A stretch of DNA of 53,851 nucleotides from an uncultured virus (IMG/VR IMGVR_UViG_3300005323_000038) (lineage: Duplodnaviria; Heunggongvirae; Uroviricota; Caudoviricetes). The notes beneath the pieces were generated by a model, which did not search any database, had not been told where the DNA came from, and was given only the letters and a program-made list of their open reading frames with translations. Below are positions 1-53,851 of the stretch, one piece after another. The position numbers and the translations under genes are program-made. Within the stretch, counting starts at the first letter, position 1; each line of letters begins with the position of its first letter. The DNA is taken from the IMG/VR virus record IMGVR_UViG_3300005323_000038, one strand, 5' to 3'.

Positions 1-175
1 ACTGTTTTTTTCCTTTAACATAAGTCCTATCAGAAAATATAGAGGTAGTTATATTCATTTCTATTCTCTGCATCTGCCTTCCGCATTCTTTGCAGAATAC
101 TTCTGTGTTTTTTGATTCAACTAATATCTCTTCTTTTATTTTGCATTTTTCACATTTATAGTCAAATAATGGCAT
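1..175 (-). CDS. FmdB-like zinc-ribbon protein (partial, runs off the window)
   Basis: Manually translated, not in the ORF track: MPLFDYKCEKC...EVFCKECGRQMQR, the MP.YdY.C..C / C..CG pattern of FmdB-family zinc ribbons; follows the methyltransferase stop. Confidence 0.7.
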   Translation of the reverse strand, partial: MPLFDYKCEKCKIKEEILVESKNTEVFCKECGRQMQRIEMNITTSIFSDRTYVKGKKQ

Positions 176-176
176 G

Positions 177-731
177 CTATCTCACGCAACCTTTCAATAA
201 ATATAAACAGAATGGGATCTCTCCAATTATATTCTTATGATATTCAAGGACTTCATATTTTTGGAATATATCTTGAGGACGAATAAAACTTATATGTCTT
301 TCTGTTGGTTTTGGTTTATCGTCAATGTTATTTAATATCACCGCTCCTTGAGGACAATCAAGAGGAGTCAATATTACAATATATTTGCTTAAATAATAAG
401 CAATATCTAATAAATCAAAAATCTTACTATGAGGAACATGTTCAAGAACATCTCCGAATATAACAAGATCGTATTTTCTTTCTTTCTCGATTTTGTCCAG
501 GATTGGAACATCAAAATATTCGTTATGAATGTTGCGATATCCCTCTGGCTTCAATTTATCAAGATATGCTTGTTCTGGTTCGCAGCCGTCTAAAGTATTT
601 ATCAAGCCACTTAAGAGTTTTCCATATTTGCCAGCTCCAACGCCGACATCGAATACTTTTTTAATATTATATTTTCTTACGATATTTTTTACATTCTCAT
701 TATAATAGTCAAAACTATAAGGCATTTTCAA
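177..731 (-). CDS. Class I SAM-dependent methyltransferase
   Basis: Motif I VFDVGVGAGKYG; YDLVIFGDVLEH motif typical of Methyltransf_23-like enzymes. Confidence 0.85.
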   Translation of the reverse strand: MKMPYSFDYYNENVKNIVRKYNIKKVFDVGVGAGKYGKLLSGLINTLDGCEPEQAYLDKLKPEGYRNIHNEYFDVPILDKIEKERKYDLVIFGDVLEHVPHSKIFDLLDIAYYLSKYIVILTPLDCPQGAVILNNIDDKPKPTERHISFIRPQDIFQKYEVLEYHKNIIGEIPFCLYLLKGCVR

Positions 732-1881
732 GAACTCCTTTTATTGTTTTTGCAATATCTGAATATTTAAATCCTGAATAGATAAATTTCGATATTGTTT
801 CTGGATTTGATGTTTTATTTTTCCATTGTTCATAAACCATTCTCATTTTCTTTCTTACATCAAATATATCTGGTTCATAATACATATAGACTTCGTTTTC
901 AGATCCACCATCAGGGAAATGATGCCTTCCACTAAGTCTTGATGTCCAATCTATATTTGCTTTTACAAAATAAGGATAGAACGCTGAAAGATATGTTTGT
1001 GGGCCATGCGCATTAGTTGTTATAGTTGGAATACCACAAGAAACAGCTTCAAGAGGAACTAAGCCAAATCCATCTCCTCTATGTATAGATAAAACGCAAT
1101 TTGAAGTCTTATATAACTTTGCCATATCTTCATGATTCATGCTTTGTGAACGATAGTAAGTGTGTAATTGTTTAAGAGGATACTTATTTAAAATATCTAT
1201 GTATTCTCTATAATACTCTCCATGTCTATCCGCAGTATTTCCTTCATTTCTTTTCTGAGAGGTTGTTTGGATTATTAATTCAACCATATCGTCATTATTA
1301 AACTCTTGCATAAATGAATTTATTGCTACGTCTGCGCCTTTAAAGTTGCAAATAGAGTTACACATTAAGAATTGGCATCTTTTGTTTTTATCATTATTCA
1401 AATTATCTATATTAAATATGGTTTCATCAACGCCATGAGGAATTACAATTGAATCCATACCGTTTATTTTTAGTCCATGAGAATTTGCCTCAGACGGAGT
1501 AAATATCATATCAAACACTCTAAAATAATCATTCCATTCAAGAGGGAAATTTATATGTGACCAAACGGTATAGAATATATGTTTTTTTGCATTTACATTT
1601 GCTCTTTTTTTGTTGTATTTCGGATCGACAAGAAAATAAATAGCGAAATCAAATACATTATCTTTTAATTCCTCCTCTGTTATTAGAATATTTCTGAATG
1701 TTTCTATTTCGTCTTTTTTCCAAGGACAATATTCTTTTATGCTGTCTTCCAATGACATATCTCTATTAGTCCATAGAAATTTTATATCTACTCCAATTTT
1801 TGCAAGAGATGATATTAAATTTATATTAACTCCAGAGAAAGAGGAGTGTCTAAAAATACTTCCAATTAATAGAATTTTCAT
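715..1881 (-). CDS. GT-B fold (GT4-like) glycosyltransferase
   Basis: VIPHGVD motif; KG in the C-terminal domain; RGDGFGLVPLEAVSCGIPTI (EX7E-type motif). Confidence 0.85.
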   Translation of the reverse strand: MKILLIGSIFRHSSFSGVNINLISSLAKIGVDIKFLWTNRDMSLEDSIKEYCPWKKDEIETFRNILITEEELKDNVFDFAIYFLVDPKYNKKRANVNAKKHIFYTVWSHINFPLEWNDYFRVFDMIFTPSEANSHGLKINGMDSIVIPHGVDETIFNIDNLNNDKNKRCQFLMCNSICNFKGADVAINSFMQEFNNDDMVELIIQTTSQKRNEGNTADRHGEYYREYIDILNKYPLKQLHTYYRSQSMNHEDMAKLYKTSNCVLSIHRGDGFGLVPLEAVSCGIPTITTNAHGPQTYLSAFYPYFVKANIDWTSRLSGRHHFPDGGSENEVYMYYEPDIFDVRKKMRMVYEQWKNKTSNPETISKFIYSGFKYSDIAKTIKGVLENAL

Positions 1882-1882
1882 A

Positions 1883-2974
1883 TTATCTCGTCAGCCTTTC
1901 AATTGATTTTTTTATCTCGCTTCCATATATTCCAAATCTTTCTTCGAAAACGCTATATGCCTTTTGATCTATTATTCCTCTTGATTGCATTTCTTTTGCA
2001 AGCCTCATATTTCTTTTTAAATCTTCTGCGTCTGTCGTAATCCATCTCATTGTTTCATCATAGTTTGGGTTATGTGGAAATCTAAAAGCTTGAGTTATTT
2101 TAGAACTTACTGGAAAACTTGCACCGGGAATAAAGTAATCTACCTGACCACCTTTAGAAGGAGCGATTACAGGTCTGCCAAGAGCCATTGATTCAAGATA
2201 TCCTATTCCGCACCCTTCTCCTCTTGATGGCAACACAAATGCGTCTGCTTGCTTGTTTAAAGACCAAACATCCTCTATTGGAAGAATCTCATTTATGACG
2301 ATACATTGGCATTTCGCTTGATATTTCTGTTTGAATGCTTTTATTTCGTTTTCTATCGATGCACTGTTTTCACATTGAGAGAAGCAACAAGTCTTTATTA
2401 AGAGGCATAAGTTTTCTTCATTTCTGAATTCTGAAAAATATGCATCTAATAAAATATCCCATCCTTTTCTTGGAGTCCATTCAGAGTTAGCAAAAAATAT
2501 AAAAGTATCGTCTTTCTTCTTTATGGTAAACATATCCGATTTAGATTCTCTTATCTTTTGCATATCCAATGGCATCAAAGAAATAAAGTGTGGAATTCTT
2601 AATCCTGACGTGATAAAAGAGGCAGCAGAAAAATAACTCATAGTCCATAATTCATCTGCCTGGTTGCAGTAATCAATCCATTGATGACTTACTCGATCTG
2701 TTTCCGCGACTGTCATAAGGATATTTTTTACTTTGCCAATTCTTTTAAAACAAGGCGGTATTACATTTTGTATCACTACATCAAAATTAAAATCATCTAA
2801 TTCTTCTTTTGTTATAGCGAATCTTTCTATCTCTTCTTTGTCCGGATATTTTGTTCCTTTTTCGATAAGGAATTTTGTCTCTATCCCATTTGCATTAAAG
2901 GCTTTTATAAATTCACGGCTGTTCCTTGCGTATCCTGATGATTCGTGATATCCAAATATCCAAAGGATTTTCAT
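1883..2974 (-). CDS. GT-B fold (GT4-like) glycosyltransferase
   Basis: SGYA N-terminus; RKGWDILL; FVLPSRGEGCGIGYLESMALGRPVI. Confidence 0.9.
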   Translation of the reverse strand: MKILWIFGYHESSGYARNSREFIKAFNANGIETKFLIEKGTKYPDKEEIERFAITKEELDDFNFDVVIQNVIPPCFKRIGKVKNILMTVAETDRVSHQWIDYCNQADELWTMSYFSAASFITSGLRIPHFISLMPLDMQKIRESKSDMFTIKKKDDTFIFFANSEWTPRKGWDILLDAYFSEFRNEENLCLLIKTCCFSQCENSASIENEIKAFKQKYQAKCQCIVINEILPIEDVWSLNKQADAFVLPSRGEGCGIGYLESMALGRPVIAPSKGGQVDYFIPGASFPVSSKITQAFRFPHNPNYDETMRWITTDAEDLKRNMRLAKEMQSRGIIDQKAYSVFEERFGIYGSEIKKSIERLTR

Positions 2975-4180
2975 TTAAATCACCACCATTGTTTTGTTTT
3001 CTTTTGCTGAATTAAATATATGCTCAAAATATGGTGATATGTTATTCCAAGACATAGAACCTTGTTTTAAAGACATGCTTTCTCGATATTCATACGATCT
3101 TGTTTCGACTCTTCTTTCATAAATATCTTTCATATGTTTTACGACCGACATAACATTTGGAAAATTCCTTATGTTTGAATTGTCATTTGGAAATATTATT
3201 TTATCTGGATTTGCGTCAGCAACAATGCTCCCAATAATATATTGGGATAATTCTTTTTGAACTGAATTGTCATATACAATTGTATGCCGACCAACAGCGG
3301 AGGAATATAGAGTTGGAAGTCCAAATCCTTCTCCAATTGATAACAATACATTTAAATCCATCGTATTATATAATGAATTCATTTTCTCGTCTGTAAGAGG
3401 AACTGTATCTGATAATATAACAACTTTATCTTTTACTCCATATGTTTCAGCTATCATCTTTAAATTAAATTCATCTATTGCAAATCCATTTGTTGTATAG
3501 CATAAAAATATCGCATCATCCGATATCGTTTTACAGAAATGGGCGAATGATTGTATTGCTTCAGGCCATCTCTTTCTGTTAAAGTTTTTAGCAATCATTC
3601 CCATGATAAATGTATCATCAGTTGTCTTGGGAATAGAGGATAAAACTTGTTTTCTATGTTTTAATACTTCTTCATCCGATAAAGCATAAAATATTTTTGA
3701 ATCAAATCCATGAGGGATTACATCAACGGCATCTTTTGGCAAAAATCCACCATTCTCAATTAAGTACTTCTGCCATTTTGTAGGAGTAATTACTTTATCT
3801 ATAAATTTAAGATAATACGCCCAAGAACTATCTATTGGAGCGCCATCAAAAACGACATAAGAAATCCAATAAATTTTATCCAAAATTCCTTGCATTGCCG
3901 CATAGTATTGAGGCATATAATACCCATCATTTAATGTAAAAATTATGTCCGGTTTTATAACTTTAGCCAGAGGAAGAACCTCTCTTAAACCATAATTGCT
4001 CCTTGCAATATAAACTTTGACTTTCCCATCAAATGTTTTTACCGGCATAGAGCAATTATAATTACATGCTAAAACTGTAATCTCAAATTTATCGCATAAG
4101 TTTTTTGTTATATTTTCCAAAACCTGAGCAAATCCTGTAGGAGAAGAATAATCCCCTACTATAAAAATCTTTTTCACCAA
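2975..4180 (-). CDS. GT-B fold (GT4-like) glycosyltransferase
   Basis: GDYSSPTGFAQV; VIPHGFD; NRKRW; SIGEGFGLPTL. Confidence 0.85.
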   Translation of the reverse strand: MVKKIFIVGDYSSPTGFAQVLENITKNLCDKFEITVLACNYNCSMPVKTFDGKVKVYIARSNYGLREVLPLAKVIKPDIIFTLNDGYYMPQYYAAMQGILDKIYWISYVVFDGAPIDSSWAYYLKFIDKVITPTKWQKYLIENGGFLPKDAVDVIPHGFDSKIFYALSDEEVLKHRKQVLSSIPKTTDDTFIMGMIAKNFNRKRWPEAIQSFAHFCKTISDDAIFLCYTTNGFAIDEFNLKMIAETYGVKDKVVILSDTVPLTDEKMNSLYNTMDLNVLLSIGEGFGLPTLYSSAVGRHTIVYDNSVQKELSQYIIGSIVADANPDKIIFPNDNSNIRNFPNVMSVVKHMKDIYERRVETRSYEYRESMSLKQGSMSWNNISPYFEHIFNSAKENKTMVVI

Positions 4181-4198
4181 CGTCTCCTTTAGTAAAAA

Positions 4199-4411
4199 TT
4201 ATTTCTTTTCCAATTCTTCTTTATTCTCTGTTGTGGGTTCTTCTTTTTTGCCAACTAATTCTTCAGAAAATTTATCGTATGATTCATATTTTTGAGCAAA
4301 AGACTTATTCTCTGATTTGAATTTATCGTATTTTTCTTGTAAATCTTTATCAGACTTTACCCATTCTAAATTCATCATATTATTTTCCTTCTTTGCCAAA
4401 GTTATCAACAA
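4199..4411 (-). CDS. Small hypothetical protein (start probably at the internal MMNLEW)
   Basis: Co-oriented ORF filling the operon gap, AAGGA upstream of the internal ATG. Confidence 0.5.
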   Translation of the reverse strand: MLITLAKKENNMMNLEWVKSDKDLQEKYDKFKSENKSFAQKYESYDKFSEELVGKKEEPTTENKEELEKK

Positions 4412-4826
4412 CTCTTTGTAATTCCTTTATAAGAAGATAGCCTTTGTTTGCTTTCTCACATTCTTCTTTAAGTCTTTTAACTTTTGATAAGCTTTTGAAT
4501 TCACATGCAGAATTTACGATCTCTTCATCGGTTTTGACAATAATTTCTGCCATTTCATTGTAGTCTTTGTTGTTTATGACTTTTTTATTTACATTCTTTG
4601 CCATTTCTTTCATTGCTGTTTCATTTATCTCAAGCATGTCCATTTCTGACCATGATTTAGAGGTTGATAAAACGAGTAATTCATTTTCTGTAATTGCCAC
4701 TATATCTCCAGGTTCAACCGCAACGTCTGTTCCATTCTGAAACTGAACTCCATATGTTTCATTTTGTGAATTATTTTTAAAGCGTTTTAATTTTAATCCT
4801 TCTCTTTCACCTAATAATCTTCCCAT
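4380..4826 (-). CDS. Hypothetical protein downstream of the major capsid gene
   Basis: AAGGAG RBS and its own promoter. Confidence 0.65.
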   Translation of the reverse strand: MGRLLGEREGLKLKRFKNNSQNETYGVQFQNGTDVAVEPGDIVAITENELLVLSTSKSWSEMDMLEINETAMKEMAKNVNKKVINNKDYNEMAEIIVKTDEEIVNSACEFKSLSKVKRLKEECEKANKGYLLIKELQRVVDNFGKEGK

Positions 4827-4859
4827 ATTGATGTCTCCTTCTGTTTAAAAATTGAGCAA

Positions 4860-4888
4860 ATTATAAACTAAATCTAAAATAATGTCAA
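4860..4888 (-). promoter_or_regulatory. sigma70/sigmaA-type promoter for the 4826 ORF and glycosyltransferase cluster
   Basis: Minus strand TTGACA (4888-4883), 17 bp spacer, TATAAT (4865-4860). Confidence 0.75.
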
Positions 4889-4896
4889 CGGGTCTA

Positions 4897-4927
4897 AATA
4901 AAAAATCCCCGACTTTCGCCGGGGATG
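4897..4927 (-). terminator. Rho-independent terminator after the major capsid gene
   Basis: ATCCCCG/CGGGGAT stem followed by a T-run on the minus strand. Confidence 0.75.
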
Positions 4928-4954
4928 TTTCTATTAATAAACTAACGGAGACGA

Positions 4955-5917
4955 TTAGCCTATTTCATAGTAACCAATTCTACGTTTGTCGATTATTGCT
5001 GCTGCGTAATCCTGATATGTGTGATGGATTTCGGCAGGTATAGTTACGTTAAAGTCATTTAATGTCTGGACATTTGTTTTACCTTCATAACCGCATTTGC
5101 CACCAACAAGGAATATACCGTTTTCGTCAACTACTGGCATTTCAAGTTTATTTTTAAGTGAGTCAATATAAACTTCATTGCTTTCGTTTACTGCGATAAC
5201 ACTTGCGCCGTGGAATCTGCCAAGGAAACCATTGTTGTCAATGTTTTCTAAGGTCGAAGGGCCAAAACCTGTGAAGTCACAAATCTGACTTACAAGAGAA
5301 TAACGGCCTATAATTGCTTTTGGCTGGCTACCGCTTGATTTGTCAACTAACTGACGGATTAACGATTTTAATGTAGCTGCCTGCAATGAAGCTGATTTAC
5401 CATAGATGCATTCGCCATCATTTGTGATTGAAGCTTTAATGAGTTCGATACATTTTTTCAGTCTTGCAAGAGCCATTTTTTCGTTGATGTCTGCGCCGTT
5501 GTTTAAAATTGTCTGTAAGAAAGTATTTGAAAGTTCCGATACGTCAAATGAAGTCATCCAAGAAATACGTTCCATCGATACACGAAGTTCATTGGAATAT
5601 GTCATCTGTGTTGGAGCAGGAGTACCAATTGCGTGAATGATTGCGCTACCAGTTTTGTAACCTGTTTTAACTACCATTGTGCTACCTTCAACCTGAGCTG
5701 GAGTGAACATCATTGAAGCAAGGTCAACAACCGGAGGCTGTTCAAATATATAATCGTTCATAACGATCGTTGTAGCAATAGCAAGACCTTTTTTTGCACC
5801 ATGTTTTGCCATTAATGCCCTTGCATTTTCTTCAAATTTTTCCTGACTAAATTTGCCCTTTGCTTGAGCAGTTTCTATTTTTTCCATTAATTTTGCAACT
5901 ACTAATTGTTTATTCAT
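4955..5917 (-). CDS. Major capsid protein (probable)
   Basis: 320 aa; position after portal-protease-scaffold-decoration; C-terminal GFLGRFHGASV...IFLVG pattern seen in HK97-fold capsids; followed by a terminator. Confidence 0.7.
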   Translation of the reverse strand: MNKQLVVAKLMEKIETAQAKGKFSQEKFEENARALMAKHGAKKGLAIATTIVMNDYIFEQPPVVDLASMMFTPAQVEGSTMVVKTGYKTGSAIIHAIGTPAPTQMTYSNELRVSMERISWMTSFDVSELSNTFLQTILNNGADINEKMALARLKKCIELIKASITNDGECIYGKSASLQAATLKSLIRQLVDKSSGSQPKAIIGRYSLVSQICDFTGFGPSTLENIDNNGFLGRFHGASVIAVNESNEVYIDSLKNKLEMPVVDENGIFLVGGKCGYEGKTNVQTLNDFNVTIPAEIHHTYQDYAAAIIDKRRIGYYEIG

Positions 5918-5949
5918 TTTATATCCTTCCTTTTTATCTTATTAATTTA

Positions 5950-5970
5950 ATGAGGGCTAAAAAGCCCTCA
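5950..5970. promoter_or_regulatory. Perfect stem-loop between the decoration and capsid genes (mRNA stabiliser or attenuator)
   Basis: ATGAGGGCT-AAA-AGCCCTCAT. Confidence 0.45.
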
Positions 5971-5977
5971 TGATTTG

Positions 5978-6460
5978 TTAGAATATGCTATCCATTTTCA
6001 GAGTGAGCAAAGCGCCTGATGGGGATAATGCTTTGTAATCTTCGACATGGAAGAATTTCGCTGTAGCGGCAACTGCTGAACCTGATGCAACAATTTTACC
6101 CGAAACGCTAATGCCTGTATAATCACCTTTTGTATATGAGCCGGCAGTAAAGCTATCTGAGTCAACTGTGAATTCTACGCCATTAAGAACCTGTATTTTT
6201 GTGCCTGAAGCATAACCTGTAATAAATCCATTAGGATCTACAGTTGTAAGGTTATTCTGAACAAGTCCAACAATACCTACTGCTTTTGCTGCTTCTTCTT
6301 CTGATGTTGGTTTACGCGCAATGAGTACATTTGAGTTCGTATCTTTTTCGATAAGAACTACGTCTCCGCCATTAAGAGCTTCGCCTGCTTTTACTGATTT
6401 GCAATTTGCAAGATTTAAGTCACTATAAGGAGTATTTAACCAAAACATTTTTAATTCCAC
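5978..6460 (-). CDS. Putative capsid decoration/cement protein
   Basis: Small Gly/Ala-rich beta-type protein (AGEAL.GGDVV...AVGIV) between scaffold and MCP. Confidence 0.55.
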   Translation of the reverse strand: MELKMFWLNTPYSDLNLANCKSVKAGEALNGGDVVLIEKDTNSNVLIARKPTSEEEAAKAVGIVGLVQNNLTTVDPNGFITGYASGTKIQVLNGVEFTVDSDSFTAGSYTKGDYTGISVSGKIVASGSAVAATAKFFHVEDYKALSPSGALLTLKMDSIF

Positions 6461-6467
6461 CTTTCAA

Positions 6468-7031
6468 TTATTTTATATTTTTTGACATTTTAGATAAAGC
6501 CTGTTCAGGAGAATCTTTTATTTCAAGATTCATTTCGCCTGAAGCATTTATGTTATCCTGATCTTTGATTATTGCCGCTTGAGCCATAGCCTTAGCATTT
6601 TTATCTGCTTCTTCCATAGCCGTTACAATTACTGCAAGGTTTTCGTCAAATTCTTTGACTGATGCAAAAGACATAAGTTTATTCACAACAGTTTCCGATT
6701 TAATACCTTTTTCTGTAATCGCTTTTTCTCTACGATTTTTTTCCTCTGATTCTTTTTGTTTTGCCGTTGCTAATTCTGCCGTTTTCTTTGCGACTTCATT
6801 TTTGCAGTCAGATACAAATTTATCTGATTCAAGTTCCATTATTCTTTCATTCTGATTTGCAATAACGAGTTCTTTTTCTTTGAGGTCGTTAGTATTTTTA
6901 TCAAATGCTATCGCTAACTCACCCTGTGCTTTTTTAATCTCTTCCATCTGATCAGTTAAAGCTTTATTATCTTTTGCTGAAGCCGTAACAAGTTCACGGA
7001 TAGAAGCAATTTTTTCTAAAAGTTCCTTCAT
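6468..7031 (-). CDS. Putative head scaffolding protein
   Basis: Charged coiled-coil, located between protease and capsid genes. Confidence 0.55.
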   Translation of the reverse strand: MKELLEKIASIRELVTASAKDNKALTDQMEEIKKAQGELAIAFDKNTNDLKEKELVIANQNERIMELESDKFVSDCKNEVAKKTAELATAKQKESEEKNRREKAITEKGIKSETVVNKLMSFASVKEFDENLAVIVTAMEEADKNAKAMAQAAIIKDQDNINASGEMNLEIKDSPEQALSKMSKNIK

Positions 7032-7894
7032 TTTTTATCCCCTTTCAAAGTATTTTCTATGTCGTTGAGTTGCTGTAAAAGTTCTTTTATTTGTTCATCG
7101 CTTGCTGCAATGAATGATTTACTATCTCTATATGCCGGCCTTTCGCCATTTAGAACGACTGCTTCTCCAACTGGTTCTATCTCTCTGAGAATTCTGAAAG
7201 CTTCCGAATCTGGAGCCATTCTTCCTTTAAGGTGAACGCAATAATCGCTTTCATTTGCATGGTTATAAAACTTGCCACCACAAACTGAACACTCTGCCTC
7301 TGAGAAATAAATCTCATAAGAGAATGGAACGCTTCCTGTTGCATCGTATGTTACTCTTGCTTCTGAAACATATTCATTACATTCAGGTCGGTTTTCCCAA
7401 AGCCTTGCATTTACAAGAAGGATCCTTAAAGGCTCATAAATTGTTGTATTTAATATTGAACCTATTTTTAAATCCTGCTCATGATTGTATGTGCAAGCCT
7501 GACCGGGAAGACATTCTAAAAATTTATACGCATCTTCATAAGCAATACAATCTCTATTTGCATTTGGGTATCCAAACCTAAGAAGAGAATGTCCAACAGA
7601 GAAAGAATCTTTTGCAATAGTAAATCTCTCCGCTATCATTAAAGCCATTTCTCTATCAAATCTATCTTCATCAGATTCCATTCCATTTTCAGGAATTGAT
7701 TCCCAAATTTCATCAAACAAATCCCAATATGAAGTGTCAGCTTTGCAGAGAGAATCTTTAATCTCTGATTTGTTTAACTTTTTCTTGTCTCCGCATTTAG
7801 CAACAACTTCATAAATTGATTGTTTGAGCTTTGCTTTCATTATGTTCTTTTTGTCATAGGTTTTTATACAATTACCTATTGCAAGATGTTTCAT
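7028..7894 (-). CDS. Putative prohead maturation protease
   Basis: N.N.D motif, NHEQ...IGSI, FSYE..., C-terminal CSVCG...YCVHL; follows the portal gene. Confidence 0.6.
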   Translation of the reverse strand: MKHLAIGNCIKTYDKKNIMKAKLKQSIYEVVAKCGDKKKLNKSEIKDSLCKADTSYWDLFDEIWESIPENGMESDEDRFDREMALMIAERFTIAKDSFSVGHSLLRFGYPNANRDCIAYEDAYKFLECLPGQACTYNHEQDLKIGSILNTTIYEPLRILLVNARLWENRPECNEYVSEARVTYDATGSVPFSYEIYFSEAECSVCGGKFYNHANESDYCVHLKGRMAPDSEAFRILREIEPVGEAVVLNGERPAYRDSKSFIAASDEQIKELLQQLNDIENTLKGDKK

Positions 7895-9765
7895 TTAGAT
7901 AACGCCTTCCTCTTTTTGTACTCTGTAAAAACATTATGCAATAGAGCTTTTGATTTGTCAATTATAATTTCTTCTTCTATTTTGTTCTCTACTGCCATTG
8001 CTGTGCAGAGGTCTGAAAATTCAAGACTTTCGTTCAGAATATAATCATAAAAATCGGTTGAATTATCATCTAACATAGTAGAAAACGTACTGCTCATGTG
8101 AGAGGCTGTCAACGTTCCAAGATTCATCTTTTGGTCTGTCGAAAGAGAGTTAGATTTTAATTTTTCAATATAAGATGATATTAAAATACCTCTTGATTCT
8201 TCAACTAATTCTTTAATATTTTTATCTAATATTTTGTCATTGACTGATGCCTTTGCTGAATCTTTTATTTTCTTTATTGTCTTATTTGTATCTTCAACTG
8301 GAGTTGTAGGTCTACCATCTCCTCCGGCTTTAGTATTAGATCCAATCTGGCCTTGAAATGGAACTTCCTGTGGAGAACCAAATACATACTTCGGATCTTT
8401 TTCTTTCTTTTCTGCTTCTTCTCTCATAAGATATTCTTCTACTGTCGCTGAACATCCCATTTTTAAGTTTGCAGAAGTATTAGAAAGAAGGCCTCTATCT
8501 CTCATATTATCAACAACGGTAATTAACCCTTTAACGTCTTCTATATTTGGATTGCTCCACAATGCTTCTATCTTATTAATTTTAATGTTGTTTTGCATTG
8601 CGATATTAAAAGCCATCCATACCCACCATTGGCCTATATTCATTTGACTATCTCTTAGTGTTTCCATTAAAGGTTTGATAGATATTTCTGAACCAGAGTT
8701 GCTTCCTTTTGATTCTCCATTAAGAAGAAACATTGGAATTGCTAATGCTGACGCAATATCTTTATCGACTGTTGCGTATCTTTCATCAAACTTTAATATC
8801 TGTCCATCAGGGCCAACTATATCAGTTTTAACGTGACCAGGCCATACAATATAAAGAGGGCCAGAGGAATCTTTCGCTGAAAGCAATTGAGAGAATTTCT
8901 CAATATCCGCTTTTTTTGCATACGTTCCATCTTTCTGGTTCGCAAGCGAAAATACTGTAATCAGTCCTATAATGCCATCCGTTATAGCTTGGTCAAGTTT
9001 TATTATTTTGCTTTTTCTATAAATTGCTTCAAATGATTTCGTTAAGTATGGAATGCCCCACCAAAAATAAGACTGCCCTCTTCTTGCAATTCTTTTCATA
9101 TTTATTTTTTTAAGTAATTGTTCTCCTGACGCTTTTTCATTTACTGAAACATCGCCATTACCATAATTGTTTTGATAATAAATAAATTCTGATAATCCAT
9201 TCTTTGAACTATCAATTCTAATTCCAAGAGGATTTAATGGAGTAATTGTAGATGGAGCAAAATATTCTTTTCCATTTATCTTTCTATATTCCCATCTAAT
9301 ATATGGGAAACAATTTCCATTTATATTATAATTTGAAAGCATATGCTCATTCAAAATTTTATATCCGGGTAACATTCTATCGTTTGTAATATTTATAAAA
9401 GATTGAATATTTTCCATTATTGCATTTAATTCAGGAGAGTCGGAAACAATCATCATATTTGTATTTGCCATTGTAATAAGCAAATCGAGAGCAGAGGAGC
9501 ATATGCCTCCATAGAGATATAACCTATTTGAAAGAATTATTGATTGTTTGCATAATCCCTCGCTCATGGAAGAGTTGTTTGTGAGCATATTTACATATTG
9601 ATCAAGCCCATTCAAATATATCATTGGGTTAGTCGAAGTAGAGGATGTTACAGACTGAGCAACGCAAAGTTCTTTTTCTCCATTTGCGCTTTTTCTCTCA
9701 AACTGAACAACTCTTGTCTTACTACCGTTCTTATTCTCGGTCATGCCAATAGTTTTTGCTCTCAT
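7891..9765 (-). CDS. Portal protein
   Basis: 624 aa directly after TerL; NGNCFPY, TPLNPL, WGIPYL, IASALAIP and GGDGRP motifs typical of portals. Confidence 0.75.
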   Translation of the reverse strand: MRAKTIGMTENKNGSKTRVVQFERKSANGEKELCVAQSVTSSTSTNPMIYLNGLDQYVNMLTNNSSMSEGLCKQSIILSNRLYLYGGICSSALDLLITMANTNMMIVSDSPELNAIMENIQSFINITNDRMLPGYKILNEHMLSNYNINGNCFPYIRWEYRKINGKEYFAPSTITPLNPLGIRIDSSKNGLSEFIYYQNNYGNGDVSVNEKASGEQLLKKINMKRIARRGQSYFWWGIPYLTKSFEAIYRKSKIIKLDQAITDGIIGLITVFSLANQKDGTYAKKADIEKFSQLLSAKDSSGPLYIVWPGHVKTDIVGPDGQILKFDERYATVDKDIASALAIPMFLLNGESKGSNSGSEISIKPLMETLRDSQMNIGQWWVWMAFNIAMQNNIKINKIEALWSNPNIEDVKGLITVVDNMRDRGLLSNTSANLKMGCSATVEEYLMREEAEKKEKDPKYVFGSPQEVPFQGQIGSNTKAGGDGRPTTPVEDTNKTIKKIKDSAKASVNDKILDKNIKELVEESRGILISSYIEKLKSNSLSTDQKMNLGTLTASHMSSTFSTMLDDNSTDFYDYILNESLEFSDLCTAMAVENKIEEEIIIDKSKALLHNVFTEYKKRKALSK

Positions 9766-9796
9766 AATTCTTCCTTTCCTAAAAATCCTCTAACAT

Positions 9797-9825
9797 ATAT
9801 TAAACTCAAGTGAAAATATTGTCAA
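9797..9825 (-). promoter_or_regulatory. sigma70-type promoter for the portal/head operon
   Basis: Minus strand TTGACA, 17 bp, TAATAT. Confidence 0.55.
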
Positions 9826-9833
9826 ATAAAATT

Positions 9834-11693
9834 TTATCTGCGTATTGCCACGCCATATGACTCCTCTTCTTGCTCTTTTATAACATTCCTCAAAACCTGT
9901 ATATAAAGTTGAACCATTGCGTTCATATAGACATATGCGCTGTATCTATCCTTCTGCCCTGTCTTAACGAAGTACGAAAGGAAATTACCTGCCCTCTGTA
10001 TCTCTACTGAGGCAATTTGCTTCTTCATTATATGAATGGCCTTATACATTGCCGATACCTCTGCTTTAACTTCAGTTCCATTAAAATATTCTTTTGGTAA
10101 AGTATCTTCATCAAAGAGGTATTTCCCATCAGTTGTAAAAGGAATTATCATGTTGTGAAGTTCCAATTGGTTCTTTGCAAACTTATTCCAATATGTATTC
10201 CTTTCTGCCGTTGGAACTAACATTCTAACAATAGAGCGATACAAGTCGCTTCCATTTTCTATCAGAGGAAGATTGTCTGGATCGTCAGGGTCAATAAGAA
10301 ATGGTTTTGAAACAGGAATAAATCTTCTATCTCTTAAGTTATCCCTGATTGCCGTGCCACCGCCACCTTGATCCATTCCAATGAGAATTGTATTCGGAAA
10401 ACATTTATCCAACATCAATATCTTCTCTGTCATCTCTCCAAAAGACATATTCCTATCACCAGAACAATAAACAAGTTGATTATAAGTTTCTCCAAGCTCT
10501 CCAATTACAACAGAGAACTCTGCATTGTTGGCTGAACGTGCAGGGTCAATTCCCCAAACACACATTTTATCAGAACGAAATCTTGGAACGGCTCTTACAT
10601 CAGTTCCGCTTCTATCCTTATATGCATTATGAAGAAGCTCCATACTGAATTCTCTTCCTGATGAAGAGATAATTTTATTTTTGTATTCGGCTTTCCATGT
10701 ATCAATATCAAAATCTGCATTATCAAAATCAGATAAGATTACATTGATATCCATTTTAATATATTGCCTATCTATTCTTGGAGTATTCCATCCTGGCCTC
10801 GAAGTATCTCTCCATAATCCTTTCTCTCCAACGTATGTGTCTTCAAAATCATACATTGCAAAGAAGTTCCTGTTAAATCCATTCTCAGTTAATTCAGCTA
10901 TCTTTTCTTTTTTAAGCCAATCGTTCACATATTGAACTATTTCACCCATAACTCTTTTTGACCAATGCCAGAAAGCAGTCCAATCATAATTTATCGTTCC
11001 TGAGTCAAGAAAGAAATTTTCTTTTGTTGCCATATCTTTTAATTTAGGACAAATCAATTCTGCTCTTGTTTTATTTCCAAAGACTCCCATAGGATCATAA
11101 GGGACTGCCATAAATGGTTTAAAGATTGCGCTCATTATTTCTGCTGGTACATCGTTTCCTTCACCGACTGTTAAAGTATTAGCGCGAAAACCTCTATTAT
11201 CACCATTTATAGCTAATCCCTTAATTGTTGATTGTCCTATATTTATATCCCAATCAGAATTAGATGACTTTATTACAATCTTATCATGCCGTGGCAAACA
11301 TTTCTTTGCATATTCTTTTCTTTCCTGTCCAACAAGAGAGCCTTTAATTATCTGTTCAGAATATTGCATTACTTGTTTGGTCTGCTTAAATGAACCCCCG
11401 GCTACAGACTGAATCCTATATGAATGATAAAGCATTGTCCTTGAAACATGAATTATTGCTTCCATTGTGGTCTTTGCCATACCGCGAGAAAGTATCATTC
11501 CAGCATTAGGATGAGTCCATACACCACGAATACAAAGCCTCTGGTGACAGGCCAACCTTATTCCAAGCATTTCCCTGACAAAATAAACAATGCCCTCTCT
11601 GCGCCTAAACCACCATATCGCTTTAAGGTATTTTTTTCTTGTTTCCCAGTCTACTTTTACATTCTTATTTCTATAGAAAGATAATAACGCCAT
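9834..11693 (-). CDS. Terminase large subunit
   Basis: Walker A SRGMAKT; RGFRAN before a variant Walker B (LTVGE); RNase H-like nuclease motifs WGIDPARS, IGMDQGGGG, KDRYSA. Confidence 0.88.
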   Translation of the reverse strand: MALLSFYRNKNVKVDWETRKKYLKAIWWFRRREGIVYFVREMLGIRLACHQRLCIRGVWTHPNAGMILSRGMAKTTMEAIIHVSRTMLYHSYRIQSVAGGSFKQTKQVMQYSEQIIKGSLVGQERKEYAKKCLPRHDKIVIKSSNSDWDINIGQSTIKGLAINGDNRGFRANTLTVGEGNDVPAEIMSAIFKPFMAVPYDPMGVFGNKTRAELICPKLKDMATKENFFLDSGTINYDWTAFWHWSKRVMGEIVQYVNDWLKKEKIAELTENGFNRNFFAMYDFEDTYVGEKGLWRDTSRPGWNTPRIDRQYIKMDINVILSDFDNADFDIDTWKAEYKNKIISSSGREFSMELLHNAYKDRSGTDVRAVPRFRSDKMCVWGIDPARSANNAEFSVVIGELGETYNQLVYCSGDRNMSFGEMTEKILMLDKCFPNTILIGMDQGGGGTAIRDNLRDRRFIPVSKPFLIDPDDPDNLPLIENGSDLYRSIVRMLVPTAERNTYWNKFAKNQLELHNMIIPFTTDGKYLFDEDTLPKEYFNGTEVKAEVSAMYKAIHIMKKQIASVEIQRAGNFLSYFVKTGQKDRYSAYVYMNAMVQLYIQVLRNVIKEQEEESYGVAIRR

Positions 11694-11699
11694 AATTCA

Positions 11700-12050
11700 C
11701 TATCCAAATATTAATTTCTTTTCTTTCCTGTCATCAATATAAAGTCTAAGCTTCTCCGGTGTCAATTCAATAATAGAATAATAGAAATTTGATCTTTTGA
11801 ATAATTCCTCTATTTCTATTCTTGTTTTAGATGCTATAATTATATCATGAATCGGAAGACAATGACAGTATTCCAAGAACCTTGCCTTACGTTCATCATC
11901 ACAATATGATCTTCCTTTATCTATTATCTGAGATATATTTTCTTTATTTAAATAGTCTTTTATAAAATCACACGTCATATTAAAAGTTATTACAAGTCTT
12001 CTTCTCATCTCAAAATCAACGGAGAAAATCAAATATTTATCATCAATCAT
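11700..12050 (-). CDS. Hypothetical protein
   Basis: Co-oriented, translationally coupled ORF. Confidence 0.55.
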   Translation of the reverse strand: MIDDKYLIFSVDFEMRRRLVITFNMTCDFIKDYLNKENISQIIDKGRSYCDDERKARFLEYCHCLPIHDIIIASKTRIEIEELFKRSNFYYSIIELTPEKLRLYIDDRKEKKLIFG

Positions 12051-12382
12051 TGCACACTTCCCTCGCTCTTCCCTTGGTATTCCTTAAATTTATCAATATC
12101 CAAAGAACAGATAAACCACAATATATTTCCTAAATCCTCAACCGTTCTGTCAACAAAATCCTGGTGGCAATTTACCTTTTCTAATATTTCCAAAATTCCA
12201 CAATTAAAGAAATCCTGGACAAAAGAAACTTTATCATCAAGATTAAATTTACTTCTTGTCAATATCATTTCTGATCTAAGCTCTTCTCTATCTGCATTAT
12301 TGTATGTGAAGTTAAAAGATAAATCAAACAACTCATTAATTCTTGATTCAATATATCCTTTATTCAATAAGTTATCTATCAT
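12047..12382 (-). CDS. Hypothetical protein
   Basis: Co-oriented, tightly packed ORF. Confidence 0.55.
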   Translation of the reverse strand: MIDNLLNKGYIESRINELFDLSFNFTYNNADREELRSEMILTRSKFNLDDKVSFVQDFFNCGILEILEKVNCHQDFVDRTVEDLGNILWFICSLDIDKFKEYQGKSEGSVQ

Positions 12383-12385
12383 CTT

Positions 12386-12634
12386 TCAACAACCCTTCTT
12401 TTTTAAGTATTTCGATATATTTTCTGCTTCAAATCTATCTGATTCTTTTTCCTGTTCGGATAACATTTCATATGGGAGATTCATTTTAACGATCCACTTT
12501 TCAACAGAAGAAGAATTTATTACAAAGCCTCTATCAAAATCCATAAAGCCCTGATCAAATAAATGCTTCATCCATCTTGACCAACTTTTATGAGATTGTT
12601 CGGCAAACTTCTCTATAAGTTTATCCTCGCACAT
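12386..12634 (-). CDS. Small RyR-repeat-like domain protein
   Basis: AEQSHKSW...LPYEMLSEQEKESDR matches the A..H..W / PY..L.E.EK..DR signature of RyR domains. Confidence 0.6.
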   Translation of the reverse strand: MCEDKLIEKFAEQSHKSWSRWMKHLFDQGFMDFDRGFVINSSSVEKWIVKMNLPYEMLSEQEKESDRFEAENISKYLKKKGC

Positions 12635-13662
12635 TTATCATTCAACTCCTTTATTAAATGTTTATATTTATTAAAGAAATTCTTTATCTCCTCAACGGAG
12701 AAATATCCATTTTGAGAAAATCGTTCTATCAATAAAGCCTTCCCGGTTTCTTCATCGATTCCCATTTCTCCCCGATCGTATTTATCCAAACACATTTCCA
12801 TTTCTTCAAGAAGGAATAACAAGGATAAATCCTCTCCGCTTTTCCGATTAAGCATATCGTATGTTTCAGCAGCATCAGCAAAAGTATCTTTCGCACTTTC
12901 TTCTGCATCTTTCCTTTTCCCTCTGGAAATTCCAAGAACATCAAATGCTTTATAAAGCCTGTCTAAAACCTCTGTCTTTGCCCCTGCAATGAACTTATTA
13001 TCATTTGCTTCCAAATATACGTTAAATCTTCTGACAACCAATTCATCATTAAGGATCTGCTCAAGAACCGTAGCATCAGAAGAATCATTAAGGTTGAAAT
13101 CCCTCATATAGATTTCTTTTCTTTTCTTTAAGAAGTCATCTTCTTCTTTTGTCTTCTTATCAGTTCTTTTGAGAGTCTTAATGGCTTCAGCGTCAGGAGT
13201 TCCCATTTCAGCAAATTGTTTTGCCAACTTATTCTTTGCAAATTCAATTGTCCGATCACTTGGATTCTTTGCTTCTTTTAAAGCAAGTCTTCCTACCATT
13301 CCTGGCCCATTAGAGATGGCCTTGAGAGTGTTATGATAATCTTCCTGTTTATCGTTCTTGTTATATCCTATTTTCTTTTTAACATATCCAAAGAAAGCCG
13401 GTTCACTATGTCCGAACTTTGAAAAGCAATCAATTAAAGTATCTCTGACCATAACCCACAAAGGAATATCTTCACATTGAACTTGTTTAATATTTCGATA
13501 CCATGTGCATACATCCTTAAAAGTATCTGCAAAATTAAAAGCACAATTTGGAGGAAACTTTGCTCTTGCAATAAAATCATCTATATTTAAATAGGGTTTC
13601 TCTGATATTTCTTTTGATGCTTTTTCTTGAGCCTTCTTCAAGCGATCATCTAACACTCCCAT
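12613..13662 (-). CDS. Hypothetical protein, candidate terminase small subunit
   Basis: AGGAGG RBS; upstream of TerL; helical segment ending LGISRGKRKD resembles TerS oligomerisation helices (weak). Confidence 0.45.
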   Translation of the reverse strand: MGVLDDRLKKAQEKASKEISEKPYLNIDDFIARAKFPPNCAFNFADTFKDVCTWYRNIKQVQCEDIPLWVMVRDTLIDCFSKFGHSEPAFFGYVKKKIGYNKNDKQEDYHNTLKAISNGPGMVGRLALKEAKNPSDRTIEFAKNKLAKQFAEMGTPDAEAIKTLKRTDKKTKEEDDFLKKRKEIYMRDFNLNDSSDATVLEQILNDELVVRRFNVYLEANDNKFIAGAKTEVLDRLYKAFDVLGISRGKRKDAEESAKDTFADAAETYDMLNRKSGEDLSLLFLLEEMEMCLDKYDRGEMGIDEETGKALLIERFSQNGYFSVEEIKNFFNKYKHLIKELNDKCARINL

Positions 13663-13674
13663 GATGGCCTCCTG

Positions 13675-14190
13675 CTATTTTTGTTTGTTAAGTATTTGTG
13701 CTTCTTTATCTTTTTTTAACTGAACTCTTGATTCAATAAATTTTTGTTTTCTCTCTAATCTTTCTTCAGGGGTAATCCCTTTTGCTTCCCATTTCAAATC
13801 AACATTAATCTTATCCATGTGAGTTTGTATTTTTGCCCTGTAGTTAAACCTTAAAACTCTTTTAGGAAAGGAAATGCTGTCGAAGCCCCATGCTCTTGAT
13901 TTTCTTCCGCCTGGTTTATGATAAACCCATGCAATGCCAAGGCTTCCCATCTCAACACTAAATCCTGCTTTAATTCTTTCAGCAACTTTATCCTGATAGC
14001 ACTTTATTATCTTGCTTATTATACTTACATCAACATCAAGGACTTCATTAGAGATCTCCTTATATATAGAAGATATTTCACTCTTAAAGTAATCCACATT
14101 GTTATCAAGTTTTGTTGGTCTTGTCTTATGACCTTTAAATATTATTCTTCCATTATCATCCCTTGGAAGTTCTTTTCTTGTGTACCCCAT
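13675..14190 (-). CDS. Divergent HU/IHF-like DNA-binding protein
   Basis: IKAGFSVEMGSLGI...RVLRF follows the HU/IHF G..V.l..fG.f...p.F pattern, with N- and C-terminal extensions. Confidence 0.55.
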   Translation of the reverse strand: MGYTRKELPRDDNGRIIFKGHKTRPTKLDNNVDYFKSEISSIYKEISNEVLDVDVSIISKIIKCYQDKVAERIKAGFSVEMGSLGIAWVYHKPGGRKSRAWGFDSISFPKRVLRFNYRAKIQTHMDKINVDLKWEAKGITPEERLERKQKFIESRVQLKKDKEAQILNKQK

Positions 14191-14241
14191 ACTTCACCGT
14201 CTCCTTTTTAATGTTTGGTCAAAAATACATACTAACACATG

Positions 14242-15758
14242 TTTATATATATTACAACCAATAAATTTTATTATATTTCCAAAGTAAATTACATTTTTTA
14301 GCATTTATTTTTTTACAATGCTTTGTTTTTGATTGAAAATTTAAGGCATTTAATTCTGGATATAATGCCGTCACATAACCAACGTGCTTTTCCCCATTTT
14401 TAAATGTATAAGAAACCAAATCTCTATGTTTTATTCCTAATACATTATCATTTTTTGCCTTACTTTGTCTTCTTATAGGTTTAATTATCCAATCTTTTAT
14501 GTTGCAATCATTACCGTCTACAGATAAATCAGTTATAACCATCGCGTCATTAGAATGAGATTTGTCAATATTTAAATCTACTCTTTTATTTGCCGTATCT
14601 CCACCAGTCGTTAGTATAAGAGTGCTTAGTTTTCTTAATTCTTGCCTTAAATATGCTTTCCCTTGCATTACATGTTGAGCATAATCAAATCTTATGTTTT
14701 TCCCATTAATCATTTTTTGATACTTATCAACAAACTTCTCTTCATATCCTTCTGTTTTATCGTGACAATTTCTGCATAAAGTTATGAGATTTTTTATGTC
14801 ATTAGAACCTTTTAATCTACGGGGAACAATATGATGCACCTCTAATATACAATTTGATTTTCCGCACTCCATGCATTTAGCTTTGTCGCGTATTATGGCT
14901 GCTTTTCTTATATTTTCATCTAATCTATTAGATTTTTGATATTGCCATCTATAAAGTCTCTTTCCGTCTTGCAACGCCCTTATATCTATAGCAACATCCT
15001 CTAAGTGATATTCTGTTATATTAACATATTTATTTAATCTGTTAACGACTCTTAATATGGAATCTTTTTTCTGTTTAATACTTGGAGCAATTCGTTCTTT
15101 GCGTTTTGAAGACGCCCTATTGTTAAATCTTTGTGGACGATATCTTTTATGATTTCGATGATATCTACGATATCCACGGCGAGCAGTCATAAGATGATTA
15201 ACATCTTGTCTAAGTTCTATTACTCCTTTAAAAATAACCTTATTCCTTCTTTTACATTTTTGAACAATGGCGATTCCAACATGTTTAGACCCATCATCAA
15301 TTCCTACAATGAACTCTGAGGCGTCTTTTGAAGTATCATCAACATCTTTATTTAATTGGATAACCATAGGATATTTAGAAATTAATATGGCCCTATTTTT
15401 TCTGATTAAATACCATGCCTTACCTACTTTTGTCGGACTAAGTTTTTTACCTTTTATATCTTGTACATAACAGTATTCGATCATTTCTGATCAACCTCCT
15501 TACGGGAATTTTCCTTCTTGCCAATGACAGTAGATAGCGTATATATTTTTGGTGTTTGACCACAGGACATTAGTAGTCGGTCATCCTCAATATTCATAGA
15601 GCTTCAGACTGATGGATACATCCGAAGGTATGTCTTAAACTATTTCTACAATCGTAGTTCATCATGCAATTTAGTTTTCACTATATTGCATTCACTTAGA
15701 CTTGAGACCCCATCAATAGTCTATATATAAAGGATAAATGTCCACCTTTATATATATT
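14242..15758 (-). mobile_element. Non-autonomous IscB-omegaRNA element (no tnpA)
   Basis: iscB plus omegaRNA, bounded by TTTATATATATT at 14242-14253 and 15747-15758. Confidence 0.65.
14252..15484 (-). CDS. iscB: IscB RNA-guided endonuclease (RRXRR/HNH, IS200/IS605 OMEGA family)
   Basis: PLMP-like N-terminus (GKKLSPT); Ruv[10 protein letters not shown]; Arg-rich bridge helix; RuvC-II HLED; HNH (CMECG...HHIVP...[10 protein letters not shown]); RuvC-III SHSNDA. Confidence 0.9.
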
Positions 15759-15760
15759 TA
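15490..15760 (-). ncRNA. IscB omegaRNA (HEARO-like)
   Basis: ~270 nt non-coding leader 5' of iscB containing GAACTACG, ACCTTCGGATG and CATTGGCAAGAAGG blocks typical of IscB omegaRNAs; terminal hairpin TATATAAAGG...CCTTTATATA (15724-15754). Confidence 0.75.
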
Positions 15761-15789
15761 CCTATGTTTTTAAATTATTGATTAGTCCT

Positions 15790-16143
15790 TCACTTTCCAC
15801 AATATATAATTGGAAACCAATTTGATTTTACTAATTTCCGATAGACTTTCCCATTAATTAATCCTAACACCATTTTCTTCGTAGCCTGATACATTTCTTT
15901 CCCTGACATCTTTCCACTACAAGTTTGATATGAAATTATTCCAAGGTTCCCCCGCCTTTTAGAAGAAAAGAACACATAAACGGCTTCCTTTATATTCTTC
16001 TTCTTTATATGATATGTGTCATATATTGCAAGAGTTCTTGCCAACAAGATACGATCATCTATCTCCTTCTTGGTGAGAATCTCCCTTAACGGAATAAACC
16101 TTCTACTTCTATCAAATATGTTTTTCATTTCATTTTTTATCAT
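15790..16143 (-). CDS. Hypothetical protein, first gene of the leftward arm
   Basis: ORF downstream of the 16220 promoter. Confidence 0.55.
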   Translation of the reverse strand: MIKNEMKNIFDRSRRFIPLREILTKKEIDDRILLARTLAIYDTYHIKKKNIKEAVYVFFSSKRRGNLGIISYQTCSGKMSGKEMYQATKKMVLGLINGKVYRKLVKSNWFPIIYCGK

Positions 16144-16191
16144 CTACTACATCTCTGCTTAATTTTTATACAGCAACTCATCGACCTTCAA

Positions 16192-16220
16192 ATAATACAA
16201 TATTATAAAAAATATGTCAA
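16192..16220 (-). promoter_or_regulatory. sigma70-type leftward promoter
   Basis: Minus strand TTGACA, 17 bp, TATTAT. Confidence 0.55.
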
Positions 16221-16327
16221 GACCTCCAAGAATTAATTTTATCATTTGCTATAAGTTACATTTATTTATAAAATCTTATTCACATATTATGTAGTTCACA
16301 ATTTCATTCATTTAGAAATAAGAAACG

Positions 16328-16571
16328 TTTTTTCGGTCGAGAAGAATACAGAATTAATAAAGGTTTTATCATTTTTCGGTCGAACCTTTGGAATAATAAA
16401 TTGTCGTTTTCCGGTCAGGAATACTTCTTTCTTTTTCTTATTTCCGGTCGAAGACATTCCCATTTTCCGGTCAGAGAATTTAGAGACTGTTTTTATTTTT
16501 CGGTCGAGAAAAGATTATTTACGGCAAGGTGATACTTCAAGACTGCGAACGATTTTGCGTTTTTCGGTCGA
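16328..16571 (+). repeat. Seven direct repeats TTT(T/C)CGGTC(G/A), iteron- or pac-like
   Basis: CGGTC cores at 16334, 16377, 16412, 16445, 16468, 16501 and 16565. Confidence 0.8.
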
Positions 16572-16883
16572 GGGCGATGAGTGCAGTGCGGTATATCTTA
16601 TAACCTTATATGCCGGGTTGGGCAATCGAACTTTTATATAGCATTTTTAACAAGGTAAAAGTGAGTAACTCTGAGTGAGGAAAATTCCACATTCCGAACG
16701 AAAGAGCGGCCTGAAAAAGTACGAGCAAATACAATAAGGGAAATATTATTGCGAGCATCGATAAAAACTGTGGCCGGAGGTGTGGCGATTCTGTCGTTTT
16801 TTCTTTTAGGTTTCTTTACCGTAAAACGGTAGAATCGTTGTGAATGGCGGAGGCTTGCAGACAAAAAATATTTAATTATATTG

Positions 16884-16912
16884 TTGACAGATTATTTTAG
16901 ATATAGTATAAT
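16884..16912 (+). promoter_or_regulatory. Consensus sigma70 promoter
   Basis: TTGACA, 17 bp, TATAAT. Confidence 0.8.
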
Positions 16913-16953
16913 TAAATAGAGTAGAGTTCAGATGGAAAAGGAGTTAGAGATAG

Positions 16954-18063
16954 ATGATAAAGAGTGCAGAATACAAAACAGAAGTAATGGACTGGAGAAT
17001 CAAGGAAGAAGAAAGAATCCAGTCATCTATAGATATCCTTACAGATATGATAAATGACGAATGGAACCTTACAAAAAAAGAAGCATTTCCGTTTCTTGCT
17101 CATTTTGTAGAATGCCGTTCGACTTCAAGAGTCTTCTCGAACCTTATCGCTTTGCTCCACAGAATGAAAGACTCCGTAAAACATCCTGAACTTACCGATA
17201 AGAATACAGGACTTTCCTTTGCAATGCTTTCCCATTCCGAAGTCAGTAAATATACCGGAGGCCGTAAATCGAAAGCCGGCACACTTCTGTACTTCCTTTT
17301 ACTTGCTGGCTTTATTACAAGAACAAAGGCCGAGGATGTTAAATCTCAAGAATTCAGAGACAGAATGAAATCCTTTACCTCTGAGAAGAAACAACAGAAA
17401 ATGGAGAAAGAAGCAAAGTCCTTCGACATTAAAGAAACCTCACTGCTTTGTGTTCCTTCCTACGATTATACCCTTCTTTCATTTATAGAATCAAGATTAC
17501 AAACACTTGATAAACTTCATGCAAGAAGATCAGGCTTAACATACGTCTATATCTATACTGTCTTTGGACAAGATGTTGCTGACTCCATATTTCCTTTCAA
17601 CCAAGGACTTTCAGATAAAATGAGAAATGACGTTAGACAGATAGATGAAATGAAAGCCTTTGTCCTTGGAAAGATCAAAGTATATGGAATCTTCCGCTTA
17701 CAGATGTTTAAAGCATTTAAACAGATTGGAAGAAATGGCAAAGAAATTAAGAGAGGATTTAATTACTCACATTGGAAACTTGTCCAGGCGATGTTGATAT
17801 CCGAAGGCAGATTTGTTTACGAAAGAGCTGGACAAGCCTTGATAGAATCCGCTATTTCAGATAAAGACGAATATTCCAAAGATATTACAAAGAAATGCCT
17901 TACAAAAGAAAACGGTAGAATGAAATGTCCTTGCATTCTCGTTGACCATTGGAAATACATGGAATACAAATTCCAAAACAACAAACCTGTTCCTTTACGT
18001 CACAAAAAAGATATGGATAAATATACTACGGAGAAGCACACCTCCTATCAGTATGGCTTCTAA
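16954..18063 (+). CDS. Orphan 369-aa basic protein (possible DNA-binding or initiator protein)
   Basis: AAGGAG RBS, perfect promoter, stand-alone between two repeat-containing non-coding regions; function not recognised. Confidence 0.7.
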   Translation: MIKSAEYKTEVMDWRIKEEERIQSSIDILTDMINDEWNLTKKEAFPFLAHFVECRSTSRVFSNLIALLHRMKDSVKHPELTDKNTGLSFAMLSHSEVSKYTGGRKSKAGTLLYFLLLAGFITRTKAEDVKSQEFRDRMKSFTSEKKQQKMEKEAKSFDIKETSLLCVPSYDYTLLSFIESRLQTLDKLHARRSGLTYVYIYTVFGQDVADSIFPFNQGLSDKMRNDVRQIDEMKAFVLGKIKVYGIFRLQMFKAFKQIGRNGKEIKRGFNYSHWKLVQAMLISEGRFVYERAGQALIESAISDKDEYSKDITKKCLTKENGRMKCPCILVDHWKYMEYKFQNNKPVPLRHKKDMDKYTTEKHTSYQYGF

Positions 18064-18439
18064 CATTTAATTCGTTATTTTTATTTATCATTTTTTTATT
18101 ATACATTTAATATTATATTTTTTATTTCATTTTTATTCATTTATACAACTTCATACATTTTATAATGCGTTTCGGGTTTCACATCAATCAAGGGCTTCTC
18201 TCCTTTGAACTTTCTCCTGTGAAATCCGATTCGCTATTTCGTTGTGCTTAATTTTTATACAATTATATATTAAATAATCTTTTGTAAAATAATATATTAT
18301 ATCTACATTTAGGGTTGGTGGGATTTTTGACCTCGACCTTTGGAGAAAACATAAGTCAAAATCGCCTATTAGGCAGATACCCCCTATGCTTCAATGGTTA
18401 CATATAGTTACAAATTTTATTTAATATAGATATTTTTGT

Positions 18440-18541
18440 GCTCGTGAATTTGAACCGTCAAGCAATCTTTTCACTCAAATACTGGTAGCTCGTGAATTTA
18501 GCTTGATTTGAACGAGTGTCTAAATATGAGTGGCTCGTGAA
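18440..18541 (+). repeat. Three GCTCGTGAA direct repeats
   Basis: At 18440, 18488 and 18533; the first two extend to GCTCGTGAATTT. Confidence 0.65.
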
Positions 18542-18952
18542 AATAAGCAGTCTATCCCCCTCACTCTCGGTTCTCTCTCTCCTATTCCCAATATCCCCCT
18601 GTATGCGATTTCCCCAAAGCCCTACAGAATTGCCGAATTTGCCCAAATGAATTCAAATTCACCTGTAAAATCAATATTAATTTTCACTAATATAGCAAAA
18701 TTATTTTTTTCGTAAAAGTAGCGTGGTTATTAGTGCTTTCGGCGAAAAAAAGAATTATTTTAATTATTTTTTAAAAAGTATTGATTTTTAGTTTTTGTGA
18801 GTTATGGTTATAAGTGTGGCGGGGGTCAATGGGTCGGGGGGTCGGGTGGGTGTTTAAAAATTAAACATTAAATTTTAAAAATCAAAAAAATCACTGCTTA
18901 AAAAATAAACACTTCGCAGCGACAAAAAAATAAAAAATAAGGCGGTATTAAA

Positions 18953-19132
18953 ATGAATATTACTCAAAAAAACAAGTCAAAGTACGGTGAAAAAATCTAT
19001 AACCTTGTCGGACATAATTCATTTAGAATATTAAAATTAGAGGATTTTAAGGACGAAGTAAAAATAATCTATATATTAACAGGTACGCAAGACGACAAAA
19101 AACAAGTTTATCGTGAATATGTAAAAAAATAA
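18953..19132 (+). CDS. Small hypothetical protein, 59 aa (MNITQKNKSKYG...)
   Basis: Manually found below the track cutoff; AAGGCGG RBS; followed by a hairpin. Confidence 0.6.
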   Translation: MNITQKNKSKYGEKIYNLVGHNSFRILKLEDFKDEVKIIYILTGTQDDKKQVYREYVKK

Positions 19133-19142
19133 TCCACAGTAA

Positions 19143-19169
19143 ATCGGCGGTTGAAAAATTACCGCCGAT
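19143..19169. terminator. GC-rich hairpin (terminator-like; the flanking A-run fits the minus-strand orientation poorly or bidirectionally)
   Basis: ATCGGCGGT...ACCGCCGAT. Confidence 0.45.
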
Positions 19170-19234
19170 AAATAAAAAAAAATCAAGTGAATAATAAAGA
19201 ATGAAACTTCACTTGATTAAAAGGAAAGATTATT

Positions 19235-19792
19235 ATGAAAAAAATTAAAGTAACATTTTTAAGGATTTTTAACGGAAATAATGAAATTAAAATTTTTAGC
19301 TCACTTATTAACTCTATTAATGAAATTAGAATGAAAAAAAATGAAAGTTTATTACCAGAAGTAATGCCTGCAATATTACAAATTGATGAAAACTTTGAGT
19401 TATATTCGAAATTGCACTTTATTAATAACCATTCAAACTTGAAATCCTTAAAAATACTATTCAAAAATTTATTGTCTCAAATTACTTCAGACATTGACTT
19501 GACAGTAAATCCAAAGGTAGGTTTTAAAACGCTTACAAGATTAATTAACATTTTTAATGATAGCACTAAAAAATCATTTTTTGAAGTAAAAAAACAAGAG
19601 TTAATTGACTTTATTGATTCTCGTTTTAATAAAGGTATTTTAAAAACTTCGGTAATATTAACAGTAAATAATGATTTTAAGTTACCTGATTTTATAAATG
19701 TTACTTCATTTATTACTGCCGAAGAGATCCTATCAAAATCAGAAGTTAAAATCATAAAAACTTATAATGAGTTACTTGAAATAATTAAATAA
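19235..19792 (+). CDS. Hypothetical protein immediately upstream of the giant structured RNA candidate
   Basis: AAGGA RBS, 185 aa, very AT-rich. Confidence 0.6.
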   Translation: MKKIKVTFLRIFNGNNEIKIFSSLINSINEIRMKKNESLLPEVMPAILQIDENFELYSKLHFINNHSNLKSLKILFKNLLSQITSDIDLTVNPKVGFKTLTRLINIFNDSTKKSFFEVKKQELIDFIDSRFNKGILKTSVILTVNNDFKLPDFINVTSFITAEEILSKSEVKIIKTYNELLEIIK

Positions 19793-19799
19793 TAACGCA

Positions 19800-21330
19800 T
19801 CTTCGCAGCACGGCGAACCTGAAATATGGTTCGAACCTTTAAGGTTTTTACCGTGCTTTTTATCACTTGCTCTTTAACAGCTTTATATCTTCTAAGTAAT
19901 CGTAAGTTTGAAACGCCTGTAATGTTACAGTCGGTACACTTCGATTGATGCCCATACATCCAAGTAATTGTGTGTCAAGCATCAATTTAAGTAACAATTA
20001 TGACGAACGGATTATATATTTATATCGATTTTTATACCGTTTTTGCAGCTTACATTTTTTGCATACCACGAAAAAACGGCATCATCAAAAATTGACACAT
20101 TCAATTATAATGTAGCGATTATGATTGTCTGGTATATTAATTACATTTATTGTAATTACTTTATACCTTATTTAGATGATGAAAAAAATAAAATAGATAA
20201 GCAATTAATAAGTTTTTTAGACAAGCTCAAAAAGCGTAAAACCTTTTAAGGGCGGGGATAATTTGTCATTGTCTAAAAAGCAAGTCGAAGGCGGCTTAAA
20301 TTTACAGGCGTAAATGTGCAAGGCGAGCAATAAGCGCAGCATGTTTATGTTAGACCGGTGTATTGGAACGGCACTGCTCGAAGAGTAGCGAAAATTGACG
20401 GAATGATTTATCAGTCCTAAATTTTCACTGTTTATCAAATTTAAGTTGGACGGCGAACAGGTTCAAGTAAAAATGAACCTGGCTGTTACCGCGAACGCGT
20501 TACGGGTTAATCACCCGAAGTCGCAAGCCACTAACTAACCATGCTTTGCAGCATGGGACGGCATAGAAAGAATAGCGGGACAGTATAGACTGAAAAGGTC
20601 TGAGGATTGAGGAAACAAGATTTCCTGGTCTGTCGGGTAATGATGAAGACCCCGATATAACTCAGACGGTCTAAATGGTAACATTTGGAATATAGTCTAT
20701 TTGGGAAATCCACAAAAATGTGGTAAGGCGATAAAATCGGGGCTGATGCTGTGATAGGCGGCAGACCTTCTTATGACAATAAGATAACGATTTGAGCGTG
20801 TAGAATTATCACGATAAGACGGTTAATTAAACTTGTTTAGAAGTTTGATAATCACTTCAAAGATTTTCTGTCTTATTAGTTTTTGTCTGGAACGGGTTAT
20901 TGCCCGAACGAAGGTTCGCGCCGTTTTAGACCGCTGGCATACAGAATTAGGGGCTGTATGTTAATTCGCAATGCCCTTCGAGGATATGGCTGTGACCTGT
21001 TACTCGATAAAACTCAAAGACAACGAGAGTTGTCGCAAAAACTAAATTCTTGCAAGAGAATTTATGTTTTTAGTCCACGAGCGTAAAGTTTGCAAGATAA
21101 CCTTTAAAACTTGCCGGGGCTTAACCGTTGGCTCCGCAATGAGTATAAGCTCAACATGCGCCCCTGAAACACGGCGCACACCGACAAGGCCATTGAAACA
21201 CACAATTTGACAACAAACTATGTGTGCGGATTTATTCCCTTGTCGCCCAGGTGGAACGGCAGTAACGATGAAAGACGCGTTGCGAATTTGACCACACTTC
21301 AAAGAAATGCGGGGTGTGGTTTTTTATTTT
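19800..21330 (+). ncRNA. Candidate giant structured non-coding RNA (~1.5 kb)
   Basis: No RBS-led ORF; more than 20 hairpins; GNRA-type loops; long-range helices such as 19913-19922/20302-20311 and 20350-20357/20667-20674; ends in a terminator. Confidence 0.65.
21290..21330 (+). terminator. Terminator with loop AAAGAAATGC
   Basis: GACCACACTTC/GGGGTGTGGTT stem plus T-tract. Confidence 0.75.
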
Positions 21331-21357
21331 AAGACCAATAAAATTAGGAGGTGCGTT

Positions 21358-21480
21358 ATGATTAATAAAGACGGAAACTGCGAATTATGCAGCCTAAGAG
21401 AAACCTGTGAAAAGCAGGTTCTCGCAATGGCGGTTGCTTCAGACATGGAGCCGCAACCATTACTGCCTTGCGAACAGTAA
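21358..21480 (+). CDS. 40-aa Cys-containing peptide (MINKDGNCELCSLRETC...)
   Basis: Manually found; AGGAGGTG RBS; flanked by terminator hairpins. Confidence 0.6.
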   Translation: MINKDGNCELCSLRETCEKQVLAMAVASDMEPQPLLPCEQ

Positions 21481-21485
21481 TTTAG

Positions 21486-21523
21486 AACAGTCACCAACGA
21501 AAATGCGGTGGCTGTTTTTTATT
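21486..21523 (+). terminator. Terminator with loop AACGAAAATGC
   Basis: AACAGTCACC/GGTGGCTGTT stem plus T-tract. Confidence 0.7.
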
Positions 21524-21568
21524 CCCAAATTTAAAGACCGAGATGTCTTAAAACTATAAGGAGATACA

Positions 21569-21967
21569 ATGAATATAAGAAATTTAACACCACACGAATT
21601 GAATATTTTTGTCGGTTCCCTTTCCGATGAATACGTTGGCGGCAGATTTACTGGCAAATTTGTAGCCGAAGACCGAAAACCTTCTAAAACCTTATACTCT
21701 GACGGCGTTGCTCGTTGTACCGTTACTAATGCTCCGGCAGATTCTCTTTGTGATATTCCTGTAGTTAAAAAATCATTCGGTGAAGTTTCTGGAATCCCTG
21801 ACGATCTTGTTTCCGGCGATGTTATAATCGTTTCCGCTATCGTTGGAACATCACTTGCGGCGCAAGGCTTCACTGCTAAGACTGGCATTCGCGTCCTTGG
21901 TGCAGGCTCCGCTGTCGTTGACAATGAAGGTAAAATTGTTGGCTGTCTTGGACTGTCAGAATTCTAA
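21569..21967 (+). CDS. Conserved phage-type hypothetical protein (NLTPH motif)
   Basis: AAGGAG RBS; NLTPHE...IIVS...G.IVGC pattern. Confidence 0.7.
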   Translation: MNIRNLTPHELNIFVGSLSDEYVGGRFTGKFVAEDRKPSKTLYSDGVARCTVTNAPADSLCDIPVVKKSFGEVSGIPDDLVSGDVIIVSAIVGTSLAAQGFTAKTGIRVLGAGSAVVDNEGKIVGCLGLSEF

Positions 21968-21976
21968 GGAGGGATT

Positions 21977-22297
21977 ATGACAAATAACCTTTTGATAGAC
22001 GTTCCAGCTTTCGTCTATCACGTTACTGACAAGAAGAATCTTAAGTCTATCTTGTCAGACGGACTTAAAGCGCGGACGGGTGTAGATGGTTGTCCTGTGC
22101 CTTACATCTATACCTTCGTGAACCTTAAAGACGCAGAAGGATATGTCGGTAAATCCAGAAGCCGAATAATCCTTAAAATTAAAACATCTGGAATCCCTGA
22201 ACGTGTAATGTCGCATCACGATATGGGATTAATCAACGCAAGCGACATTATCAGATTTACTTGCAACCTGAAATCTGATAGAATTGAAGTCTTATAG
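21977..22297 (+). CDS. ADP-ribosyltransferase-fold (Tpt1/KptA- or DarT-like) small protein
   Basis: VYHVT...NLKSILSDGLK, IYTF, and IILKI strands typical of NAD-binding ART folds. Confidence 0.55.
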   Translation: MTNNLLIDVPAFVYHVTDKKNLKSILSDGLKARTGVDGCPVPYIYTFVNLKDAEGYVGKSRSRIILKIKTSGIPERVMSHHDMGLINASDIIRFTCNLKSDRIEVL

Positions 22298-22303
22298 GTT
22301 GCC

Positions 22304-22345
22304 AGACGGATATCAAAGAAATGCGATAGACCGTCTTTTTAATTT
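22304..22345 (+). terminator. Terminator with loop AAAGAAATGC
   Basis: AGACGG..TATC/GATA..CCGTCT plus T-tract. Confidence 0.65.
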
Positions 22346-22375
22346 AGTCCATTGGACTTAAAACGGAGGTAAAAA

Positions 22376-22822
22376 ATGAGATTCTCAGAAACATATAAAG
22401 AAGACTTTATCCAAGAATTAAAAGGTCTTCCAGGAGTTTGGCTGGCTCCTAACGGATCGGAATGGTCAACTGAAAAAACGGAAACCTGCTGTTTCTTCTT
22501 CGGTTGGGATTTTAAGTGTTTCCCTCCCGACACGGCTGAATCACTCGCATATAAAGAAGCTGAACGCTTCAAACCAGAATATATATTCAGTTTCATCTTG
22601 GAGAGTGAAATTGATGATAAAAAATTTAACGAATATATAAAGGAGGAAATAAAAATCTCTCTCGCTGAGTGGCAGAGAGATGGCAAGAACCCCGTAAAAT
22701 GCGGGTTTACTTTAACTTATGATAACCAAGTAATAAGAATCCTCCTCTGCTCTGGAAAACTCGACACATGGAAAGCAGAAAGAACCGGTAAGCGGATAAA
22801 GCAAGACCGGTGGGATGATTAA
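22376..22822 (+). CDS. Hypothetical protein
   Basis: GGAGG RBS. Confidence 0.65.
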   Translation: MRFSETYKEDFIQELKGLPGVWLAPNGSEWSTEKTETCCFFFGWDFKCFPPDTAESLAYKEAERFKPEYIFSFILESEIDDKKFNEYIKEEIKISLAEWQRDGKNPVKCGFTLTYDNQVIRILLCSGKLDTWKAERTGKRIKQDRWDD

Positions 22823-22833
22823 TTTTTATTATT

Positions 22834-22870
22834 AGACGGCTCTGATATTTTTCAGGGCCGTTTTTATTTT
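22834..22870 (+). terminator. Terminator-like hairpin
   Basis: ACGGCTCTGA/TCAGGGCCGT plus T-tract. Confidence 0.6.
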
Positions 22871-22884
22871 AGGAGGAAATTATT

Positions 22885-23244
22885 ATGAGAACTATCGTTT
22901 TAAATCAGGCCGGCTGGATAAATACAAACCAATATAATTATAACTTTTCAGTTATGGAAGAATTGTTAAAATTCTACGACCACGCTTCAAGGGTAAATCT
23001 TTCATTGAACCAAATACATTTCATCATTTATTTTGATGAAAAAACAAGGATTGTAAGGTCTATCGTCAAAAAATTTAATGATGGACATGAGAAGATGGCA
23101 CAACAAGAAGTAAGTAAATGTTACTTCAGGCCGATTCTTGTTTCAAGAGAAAAAGTCATTGCCGTGGGAAAGCCACTTCATAAGTATATCGTTGAACGCC
23201 TTAACTATTTGGAAAGAACGGAAGTGATGAATCATGAAAATTAA
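22885..23244 (+). CDS. Hypothetical protein
   Basis: AGGAGG RBS. Confidence 0.65.
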   Translation: MRTIVLNQAGWINTNQYNYNFSVMEELLKFYDHASRVNLSLNQIHFIIYFDEKTRIVRSIVKKFNDGHEKMAQQEVSKCYFRPILVSREKVIAVGKPLHKYIVERLNYLERTEVMNHEN

Positions 23245-23376
23245 ACAAATATTAAATTCCATAGCTGATTCGTTTGAAGAATTGATTATGTCGTTTTTTG
23301 TTATATTTGTTGGATCAGTAATATTTATTCTTATTTTAATCGCTTTTAAGACGATAATTTTAGGGAGGTAATAATT

Positions 23377-23742
23377 ATGAATAAAGAAGAATTTTGTAAA
23401 TTGGCAACATTAGACCCTGAAACTTTTTCAGATGCCGATTTTGATAAAATAAATGCCGTTTATCTTGATCATCCATCAATTAAAGATGTAGACGGCAAAC
23501 AACAAATTGCATCAATATTTACATTTGGCGGCATGCCAACAATTGACGATATGTACAAAAGAGTAACTGAAATTAATAACACCAAAAAGGCAATCGCTTC
23601 CATTTCTAAAGATGTTGAGATGGCAAATAAAAGACGAGACAAGGAGCTTGAAGAGGTTTCCAAAAGACATAATGCAGCGATAAACATTCTTCGCATAACA
23701 CTTAACAAATTGGAAGATTTATTAAAAGATTTGACTAAATAA
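23377..23742 (+). CDS. Hypothetical protein with C-terminal coiled coil
   Basis: GGAGG RBS. Confidence 0.65.
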   Translation: MNKEEFCKLATLDPETFSDADFDKINAVYLDHPSIKDVDGKQQIASIFTFGGMPTIDDMYKRVTEINNTKKAIASISKDVEMANKRRDKELEEVSKRHNAAINILRITLNKLEDLLKDLTK

Positions 23743-23948
23743 TTGGAGGAAAATAAAATGGTTATGAATATAGAAGAGCATGAGGATTGCTCTATAATCT
23801 CTATCCTTACAAGCTTGGAGGACAGAATAGCTACAAAACTTGCTGAGAGATATCGCATGGCGGTTTGTCGCACTCAGACTGGCTTTCAAGTTGGACAAAT
23901 AAATATCTCATTTACGAGAGCATTTGAGATAACGAAATAGGAGGACGT

Positions 23949-24284
23949 ATGAAAATTATTGATAAAATAAAACAACTACTTAAAGCATACGATCGTATCG
24001 TTTGCTACGACTACCCATATACTCACCTAAATATAAACATCTTCGATGATGCTTCCATCAACTTTGACGAATCAAGCCATTCAACTTATACCATCCACCC
24101 AATTAAACCAATATTAACCATCTCATTTAGATATCCTCGCTCAAATGAGGTAGAGCCTGACGATATTGAGGAATCTGACTACGACGAGATAATTGAAGTT
24201 GGTATAGAACAAGCTTACGAAAACGATCTAACAGACATTGACTTAAATACGTTCATTGAACAAGAGTATCAGGAGGAAATATGA
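23949..24284 (+). CDS. Acidic hypothetical protein
   Basis: AGGAGG RBS; D/E-rich C-terminus. Confidence 0.6.
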   Translation: MKIIDKIKQLLKAYDRIVCYDYPYTHLNINIFDDASINFDESSHSTYTIHPIKPILTISFRYPRSNEVEPDDIEESDYDEIIEVGIEQAYENDLTDIDLNTFIEQEYQEEI

Positions 24285-24610
24285 TAATGAAATATATTGA
24301 ATTAGGACTATGCCCTGAAAATGAAGAATCTATTGAACCTATAGGCCCAACATTAGATTACATTCCTGCTATGAACGAACAAGCATATCGATATCTTGGC
24401 CTCCTGGAAAAACGATTTTCAGATATGCTAAAAGAAAATAATAAAGTAAAACTTGAGGTCAGATGCTTTGGAAACGATACACAGCCGTTTTTAAATGTTG
24501 TTGTCATTTATGACGAAACGGACGAAATCCAGATTCAATGTGCTACAATTATTTCAAAGAACCTTCCACAGAAATGGACAGATACGGAAGAGTTTTATAT
24601 CTGTCTTTAA
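24281..24610 (+). CDS. Hypothetical protein, paralog of 29012-29335
   Basis: Shared G.CP..E...Y...M...R...F..D..P...VVV..D...N.P..W pattern. Confidence 0.7.
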   Translation: MIMKYIELGLCPENEESIEPIGPTLDYIPAMNEQAYRYLGLLEKRFSDMLKENNKVKLEVRCFGNDTQPFLNVVVIYDETDEIQIQCATIISKNLPQKWTDTEEFYICL

Positions 24611-24619
24611 GGAGAGTCC

Positions 24620-24934
24620 ATGATAAGAAATAATAATTCTGATTGGATATTCCATAAACCCGGAAGACCAATCGGTAAATCAAATAAGACTCTATACAAG
24701 CTTATCTGCACCGTTTGTGGCGAAGAATATGAAACCACAAGGAAGCCATCTCCTGACCGATGCCAGCCATGTTCTGGAACGTGTACGGCAATCATGCAGA
24801 GAGCAAGAAAACATTATAAGAATAATACGCTAATTCGTTGCAATATTTGTGGTGAGTCAATGGGAATTAAAGAGATTGGAGAGCATGTTCAAACACATTT
24901 ATATCAATATAAGATAGAGAATATTTTGGTTTAA
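24620..24934 (+). CDS. Zinc-finger protein
   Basis: CTVC, CQPC and CNIC...H...H motifs. Confidence 0.6.
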   Translation: MIRNNNSDWIFHKPGRPIGKSNKTLYKLICTVCGEEYETTRKPSPDRCQPCSGTCTAIMQRARKHYKNNTLIRCNICGESMGIKEIGEHVQTHLYQYKIENILV

Positions 24935-24951
24935 AGTCGGAAGACTATAAA

Positions 24952-25509
24952 TTGGAGGTGAATATGGGGCTTTATACAATAAAAAAAATAAAAGTTAAAA
25001 GTTTTCTTGGAAAATCTATTACATCTACTTGCAAAAAGTACAAAAGCACAAGTATTGAAATTGAAGGCAATGATACAATTAAAATTATAACTAAACCAGA
25101 AACTGTATTAAAAAGCGAATTAGAGATAAATGTTTATCAAATTATATATAATTTTATTGGAGATAGCGACGATCTTATTAGACAGGCATCTATATCGCTT
25201 GATGATTTTGATAAATGGGCATGTTCAGAATATGGACAGACCATTGCAGATTATTTATTTGATACGTCTGATAAATTTGACAACAAGCGTATCTATGTGG
25301 TCAATTGTATAGATGGGGATAATAAAAAGACCGCTCCATGTCTTACTAAAAGTGACGCTATTGCTTTATTCTATTCTGAATGTATAGACCGCAGGATATC
25401 TTATAGATTAACACACAATGGCAGCGCATTCAATTATAGTAACGATGAAGGCCATTTTGTTCGTATATGGATTGATTGTTTAAGTTTAAATAAGTGGGAG
25501 GAACAATGA
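24952..25509 (+). CDS. Hypothetical protein (likely start at ATG 24964)
   Basis: GGAGGTG RBS. Confidence 0.6.
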   Translation: MEVNMGLYTIKKIKVKSFLGKSITSTCKKYKSTSIEIEGNDTIKIITKPETVLKSELEINVYQIIYNFIGDSDDLIRQASISLDDFDKWACSEYGQTIADYLFDTSDKFDNKRIYVVNCIDGDNKKTAPCLTKSDAIALFYSECIDRRISYRLTHNGSAFNYSNDEGHFVRIWIDCLSLNKWEEQ

Positions 25510-25796
25510 CAAAATTAAGAAAGATATATTGTAATTCTAATTTTGAACAATATGATGGTTTTATGGTCATAGAATGTCTTGCATGGTTTTCAAAAACAAA
25601 AGAGACAAAATGGTTTAAATTTGTCATTCCAAATGATAAATATGACGAGTTTAAAATACAACAAATAAATTTCAATAATCCAATAATACGAAGCATTAGA
25701 AATAGTTTTTATATATTCCCATCATACCTAAAAGATAATGAGGTATCAGATTATTACTACGATATTTCTGTAAAATTTCCACAAAATAAAGGATAA
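25494..25796 (+). CDS. Hypothetical protein
   Basis: Coupled ORF with GGAGG RBS. Confidence 0.55.
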   Translation: MGGTMTKLRKIYCNSNFEQYDGFMVIECLAWFSKTKETKWFKFVIPNDKYDEFKIQQINFNNPIIRSIRNSFYIFPSYLKDNEVSDYYYDISVKFPQNKG

Positions 25797-25916
25797 ATAA
25801 AGGAGTGGTTTAGATGAGAAATTTTAATTATATCCCTGTCATTAATGATAATGGAATGGTTGAATTTATATGGCAAGAAAGCATTAAAACAACTCCCGGA
25901 TTGATTTATATCTGTA

Positions 25917-26441
25917 ATGAGTCAGAAATACAATATGGGCCGGAATACTTTTATAACCAATATAAAGAAAAATATGCATAGTCTTCGGACTTTAAGCGGA
26001 GGAATTATGAAAAACAGATTTAAAAACAAAATAGACAATTTTTTTAAAATGAAATGCCCAGTTGAGACATTTGTTGTAAATAGAAAAAATTTCGATGTAA
26101 TTGTAAAGCATTGGAATCCAGATAATCACGAAAAAAGAGAAGAAGTAGAAAAAATCCTTGGCCACAAAAGTAATATATGGAATCTTTATATAAGGTTTAA
26201 GCCATCTTTCTCAGGGTTTGATAAGCTTCCAGATAATTATGATGACTTTAATCTGATATATTTTCATGGCTGTGCAACATACTTCAAAATGGATGGCAAA
26301 AATAAAGTATTCGGATGCGATTACGCTCATTTTGACGATGAGGACGTAATGAACGGCGAAACGTTTGATGAAAACAATCGTTGTTTTATAGACGCTCATG
26401 ATATCTTAAAACAACTTGAAGATATATGCAAAGGAGAATAG
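25917..26441 (+). CDS. Hypothetical protein (true start likely the internal MKNRF)
   Basis: FHG..TY...FGCDYAH motif seen in phage hypotheticals. Confidence 0.6.
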   Translation: MSQKYNMGRNTFITNIKKNMHSLRTLSGGIMKNRFKNKIDNFFKMKCPVETFVVNRKNFDVIVKHWNPDNHEKREEVEKILGHKSNIWNLYIRFKPSFSGFDKLPDNYDDFNLIYFHGCATYFKMDGKNKVFGCDYAHFDDEDVMNGETFDENNRCFIDAHDILKQLEDICKGE

Positions 26442-26749
26442 CTATGAATGTTGAAATAATACAAGAACTTGACAATACTGGCCCATTTTTTAGAAAGAAA
26501 GTGATCGTTGATGGAGTTGATATATCAAGCATTGTATCGAGTGTTCAAGTAAATATTGACGGTAACGATCCGACATTTGCAAAAATAACTCTATCTAATA
26601 TGGCAGATTATATAATCAAAATAAAAGCCGATGACATTTATATAGAAGGCATCCCTTTCCCAAGAAGTTTTAAAGAAAAGTTATACAAAAAATTAAAGGA
26701 AGAATTTGAAAGGACAGATAAAGATGGAAAAGATAAAATTAAGTCGTAA
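26426..26749 (+). CDS. Hypothetical protein
   Basis: AAGGAG RBS before MNVEI. Confidence 0.55.
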   Translation: MQRRIAMNVEIIQELDNTGPFFRKKVIVDGVDISSIVSSVQVNIDGNDPTFAKITLSNMADYIIKIKADDIYIEGIPFPRSFKEKLYKKLKEEFERTDKDGKDKIKS

Positions 26750-27101
26750 AGATTCAGAATTTATCATAAATAAATCATTCCCAAACTATAAAGGCAGAAC
26801 AATATATATTAGATTTACAGAGGCCGGCGAGAAACATTCTATTATTTCATATTGGTCTGGCGGTTCACGAAGCTCATTTAAAATACTTGGAGAAAGCGCA
26901 GACATTCATGCAACCTCGGAGTCATTTCAGAACTCGCATCCAATAAACCAACATAAGGAAGATCCTCATTGGATTGCAAATAAGAACCAGATCCTCGTTG
27001 AGCATGTAATATTCTGCGGAAAAGACTTAGGCCTGAGAATTTATGCAACTCCAGATTGCGTAATGATCCCAAGGAACTTGCTTGAACAAAAGGCGGCGTA
27101 A
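26706..27101 (+). CDS. Hypothetical protein
   Basis: SYWSGGSRS...FCGKDLGLRIY motif; co-oriented. Confidence 0.6.
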   Translation: MKGQIKMEKIKLSRKDSEFIINKSFPNYKGRTIYIRFTEAGEKHSIISYWSGGSRSSFKILGESADIHATSESFQNSHPINQHKEDPHWIANKNQILVEHVIFCGKDLGLRIYATPDCVMIPRNLLEQKAA

Positions 27102-27495
27102 TATGACCGAATTTACAAGCTCCGAAACGATTCAGATGTCCGGCAGATTCGGACGAATAAAAAAGGACGGCACAAGAATGATAAAAGAATTTAAGAAAAA
27201 TACCGATTATAAAGTAAATTTCTATGATAATTACCGAGGACTTAATGGACAAGCAATAAGAATAGAAGACCGTTGGCTTAATGTTAGTGATGAAAGTGCG
27301 TTCGCTTCAGCACATAATGGGAATATCGCTGCCATGTTATTTGCCACAAGAATATTAAATTACATTGAAAGAGAAACAGACCGAGATAAAGCAAAAGAGA
27401 TAACATTAGAATCTATGGATGATCAATGCATTTTGTACGGGCATATAAATGGACTTGGATATCTTGTTTTAATGTCCGAATTGGAGGAAATATGA
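27082..27495 (+). CDS. Hypothetical protein
   Basis: Co-oriented, tightly packed. Confidence 0.55.
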   Translation: MNKRRRNMTEFTSSETIQMSGRFGRIKKDGTRMIKEFKKNTDYKVNFYDNYRGLNGQAIRIEDRWLNVSDESAFASAHNGNIAAMLFATRILNYIERETDRDKAKEITLESMDDQCILYGHINGLGYLVLMSELEEI

Positions 27496-27700
27496 AAATA
27501 TATCAAAATGATGCTGATATAGAAAGGGTTCTTAATGAATTTGGAACAAGTATAAAAGAATGTGAAGATATATCAGGATTTAATATTTATATGTTTAAAG
27601 AGGATGATTCAGGCGTATCTTATCTTATTGGGTGGAAAGATAGCCGGCCTATGTCATTGCAATTAAAGAAAGCATTGGAAATTATTCAAGGGAGGTTGTT

Positions 27701-27943
27701 ATGACGAAAGTAATTGAACGTCCTCATTTATTTGAGAATCGGCTTAATTATGTCGAGAAGAAAAATAAATATTTCTATCTCAAACATGAGAAAGATAATT
27801 ATCCAATAAGAGTTAAAATCACTCCCGAACTTAATCTTGCATTCCTAAATGAAGACTGGAATAAATTTGAAACAGCTGAAACGATATATTATTCAAGTTT
27901 CGATACAATTGAACGACATCTTTACAAACCTATGGAGCATTAA
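27701..27943 (+). CDS. Hypothetical protein
   Basis: GGAGG RBS. Confidence 0.55.
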   Translation: MTKVIERPHLFENRLNYVEKKNKYFYLKHEKDNYPIRVKITPELNLAFLNEDWNKFETAETIYYSSFDTIERHLYKPMEH

Positions 27944-28439
27944 AAATGGAGGAATTAATCTTATGAAAAAAATTTTAGATTCTGATAATTATTTAGAAGA
28001 TGGAGATGAATGCTCATTTTCCTTTGAATTAGATTCACTTTTTGAAAATATATTTAAGAAAGGATTTATAATTGTCATCGAAGCATCAAATTCTGACTGG
28101 CGTGGTAGAAGTGGAACAGCAATAGCAGATAGCTTAGACAAATTAAAAAGAATTATCATTGACGGAAATCACTTTGAATCAACGAGAATATATGCAACAG
28201 ACAAAAATAAATTGCTTAAAATTGTATCGTCTGGTCATGATGTTCCAATGGGATGCTCAATGAATTGCTACGCTCTTACAAAAAAGAACGCTGATAAACA
28301 AAAATATGGAATATTTTCAGAAATACCACTTAACAAAATAAGGCCGATAATTTATGACGAAAAGAATTACTGCTTTAAAGTTAGCCATCTTTCATGTGAA
28401 ACATTCAATTTAAGAGCGAGTAAAAAAGAAAATGGCTAA
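27849..28439 (+). CDS. Hypothetical protein (likely start MKKILD at 27963)
   Basis: GGAGG RBS; WRGRSG...HDVPMG motif. Confidence 0.6.
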   Translation: MKTGINLKQLKRYIIQVSIQLNDIFTNLWSIKNGGINLMKKILDSDNYLEDGDECSFSFELDSLFENIFKKGFIIVIEASNSDWRGRSGTAIADSLDKLKRIIIDGNHFESTRIYATDKNKLLKIVSSGHDVPMGCSMNCYALTKKNADKQKYGIFSEIPLNKIRPIIYDEKNYCFKVSHLSCETFNLRASKKENG

Positions 28440-28462
28440 ATATACTAAAGTTATATCAACCT

Positions 28463-28822
28463 ATGCTTAAATGCCATAGAAACGATTTTTATGCTATATC
28501 CTTATGGATAAAAATGGAGGACAAGATGAGAGTAGAAGTAAATATAAACGAGAACAAGATATTTTTAATTCGAGAGTCAAATCCAAACTTCACAATAGAC
28601 GATATTGTTGATTTGGGCTTAAATATGATTATGGGAAAGATAAACGAAATGTTTGTCGATAAGGTATTTGCAAATGTTTTTAATTGCAAATACAAAGACG
28701 GTGCAATGAATGAAGTTAAGATAGAACGGCTCGAAGACGGGTCAACTAAACACAAATTCGTAAAAGAATGTATTCAACCAAAAGTTAATAAATTGGAGGC
28801 AATTGATGATAAAAGAAATTAA
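28463..28822 (+). CDS. Hypothetical protein
   Basis: GGAGG RBS before the internal MRVEV. Confidence 0.5.
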   Translation: MLKCHRNDFYAISLWIKMEDKMRVEVNINENKIFLIRESNPNFTIDDIVDLGLNMIMGKINEMFVDKVFANVFNCKYKDGAMNEVKIERLEDGSTKHKFVKECIQPKVNKLEAIDDKRN

Positions 28823-29012
28823 AGAAGGACTAAATAACCTTTTAAATGACGCGACGCTTCCTAAGTTTATAAGAGAGTTGATTATTTTAGGGGCTTTTAT
28901 TGCAATAACTCTTGTTATAATGCTTTTTATAAGCTTTCCTGAAGTTATGTTTTGTGCATTAGGATTTTATTTAATGGCAAGAGTATTCATTGAAATATTA
29001 AGGAGGCACTAA
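28803..29012 (+). CDS. Small membrane protein (two hydrophobic segments)
   Basis: LIILGAFIAITLVIMLFISF and VMFCALGFYLM. Confidence 0.55.
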   Translation: MMIKEIKEGLNNLLNDATLPKFIRELIILGAFIAITLVIMLFISFPEVMFCALGFYLMARVFIEILRRH

Positions 29013-29335
29013 TGAAAGATTTTATATGTATTGGAAATTGTCCAATAAACGAGCCATGCGTACAAGTTGATAAAGACATTCCATATTTAAATGAAATGAG
29101 AGAAGAGTGCCAGAGGTTTAGGGATGGGTTAGATAATTACTTTGAATACCTTAAAGATTCTGGAGTGTATTTTTGGGTAAAACAATTTCAACATGATTTT
29201 GGGCCATATTTTGAGGTTGTAGTTTACTTCGACAATGATAGTAAAGAACAAGCAGATGTCGCATTTGAAATAGAATCAAACATTCCTGAAACATGGGATG
29301 AATTAGAGAATATGAAATACGAAAGGACTAAATAA
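29012..29335 (+). CDS. Hypothetical protein, paralog of 24281-24610
   Basis: HDFGPYFEVVV motif; AGGAGG RBS. Confidence 0.7.
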   Translation: MKDFICIGNCPINEPCVQVDKDIPYLNEMREECQRFRDGLDNYFEYLKDSGVYFWVKQFQHDFGPYFEVVVYFDNDSKEQADVAFEIESNIPETWDELENMKYERTK

Positions 29336-29336
29336 A

Positions 29337-30044
29337 ATGGAAACAGAAAAAGTTATAGAAATCTCTTGTACTCAACGAGGATATCCTGCTATATGGGAAA
29401 TGGGTGGAGCGTTAGAAGATTTATCATCTGGATACTCAAGAATTATAACAAGCAACAATAAGAAACCAATGCCATTTGTTTGTGCATCTAAGTCAAGGAC
29501 GGTCAATGGAGAGCATTGTTTAATATTGTTACATCCTGGAGACTATATTGTAGACTGTGAAATGAAATCGAAAGATGGATCTTTTAATTTTGAAGTAAAA
29601 GAATGGCGAGTTGTCGCAATGCTGATGGACTACAAAGTAAAATTACAGGCAACCGATGAGATAAAAGTAAATCTTATTGCAGACGATATGGTTGTTGACG
29701 GAATGAAAAACTACCCAGAACACTATCAATCTGCAATGCTTATCGCCTTAAGTCCTAAATGTAAAACTGCTACATTTGTTGATTGGAACATAATGGATGC
29801 AAATTTAGCAAGGAAGATGTTAAATGAAGAAGGGGAGGTTTTATTCTCTGATGACAAAAGAATGAAATTAAACAATCCGAAAGAAGTCATAAAGAATATT
29901 TTCAGGTGTAATTCGTATGATGAAGCGGTAAATGTTGCAACAAAAAGAAATATAGAAGTTTTGATGTTAGACAATATTCCTTATGGATTGCGAGGTAAAA
30001 ATGGAAGAACTTGCAGCAATAAAAATAATAAAAAATCGGCTTAA
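29337..30044 (+). CDS. Hypothetical protein
   Basis: T..GYPAIWE.GG N-terminal motif. Confidence 0.65.
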   Translation: METEKVIEISCTQRGYPAIWEMGGALEDLSSGYSRIITSNNKKPMPFVCASKSRTVNGEHCLILLHPGDYIVDCEMKSKDGSFNFEVKEWRVVAMLMDYKVKLQATDEIKVNLIADDMVVDGMKNYPEHYQSAMLIALSPKCKTATFVDWNIMDANLARKMLNEEGEVLFSDDKRMKLNNPKEVIKNIFRCNSYDEAVNVATKRNIEVLMLDNIPYGLRGKNGRTCSNKNNKKSA

Positions 30045-30274
30045 TAATAAATTTCCTAATTCTCAATTATATATTGAAACAACATGTTTAGGGAAGTCTT
30101 TATATTAGTTGACGATAGGAAGATATATGATAGCAATGAATTTTTGGCAGAAATAGAAAGAATAAATAGAGAAATATTATGGTCAAATAATGGGCTATGT
30201 CATATATATTTCGCAATTAAATATAAAACAGATAAAGATGTTATGACAATAGAAGAATATATAAAGGAGGAGAG

Positions 30275-30598
30275 ATGAACGAGTATATCAAATTAAATGA
30301 ATATTCTGAAGTAATTTTAACAAAAAATATATGTATCTTGCCCGATCACAAAGATATAGGAGTATATGTTTTGTCTAAAAAAAGGAATAGGATAATAGCC
30401 GAAAACTATTTATCTGTATATCCTAATACAAATAGAAATATTCAAGTAAAATTTCAATATATCATTTCAGAAAGTGGGAAATTATTATCTATTAAAGTAG
30501 ACGATAAAAATTTTGAAGGAGATAACAAAATAAATAGTTATTCGAATTGTTGTGCAATCGAGAAATGGTTAGCAGAACTATTTTTATACGTTAATTAA
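30275..30598 (+). CDS. Hypothetical protein
   Basis: AGGAGG RBS. Confidence 0.55.
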   Translation: MNEYIKLNEYSEVILTKNICILPDHKDIGVYVLSKKRNRIIAENYLSVYPNTNRNIQVKFQYIISESGKLLSIKVDDKNFEGDNKINSYSNCCAIEKWLAELFLYVN

Positions 30599-30663
30599 AA
30601 ATAACTGAGTCAGACAGTAATTTCTGACGCAACCCTATATGGGTAAAAAAGGAGAGAGTTATA

Positions 30664-31299
30664 ATGAACAAAAACTTTAAAATCTATCCGGTAATCGCTA
30701 CAGTTACATTCTTGCACGAGGACACAATTAACACAATTAAAGGCAAACTTCTTTCTGCCGGCATTAAAACCTTTAATGAAGAAAATGTTGAAGCCGCTGC
30801 TTGCTTTACTGAAAATATGGTAAAAGAGGGAAAGCCGATTACCTTCAATAAATTCCTCGATGCTTTAATCCCACTTTGCCGTATCAAAGTTACATGTGAA
30901 GACTGGAATGTTAAATTTAAAATTGATTATCAACCAAACGCCAAACTCAAAGATACTGACGTTGAAAAGACTTCTCTTTCAAATAAACAAATGAAATATC
31001 ACTTTGATTCAACTGTTAGTAAAACATATAACCTTAAAGTTCCAAGAACTGAAATCCCTCCCGCTGTTCCAATGAGAGCGGTTAAATATAACTTTGATAC
31101 AATCGAAGAAGCATATGATGTTCTTAAGAACTTTGAGAATAGAAAAATGGAAATCGCAGTCAAAGGTCAGCTTGTAACATTACAGGAACTTGGAATCAAA
31201 TCAGGGATTTTGAAGCCGTTGCCGATCCAAGACAGAGAAATTCCTAAACCAAAAGAATTAAAAGACGAACAGAAAAAAGAATTAGATAACCTAATTTAA
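30664..31299 (+). CDS. Hypothetical protein
   Basis: AAGGAG RBS. Confidence 0.65.
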   Translation: MNKNFKIYPVIATVTFLHEDTINTIKGKLLSAGIKTFNEENVEAAACFTENMVKEGKPITFNKFLDALIPLCRIKVTCEDWNVKFKIDYQPNAKLKDTDVEKTSLSNKQMKYHFDSTVSKTYNLKVPRTEIPPAVPMRAVKYNFDTIEEAYDVLKNFENRKMEIAVKGQLVTLQELGIKSGILKPLPIQDREIPKPKELKDEQKKELDNLI

Positions 31300-31320
31300 A
31301 GGATAAAGTATGAATAAGGA

Positions 31321-31572
31321 GTGGTAAAAATGGGAAGAAAGAAAAAAGAACAAGTCGAATCAAATGGTAGAGTTTTGTATTTCTTAAAAGTAGGAGATTC
31401 AATAATTAATATATACCAAATATTCAGAATATCAAAACCAAAAGAAAATTATGGCGATAACAAAAGAATAAAAGTAGAATATCTTAGGGCTACTTCTGAG
31501 TGTTTTGAATTTGATTCTGAATCTGAAAGAGATAAAGAATATGAGAGAATATCAAAAGAAATGTTAATGTAG
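31321..31572 (+). CDS. Hypothetical protein, paralog of 32321-32611
   Basis: F.KV.D.I....I..ISK...D.E..RD..Y..I pattern shared. Confidence 0.6.
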   Translation: MVKMGRKKKEQVESNGRVLYFLKVGDSIINIYQIFRISKPKENYGDNKRIKVEYLRATSECFEFDSESERDKEYERISKEMLM

Positions 31573-31804
31573 TTAATTTTGGGTAAAGGCGTTTTCCGAG
31601 GACGCTGACTGGTGAGCAGTCTTGCCAGTCACCCATAAAACAAGGATGTGTGTTCTTTTTGAATGAACTTGAGATAAAAGTTATGTTGCTGTATATTGAT
31701 TTAAAAACATTTAACGAAATCGATATAGAGATGGGATTTAAAAAAGGTGGGCGAAAACAATAATAAAATTTATAAGAAATAAATATTACTCTGGATGTGT
31801 GTAA

Positions 31805-32092
31805 ATGGAAAGATTTAAAAAGTTTAGGAAACAAAATTTGCCAGTATTAAACGGAACATTTCGTTCATATAAAGAATTCTTAAACCTTGAGGAATCCCAA
31901 TGGGCGAGTAGAATTAAAGTGTGTACAAATAAAGAAGCGTTAATGGATATTTACAATAATTTCAATAATATTAAAGCAAAGGAGTTGATAAAAGTAAGAT
32001 TAAGAGAGTTAAAAATTAAAGTTGGAGATGATGTGAAGAGAACTAATTTTAAGCCACAAATAAATATTTTAAAATCTAAATTTGTTAGATAA
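31805..32092 (+). CDS. Hypothetical protein
   Basis: Co-oriented ORF. Confidence 0.5.
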   Translation: MERFKKFRKQNLPVLNGTFRSYKEFLNLEESQWASRIKVCTNKEALMDIYNNFNNIKAKELIKVRLRELKIKVGDDVKRTNFKPQINILKSKFVR

Positions 32093-32094
32093 AA

Positions 32095-32319
32095 ATGGAG
32101 GAAGTTATGAGCAATGATCCAATACTTTCATATATTATGTCGCATAAAATGAAAGGCTTAGACGAGGCTAAAAAGTGTTTTGAAGAGCATGAAGTCGAGG
32201 AAATAAGATATGAGCATAATCTTGAAGATACCAAGGTAGAATATGAATGCAATACTTGTGGAAGAAAGATATATTTATCATATACTCTTGATAGAGTTTC
32301 AATTGAGGAGGGAAAGTAG
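32095..32319 (+). CDS. Small zinc-ribbon-like protein
   Basis: C...H and YECNTCG motifs. Confidence 0.5.
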   Translation: MEEVMSNDPILSYIMSHKMKGLDEAKKCFEEHEVEEIRYEHNLEDTKVEYECNTCGRKIYLSYTLDRVSIEEGK

Positions 32320-32320
32320 T

Positions 32321-32611
32321 ATGTTTGCACCAGATCCTATGTTTACTTCAATTGTATCAAGCCCATGTGAATTTATAAAAGTAAAAGATTATATTTTCAG
32401 AAAAGATAAAATAATGAAAATATCAAAAGAACTTGATTTATGCTCAATAATCAAAGAATCTGATAACTCATTTATGATTAATATAATTTTACAGAATGGT
32501 GAAAAAACTATCATATATTATGACACAGAGCAACAAAGAGATAATGGCTATAAAGATATATGTCTTGATTTAGGAATTCCAGAGGAATTTAAAGAAGATG
32601 GTGAAAAATGA
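32321..32611 (+). CDS. Hypothetical protein, paralog of 31321-31572
   Basis: GGAGG RBS; shared motif. Confidence 0.6.
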   Translation: MFAPDPMFTSIVSSPCEFIKVKDYIFRKDKIMKISKELDLCSIIKESDNSFMINIILQNGEKTIIYYDTEQQRDNGYKDICLDLGIPEEFKEDGEK

Positions 32612-32859
32612 GTATAATCGAAAAAGCATTATCAATTTTAAGAGGAGGGAAAGTTATGACAAAAGTAGTAATAAAACATCACGATGGCCCGATGAAAGGT
32701 GAAATATTTGTATATGGAAGAAGTTTTACACTATGGCCTGATGGTTCAGAAACAAAAGTAAAAGGCGGGCATGATTTAGATCAGGTAATAAAAGACGCTG
32801 AATCATATAAAAAAGAAGGGCATGATTTAACAATAACAAAGCATTATGAAAGGATATGA
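32608..32859 (+). CDS. Hypothetical protein
   Basis: Coupled ORF. Confidence 0.5.
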   Translation: MSIIEKALSILRGGKVMTKVVIKHHDGPMKGEIFVYGRSFTLWPDGSETKVKGGHDLDQVIKDAESYKKEGHDLTITKHYERI

Positions 32860-33211
32860 GATGAATAAGAAAGCAAAACAATATGTTGACGAAGTTATGA
32901 GCAAGTATAAAGAAATTTCATATGAAGAGGCAAAACATAAAACATTCAATATAATTCACATCTATGATACAAAGAAATACGCTTATCCAGATGGATTCAT
33001 AGACGCTAATTTTATTAAAGTTGCATTTTTTAACTCTGAAGACAACATTTGCTATAAGCCAGATAAATTTTTTGATAGCGTAGATTTTACATCGTTCAGA
33101 AATGTTAATACAAATCAGATAAAGATATTTCCTGATAGGTCTACAATGGTATGGTTTAAAGATTTTGTAAGGATAAGTTTCCCAATGACACAATGTTTAT
33201 GTTTTGAATAG
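32846..33211 (+). CDS. Hypothetical protein
   Basis: Coupled ORF. Confidence 0.55.
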   Translation: MKGYEMNKKAKQYVDEVMSKYKEISYEEAKHKTFNIIHIYDTKKYAYPDGFIDANFIKVAFFNSEDNICYKPDKFFDSVDFTSFRNVNTNQIKIFPDRSTMVWFKDFVRISFPMTQCLCFE

Positions 33212-33220
33212 GAGGCTGAA

Positions 33221-33688
33221 GTGGATAAAGGATTAAAATTGAGAGTATTTCTGAAATTCTGTAAAGATAACCACATCGATACCTCAACTGAAAATATTGA
33301 AGTTGATGATAGAGATGGGGCTGTAGTATTATCAGATCGTGAAGAATATTTAGTTTTCACAGATGCCGAAGCCAATAAAGAATGTAAAGAAAGAATCCTC
33401 GAAGATCTATGGGCATTTAGAGCGTCATACATAATACAGTATATGAAGGGATACGATAAACTTTCATTGCAGCAGGATAAAGTTTTAATAGATACAATAG
33501 AAAAAATACAAGAACTCTTATGCGAAGGTGCAAATCCAATAATCGAAGCAATAATACAAAATATGGATAGCTTTATACAAGACTCGATTGAGGCAGATGG
33601 CAGAGGGCATTTTTTGGCAAGTTACGATAACAACGAAAACGAAGTGACATATAATAGAAATATCTATTATGTTTATAGAAGGAATTAA
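33221..33688 (+). CDS. Conserved phage-type hypothetical protein
   Basis: EYLVFTD.EA...DGRGHFLASYD..E motif; AGGAGG RBS. Confidence 0.7.
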   Translation: MDKGLKLRVFLKFCKDNHIDTSTENIEVDDRDGAVVLSDREEYLVFTDAEANKECKERILEDLWAFRASYIIQYMKGYDKLSLQQDKVLIDTIEKIQELLCEGANPIIEAIIQNMDSFIQDSIEADGRGHFLASYDNNENEVTYNRNIYYVYRRN

Positions 33689-33988
33689 TATGAATTTAAA
33701 AAATATATTCGAAAGAATTGAAATCGAATCCGAAGTAAATAATGGATACGATTTAAGCAACATTAAAGAAATCGTTGAAGCGATAAAAGAAAAGTGGTAT
33801 TAAGGACTTCAAGAATAGTAGGGAAATCAATATGGAAACATATTGGGAGGAGAAACTATGAAAACTATATTATTAACTGATAGAATAACAGGTGAAGTAT
33901 TGCATATTGAAGAAGGAATGATAAAACATTATATTAAGGCAGAAATAGAAGAGTTCTCACAATGTTGCGTTGAGTTAGAGGTGATAAA

Positions 33989-34273
33989 ATGAAGGTAAAT
34001 AAATTGCCAACAGATTATTTCTACAGATGGCTTAACGATGAAGATACAAAAGCAATGATAGATCATTTTGATAGACCTGATTGGCTTGAGGGCTTTAGGT
34101 CGTTTATGGTTTGGGTTGAAAATGGCGAATACAAAGAAGTCTATGGATGCGAAACAAAGATTCCATATTTAGACTCTGAGGCAGAGCAGCTTGTAAAAGA
34201 TGGGAAAATAATTGAACAACCAGCAGCATCAGGATATTTTCATAATTTTATTAAATTTATAACGAAAGGATAA
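33989..34273 (+). CDS. Hypothetical protein
   Basis: GAGGTG RBS. Confidence 0.55.
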   Translation: MKVNKLPTDYFYRWLNDEDTKAMIDHFDRPDWLEGFRSFMVWVENGEYKEVYGCETKIPYLDSEAEQLVKDGKIIEQPAASGYFHNFIKFITKG

Positions 34274-34276
34274 AGT

Positions 34277-34666
34277 ATGCTAAAACCGATATCTGGCAAA
34301 GTAATGATTCAAAGCGGAGAACATTCGGCTTTGTGTCTTGGAACACAAGAATTGTATATCTTTATCACACCAGTTGATGAAGCGTTTAAATATATAGTCG
34401 GAAGGCCTATAGATATATGCGCTAATATTTTGCTTATAGATGTTTCCAGGCCATTAACGAGTCGAAACGACGAAGTTAGATTTGAAGATTGTTGTGCTAT
34501 ATACTCTATGAAAGAATCAGGTCTAAAATTATGTGAAGAGTTAAAAACCGCTTGCAAACAAATATATTGTGACGATGAATGGACAAAGAAAGATGAAGAA
34601 AAGGTTTTAAAATCAATTCAATTTAATTTTAATGCTCATTTCTTTTGGGAAGGAGAGGTTGTGTAA
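34277..34666 (+). CDS. Hypothetical protein
   Basis: Coupled ORF. Confidence 0.55.
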   Translation: MLKPISGKVMIQSGEHSALCLGTQELYIFITPVDEAFKYIVGRPIDICANILLIDVSRPLTSRNDEVRFEDCCAIYSMKESGLKLCEELKTACKQIYCDDEWTKKDEEKVLKSIQFNFNAHFFWEGEVV

Positions 34667-35370
34667 TTATGTTATTGTCAAGTATATTAGATAATATAAG
34701 CCCAAAATATTATTTAGTTTTCAGTAAAAACGTAATGAATGTAAAACCGGTATACTCAGTCTGTTCAGGTCGTGAAATAATATACTGCTATAAAACTGAT
34801 GATGGCCAAGTAGAAACACTTAAAAATTGTAATTTGGTAGAGTTAAGCGACGGACAGGTTATGGCACTTCGGTCTTTAGAATTTGATATATCTGAGTCAA
34901 AGGAAAAACTTCATGAATTGGGGCTAAGAGTAAAAAACAGCAGAAGACAATTTGACCTTCAATGCGGTTCGATAATATCAAATAATGATGTGATAAGAGT
35001 AGGTGGAAAAACAGTGTTTGGCAATAAATATTTTAATGAAGCAAAAATGTCAATAGATATACAAGGCCGAACTATTATAGACCTTTATAAAAATAGCAAG
35101 TATTTTGTATCCGCATCCGAAGACCTTTTCAATTTGCTAAAAAATGCGTCAAATATTTTGCAATTTAAAACGTCTTTAAACCCTCCTGACGAAGATAATA
35201 AGTCATGTAGTATTTTAATTTACAAAAGCAAAAATAGATTTACAACAATAAATAAAAATCTAAAAGATATAACAAAAAAAGAATTAGACGAACTATTTAT
35301 AAAAATAGATAAACTTTCAGAACAAATAGAACCAGAATATATAACAAAATTTAATAATGATATTTATTGA
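34645..35370 (+). CDS. Hypothetical protein
   Basis: Long co-oriented ORF. Confidence 0.6.
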   Translation: MGRRGCVIMLLSSILDNISPKYYLVFSKNVMNVKPVYSVCSGREIIYCYKTDDGQVETLKNCNLVELSDGQVMALRSLEFDISESKEKLHELGLRVKNSRRQFDLQCGSIISNNDVIRVGGKTVFGNKYFNEAKMSIDIQGRTIIDLYKNSKYFVSASEDLFNLLKNASNILQFKTSLNPPDEDNKSCSILIYKSKNRFTTINKNLKDITKKELDELFIKIDKLSEQIEPEYITKFNNDIY

Positions 35371-35594
35371 TTGGAGGACTTATGAAAAGTCGTATTACTT
35401 GTGACAATTGCAAAAGTGAAGTAGAAGAAAATGATGATTATGATGGGTATTATTGTCCTTATTGTGGAAGCAATGATACAAATTGTGGTTATAACGATGA
35501 TTATCCAGACCATAATGGTAATTATGATGAATATGGAATTCTTATATCATGCCATAAATGCAAAAGAGAATATACCGTTGAGAGAAAGCAATGA
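35367..35594 (+). CDS. Small Cys-rich zinc-ribbon protein
   Basis: CDNC, CPYCGS and CHKC motifs. Confidence 0.6.
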   Translation: MIGGLMKSRITCDNCKSEVEENDDYDGYYCPYCGSNDTNCGYNDDYPDHNGNYDEYGILISCHKCKREYTVERKQ

Positions 35595-35887
35595 ACCCCC
35601 TTGGCAAAGGCGTTCATGTTAAGGGTCATCATTCAAAACGATACTACGAAGGCATTTGTGAATTTTGTGGCGAAACTTTTTTATCGGCAAGAAAAGGAAC
35701 AAGATTTTGCCCTGAACCTAAAACTTGCTACAACAAAGCGCGGCAAGAAAAGAAACGCCGAGAAGCTGGTGCAAAAAAACGAAAACAATATAATGTAGAA
35801 AAGTGGGATTTTAAGACGGTTTATCCACATAAAGGAGAGAAAAAAGATATAATATTCTATGACGAAGCAGATAATCTGATAAATTAA
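35591..35887 (+). CDS. Zinc-finger protein
   Basis: CEFCGETF...RFC...C. Confidence 0.55.
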   Translation: MNPLGKGVHVKGHHSKRYYEGICEFCGETFLSARKGTRFCPEPKTCYNKARQEKKRREAGAKKRKQYNVEKWDFKTVYPHKGEKKDIIFYDEADNLIN

Positions 35888-35888
35888 T

Positions 35889-36260
35889 ATGGAGGGAATA
35901 ATGAACATAATTGAAGAAAAAGAAAGACTTATTAGTGCATATCCAAACTTAATAACAATAGAGAATATAAAAGATAAACCAAGGATAATTGCAACAAAGA
36001 ATATAAGAATTGAATTAAAACAAATGTTTCCAGATGTAAAGTTTTCAATTAAATCAAGAACATTTGCGAACGGTGACGCAATAGATGTATCTTGGGAATA
36101 TGGGCCACAGGTAGAACAAGTCAGAAAAATAATAGAGAAATATCAATATGGAGAATTTGACGGAAGAAGTGATACTTATATACATAGACTATCTATATTC
36201 AATGATCTATTTGGCGGAGTAAAATATGTTTCTGGCAGAAGAAAGGGGATAATAGTATGA
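35889..36260 (+). CDS. LPD29-like domain protein
   Basis: IR.ELK..FP.VKFS......I.VSW..GP....V..I...YQ.G.FDG..D pattern of LPD29. Confidence 0.65.
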   Translation: MEGIMNIIEEKERLISAYPNLITIENIKDKPRIIATKNIRIELKQMFPDVKFSIKSRTFANGDAIDVSWEYGPQVEQVRKIIEKYQYGEFDGRSDTYIHRLSIFNDLFGGVKYVSGRRKGIIV

Positions 36261-36463
36261 TTTTGTATGATGCTACTTGGATAGACAATGATGGTTGCGA
36301 ATACCCTATAGTCGACGGAATAACGATATACAAAGCGTTAGATGCAATAAAAAATGATATAAAAGAACATGGTCTTGAAGATGGTGGATATTACAAAATA
36401 TATGAATATAACGAAGATGACGAACAGGAAATAAAAAGAATTTTTAAATTCGGAAGAGTATAA
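36257..36463 (+). CDS. Hypothetical protein
   Basis: Coupled ORF. Confidence 0.5.
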   Translation: MILYDATWIDNDGCEYPIVDGITIYKALDAIKNDIKEHGLEDGGYYKIYEYNEDDEQEIKRIFKFGRV

Positions 36464-36475
36464 ATTGGAGGTAAT

Positions 36476-37573
36476 ATGAGTACAAATTTTATTTTAGTCG
36501 GTGGAGATTTTGACAATAAAGGTGGAAAAGAATCAGGATATATAAATAAATTCAAGGAAGAATTTTTAAAAATAAAGAATTTACGACATGGGTTCGTTTG
36601 CTATAACGGAGGGCATATAAGAACTATAAATGAAATTTTGAATTCTTTATCTATGTTTGACTTTGAAGAAGACCAAATAGTTTTAATGTGGTTTCCTAAT
36701 ATTTCTAATTCCGAAGGCAAAGTAGATATAAAGGCGAGATATCCTAAACTTTACCTAGTATCGTCAAAAAGAAACAATAACGAATATTCAATTCAAGAAT
36801 TAATTCAAAGAGGACTTAAATCAAAAAGCAATCTGTTCTTAACCTTTTCAAAAATAGATAATAAAACTATAGTAGGAAGAATATATGATCCTCTTGGAAA
36901 CCTTTATGAAGAAGGATCAAATATTAGTCAAATAGTAAAAAAATTATATTCAAGGATTTTGGATATTGTTTCATATAATAGAAAATCGTTAAATAAAATA
37001 ATTAAAAATCCAAATGAGATAACCATACAAAATTTATTTGAATTTGAGAAAATAGTTCAAGATTTTGGTAATAGATTTCATGAATTAATATACGGTAAAG
37101 CAAAAATTGATAGGTTTCTTGGTAACGCTTCTTGCAGATGTTCTTTTGGTTTTGCCTCGGTAAATCTTCAAAACAAAACTATTCTTTGTTCTCCAAGAAA
37201 TGTAGATAAGAAAAAATTAAAAATAAAAGATTTTGTTTATGTTTCTGGAGATGATTATTATGGCGATATTAAACCAAGTATAGACGCACCGATTCATGTT
37301 AAGTTGTATGATTTCTTTAACGACTTAAACTATATAATACACTCTCATGTTTATATTAAAGACGCACCTTTTACAAAAGAAAGAATACCTTGTGGATGTT
37401 TAGAAGAATGGGAAGAAATAAAAATGGTTTGCCGATATGAAGGAATGAATTCCATAAGAACAAGAAAAATTAATTTACTTGGACATGGAAGTATAATCCT
37501 TGCAAAAACATTGGAAGATTTTAAAAATATAGAATTTGAAGCAAGGCCAATGCCTGAGAAAGTTTGGAGGTAA
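36476..37573 (+). CDS. Class II aldolase/adducin-like domain protein
   Basis: GNASCR, PSIDAPIH, IIHSH and LLGHG metal-binding motifs. Confidence 0.7.
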   Translation: MSTNFILVGGDFDNKGGKESGYINKFKEEFLKIKNLRHGFVCYNGGHIRTINEILNSLSMFDFEEDQIVLMWFPNISNSEGKVDIKARYPKLYLVSSKRNNNEYSIQELIQRGLKSKSNLFLTFSKIDNKTIVGRIYDPLGNLYEEGSNISQIVKKLYSRILDIVSYNRKSLNKIIKNPNEITIQNLFEFEKIVQDFGNRFHELIYGKAKIDRFLGNASCRCSFGFASVNLQNKTILCSPRNVDKKKLKIKDFVYVSGDDYYGDIKPSIDAPIHVKLYDFFNDLNYIIHSHVYIKDAPFTKERIPCGCLEEWEEIKMVCRYEGMNSIRTRKINLLGHGSIILAKTLEDFKNIEFEARPMPEKVWR

Positions 37574-38013
37574 TTATGGGGAGAGTTAAATGTATCATTC
37601 TGATAAGAAATACAAAAGAAAAAGAAGACTTTGAGAATGCAGAAAATATAAATGACCTAACAAATAAAGTTGGAGATTTTTACGATCCGATTGATGTCGA
37701 CAGAGATTGTATTTATCGCGATAGTCCAAAGTTTTTAGAAGAATTAAAGGAGATTTATGGATCAATAAACAGTGATATTTCTTGTAATGAAAATATAGCA
37801 AATAAAGCAAAAGAAAGAAACGATAAGCATTCTGAGTATCTTTATAATTATTACAAATATGCTTCATTAGCAGGAATACCTCATTATGGTTCAAGTTGTA
37901 TAACCGATGATACCTATGGAGAATATAGCCCAGAAGAAATAAAGGATATGATCGATAGACCAGAAATGTTAAAAGATTTTGTTGGAATGCTAATTCTGAA
38001 TATTCATTGTTAA
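37564..38013 (+). CDS. Hypothetical protein
   Basis: GGAGG RBS. Confidence 0.55.
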   Translation: MEVIMGRVKCIILIRNTKEKEDFENAENINDLTNKVGDFYDPIDVDRDCIYRDSPKFLEELKEIYGSINSDISCNENIANKAKERNDKHSEYLYNYYKYASLAGIPHYGSSCITDDTYGEYSPEEIKDMIDRPEMLKDFVGMLILNIHC

Positions 38014-38357
38014 TTTTGGAGGTAATTATTAACAATAAAAATATTAGAAAACTTTCGGAAGAAGTAACTGAAAATCTTTTAAAATTTTGTGACGAAATAA
38101 ACAAAAAGACGGAGGTCAACATGAGTAAAAGCTATGATTTGTGGGTATTTGATGGCAAAAAAGAGAAAAATATTGATATCAATTTATTATTTGTTGAAGC
38201 TATGGGCATTATGACAGAAAAAGTAAATAATAAAGAAGCAGATTTATCAAACGAGATTTTTATTTTGAAAGAATTTAATGACTCCAATTCAGGAAATATT
38301 AATAACGTAATTTGTTTTGGCGAAATAAATAATATTCTTTATTACGCTCATGCGTAA
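38007..38357 (+). CDS. Hypothetical protein (possibly starts at MSKSY)
   Basis: GGAGG RBS. Confidence 0.5.
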   Translation: MLILEVIINNKNIRKLSEEVTENLLKFCDEINKKTEVNMSKSYDLWVFDGKKEKNIDINLLFVEAMGIMTEKVNNKEADLSNEIFILKEFNDSNSGNINNVICFGEINNILYYAHA

Positions 38358-38365
38358 GTCAAAAG

Positions 38366-38613
38366 TTATCCACAGGCTCTAGTGCTGATAAGCAGTCTTG
38401 AAACAGTTACTATAAAATATCTACTTCGTTTATCAGACAGTACAACGGTTTTCAGAGAGTAATTCTGAGTATATAAATCAGGTATTTTGAAAACTGTTTA
38501 TTTTCAAGACTTAAGACCTGTGGATAATGGGGATAGAACTAACTTTGCTTAGAACCATATAACTTTTCAATCAAATAAAATTGTGGATAACCTGTTGATA
38601 ACTTTGTGGATAA
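38366..38613. promoter_or_regulatory. DnaA-box cluster
   Basis: Perfect TTATCCACA at 38366 (+) and TGTGGATAA at 38519, 38582 and 38605; near-matches TGTTGATAA at 38593 and TGGGGATAG at 38528. Confidence 0.8.
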
Positions 38614-38666
38614 GTTTTTATAACATGAGTAAATTAATCATGTTGAGTAGGAACGGAGGAAATAAA

Positions 38667-38933
38667 ATGGCATCAGATGAAAAATATATTGATTGCCCCG
38701 AATGCGGTAAAAGCGTACTTATGACACTAAATGTTCAGTCAAATGAATGGAATGGGTATTGCGATAACTGTCAAGAACACGTCTTTGTTAAAAATATCAA
38801 CAAAGATAATATAGAAATAACGCATTGTCCTTTGTGTGGCGTATGCTTAAAAGAAGAATGCTGGCCAAACAAAGAAATAAGATGTGAAATATGCGGATAT
38901 AAATTTGAAGTTTATGTTCCAGACGAACAATAG
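38667..38933 (+). CDS. Cys-rich double zinc-ribbon protein
   Basis: CPEC, CDNC, CPLC and CEIC motifs; GGAGG RBS. Confidence 0.65.
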   Translation: MASDEKYIDCPECGKSVLMTLNVQSNEWNGYCDNCQEHVFVKNINKDNIEITHCPLCGVCLKEECWPNKEIRCEICGYKFEVYVPDEQ

Positions 38934-38983
38934 GAGGAGTAAGAAACAGTAAATAAATTTATATAAAATTATATAAAAACGTA

Positions 38984-39012
38984 TTGACATTATATACTTT
39001 ATTTGATACAAT
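38984..39012 (+). promoter_or_regulatory. IS607 tnpA promoter
   Basis: TTGACA, 17 bp, TACAAT with an extended TG. Confidence 0.7.
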
Positions 39013-39031
39013 AGAAAAGGAGGTGATACTA

Positions 39032-39631
39032 ATGGATATTTTAAAACCAAAAGAAATAGCAAAAATATTAAATGTAACGGTAAATACTTTGCAGAGATGG
39101 GATAGAGAAAATATCTTTGTCGCTAAAAGAACTCCTAAAACTAATAGACGATACTATACAGAAGAACAATTAAATGATTTCTTAGGTAAGAAAAACAGGG
39201 TATCAAATGATATTGTTATTTATGCAAGAGTTTCAAATAATAATCAAAAAGATGATTTGAAAAACCAAATTGATTATTTAAAGAATTATGCCAATGGCAA
39301 AGGATACTGTATTTCAGAAGTAATAAGTGATATTGGAAGTGGTTTAAATTATAATAGAAAAAATTGGAACTTACTTTTAAAAAATATTTTAACCAAAAAA
39401 ATATCAAAAATTATAATATCGCATAAAGATAGATTTATAAGATTTGGTTTTGACTGGTTTTCTAATTTTGCAAATATGTACGGTTGCGAAATAGAGATAG
39501 TAAATAATGAAATTACAAGCCCTCAAGAAGAGATGGTAAAAGATTTAATAAGCATAATTCATGTGTTTTCATGCAGAATTTATGGATTAAGAAAATATAA
39601 AAATCAGATTTCTGGTGATAAAGCATTATGA
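39032..39631 (+). CDS. tnpA: IS607 transposase (MerR-like HTH plus serine recombinase)
   Basis: AKILNVTVNTLQRWD HTH; IYARVS catalytic Ser; DRFIRFGF; AGGAGG RBS. Confidence 0.92.
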   Translation: MDILKPKEIAKILNVTVNTLQRWDRENIFVAKRTPKTNRRYYTEEQLNDFLGKKNRVSNDIVIYARVSNNNQKDDLKNQIDYLKNYANGKGYCISEVISDIGSGLNYNRKNWNLLLKNILTKKISKIIISHKDRFIRFGFDWFSNFANMYGCEIEIVNNEITSPQEEMVKDLISIIHVFSCRIYGLRKYKNQISGDKAL

Positions 39632-40785
39632 AAACATATAAAACAGAAATAATTTTATCACCAAAACAAATTGAGTTATTCAATAAAACAGTCGGAACTT
39701 GTAGATTTATTTATAATTTATATATTGCCGAAAACAAAACATTATACGAATTAAATAAAAATAATGAGTTTAAGAAGTTTTTAAATAATTCGGAATTTTC
39801 AAAATATTTAAATCATGAATACTTATTAAATAATCCAGATAAGTTATGGATTAAAGAGGTATCAAGCAAAGCAATAAGAAATTCTATTGATAATGCTTAT
39901 ATAGCATTTAATAAGTTTTTTAAAGGGCTAAGCAAATTCCCAAAATTCAAAAAGAAAGGAAAATCAAATGAATCATATTACTTCACAAGATCATCGGTAG
40001 TCCAAAGAATAACTTTTGAAAGACACAGAATCAAAATACCATGCTTAGGGTTTGTTAAATTAAAAGAATATGGTTATATCCCTAAATCTGAAAATATAAT
40101 AAGTGGTAGAATTATTAGAAAAGCTAATAAATATTTTATCTCTTTGATAACAGACGGTGAATTAAAAATAAAAGAAAACAATTATAATGAAGGTATAGGA
40201 ATTGATTTAGGAATAAAAGATTTTGCGATTATATCTAATGGACAAACTTTCAAAAATATCAATAAAACAAGCAAAGTCAAAAGCATCGAAAAAAGACTAA
40301 AACGAGAACAAAGAAAATTATCTCGTAAATTTAAAAATAAGAAAAAAGGAGATGCTACAGGACAAAACCTGAAGAGTCAAATTGTCCGAGTTCAAAGGTT
40401 GCATTTAAGATTGTCTAATATTAGAGAAAACTATCATAATCAAGTAGCAAATGCTTTGGTAAAAGCCAAACCAGAGTATATAACAATAGAAAATCTCAAT
40501 ATTAGAGGGATGATGAAAAATCGACATCTATCTAAGGCAATATCAAGACAAGGGTTTAATAAATTTATTGAAAAGTTAAAATTTAAATGCTATGAAAATT
40601 CCATACAATTAAGACAAGTTGATAGATTTTATCCATCAAGTAAAACTTGCAGTAATTGTGGAAACATAAAGAAAGACTTAAAACTTTCAGATAGAATTTA
40701 TAAATGTTCTTGTGGATTAACAATAGATAGAGATTTAAACGCCGCAATAAACCTTAAAAATGCAAAAGAATATAAAATAACATAA
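39628..40785 (+). CDS. tnpB: TnpB RNA-guided nuclease
   Basis: RuvC-I GIDLG, RuvC-II IENL, Zn finger CSNC/CSCG, RuvC-III DRDLNAA; all catalytic residues present. Confidence 0.92.
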   Translation: MKTYKTEIILSPKQIELFNKTVGTCRFIYNLYIAENKTLYELNKNNEFKKFLNNSEFSKYLNHEYLLNNPDKLWIKEVSSKAIRNSIDNAYIAFNKFFKGLSKFPKFKKKGKSNESYYFTRSSVVQRITFERHRIKIPCLGFVKLKEYGYIPKSENIISGRIIRKANKYFISLITDGELKIKENNYNEGIGIDLGIKDFAIISNGQTFKNINKTSKVKSIEKRLKREQRKLSRKFKNKKKGDATGQNLKSQIVRVQRLHLRLSNIRENYHNQVANALVKAKPEYITIENLNIRGMMKNRHLSKAISRQGFNKFIEKLKFKCYENSIQLRQVDRFYPSSKTCSNCGNIKKDLKLSDRIYKCSCGLTIDRDLNAAINLKNAKEYKIT

Positions 40786-40947
40786 TCAAGTTATTTATAT
40801 TATGTACCGTGGGCTACACGGGAATTTACGCCTTTGGACTGTTATACAAACGATAGTAGTTTTACGAAATCGGACAGGTTGAAGAAGGAATTATCTTAAA
40901 TATATTTAAATATATTTAACGTAGCAGACGATGATGATGAAATGTAC
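40766..40947 (+). ncRNA. TnpB omegaRNA (reRNA) plus predicted guide
   Basis: Structured right end overlapping the tnpB stop; scaffold ends at 40927; guide predicted as ACGATGATGATGAAATGTAC. Confidence 0.75.
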
Positions 40948-41146
40948 AAAAGAAACTAAATTCTTGAAAGACCATATAATAATTTGTAAGCCAAAATTTG
41001 TAATGGATGAATATGGCATGGAGGAAATGCAAGATGTTGTTGAAGCTATTGATGTTGAATCGGAAAGTAAAATAATAACTCATCGCCCAATTATAATAGA
41101 GGACGAGGACTCTAATCAGTTAGTAATTTTACCATTAAGTTATTAA
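40931..41146 (+). CDS. Hypothetical protein (RBS displaced by the IS607 insertion)
   Basis: ORF starts 3 nt after the IS right end. Confidence 0.55.
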   Translation: MMMKCTKETKFLKDHIIICKPKFVMDEYGMEEMQDVVEAIDVESESKIITHRPIIIEDEDSNQLVILPLSY

Positions 41147-41163
41147 TAAAGGAAGGTGATACT

Positions 41164-41769
41164 ATGCCACCAATACCAATAAAAGTTACAATCATCTGCA
41201 AAATTCCATTCAATTTATGGGCGCAAGAAAAAGTCTTTGCAAAGATTGAACAATGCGTAAAGATAAAGCACCAAATGAACGCTGAATATTTTGCGAAGCA
41301 TTGTTGGAATCTAAATTCATTGCAGAAAGGGTTAAAATCAGCTTTAAGAATTGAAGTGTCAGGTAATGTTGATTTCTCATTCAATGTTAAAATGAAAGGA
41401 ACAAGTAGTAAAACAGCGGATCAACTTGAATATTATTTTGGAAAAGACGATGGACAATATAAACTGAAAATTCCTAAAGAAGATATTGAAGCAGACTTTG
41501 ATCCGGTAAAAAACAAAGAGGTTAAAGTTGTTATTATTGGAGAGGAGGGTAAGGCGGAACTCGAAAGAGTTATTCTATCACACGATAACAAGAAACTTGA
41601 AATTATAACAGCGTTCAAAGATGGGAATGAAATAAAGTTAGAAAATCTAAGACAACTTACCTTGCCTGAACAAAAAATATTTACATCTGACTTAAAAAAT
41701 AATCTTGGAGTATTTGTAAATAATACTAATAATACAGACTATAACAATCTGTCGGAAATTGCTGATTAA
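41164..41769 (+). CDS. Hypothetical protein
   Basis: AAGGTG RBS. Confidence 0.6.
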   Translation: MPPIPIKVTIICKIPFNLWAQEKVFAKIEQCVKIKHQMNAEYFAKHCWNLNSLQKGLKSALRIEVSGNVDFSFNVKMKGTSSKTADQLEYYFGKDDGQYKLKIPKEDIEADFDPVKNKEVKVVIIGEEGKAELERVILSHDNKKLEIITAFKDGNEIKLENLRQLTLPEQKIFTSDLKNNLGVFVNNTNNTDYNNLSEIAD

Positions 41770-41857
41770 AAATTAAACATATTTTATAAATTCTAAAAAT
41801 GTGTTTACTTATTTTTTATTTTTTGATAGCATATATTTTCATACAAGGGAGGAGAAA

Positions 41858-42085
41858 ATGTCAAAAACCAGTAATAACAATCTTATTGATGACGAAGCCA
41901 TTTCAAACACAAGCATTTCTTGTAAAATTTCAGAAGCAAATATGAAAAAATTTAGATCAATTGGGGTAATGAGAGGGCATAGAACCTTAGCAAAAGCCGT
42001 TGCGGAAGCTATGATGGAATATATCAAATTACACGAAAACGAATTACAAATAAAAAAGGAGCAAGTTGAAAATGGAGACAAATAA
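41858..42085 (+). CDS. Small putative DNA-binding protein (ribbon-helix-helix-like)
   Basis: ISCKISE..MKKF......TLAKAVAEAMMEYI pattern; GGAGG RBS. Confidence 0.5.
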   Translation: MSKTSNNNLIDDEAISNTSISCKISEANMKKFRSIGVMRGHRTLAKAVAEAMMEYIKLHENELQIKKEQVENGDK

Positions 42086-43091
42086 TCAACCATTACAGAA
42101 TGTTAAAGAAGTAAAAGAATTGATTTCGCCATTTGCAAAAGTTACAGAGAGTCTTTTTATGACCCCCACAATCGGTAAAATTTCAGAGGCCATAGCAATA
42201 TCTCAGTTAAACCTTGAAAAAGTGTTAAAGAATACTAATAATGCTTTTTTTAGGTCAAAATATGCAGATTTGGCAACAGTTATTGATGTTACAAAGGAAT
42301 TTGCAAAAAATGGCATTGCTATAACACAGCATCCATTTGAATCATCAGATGGTAAAAAGGTTGGAGTTACAACCGTCCTTTCACATTCTTCTGGCGAATC
42401 AATGGGTTCGACGCTAGAAATGTTTCCCGTAGAAATGATAAAAGACAAAAACGGAGATACAGTTTTTCTTCCGATTACACAAATAAAACCTCAGACAATT
42501 GGCGCAACTATAACGTATATAAGAAGATACGCTCTTGCTGCCTTAGCTAATGTCGCTCAGGAAGATGACGATGGCAACGCCGCTTCTGGAAGACCACAAA
42601 CCCAAACAAATCAGCAACATACTGAACAAAGGCAATCTAATCCTCCCGTTCAGCCAGTCCAACCGCAACAAAAGAACCCAGAACCTCAACCTGCACAACC
42701 ACAGAAACAACAGCCCGCCCAACCAAAAACTGCTGAAGAGCAATTAATGGCTGAGAAAAAAGTAAGACTTGAAAAACTTCCAAATATGATTTCTCAAAAC
42801 GAATGGTTCGCGTTAGATACAGAGGCAAGTCCTAAGTTCGGAAAGCCGAATGGTAAAGCTGGCATGCAGGAAATCGTTAAATTCGTTTGTAATTCAAAAG
42901 AAAGAGTTGACCCTGCTTCAATGACAATTGAACAGATTGATGAAGTTTTAAGACTTGCAAATTACATCTGTGAGTTCTTTAAAAATGGGGGTCAGCCTGG
43001 AGCTGGCCCGGCTGATGTATGGATTGGGAATATGCACAAAGCATTAAATAATCCTGACAAAAAAGAAGTCGGCAAATATGATATGTTTTAA
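42066..43091 (+). CDS. erf: ERF-family single-strand annealing protein
   Basis: N.FFRSKYADL, GIAITQ, GATITYIRRYAL, EDDDGNAA. Confidence 0.88.
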   Translation: MKMETNNQPLQNVKEVKELISPFAKVTESLFMTPTIGKISEAIAISQLNLEKVLKNTNNAFFRSKYADLATVIDVTKEFAKNGIAITQHPFESSDGKKVGVTTVLSHSSGESMGSTLEMFPVEMIKDKNGDTVFLPITQIKPQTIGATITYIRRYALAALANVAQEDDDGNAASGRPQTQTNQQHTEQRQSNPPVQPVQPQQKNPEPQPAQPQKQQPAQPKTAEEQLMAEKKVRLEKLPNMISQNEWFALDTEASPKFGKPNGKAGMQEIVKFVCNSKERVDPASMTIEQIDEVLRLANYICEFFKNGGQPGAGPADVWIGNMHKALNNPDKKEVGKYDMF

Positions 43092-43107
43092 GGAAGTGAA
43101 GAGATAA

Positions 43108-44460
43108 ATGGTTGGCAAGGAAAAAGAAAATGTTCCAGATATTCAAGAAGATGTAGGATCTCTCGATTCTCAAAGAAGAACTGAACTTGACCTTCTTTCT
43201 CTTGCCATCCGATTTCCTGAATTGGTTTCGGTAATCCAAGACAGACTTAATCCAGAGCATGTTTCAGATTCAGAAGCAGGGAAAATAATAAAAGACTTTA
43301 TACTTGAACGCGGTGTTGCTCCAATAGAAACAACGGTTCAAGATTTGTTTAGCGATTTATCTTATACAATAAATAAAAAACTTGATAAAAAAGATACCAT
43401 CCGTGTAATTGATAATATCGCGATTGCTTTTAAAACTGAATATGCTAAAAGGTCTCTTCCGTTAAAGATAGCAAAGTCAAAATCTCTTCAAGATACAAGA
43501 GAAATATTAATAAAGTCATTTGCTATTCTGGCAGAAGAAAACATCGATGAAAGAACATCGAATGTAGAAGAATATCGAAGCGAATTCTGGACTGAGTATG
43601 GACAAGATAACGGCATGCTTAAATGCGGAATAGAACCGATTGACGCATCGCTTGATGGTGGCTTTCAATATACTGACTTAGTTGTTATATCTGCCGAAAC
43701 AGGACTTGGTAAAACGGCATTTGTATTGCAAGTATTAGATCACTTTTCAAAGAGTCAGAAAACAAAAGTTGCCTTATTTGAAATGGAAATGAAAAGATCA
43801 AAGTTGCTAACAAGACTTGCCGGGGCAGACTGTGAAAATGTTAATTGCACAGATATAATAAATAAGAGAATGAATAAAGAACAGGAAAAAGAAGTTGATG
43901 ATTTTTTAAAGAACTTTGCAAAAAGAAAAAACTCATTCTTCATTATTGATGATGTATTTGACTATAACTCAATAAAAATGAAAATGAGAAAACTTGCGGC
44001 AATGGGAGTTAAGGTCTTTGCAATAGATTATCTTCAGCTTATGATGGAAGATCCGTCAAGCGTTAAATTAGTTGAAATCATTACAAGGGGACTTAAACAA
44101 TTAGCAATGAAGTTAAATGTAATGGTAATTTTAATCGTACAGTTTAAGTATAAAGATGATACAAAAATGATCCAGGACAAAGTAGTAAAGAGAGAGCCAG
44201 AGCTTCAAGATATGAAAGGTGGTTCGGCTTTATCTCAAAATGCTGATAGAGTATTCTTTCTATGGCATGATCCAAAGCTTTGTGAGAATGAAATGGTAAA
44301 CGAATACCATATTGAATTCCTTGCAAAGAAAGAAAGAAGCGGAACGGCGTTTAGAAAATATATAAAGTTCATAAGAAATAAACAGAAGTTTACTTCATGC
44401 GAGCCAGGGTTTATGCCTCCTTGGAAGCAAAATGAACCTCCAAAATTTAAGAAAGGGTGA
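43108..44460 (+). CDS. dnaB: DnaB-like (SF4) replicative helicase
   Basis: Walker A AETGLGKT; FEMEM; IDYLQLM; LK.LA..L; DMKGGSALSQNAD. Confidence 0.88.
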   Translation: MVGKEKENVPDIQEDVGSLDSQRRTELDLLSLAIRFPELVSVIQDRLNPEHVSDSEAGKIIKDFILERGVAPIETTVQDLFSDLSYTINKKLDKKDTIRVIDNIAIAFKTEYAKRSLPLKIAKSKSLQDTREILIKSFAILAEENIDERTSNVEEYRSEFWTEYGQDNGMLKCGIEPIDASLDGGFQYTDLVVISAETGLGKTAFVLQVLDHFSKSQKTKVALFEMEMKRSKLLTRLAGADCENVNCTDIINKRMNKEQEKEVDDFLKNFAKRKNSFFIIDDVFDYNSIKMKMRKLAAMGVKVFAIDYLQLMMEDPSSVKLVEIITRGLKQLAMKLNVMVILIVQFKYKDDTKMIQDKVVKREPELQDMKGGSALSQNADRVFFLWHDPKLCENEMVNEYHIEFLAKKERSGTAFRKYIKFIRNKQKFTSCEPGFMPPWKQNEPPKFKKG

Positions 44461-44996
44461 TGTTAATGCCAGAAAGATGTTTTCATTGTAAAAGAAGTTT
44501 GAACAAAAAATTTAGAGTAAAGGTTGACAATAATATTTATTGTGCAACATGCTACGAGAAACTTAAAAAGTCAGGAGAAATAAAGTCTAAAATTCCTGAA
44601 TTAAACTTAAAACCTCAAAAGGCAAAGCATAAATGTAAATGCAACAATAGTTGTTGCGAAAACAAAAAAGTTTCCAAAGCAGAACAAATGACAAATGATT
44701 TTATAAAAACTTTTAAAGACTTTAATGGGCCGCGTTCTATAACGATACAAATAGCAAATGGGCTGATTGAAACTAAGATTGACCTTACAAACGAAATCGG
44801 AGCAGAAATTAAATCATATAAAAATAACATAAAACACTTATGCTGCGAAGAAACTCTTAAAGGCATAATGAAAGCAATATTTGATCAGCATGAGAGAGAA
44901 GATAAACTTAAAAAAGAAATGCTAAATCATATGCTAAAAGGTAATTTGCAAACAATTCAGGAACAGATTAAACAAAATGAAAAGGAGATGGAGTAA
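44457..44996 (+). CDS. Hypothetical protein with N-terminal zinc finger
   Basis: CFHC...CATC. Confidence 0.6.
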   Translation: MMLMPERCFHCKRSLNKKFRVKVDNNIYCATCYEKLKKSGEIKSKIPELNLKPQKAKHKCKCNNSCCENKKVSKAEQMTNDFIKTFKDFNGPRSITIQIANGLIETKIDLTNEIGAEIKSYKNNIKHLCCEETLKGIMKAIFDQHEREDKLKKEMLNHMLKGNLQTIQEQIKQNEKEME

Positions 44997-45409
44997 TGAG
45001 TAACACTTCAGGATTATTTATCACAACAATTAAATTTAGGGTTCTTGGACAGGAAAAGAAATTTTACAAATTCATGGTTGAATTCAACAATGTGTTGCAG
45101 ATTCATGGCAGTATAATGTATTCAACTAAAAACAGTAATTGGTTTGTGTCATGGCCGGCAGAAACATATGAAGGGAAGGATAAAGTTAAAAAATACAACA
45201 ATTTAGTTTACATTGATAATAAATCCTCAAAAGATGCCGTTGACAATAAAATATTATCATCATTCAATAATGGCGATCCAAGAGATTTTTATTCAGGAGA
45301 CTCTACCTACAATGCAAGACAGGATGCTAAAAAGAATAATAGCGGATATCAACAGAATAATCAGCCTCAACAACAGCCTCCGCAAGATTCTGGTTCATAC
45401 GGCATTTAG
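44996..45409 (+). CDS. SpoVG-like / ssDNA-binding protein
   Basis: IHG.I......FVSWP....Y pattern of the SpoVG fold; Q/N-rich tail; located in the replication module. Confidence 0.5.
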   Translation: MSNTSGLFITTIKFRVLGQEKKFYKFMVEFNNVLQIHGSIMYSTKNSNWFVSWPAETYEGKDKVKKYNNLVYIDNKSSKDAVDNKILSSFNNGDPRDFYSGDSTYNARQDAKKNNSGYQQNNQPQQQPPQDSGSYGI

Positions 45410-45460
45410 TTAATAAATATGGTGGTAACATGGAGGTTGCCACCAACAAGGAGATAAAGT

Positions 45461-48400
45461 ATGATAAGATATCATAACCATTCAGATTTCTCTTTTAAAG
45501 ATGGTCTGAGCCGTGTTGAAGATATTGTTTTAAAAGCAAAAGAATTTGGAGATACATCAGTCTGTATAACTGATCATGGTCAAATGGGTTCTTCATTACT
45601 TCTTTATGAGGAATGCAAAAAGAATGGTGTTAAACCTATCTTTGGAGTTGAATTTTATATGAAAATGAGAGATGACGCTCCAGATTTAAAAGAAAGAGCG
45701 CACCTTGTTGTAATAGCAAAAAATCATCAAGGATGGCTTAATCTTCTTAAAATAAATAGAGAAGCATATGATAATTTTTATCGAGTTCCACTTATAACAT
45801 TCGATTTACTTGATAAATATAGAGAAGGATTGCTTTGTACTACAGCTTGCTTTGCTGGCCCTGTAGCTCAATTTTTGATGCAGGGTAAAACTGATATTGG
45901 ATTAGCTCAGAAACATCTTGAAAGACTTATAAATATCTTTGGGAAAGATGATGTGTTTGTAGAACTTCAGCCAAATTCAATGCCAGAACAAATTCATTTA
46001 AATCAAATGCTTTATTCTCTTGCCAAGAAATATGAACTTAAAACAAGTCTTGGACATGACAGCCATTACCTAAAACAATCTGACGCAGAAGTTCAAGAAA
46101 CATTACTTGGAATTAACTTTAAATCAAACATTAATATGCCAACTCAAGCTGAAGTTAATGCCGAAGTCGATGGAATTGAACAATCTGATGATTCGGAAGA
46201 AAAAGTCTCAAAAGTAAAAACAAGATTTGTATTTAGCACTAAAGACTTCTGGTTTATGTCAGATCAAGAAACAAAAGAAATGTTTATGAAACATCATTTT
46301 GTTGGAGATCCAGACCAAGAAAAAATATATGAAGAAATAATATATGGGAATGACGTAATTGAATCAAAAGTCGAAGAGTTTGATATAAAACCAAAGCATA
46401 ATGACCTTTTGATGCTTTACCCATTTGATAGAAATGAACAAATGTTTATTCAATTCTGTAAAGAGGCTAATGTACCGATAAGTATAATAGACCGAAATGA
46501 GATGGCATATCAATATCTAAGAATGCTGACTTATGAAGGATTCTATAACAAAGGAATAGATAAAAAAGAAAACTCACAAGAATATATCGAAAGAATAAAA
46601 CACGAGTTATCTGAAATTAAAGAGGCTGAAATAGTAGACTATCTTCTTATGGTTTGGGATATATTAAACTTTTGTAATATTTCAAAAGTGCCTACTGGGC
46701 CTGGCCGTGGCTCTGCCTCAGGATCATTAGTGGCGTATTTAGTAGGTATTCATAGTGTTGATCCTTTACAGTATGGGTTGCTATGGGAAAGATTTTATAA
46801 TGCCGGTAGAAAGGGGTCAATGCCAGATGTTGATATTGATTTATCTCAAAAAGATCGCCATAAAGTTATAGAATATTTAAAACAAAAATATGGAGAAAAG
46901 AATACTGGACATATTTGTAATTATACATACTTCTCTCCAAAAAATACTTTTAAATATATTATGAAATTCTATGGCTTTGAGTTTGATGAATTAAATAAAG
47001 CAATCGCTGGCATTAATGCTTTAAACTATGACGAGAATGAGGCAAAAGACAGAAACCTTAGTCGTGATGCCGCTCTCATAAATGAGTTAATAAAACATCC
47101 AAATGTTCAAGAAATAATAAATAAAAGTCCGTATAAAGATAAAATAATACGAGATTGCATGTCAATTGTTGGCGGCGTTGCCAATATGTCGGTTCATGCT
47201 TCTGGTATAGTTATAACAGCAAAACCACTTACCGATCTATGCCCAGTGATGATAAGAGAAAAGAATAAGGATATGCAAACTGCTATGTGGGATATGGCAA
47301 TGCTTGATAGTTGTGGGTTCTTAAAGATTGACTTACTTGGTGTCGAAGTTCTTGACGTAATAGATGACTGCTTGAAATTAATCAAAAAAAGAAAAGGAAT
47401 TGATATCGATTGGAAGAACCTACCGCTCAATGATGAATCAGCTTTAAAAATATTTCAGAGAGGAGATACAACCGGAGTATTTCAATTCGATTATGGCAAA
47501 GAACTTCAAAGATGGGCTTTTAAATTTAAACCAAAAGACTTTGCAGATATATGTGCCTTAACCGCTTTAGCTCGTCCTGGGGCAAAAGAATTTCTTGAAG
47601 TATATCAGCAGAACAGAGGTAAGGATGAAAGTCATATTGTAGCCCCTGACATTGATGCTTTAAAGGTACTAAAGGATACAAACTATGTAGTTGCATATCA
47701 GGAACAACAGATGGCCTTATCAAGAGTTCTATGCGGTTTCTCTTTGAAAGAAGCTGATAATTTAAGAAAGATTATTGCTAAAAAGAAAATCGACAAATTA
47801 GAAGAAATGAGGTTGAAATTTGTAAATGGGTATATTAAACAACATTCGGATAAAATGTCAGAAGAATCGGCAGCCACAAAAGCTAATGACGTATGGAACG
47901 AATATTTTGCTTCATGTTCTTATACTTTTAACAAGTCTCATGCTGTTGCGTATAGCGTTACTTCTTATGCTACGGCGTGGTTAAAAGCACATTATCCAAT
48001 AGAATTTATGTGTAGCGTTCTTAATCATAATAATAATGGCAAAAGAGATGAACTTACCCCTTATATACTTGAAACGATAAGAATGGGATTAAAGTTTAAA
48101 CCTCCATCATGGGAACATGTTTGTTATGATTTTGAAATTGATAATAATGACGTTATTCATGCCGGTCTTTCAAGTATAAAAGGAGTCTCTGAGGCAGATT
48201 ACAATACTATAAAGAACTTTGGTATTAATGAGGCGTTGCTGAGAGAACTAAATAAAAATAAGTACGAAGCGTTAGTAAACTGTGGTTTTATGGATGGATT
48301 TGGAGAAAGCAATAGAAATGAGAAAATTGCTAATATCCAAAGATATCGAGATTGGATGATTCAAAGAGAACAATATGAAGCGAGAAAGGAGAAAGATGCA

Positions 48401-49036
48401 ATAAAGCTAAAAGAATATGAGAACAAAATGGACAAATATAAGCAGGATATGGAATTGTATCAAGTCAAGATTACAGAATACAATAAGTATATGCAAGAAA
48501 ATCCTGATGGTAAAAAACGTAAGCCGGCAGAACCAAAACAACCCTCATATCCAAAAATAAAACAAGAACCAGAGAAAGAACTTTTAAAAGTAACTCTTGA
48601 GGACATTCCATATAAAGATAAAGTTGCAATTGAAACTGAATTGCTTGGCTATAGTTTCTCCGATGAAAAATTCAAATATATGCCGTTTCTTTTGACCGCC
48701 ACGATAAGGAAAACAAAAGACATGGATAAGTATGAGGAAAATGAAATTGGATGCCTCTACGGTCGTATCTCTGAGATACAGAAGACAAAAAAAGAATTCA
48801 GCGAAAGAGCAAAGTTTAAAGTCATTATCGATGGAGATGATGGATTATCTGTTTCGTGTGACTACAAAGTTATTGACGCAAATCAAGACTTAATTAAAAA
48901 AGGTAATAAATGTGTAGTCCACGTTAAAATAAAGCAATTCGTTCTTGATAATTCTCATATAGTTAAATATCGAGAGGCGATGTGTGCGGAAACTTTAGAA
49001 ACTGCATATAATCGATGGTTAAAACAAAACAGTTGA
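45461..49036 (+). CDS. dnaE: DNA polymerase III alpha subunit (family C)
   Basis: PHP domain HNHSDFS..DG and TDHG; GRGSASGS; MPDVDID; KIDLLG; FNKSHAVAY. Confidence 0.95.
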   Translation: MIRYHNHSDFSFKDGLSRVEDIVLKAKEFGDTSVCITDHGQMGSSLLLYEECKKNGVKPIFGVEFYMKMRDDAPDLKERAHLVVIAKNHQGWLNLLKINREAYDNFYRVPLITFDLLDKYREGLLCTTACFAGPVAQFLMQGKTDIGLAQKHLERLINIFGKDDVFVELQPNSMPEQIHLNQMLYSLAKKYELKTSLGHDSHYLKQSDAEVQETLLGINFKSNINMPTQAEVNAEVDGIEQSDDSEEKVSKVKTRFVFSTKDFWFMSDQETKEMFMKHHFVGDPDQEKIYEEIIYGNDVIESKVEEFDIKPKHNDLLMLYPFDRNEQMFIQFCKEANVPISIIDRNEMAYQYLRMLTYEGFYNKGIDKKENSQEYIERIKHELSEIKEAEIVDYLLMVWDILNFCNISKVPTGPGRGSASGSLVAYLVGIHSVDPLQYGLLWERFYNAGRKGSMPDVDIDLSQKDRHKVIEYLKQKYGEKNTGHICNYTYFSPKNTFKYIMKFYGFEFDELNKAIAGINALNYDENEAKDRNLSRDAALINELIKHPNVQEIINKSPYKDKIIRDCMSIVGGVANMSVHASGIVITAKPLTDLCPVMIREKNKDMQTAMWDMAMLDSCGFLKIDLLGVEVLDVIDDCLKLIKKRKGIDIDWKNLPLNDESALKIFQRGDTTGVFQFDYGKELQRWAFKFKPKDFADICALTALARPGAKEFLEVYQQNRGKDESHIVAPDIDALKVLKDTNYVVAYQEQQMALSRVLCGFSLKEADNLRKIIAKKKIDKLEEMRLKFVNGYIKQHSDKMSEESAATKANDVWNEYFASCSYTFNKSHAVAYSVTSYATAWLKAHYPIEFMCSVLNHNNNGKRDELTPYILETIRMGLKFKPPSWEHVCYDFEIDNNDVIHAGLSSIKGVSEADYNTIKNFGINEALLRELNKNKYEALVNCGFMDGFGESNRNEKIANIQRYRDWMIQREQYEARKEKDAIKLKEYENKMDKYKQDMELYQVKITEYNKYMQENPDGKKRKPAEPKQPSYPKIKQEPEKELLKVTLEDIPYKDKVAIETELLGYSFSDEKFKYMPFLLTATIRKTKDMDKYEENEIGCLYGRISEIQKTKKEFSERAKFKVIIDGDDGLSVSCDYKVIDANQDLIKKGNKCVVHVKIKQFVLDNSHIVKYREAMCAETLETAYNRWLKQNS

Positions 49037-49061
49037 CAAAACTATAATTCTAAGATAAAAT
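49033..49061 (+). promoter_or_regulatory. sigma70-type promoter
   Basis: TTGACA, 17 bp, TAAAAT. Confidence 0.65.
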
Positions 49062-49091
49062 AGTATATATTAAATAAAAGGAGAAATAATT

Positions 49092-49298
49092 ATGCAATTT
49101 ACAGTAACAGTAAAAATTTCAGATAAACCCGATTCAAACAAATCATATTCAGATAAAGAGGATTTTAAAGGTCTTGTAAGCGAATTCGATATTAAGGACT
49201 TTGTTTTAGAAGTTGAAAATCTTGTTAAAGGTTCATACGAAAGATTCCTTAAAACAAAAAAGAAAAGATCAGAGAATTCTGATGAAGTAGAGGCTTAG
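49092..49298 (+). CDS. Hypothetical protein
   Basis: AAGGAG RBS after the promoter. Confidence 0.6.
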   Translation: MQFTVTVKISDKPDSNKSYSDKEDFKGLVSEFDIKDFVLEVENLVKGSYERFLKTKKKRSENSDEVEA

Positions 49299-49299
49299 T

Positions 49300-50355
49300 A
49301 TGGAAAATTATATTTTCCGTCCGAAGAAAGATATCTGGATATCAAATCGAGATAAAATGAAAAAGGCAAGTTATAGCCAAATCGACAAAGCGTTCTCTTG
49401 TGGAATGGCATGGTATTTAAGATATATCAAAAAATATCCAGAAGATTTTTCTGAAAACTTAGCCCAAGGAAGCGTTTATCATTATATTAATGAAGTTCTT
49501 TATCTCGAAGCTTTTAATACAAAAGGTGAATCGTTTAATTATGAATATGATAAACTTTTAGCCATCGCAAATGAAGCACTTGACAAAGTATTTCCTGAAT
49601 ATTTTGAAAACAAAGGACTTGCCGATGCGATTACAATAAAGGCAAAAAGCGATATCAAAAGTTATATTCCAGTTTTAATAAAACACTATAAAGAGCATAA
49701 ACTTATGCCAATATCTTTTAAGGATGACCAAGGTAAAGATATCCCGGCAATAGAAATTGCTGTTGAATGTCCAATACAACTTATCGATGGTTCGTATCGC
49801 GATGATTTTTATATCTATGTTAAAGTTGACTTAGTGGCAAAAGACAAAGATGGTAAAATTGTTGTGATTGACCATAAGACAGCAGGAAGGTCTTATTCTG
49901 AAACAAAGATAAAAATTAATCAGCAATTACCAATATATGCTTACGCTCTTGGAATGCTTTTTGATGAATTAAATATTCCATACTCAAATACTGTAAGATA
50001 CGATGTAATAACAAAAACGAAAGATCCATCAATAAAGGTGTATGAGAAAACTGTTAAGGCCGTAAATACCGTAAGAGCGTTGACGTTTTTAAATGCTGGA
50101 TGTAATGTAATTTCTTCAAAGGCTCTATCATTCTGTAATTCAGAAATGATATGCAACATGTGTAATCATAAAGATCGTTGCGTTGAAAATGATATACCAT
50201 TTGATGAATTTTCTTCTTACATATCTAATTCCGACAAAAAAGGAGAGATAAAAAAAGAAGACGAAATAATCGTAGAAGCAGTTGTCGCTACTGAAGAACA
50301 GCAGAAAGAACTCAAGAAACAAGACGCTAATTTTTTTGAAGAATTAGGTTTCTAA
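49300..50355 (+). CDS. PD-(D/E)XK nuclease (RecB/AddB/Cas4-like)
   Basis: SYSQI...C, GS.YH, VDLV, IDHKT, QLPIYA, C-terminal C..C...C. Confidence 0.85.
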   Translation: MENYIFRPKKDIWISNRDKMKKASYSQIDKAFSCGMAWYLRYIKKYPEDFSENLAQGSVYHYINEVLYLEAFNTKGESFNYEYDKLLAIANEALDKVFPEYFENKGLADAITIKAKSDIKSYIPVLIKHYKEHKLMPISFKDDQGKDIPAIEIAVECPIQLIDGSYRDDFYIYVKVDLVAKDKDGKIVVIDHKTAGRSYSETKIKINQQLPIYAYALGMLFDELNIPYSNTVRYDVITKTKDPSIKVYEKTVKAVNTVRALTFLNAGCNVISSKALSFCNSEMICNMCNHKDRCVENDIPFDEFSSYISNSDKKGEIKKEDEIIVEAVVATEEQQKELKKQDANFFEELGF

Positions 50356-50359
50356 ATCA

Positions 50360-50388
50360 TTGACAAAATAACATCAATATGATACAAT
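50360..50388 (+). promoter_or_regulatory. sigma70-type promoter
   Basis: TTGACA, 17 bp, TACAAT with an extended TG. Confidence 0.65.
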
Positions 50389-50420
50389 CCAATGAAATCA
50401 ATAAGAAGAGGTGCTTAGAA

Positions 50421-50831
50421 ATGGCAGTAAAAAAAGACTATCAGAAAGATACATTTAAAAGTGATTTTTCTGAAACCGAAAAAACAGTAGAAAAGAATGA
50501 AGCAAAAGAATTAAAAATCGAAGAAATTAAAAAGTATGTAGTCGCAGAACCATTGAAAAAAATGAAATATCCAATCGAAGCAAAAAGCGATATATTTTGC
50601 GACAAAGACAAAATAACAGACGTTCCTGTAGATAAACCAAAAGACGTAAAAGAAACTGTATTCATTATATCAGCAAGTCCATTGCTTGAGTCAGTTGGCA
50701 TTGACCATAAAGAAATAATCGACTTCGATAATAGCAATGTTGTTAAGTTAAGACTTACTTCAGTTGCTTCATCACTTTCATTTAAAATCGCAAAAGGTTC
50801 AAAACTTTTTGATTTAATTCCAGTCGCTTAA
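50421..50831 (+). CDS. Hypothetical protein
   Basis: GAGGTG RBS before MAVKK. Confidence 0.6.
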   Translation: MAVKKDYQKDTFKSDFSETEKTVEKNEAKELKIEEIKKYVVAEPLKKMKYPIEAKSDIFCDKDKITDVPVDKPKDVKETVFIISASPLLESVGIDHKEIIDFDNSNVVKLRLTSVASSLSFKIAKGSKLFDLIPVA

Positions 50832-50869
50832 TCGTAAAGAGTGATTGAAAGAAATGAATTATATATTTC

Positions 50870-51095
50870 GGCAAAAACCAAGCTGGAGTATATAGTAAAA
50901 TACTAATAAACAAGGGGGTTAACAAAATTTATTAAGAATATAAAATAACATAATCAAGTTATTTATATTATGTACCGTGGGCTACACGGGAATTTACGCC
51001 TTTAGACTGTTATACAAACGAAAGTAGCATTGCGAAATCGGACAGATTGAAGAAGGAATTGTCTTAAACATATTTATATATGTTTAACGTAGCAG
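50870..51095 (+). mobile_element. tnpB-deleted IS607 remnant retaining an intact omegaRNA scaffold
   Basis: 50934-51095 aligns ungapped to 40766-40927 (about 10 mismatches in 162 nt); 50870-50933 resembles fragments of tnpB 40458-40487 and 40548-40569. Confidence 0.85.
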
Positions 51096-51139
51096 TGATT
51101 GAGCAAAAATAAATAAACAAAATTTAAAGGAGACAAAAA

Positions 51140-51418
51140 ATGAACAAAGCAGAACTTTCAGCAAAACTTGCTGACAAATTAGAAGTAACAAAAGTTAAAG
51201 GCGCAGAAATCATCGATGTATTCGTAGACCTTGTAAAGAACGCAGTAAAAGCTGGCGAAAAAGTTTCTTTAATGGGCTTCGGCTCGTGGGAAGCAAAACA
51301 GAAAGCAGCGCGCGTTGGTCGCAATCCTCAGACTGGCAAAGAAATCAAAATCAAAGCTAAACGCGTTCCGAAATTTACAGCCGGAAAAGAATTCAAAGAG
51401 TTAGTTAACAAAAAATAG
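51140..51418 (+). CDS. hup: Histone-like DNA-binding protein HU
   Basis: MNKAEL...GFGSW...ARVGRNPQTG..I.I.A..VPKF.AGK. Confidence 0.95.
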   Translation: MNKAELSAKLADKLEVTKVKGAEIIDVFVDLVKNAVKAGEKVSLMGFGSWEAKQKAARVGRNPQTGKEIKIKAKRVPKFTAGKEFKELVNKK

Positions 51419-51447
51419 TTTCTAAATTACAAAATAATAATTTAACA

Positions 51448-51480
51448 GAGGCTCGATAGAAATATCGGGCCTTTATTTTT
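51448..51480 (+). terminator. Terminator after HU
   Basis: AGGCTCGATA/TATCGGGCCT plus T-tract. Confidence 0.7.
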
Positions 51481-51853
51481 GGAGGAGATTATGAGAAAGA
51501 AAAAATATCAATATCAAACTAATTTTCGTGGAATAATAAGAACTATACCTGAAATAAACTATGAGGAAGAAGTAGAATGTCCAGAATGTAAACATATTTT
51601 CGATATAGATATTCAAGTCGATCCAGATGAGATATACGAGGCGATAGACGATTTTATTGATGATTCTGATGAAGATGAAATACTTAAATGGGCTGGAAGT
51701 GAATTAAAATTCAATAATGATATAGCTGATTATGTTGAACAAGGGTTTGATTTAATGAAACTTGGAACATTGAGCAAAGATGAATTTCTTGAAAATCTTG
51801 CAAATATAGCAAAAATAGGAATACACTTATTAAATATAAAAGAATTGAGGTAA
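51479..51853 (+). CDS. Hypothetical protein with CPEC motif
   Basis: GGAGGAG RBS before MRKKK. Confidence 0.6.
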   Translation: MEEIMRKKKYQYQTNFRGIIRTIPEINYEEEVECPECKHIFDIDIQVDPDEIYEAIDDFIDDSDEDEILKWAGSELKFNNDIADYVEQGFDLMKLGTLSKDEFLENLANIAKIGIHLLNIKELR

Positions 51854-51856
51854 ATT

Positions 51857-52333
51857 ATGAGAAAGAAAATAATTAAAGTTGATAGTAGATATTATATTTT
51901 AGAAATAACAAATTATTCTTTTTACACAATTTATAACGCAAACGGAATAGAAATAGAAAAAGATAATTGCAATAATTATCCTGAAAAATTTAAAAAAGAA
52001 ATAGAGAGTGCATTTATAGAGTTTGGATATGTAAATAAAGACATTGAAATAATAAAAAAGATACCTACAACGAAACATATTTTTTGGGATGATGCTTGTT
52101 ATTTCTATATTATAAAAGACCTTATCGAATATAATTCTCTATTATTTTATCCAAGCGGAGATCAATTTTATGAGCCAAAATTAAGATATGTTGGAAAATT
52201 AAGAAAATGTGATGAAGAATTAACTATAAAAAGGCAAGAAAGAACAAAATATATTGACGAAGAAATATCTAAACTGAATGAAGAAAAAGATCAGATAGAG
52301 GACGAAATAAATAATATTTGTGACAAATATTAA
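51857..52333 (+). CDS. Hypothetical protein
   Basis: GAGG RBS. Confidence 0.55.
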   Translation: MRKKIIKVDSRYYILEITNYSFYTIYNANGIEIEKDNCNNYPEKFKKEIESAFIEFGYVNKDIEIIKKIPTTKHIFWDDACYFYIIKDLIEYNSLLFYPSGDQFYEPKLRYVGKLRKCDEELTIKRQERTKYIDEEISKLNEEKDQIEDEINNICDKY

Positions 52334-52349
52334 AACAAAGGAGATATTT

Positions 52350-53851
52350 ATGAAATTAAAATTAAAAGACTTTGGAATGTTTGAAAGTAAAGAGTTCGAT
52401 TTTGAAACAGGATTGAATATATTGACCTCTGACGTTAATGCAAAAGGCAAAACGACTATTCGTACTGCAATGGAATTTATCCTATCAGGAAAGGCACAGG
52501 ACAAAGATATAAGCGATTTTATTCCTAATGGAACAAGCAAAACTCCTACGGCGACTTTATCAAACTTTTACAACTTTGAAACGCTATCAAGAAGCACAAA
52601 TCCAAGTAACCTTATAACGCCAAGTCAAGTTTTTAAAATAGATTCAAGAAAGAAGAAAGATCCAATTGAAGAACTTGGAGTTAAGCCGGCAGTAATAAAC
52701 TTCCTATGCAATGGATATAATTTCTTTAATCTAACGCCAGAACAGCAATACGAAATACTTGTTGATTATTTAGGAAATTCTTCTTTTAATCCATCAGAAT
52801 ATATTGATATTCCTGATAATATAATAGCTGATGTTCCAACTCAAATTTCAACAAAAGATATTCAAGTTTTATATGATAAGTTTTATGCAGAAAGAACAAA
52901 TTGCACAAGAGATATTAATACTGCGGACGATAACATAAAACAAATAACTACTAAATTATCAGAATTGCCAGAGGTTCCAAATGATGTTGAGACAAAACTT
53001 ACAGAGCTTAACGCGAAGAAAGAAAAATATAAAGAATTAAGACAATATAACTCTGTAAGAAGAATAGAGGATGAACTATCTACTATAAAAAACTCTGTTG
53101 CCATTTCTAAATTTCCAGAAGAACTTAAAAAAGAACTTGATGACATAACTAAAAAAGGACTGGAAAATAAAGTTAAAATAGACCAAGCTCAGAAATTCTC
53201 TGGTTCTTGCCCTTTCGTGTCATCAATCCAATGCCAATCAAAAGAAGAAATCAAGAAATATATTGACTCTCTTATTTTAGACAATGATTCATTAAGAGTA
53301 AGAGGGAAACAGTTATTTGAACAAAAGCAAAAAGCAGAGCAAGATGCTGAAAAAGAAAAAGAAATAAAAGTTCAAAACATAAGAGAAAGATTAGAAAATG
53401 AGATAAAATTAATAGAAGTGGAAAACAAGGAAATAGAGATATTTAATTCTGACGTTGATAAAAGAAATGAATCCATTGATATTGAAATGTTTAGAATTAA
53501 TAATCTTAAATTTGTTTCAAGAGATATAAAGAATTTAAATTCTCAACTTGAATTTCAGCTTAATTCAAAAGAGAAATCATCAAAAAGAAAAGAACAACTT
53601 GAAAAACTCGTAGACATATTTGGTAAAGATGGAATTAAATCTAAAATAGTAAAATCTGGTGCTAAATCTTTTATAGATAATATAAATAAATTTTCATCAT
53701 CTTTTGGCGTAAAATTCGATGTTTTAACCGAACCAAAATTCAGCTTGAAAATCAACGATAAAACGAGCAAAATGTTGTCTGAGGCAGAAAAGTTAATATC
53801 TTCTATTTCAATCCAATTTGCTATTGCAAAACTAAGCAAGTATAATTTCAT
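52350..53851 (+). CDS. SbcC/Rad50/gp46-like SMC-family ATPase (partial, runs off the window)
   Basis: Not in the ORF track (no stop in the window). MKLKLKDFGMF...GLNILT..NAKGKTT Walker A; long coiled coil; central CPF....C hook-like motif; signature-like LSEAEK near the end. Confidence 0.8.
   Translation, partial: MKLKLKDFGMFESKEFDFETGLNILTSDVNAKGKTTIRTAMEFILSGKAQDKDISDFIPNGTSKTPTATLSNFYNFETLSRSTNPSNLITPSQVFKIDSRKKKDPIEELGVKPAVINFLCNGYNFFNLTPEQQYEILVDYLGNSSFNPSEYIDIPDNIIADVPTQISTKDIQVLYDKFYAERTNCTRDINTADDNIKQITTKLSELPEVPNDVETKLTELNAKKEKYKELRQYNSVRRIEDELSTIKNSVAISKFPEELKKELDDITKKGLENKVKIDQAQKFSGSCPFVSSIQCQSKEEIKKYIDSLILDNDSLRVRGKQLFEQKQKAEQDAEKEKEIKVQNIRERLENEIKLIEVENKEIEIFNSDVDKRNESIDIEMFRINNLKFVSRDIKNLNSQLEFQLNSKEKSSKRKEQLEKLVDIFGKDGIKSKIVKSGAKSFIDNINKFSSSFGVKFDVLTEPKFSLKINDKTSKMLSEAEKLISSISIQFAIAKLSKYNF

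Follow-up and report, generated by a model that had tools for sequence, protein, structure and literature searches.

A predicted boxA-led structured RNA of about 1.5 kb at the head of the early region of an uncultured tailed phage

What does a tailed phage encode in 1.5 kb of DNA free of open reading frames at the head of its early region? The DNA in question lies in a stretch of 53,851 nucleotides (hereafter the window) that represents about half of a phage genome of roughly 115 kb. The head genes and a divergent terminase are on the minus strand of the window, the strand switches at 16-19 kb, and the plus strand carries small early genes followed by ERF, DnaB and a DnaE-type polymerase. The stretch 19800-21330 is the longest ORF-free gap within the window, and an earlier note made from the letters of the DNA had proposed that it is a giant non-coding RNA. 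Consistent with this proposal, no ORF longer than 86 aa overlaps it, the longest lying fully inside is 73 aa, and the sole Shine-Dalgarno-like site in the RNA, a GAGG preceding an ATG at alignment position 1201, is weak.

Other parts of the window hold features of their own. After the head genes come three glycosyltransferases in tandem and one methyltransferase-like gene (715-4180); these glycosyltransferases are also present in the distant relative G009 described below. The divergent terminase large subunit (9834-11693) was missed by Pfam and named by Atlas, and has weak matches to SPbeta-like and clostridial phages. An IscB-type RRXRR-HNH gene (14252-15484), absent from the relative G002, gave no Rfam match for a guide RNA. 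An IS607 resolvase and TnpB are followed by a RAGATH-18 (38984-40890), and a second RAGATH-18 occurs at 50999-51058 without a TnpB gene. A 369-aa protein (16954-18063) has five close homologs and a weak tail with many proteins of 600-700 aa, one of them in G009.

The gene encoding the 369-aa protein led to G002, a complete phage genome of 115,414 bp. Window 19784-21332 aligns with L003 12717-14110 of this genome as a sharply bounded block whose flanks are diverged or absent in G002. The RNA measures 1.54 kb here and 1.39 kb in G002, and its open frames are not the same in the two phages. The anatomy, conservation, local helices and boxA of the element, as read from the DNA sequence, are laid out below in window coordinates.

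18781..18808, plus strand: promoter-like site TTGATT-16-TATGGT at the head of the early unit, read from sequence (8 of 12 matches)
19143..19169, plus strand: conserved hairpin with a UGAAAAA loop, kept in G002 where the surrounding DNA is not
19235..19792, plus strand: 185-aa basic protein (pI 9.4), candidate partner; its stop codon is 14 nt before the first stem of the RNA
19807..19857, plus strand: 5' three-way junction, pair probabilities 0.97-0.98, two double and one single compensatory change
19868..19879, plus strand: boxA, identical to that of the E. coli rRNA leader, separated from the 5' junction by 10 nt
19880..20280, plus strand: variable AT-rich 5' domain with covarying hairpins, 2-5 double changes per helix
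20281..20555, plus strand: middle domain, 186/219 identical to G002
20556..20965, plus strand: conserved core with multi-branch junctions, 390/410 identical to G002, gap-free
20703..20723, plus strand: motif GGGAARTCCACAA-N2-3-ATGTGG, common to the 817-nt RNA of G009
20966..21285, plus strand: 3' domain with optional hairpins, 245/285 identical to G002 over 20966-21330
21290..21330, plus strand: hairpin and U tract resembling an intrinsic terminator, probably the 3' end (sequence and alignment)
21358..21480, plus strand: 40-aa Cys peptide, outside the element, no tblastn match in G002

In the 5' part (19795-20280), 322 of 452 aligned bases are identical to G002. Four deletions of 23-57 nt each distinguish G002, and each removes one or two whole hairpins: hairpin 20043-20072 of the 5' domain, two hairpins at 20372-20425 of the middle domain, and segments 21012-21068 and 21201-21223 of the 3' domain. 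The two GNRA hairpins singled out earlier (21019 and 21044) are among those deleted. An identical run of 193 nt (20651-20843) is the second longest between both genomes within the window; runs of 225, 187 and 179 nt, the longest in the polymerase gene, occur in coding genes too, so recent recombination may contribute part of the core identity. The upstream 185-aa protein, suggested earlier as a partner of the RNA, stays adjacent to it in G002, and its identity of 39% is the lowest among the 42 orthologs (59 ORFs tested; median 90%). The Cys peptide, the other suggested partner, loses that role, as it is missing from G002 together with the following 1.5 kb. The downstream gene also differs between the two phages, and the single tRNA of G002 is about 47 kb from the RNA. 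A metagenome locus, L165, carries the same RNA as G002, and the family therefore comprises two distinct sequences.

Folding was compared with dinucleotide shuffles, and both segments tested proved more stable (19795-20794, z -5.93; 20400-21335, z -6.14; 0 of 20 shuffles each). Plus-strand windows of 200 nt starting at 19800-21100 gave z below -2 in 13 of 14 cases, the remaining one scoring -1.16. To assess covariation, we took the pairs that a single sequence predicts with p > 0.8 and a span of at most 300, and asked whether the other sequence can still form them; in the null, 1000 draws sampled substitutions from the alignment. Among 242 predicted pairs, 138 are the same in both sequences and 42 meet a gap. 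Of the changed ones, single changes left 15 paired and 18 broken, and double changes left 25 paired and 4 broken. Pairing was kept in 40 of 62 changed pairs compared with 27.1 ± 3.5 expected (0/1000), and 25 of 29 double changes still paired compared with 14.6 under the null (0/1000). The reverse direction gave 55 of 87 changed pairs kept (null 33.3), with 33 of 41 double changes. In five orthologous control blocks, between 0 and 4 double changes still paired, as under the null, with the exception of one intergenic block that reached 21/1000 for the total kept.

One-sided changes were kept more often on the plus strand (15 and 22 in the two directions) than on the minus strand (9 and 2), the bias expected from G-U wobble, which favours a plus-strand RNA. 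Double changes necessarily appear on the minus strand too. Their presence on both strands, along with the nearby strand switch, could be accommodated by a DNA-level element, such as an origin or a packaging or entry signal, with hairpins forming in single-stranded DNA. We consider such an element extremely improbable given the plus-strand bias of the wobble changes, the GNRA loops, boxA and terminator, which are RNA signals, and the lack of an iteron array. It is very probable that the element is a selected RNA structure.

The individual helices proposed in the earlier note fared unevenly. Each of the 20 strings that the note quotes is present in the region, at its coordinates where these were given. 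The 5' stem (AGCACGG/CCGTGCT) pairs 7/7 in G002 and the TCTGAG/CTCAGA helix at 20599 pairs 6/6; ATAAGACGG, GTCTGGAACGG and CGACAAGG can form 9/9, 11/11 and 8/8 pairs, and TTAGACCG still pairs 7/8. The longest proposed helix, 19913/20302 (ACGCCTGTAA/TTACAGGCGT), has to be abandoned: just 5 of 10 pairs are possible in G002, and a covarying local hairpin with four double changes displaces it. At 20214/20269 the in-register pairing does not hold (4/11 in G002), but a different helix of 8 bp exists at the same place. ATAGACT/AGTCTAT is a sound helix (7/7 pairs in G002) but not the pseudoknot that had been envisaged; in the consensus fold it is an ordinary nested helix, and it would be pseudoknotted only if the candidate 20350/20667 helix forms.

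The terminator noted earlier was identified by eye and from the alignment. Its 11 pairs are all possible in both phages, with five one-sided changes, and conservation ends there; it is absent from the hairpin scan because its loop exceeds the 8-nt limit of the scan. The hairpins 21290-21321 and 21488-21514 are successive and terminator-like and have in common a loop ending GAAA(A)UGC. The terminator of the G002 RNA carries the loop of the second hairpin.

How far does the fold extend? The helices that carry double changes, among them hairpin 20458-20481 with four beneath an invariant loop, reach over no more than about 105 nt, and no helix spanning more than 200 nt has a convincing double change. 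Covariation between the two sequences proves local modules only. The long candidates 20738/21136, 20696/21255, 20818/21129 and 19875/20488 are possible in both phages and are invariant or changed on one side. Jointly possible helices of more than 200 columns were in excess at score 18 (18 vs 7.0 ± 2.6; 0 of 25 block shuffles, a procedure that destroys local repeats as well), and this excess was gone at the strictest score of 22 (1 vs 0.6). We regard it as likely that the RNA forms one continuous giant fold. The locality of all double-change helices could instead reflect a chain of independent small modules (processing hairpins, protein-binding sites, repeated AGAC/ACGG words) in an untranslated early leader, and hairpins are indeed gained or lost between the phages. 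AGAC and ACGG are also the top 2 of 256 4-mers enriched jointly in the window RNA and G009. This alternative is nevertheless doubtful, as it sits poorly with a gap-free 410-nt core of 95% identity and multi-branch junctions, with the long-range complementarity in excess, with the bracketing of the whole by one boxA and one terminator, and with the absence of a conserved internal promoter within the RNA. The sites found by the 10-of-12 promoter scan are all on the minus strand, and the spacing of 8 nt between TTGACA and TATAAT at 20092-20111 (9 nt in G002) is too short for a promoter.

The early unit is ordered promoter, small basic ORF, RNA and terminator. Its promoter-like site at 18781, which scores below the scan threshold in the window, has the same hexamers and spacing in G002, where a perfect sigma-70 promoter (TTGACA-17-TATAAT, L003 12042-12070) stands just before the conserved hairpin. 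We take this hairpin to be boxB-like or a T-loop. The 185-aa protein has no PHROG, Pfam, Atlas or fold match; its AlphaFold model is poor (pLDDT 53) and the fold search with that model was empty. An identical fragment, G001, ends at 18915, just past the first early promoter, possibly at a genome end.

The boxA at 19868 is the only match in the window at up to one mismatch, shuffles giving 0.62, and an exact boxA would be expected by chance about 0.01 times in the window by base-composition arithmetic. It is single-copy and at the same place in G002, its 12-mer is identical in the E. coli rrnB leader, and it fits the consensus GYTCTTTAANA / UGCUCUUUAACA given in passages of 10.1101/091223 and PMC13753749. 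At the position of a boxB-like hairpin, upstream of boxA, a covarying three-way junction ends 10 nt before it. Nus factors loaded at the boxA of E. coli keep Rho from acting and assist rRNA folding, and they can be titrated by nutL RNA (PMC4807359, in part). The B. subtilis boxA differs from the E. coli form (PMC13753749, in part). The terminase and TnpB resemble Firmicute sequences, weakly, and with an E. coli-form boxA the host NusB may therefore not read it. As in the E. coli rrn leader and lambda nut, the exact boxA 12-mer comes after a hairpin and before a long untranslated structured RNA; unlike there, the downstream RNA is not rRNA, no boxC is conserved and the boxA lies behind a translated ORF.

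In phiEco32-like phages a boxA and an ORF-free RNA of 0.8 kb or more also head the early region. The likeness is limited to the boxA-led layout; those leaders have several boxA copies where ours has one, and the phages are unrelated. A profile of seven phiEco32-like sequences gave no nhmmer match to either RNA, nor did the search in reverse, and the word chain reached 1/200 for the window and 25/200 for G002; Kuravirus homology was rejected as not supported. Our literature search found no paper on the boxA-led early leader RNA of phiEco32-like phages.

Lambda nut, HK022 put and EAR provide precedents for antitermination in cis, and the RNA could be a leader of this kind, with boxA and the folded RNA staying on RNA polymerase through early-operon terminators and an N-like 185-aa protein. 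The hairpin junction preceding boxA, the GAAAA-loop hairpin upstream, the loop that the terminator-like hairpins 21290 and 21488 have in common and the same-strand genes over more than 30 kb downstream would all fit. Known cis antitermination elements measure tens to about a hundred nucleotides, however, so the invariant 410-nt core is left unaccounted for; in addition, boxA is not repeated downstream and no similarity of the 185-aa protein to N or NusG was detected. We consider a cis-acting leader unlikely.

A group I layout can also be drawn on the RNA (P3 20446/20667, P4 20458-81, P6 20482/20579, P7 20588/20693, P8 and a 7-nt J8/7), as though it descended from a group I intron core and now stood alone, without splicing. 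The order and adjacency of the segments fit, all are kept in G002, and ATATAGTC resembles GATATAGTC of the T4 introns. The descriptor, however, was passed by 37 of 500 shuffles and recovered only two of three T4 introns; Rfam Intron_gpI gave no match at E up to 10; the guanosine-site bulge of P7 and the G of J8/7 are missing compared with T4 td and nrdB; and the P4 pairs vary freely. There are no exons either, the upstream ORF ending before the RNA and a terminator closing it, and no such core is found in G009. Such a descent is quite improbable.

The core statement of the earlier note, a large structured RNA where the early region starts, is upheld by these data, which support a conserved, non-coding, plus-strand RNA without an Rfam family. 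No Rfam model matched at gathering score and only noise appeared at E up to 10, and ARAGORN found no tRNA in the window. ROOL, OLE, raiA, RNase P, tmRNA and rRNA were likewise without an Rfam model match or ARAGORN call. Group II domain V, not seen in the earlier note, had no Rfam match. A long lower stem and a triad are features of domain V, and the GAAA hairpin 21259-21283 was dismissed by eye as it has neither. Type III toxin-antitoxin RNAs are tandem RNA repeats upstream of a toxin gene; here, the direct repeats include no tandem array and the RNA is downstream of the ORF. Mimicry of tRNA was rejected because GGTTCGA at 19828 pairs otherwise by covariation, and a CsrA sponge because merely two ACGGA occur (by eye).

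According to parts of 10.1101/2024.12.08.627333, PMC5737381 and PMC12990946, solved GOLLD members measure 700-833 nt and form RNA-only cages by cryo-EM, and ROOL RNAs average 581 nt and occur in anaerobe phages and bacteria. GOLLD is further described in parts of 10.1101/2024.12.08.627333 as having a conserved 3' and a variable 5' portion, with optional helices differing between members. The present RNA resembles GOLLD, as far as these parts go, in being large, multi-junction and phage-borne, with a conserved 3' part and a variable 5' part bearing optional helices, here deduced from sequence. It differs from GOLLD, which is usually near tRNA genes, in that the window has no tRNA, the GOLLD model matches neither at gathering nor at E up to 10, and the RNA is 1.39-1.54 kb, boxA-led and in the first early unit. 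With ROOL, as described there, it has in common being a large ornate RNA; it is longer, without an Rfam match and without a tRNA neighbour. By model and tRNA context, the predicted RNA is an uncatalogued giant phage RNA outside GOLLD and ROOL. The ICP1 RNA of about 800 nt and lnc001/002 of phage K are, in the portions of their descriptions used here, highly transcribed ORF-free stretches, lnc001 from an early promoter. Our RNA is likewise an ORF-free phage stretch, expression having been measured there and the prediction here coming from sequence alone; our RNA has no sequence match in the phage collection that includes annotated genomes.

Is the RNA present elsewhere? Phage and plasmid collections gave only chance matches of 34-52 nt to it and none to the G009 RNA. 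A 21-mer scan of viral contigs returned G002 alone, two 16-mer scans returned 30 and 40 loci, of which one each was G002 and the others chance, and a metagenome scan returned 40 loci, one true (L165) and 39 chance. The flanking 185-aa and 132-aa proteins used as queries gave no locus. Two fragments do not reach the RNA, as G001 ends at window 18915 and G003 about 320 nt past the 369-aa gene. With a terminase profile, 15 viral loci and, in G009, one phage contig were retrieved; for 14 terminase-relative loci, the RNA was absent from all 7 records searched whole. A covariance model of the core matched 1 of 8 records, namely G002, and in a search for an antisense copy or paralog in G002 the best other match had E 1.38. 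A gap of 2.36 kb in G008 (42683-45040) is ORF-poor, with a tRNA-Pro and no consistent folding signal. The literature search, with most subscription journals outside its scope, found no description of the RNA. The candidates in the sections of PMC10690425 used here are 29-151 nt long and require three unique regions; 6 of its supplements held no match, and a fragment may be listed among 3 others.

The phage in G009, whose terminase is 41% identical, has a slot equivalent to that of the window RNA, with a perfect promoter, a 103-aa basic ORF, an 817-nt RNA and a terminator.

L122 (G009:C16) 6926-6110, minus strand: 817-nt ORF-free GC-rich RNA candidate, z -7.98

The 817-nt RNA has no Rfam match at gathering, and its predicted fold contains a long-range helix closing about 500 nt. 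After it come a leader hairpin and a homologous early gene, as in the window; the hairpin AGAC-CGARAT-GTCT and the ribosome-binding site before this gene are nearly identical (window 21535-21563, G009:C16 5818). G009 and window RNAs have in common one motif of 21-22 nt, and GACGG is enriched in the RNAs including that of G009 (5, 5 and 7 copies vs about 1; 0/200 shuffles). Covariance-model alignment of the fold surrounding the motif to the G009 RNA reached 9.7 bits (E 0.98), the best local alignment of the G009 RNA with the window and G002 RNAs was poly-A, and the word chain gave 58/200 for the window and 9/200 for G002. No boxA within one mismatch occurs in the G009 RNA, and none of 5 partial records contained this G009 RNA. 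We put homology of the 817-nt RNA to the window RNA at about even odds.

The explanation we prefer, with a probability of roughly 50%, is an abundant early RNA resembling GOLLD and ROOL but of a new family, folded with the assistance of host Nus factors and with a scaffold or decoy role exerted in trans. The first early transcript would start at a host-type promoter, encode a fast-evolving small basic protein, carry the large non-coding RNA as its 3' part and stop at the terminator. Where translation stops, boxA would load host NusB/NusE as on ribosomal RNA, which would shield 1.45 kb of untranslated RNA from Rho and assist its folding during transcription. The folded product would be abundant and modular, its nearly invariant core bearing additional hairpins, and would most likely serve as scaffold or decoy within minutes of the start of infection. 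As a decoy it might target a host RNA-binding factor, either Nus proteins or an anti-phage sensor or nuclease, and the 185-aa protein perhaps acts alongside it. For this transcript we infer the ends, the abundance, the single fold, the Nus binding, the partner and the decoy role.

A more specific version is tentative, namely that a single folded particle of 1.4-1.5 kb, made in the manner of rRNA as the first major product, belongs to a family that includes the compact 817-nt form and works with a fast-evolving protein to neutralise a host factor. If true, this RNA would exceed any non-ribosomal, non-intron bacterial RNA in the literature compared, and unrelated phages would have arrived repeatedly and independently at giant early RNAs led by boxA as a strategy. 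The largest solved members of the giant phage RNAs such as GOLLD and ROOL measure about 830 nt. The RNA predicted here is nearly twice the size of the solved giants and comes from a different setting, a first early transcript without tRNAs. Its single boxA, single terminator and one neighbouring protein offer testable handles, as do the natural deletions, which mark dispensable helices. Probing and cryo-EM need no host, as the RNA can be made by in vitro transcription. If the link to Nus holds, phages would borrow the machinery that folds rRNA or drain it from the host.
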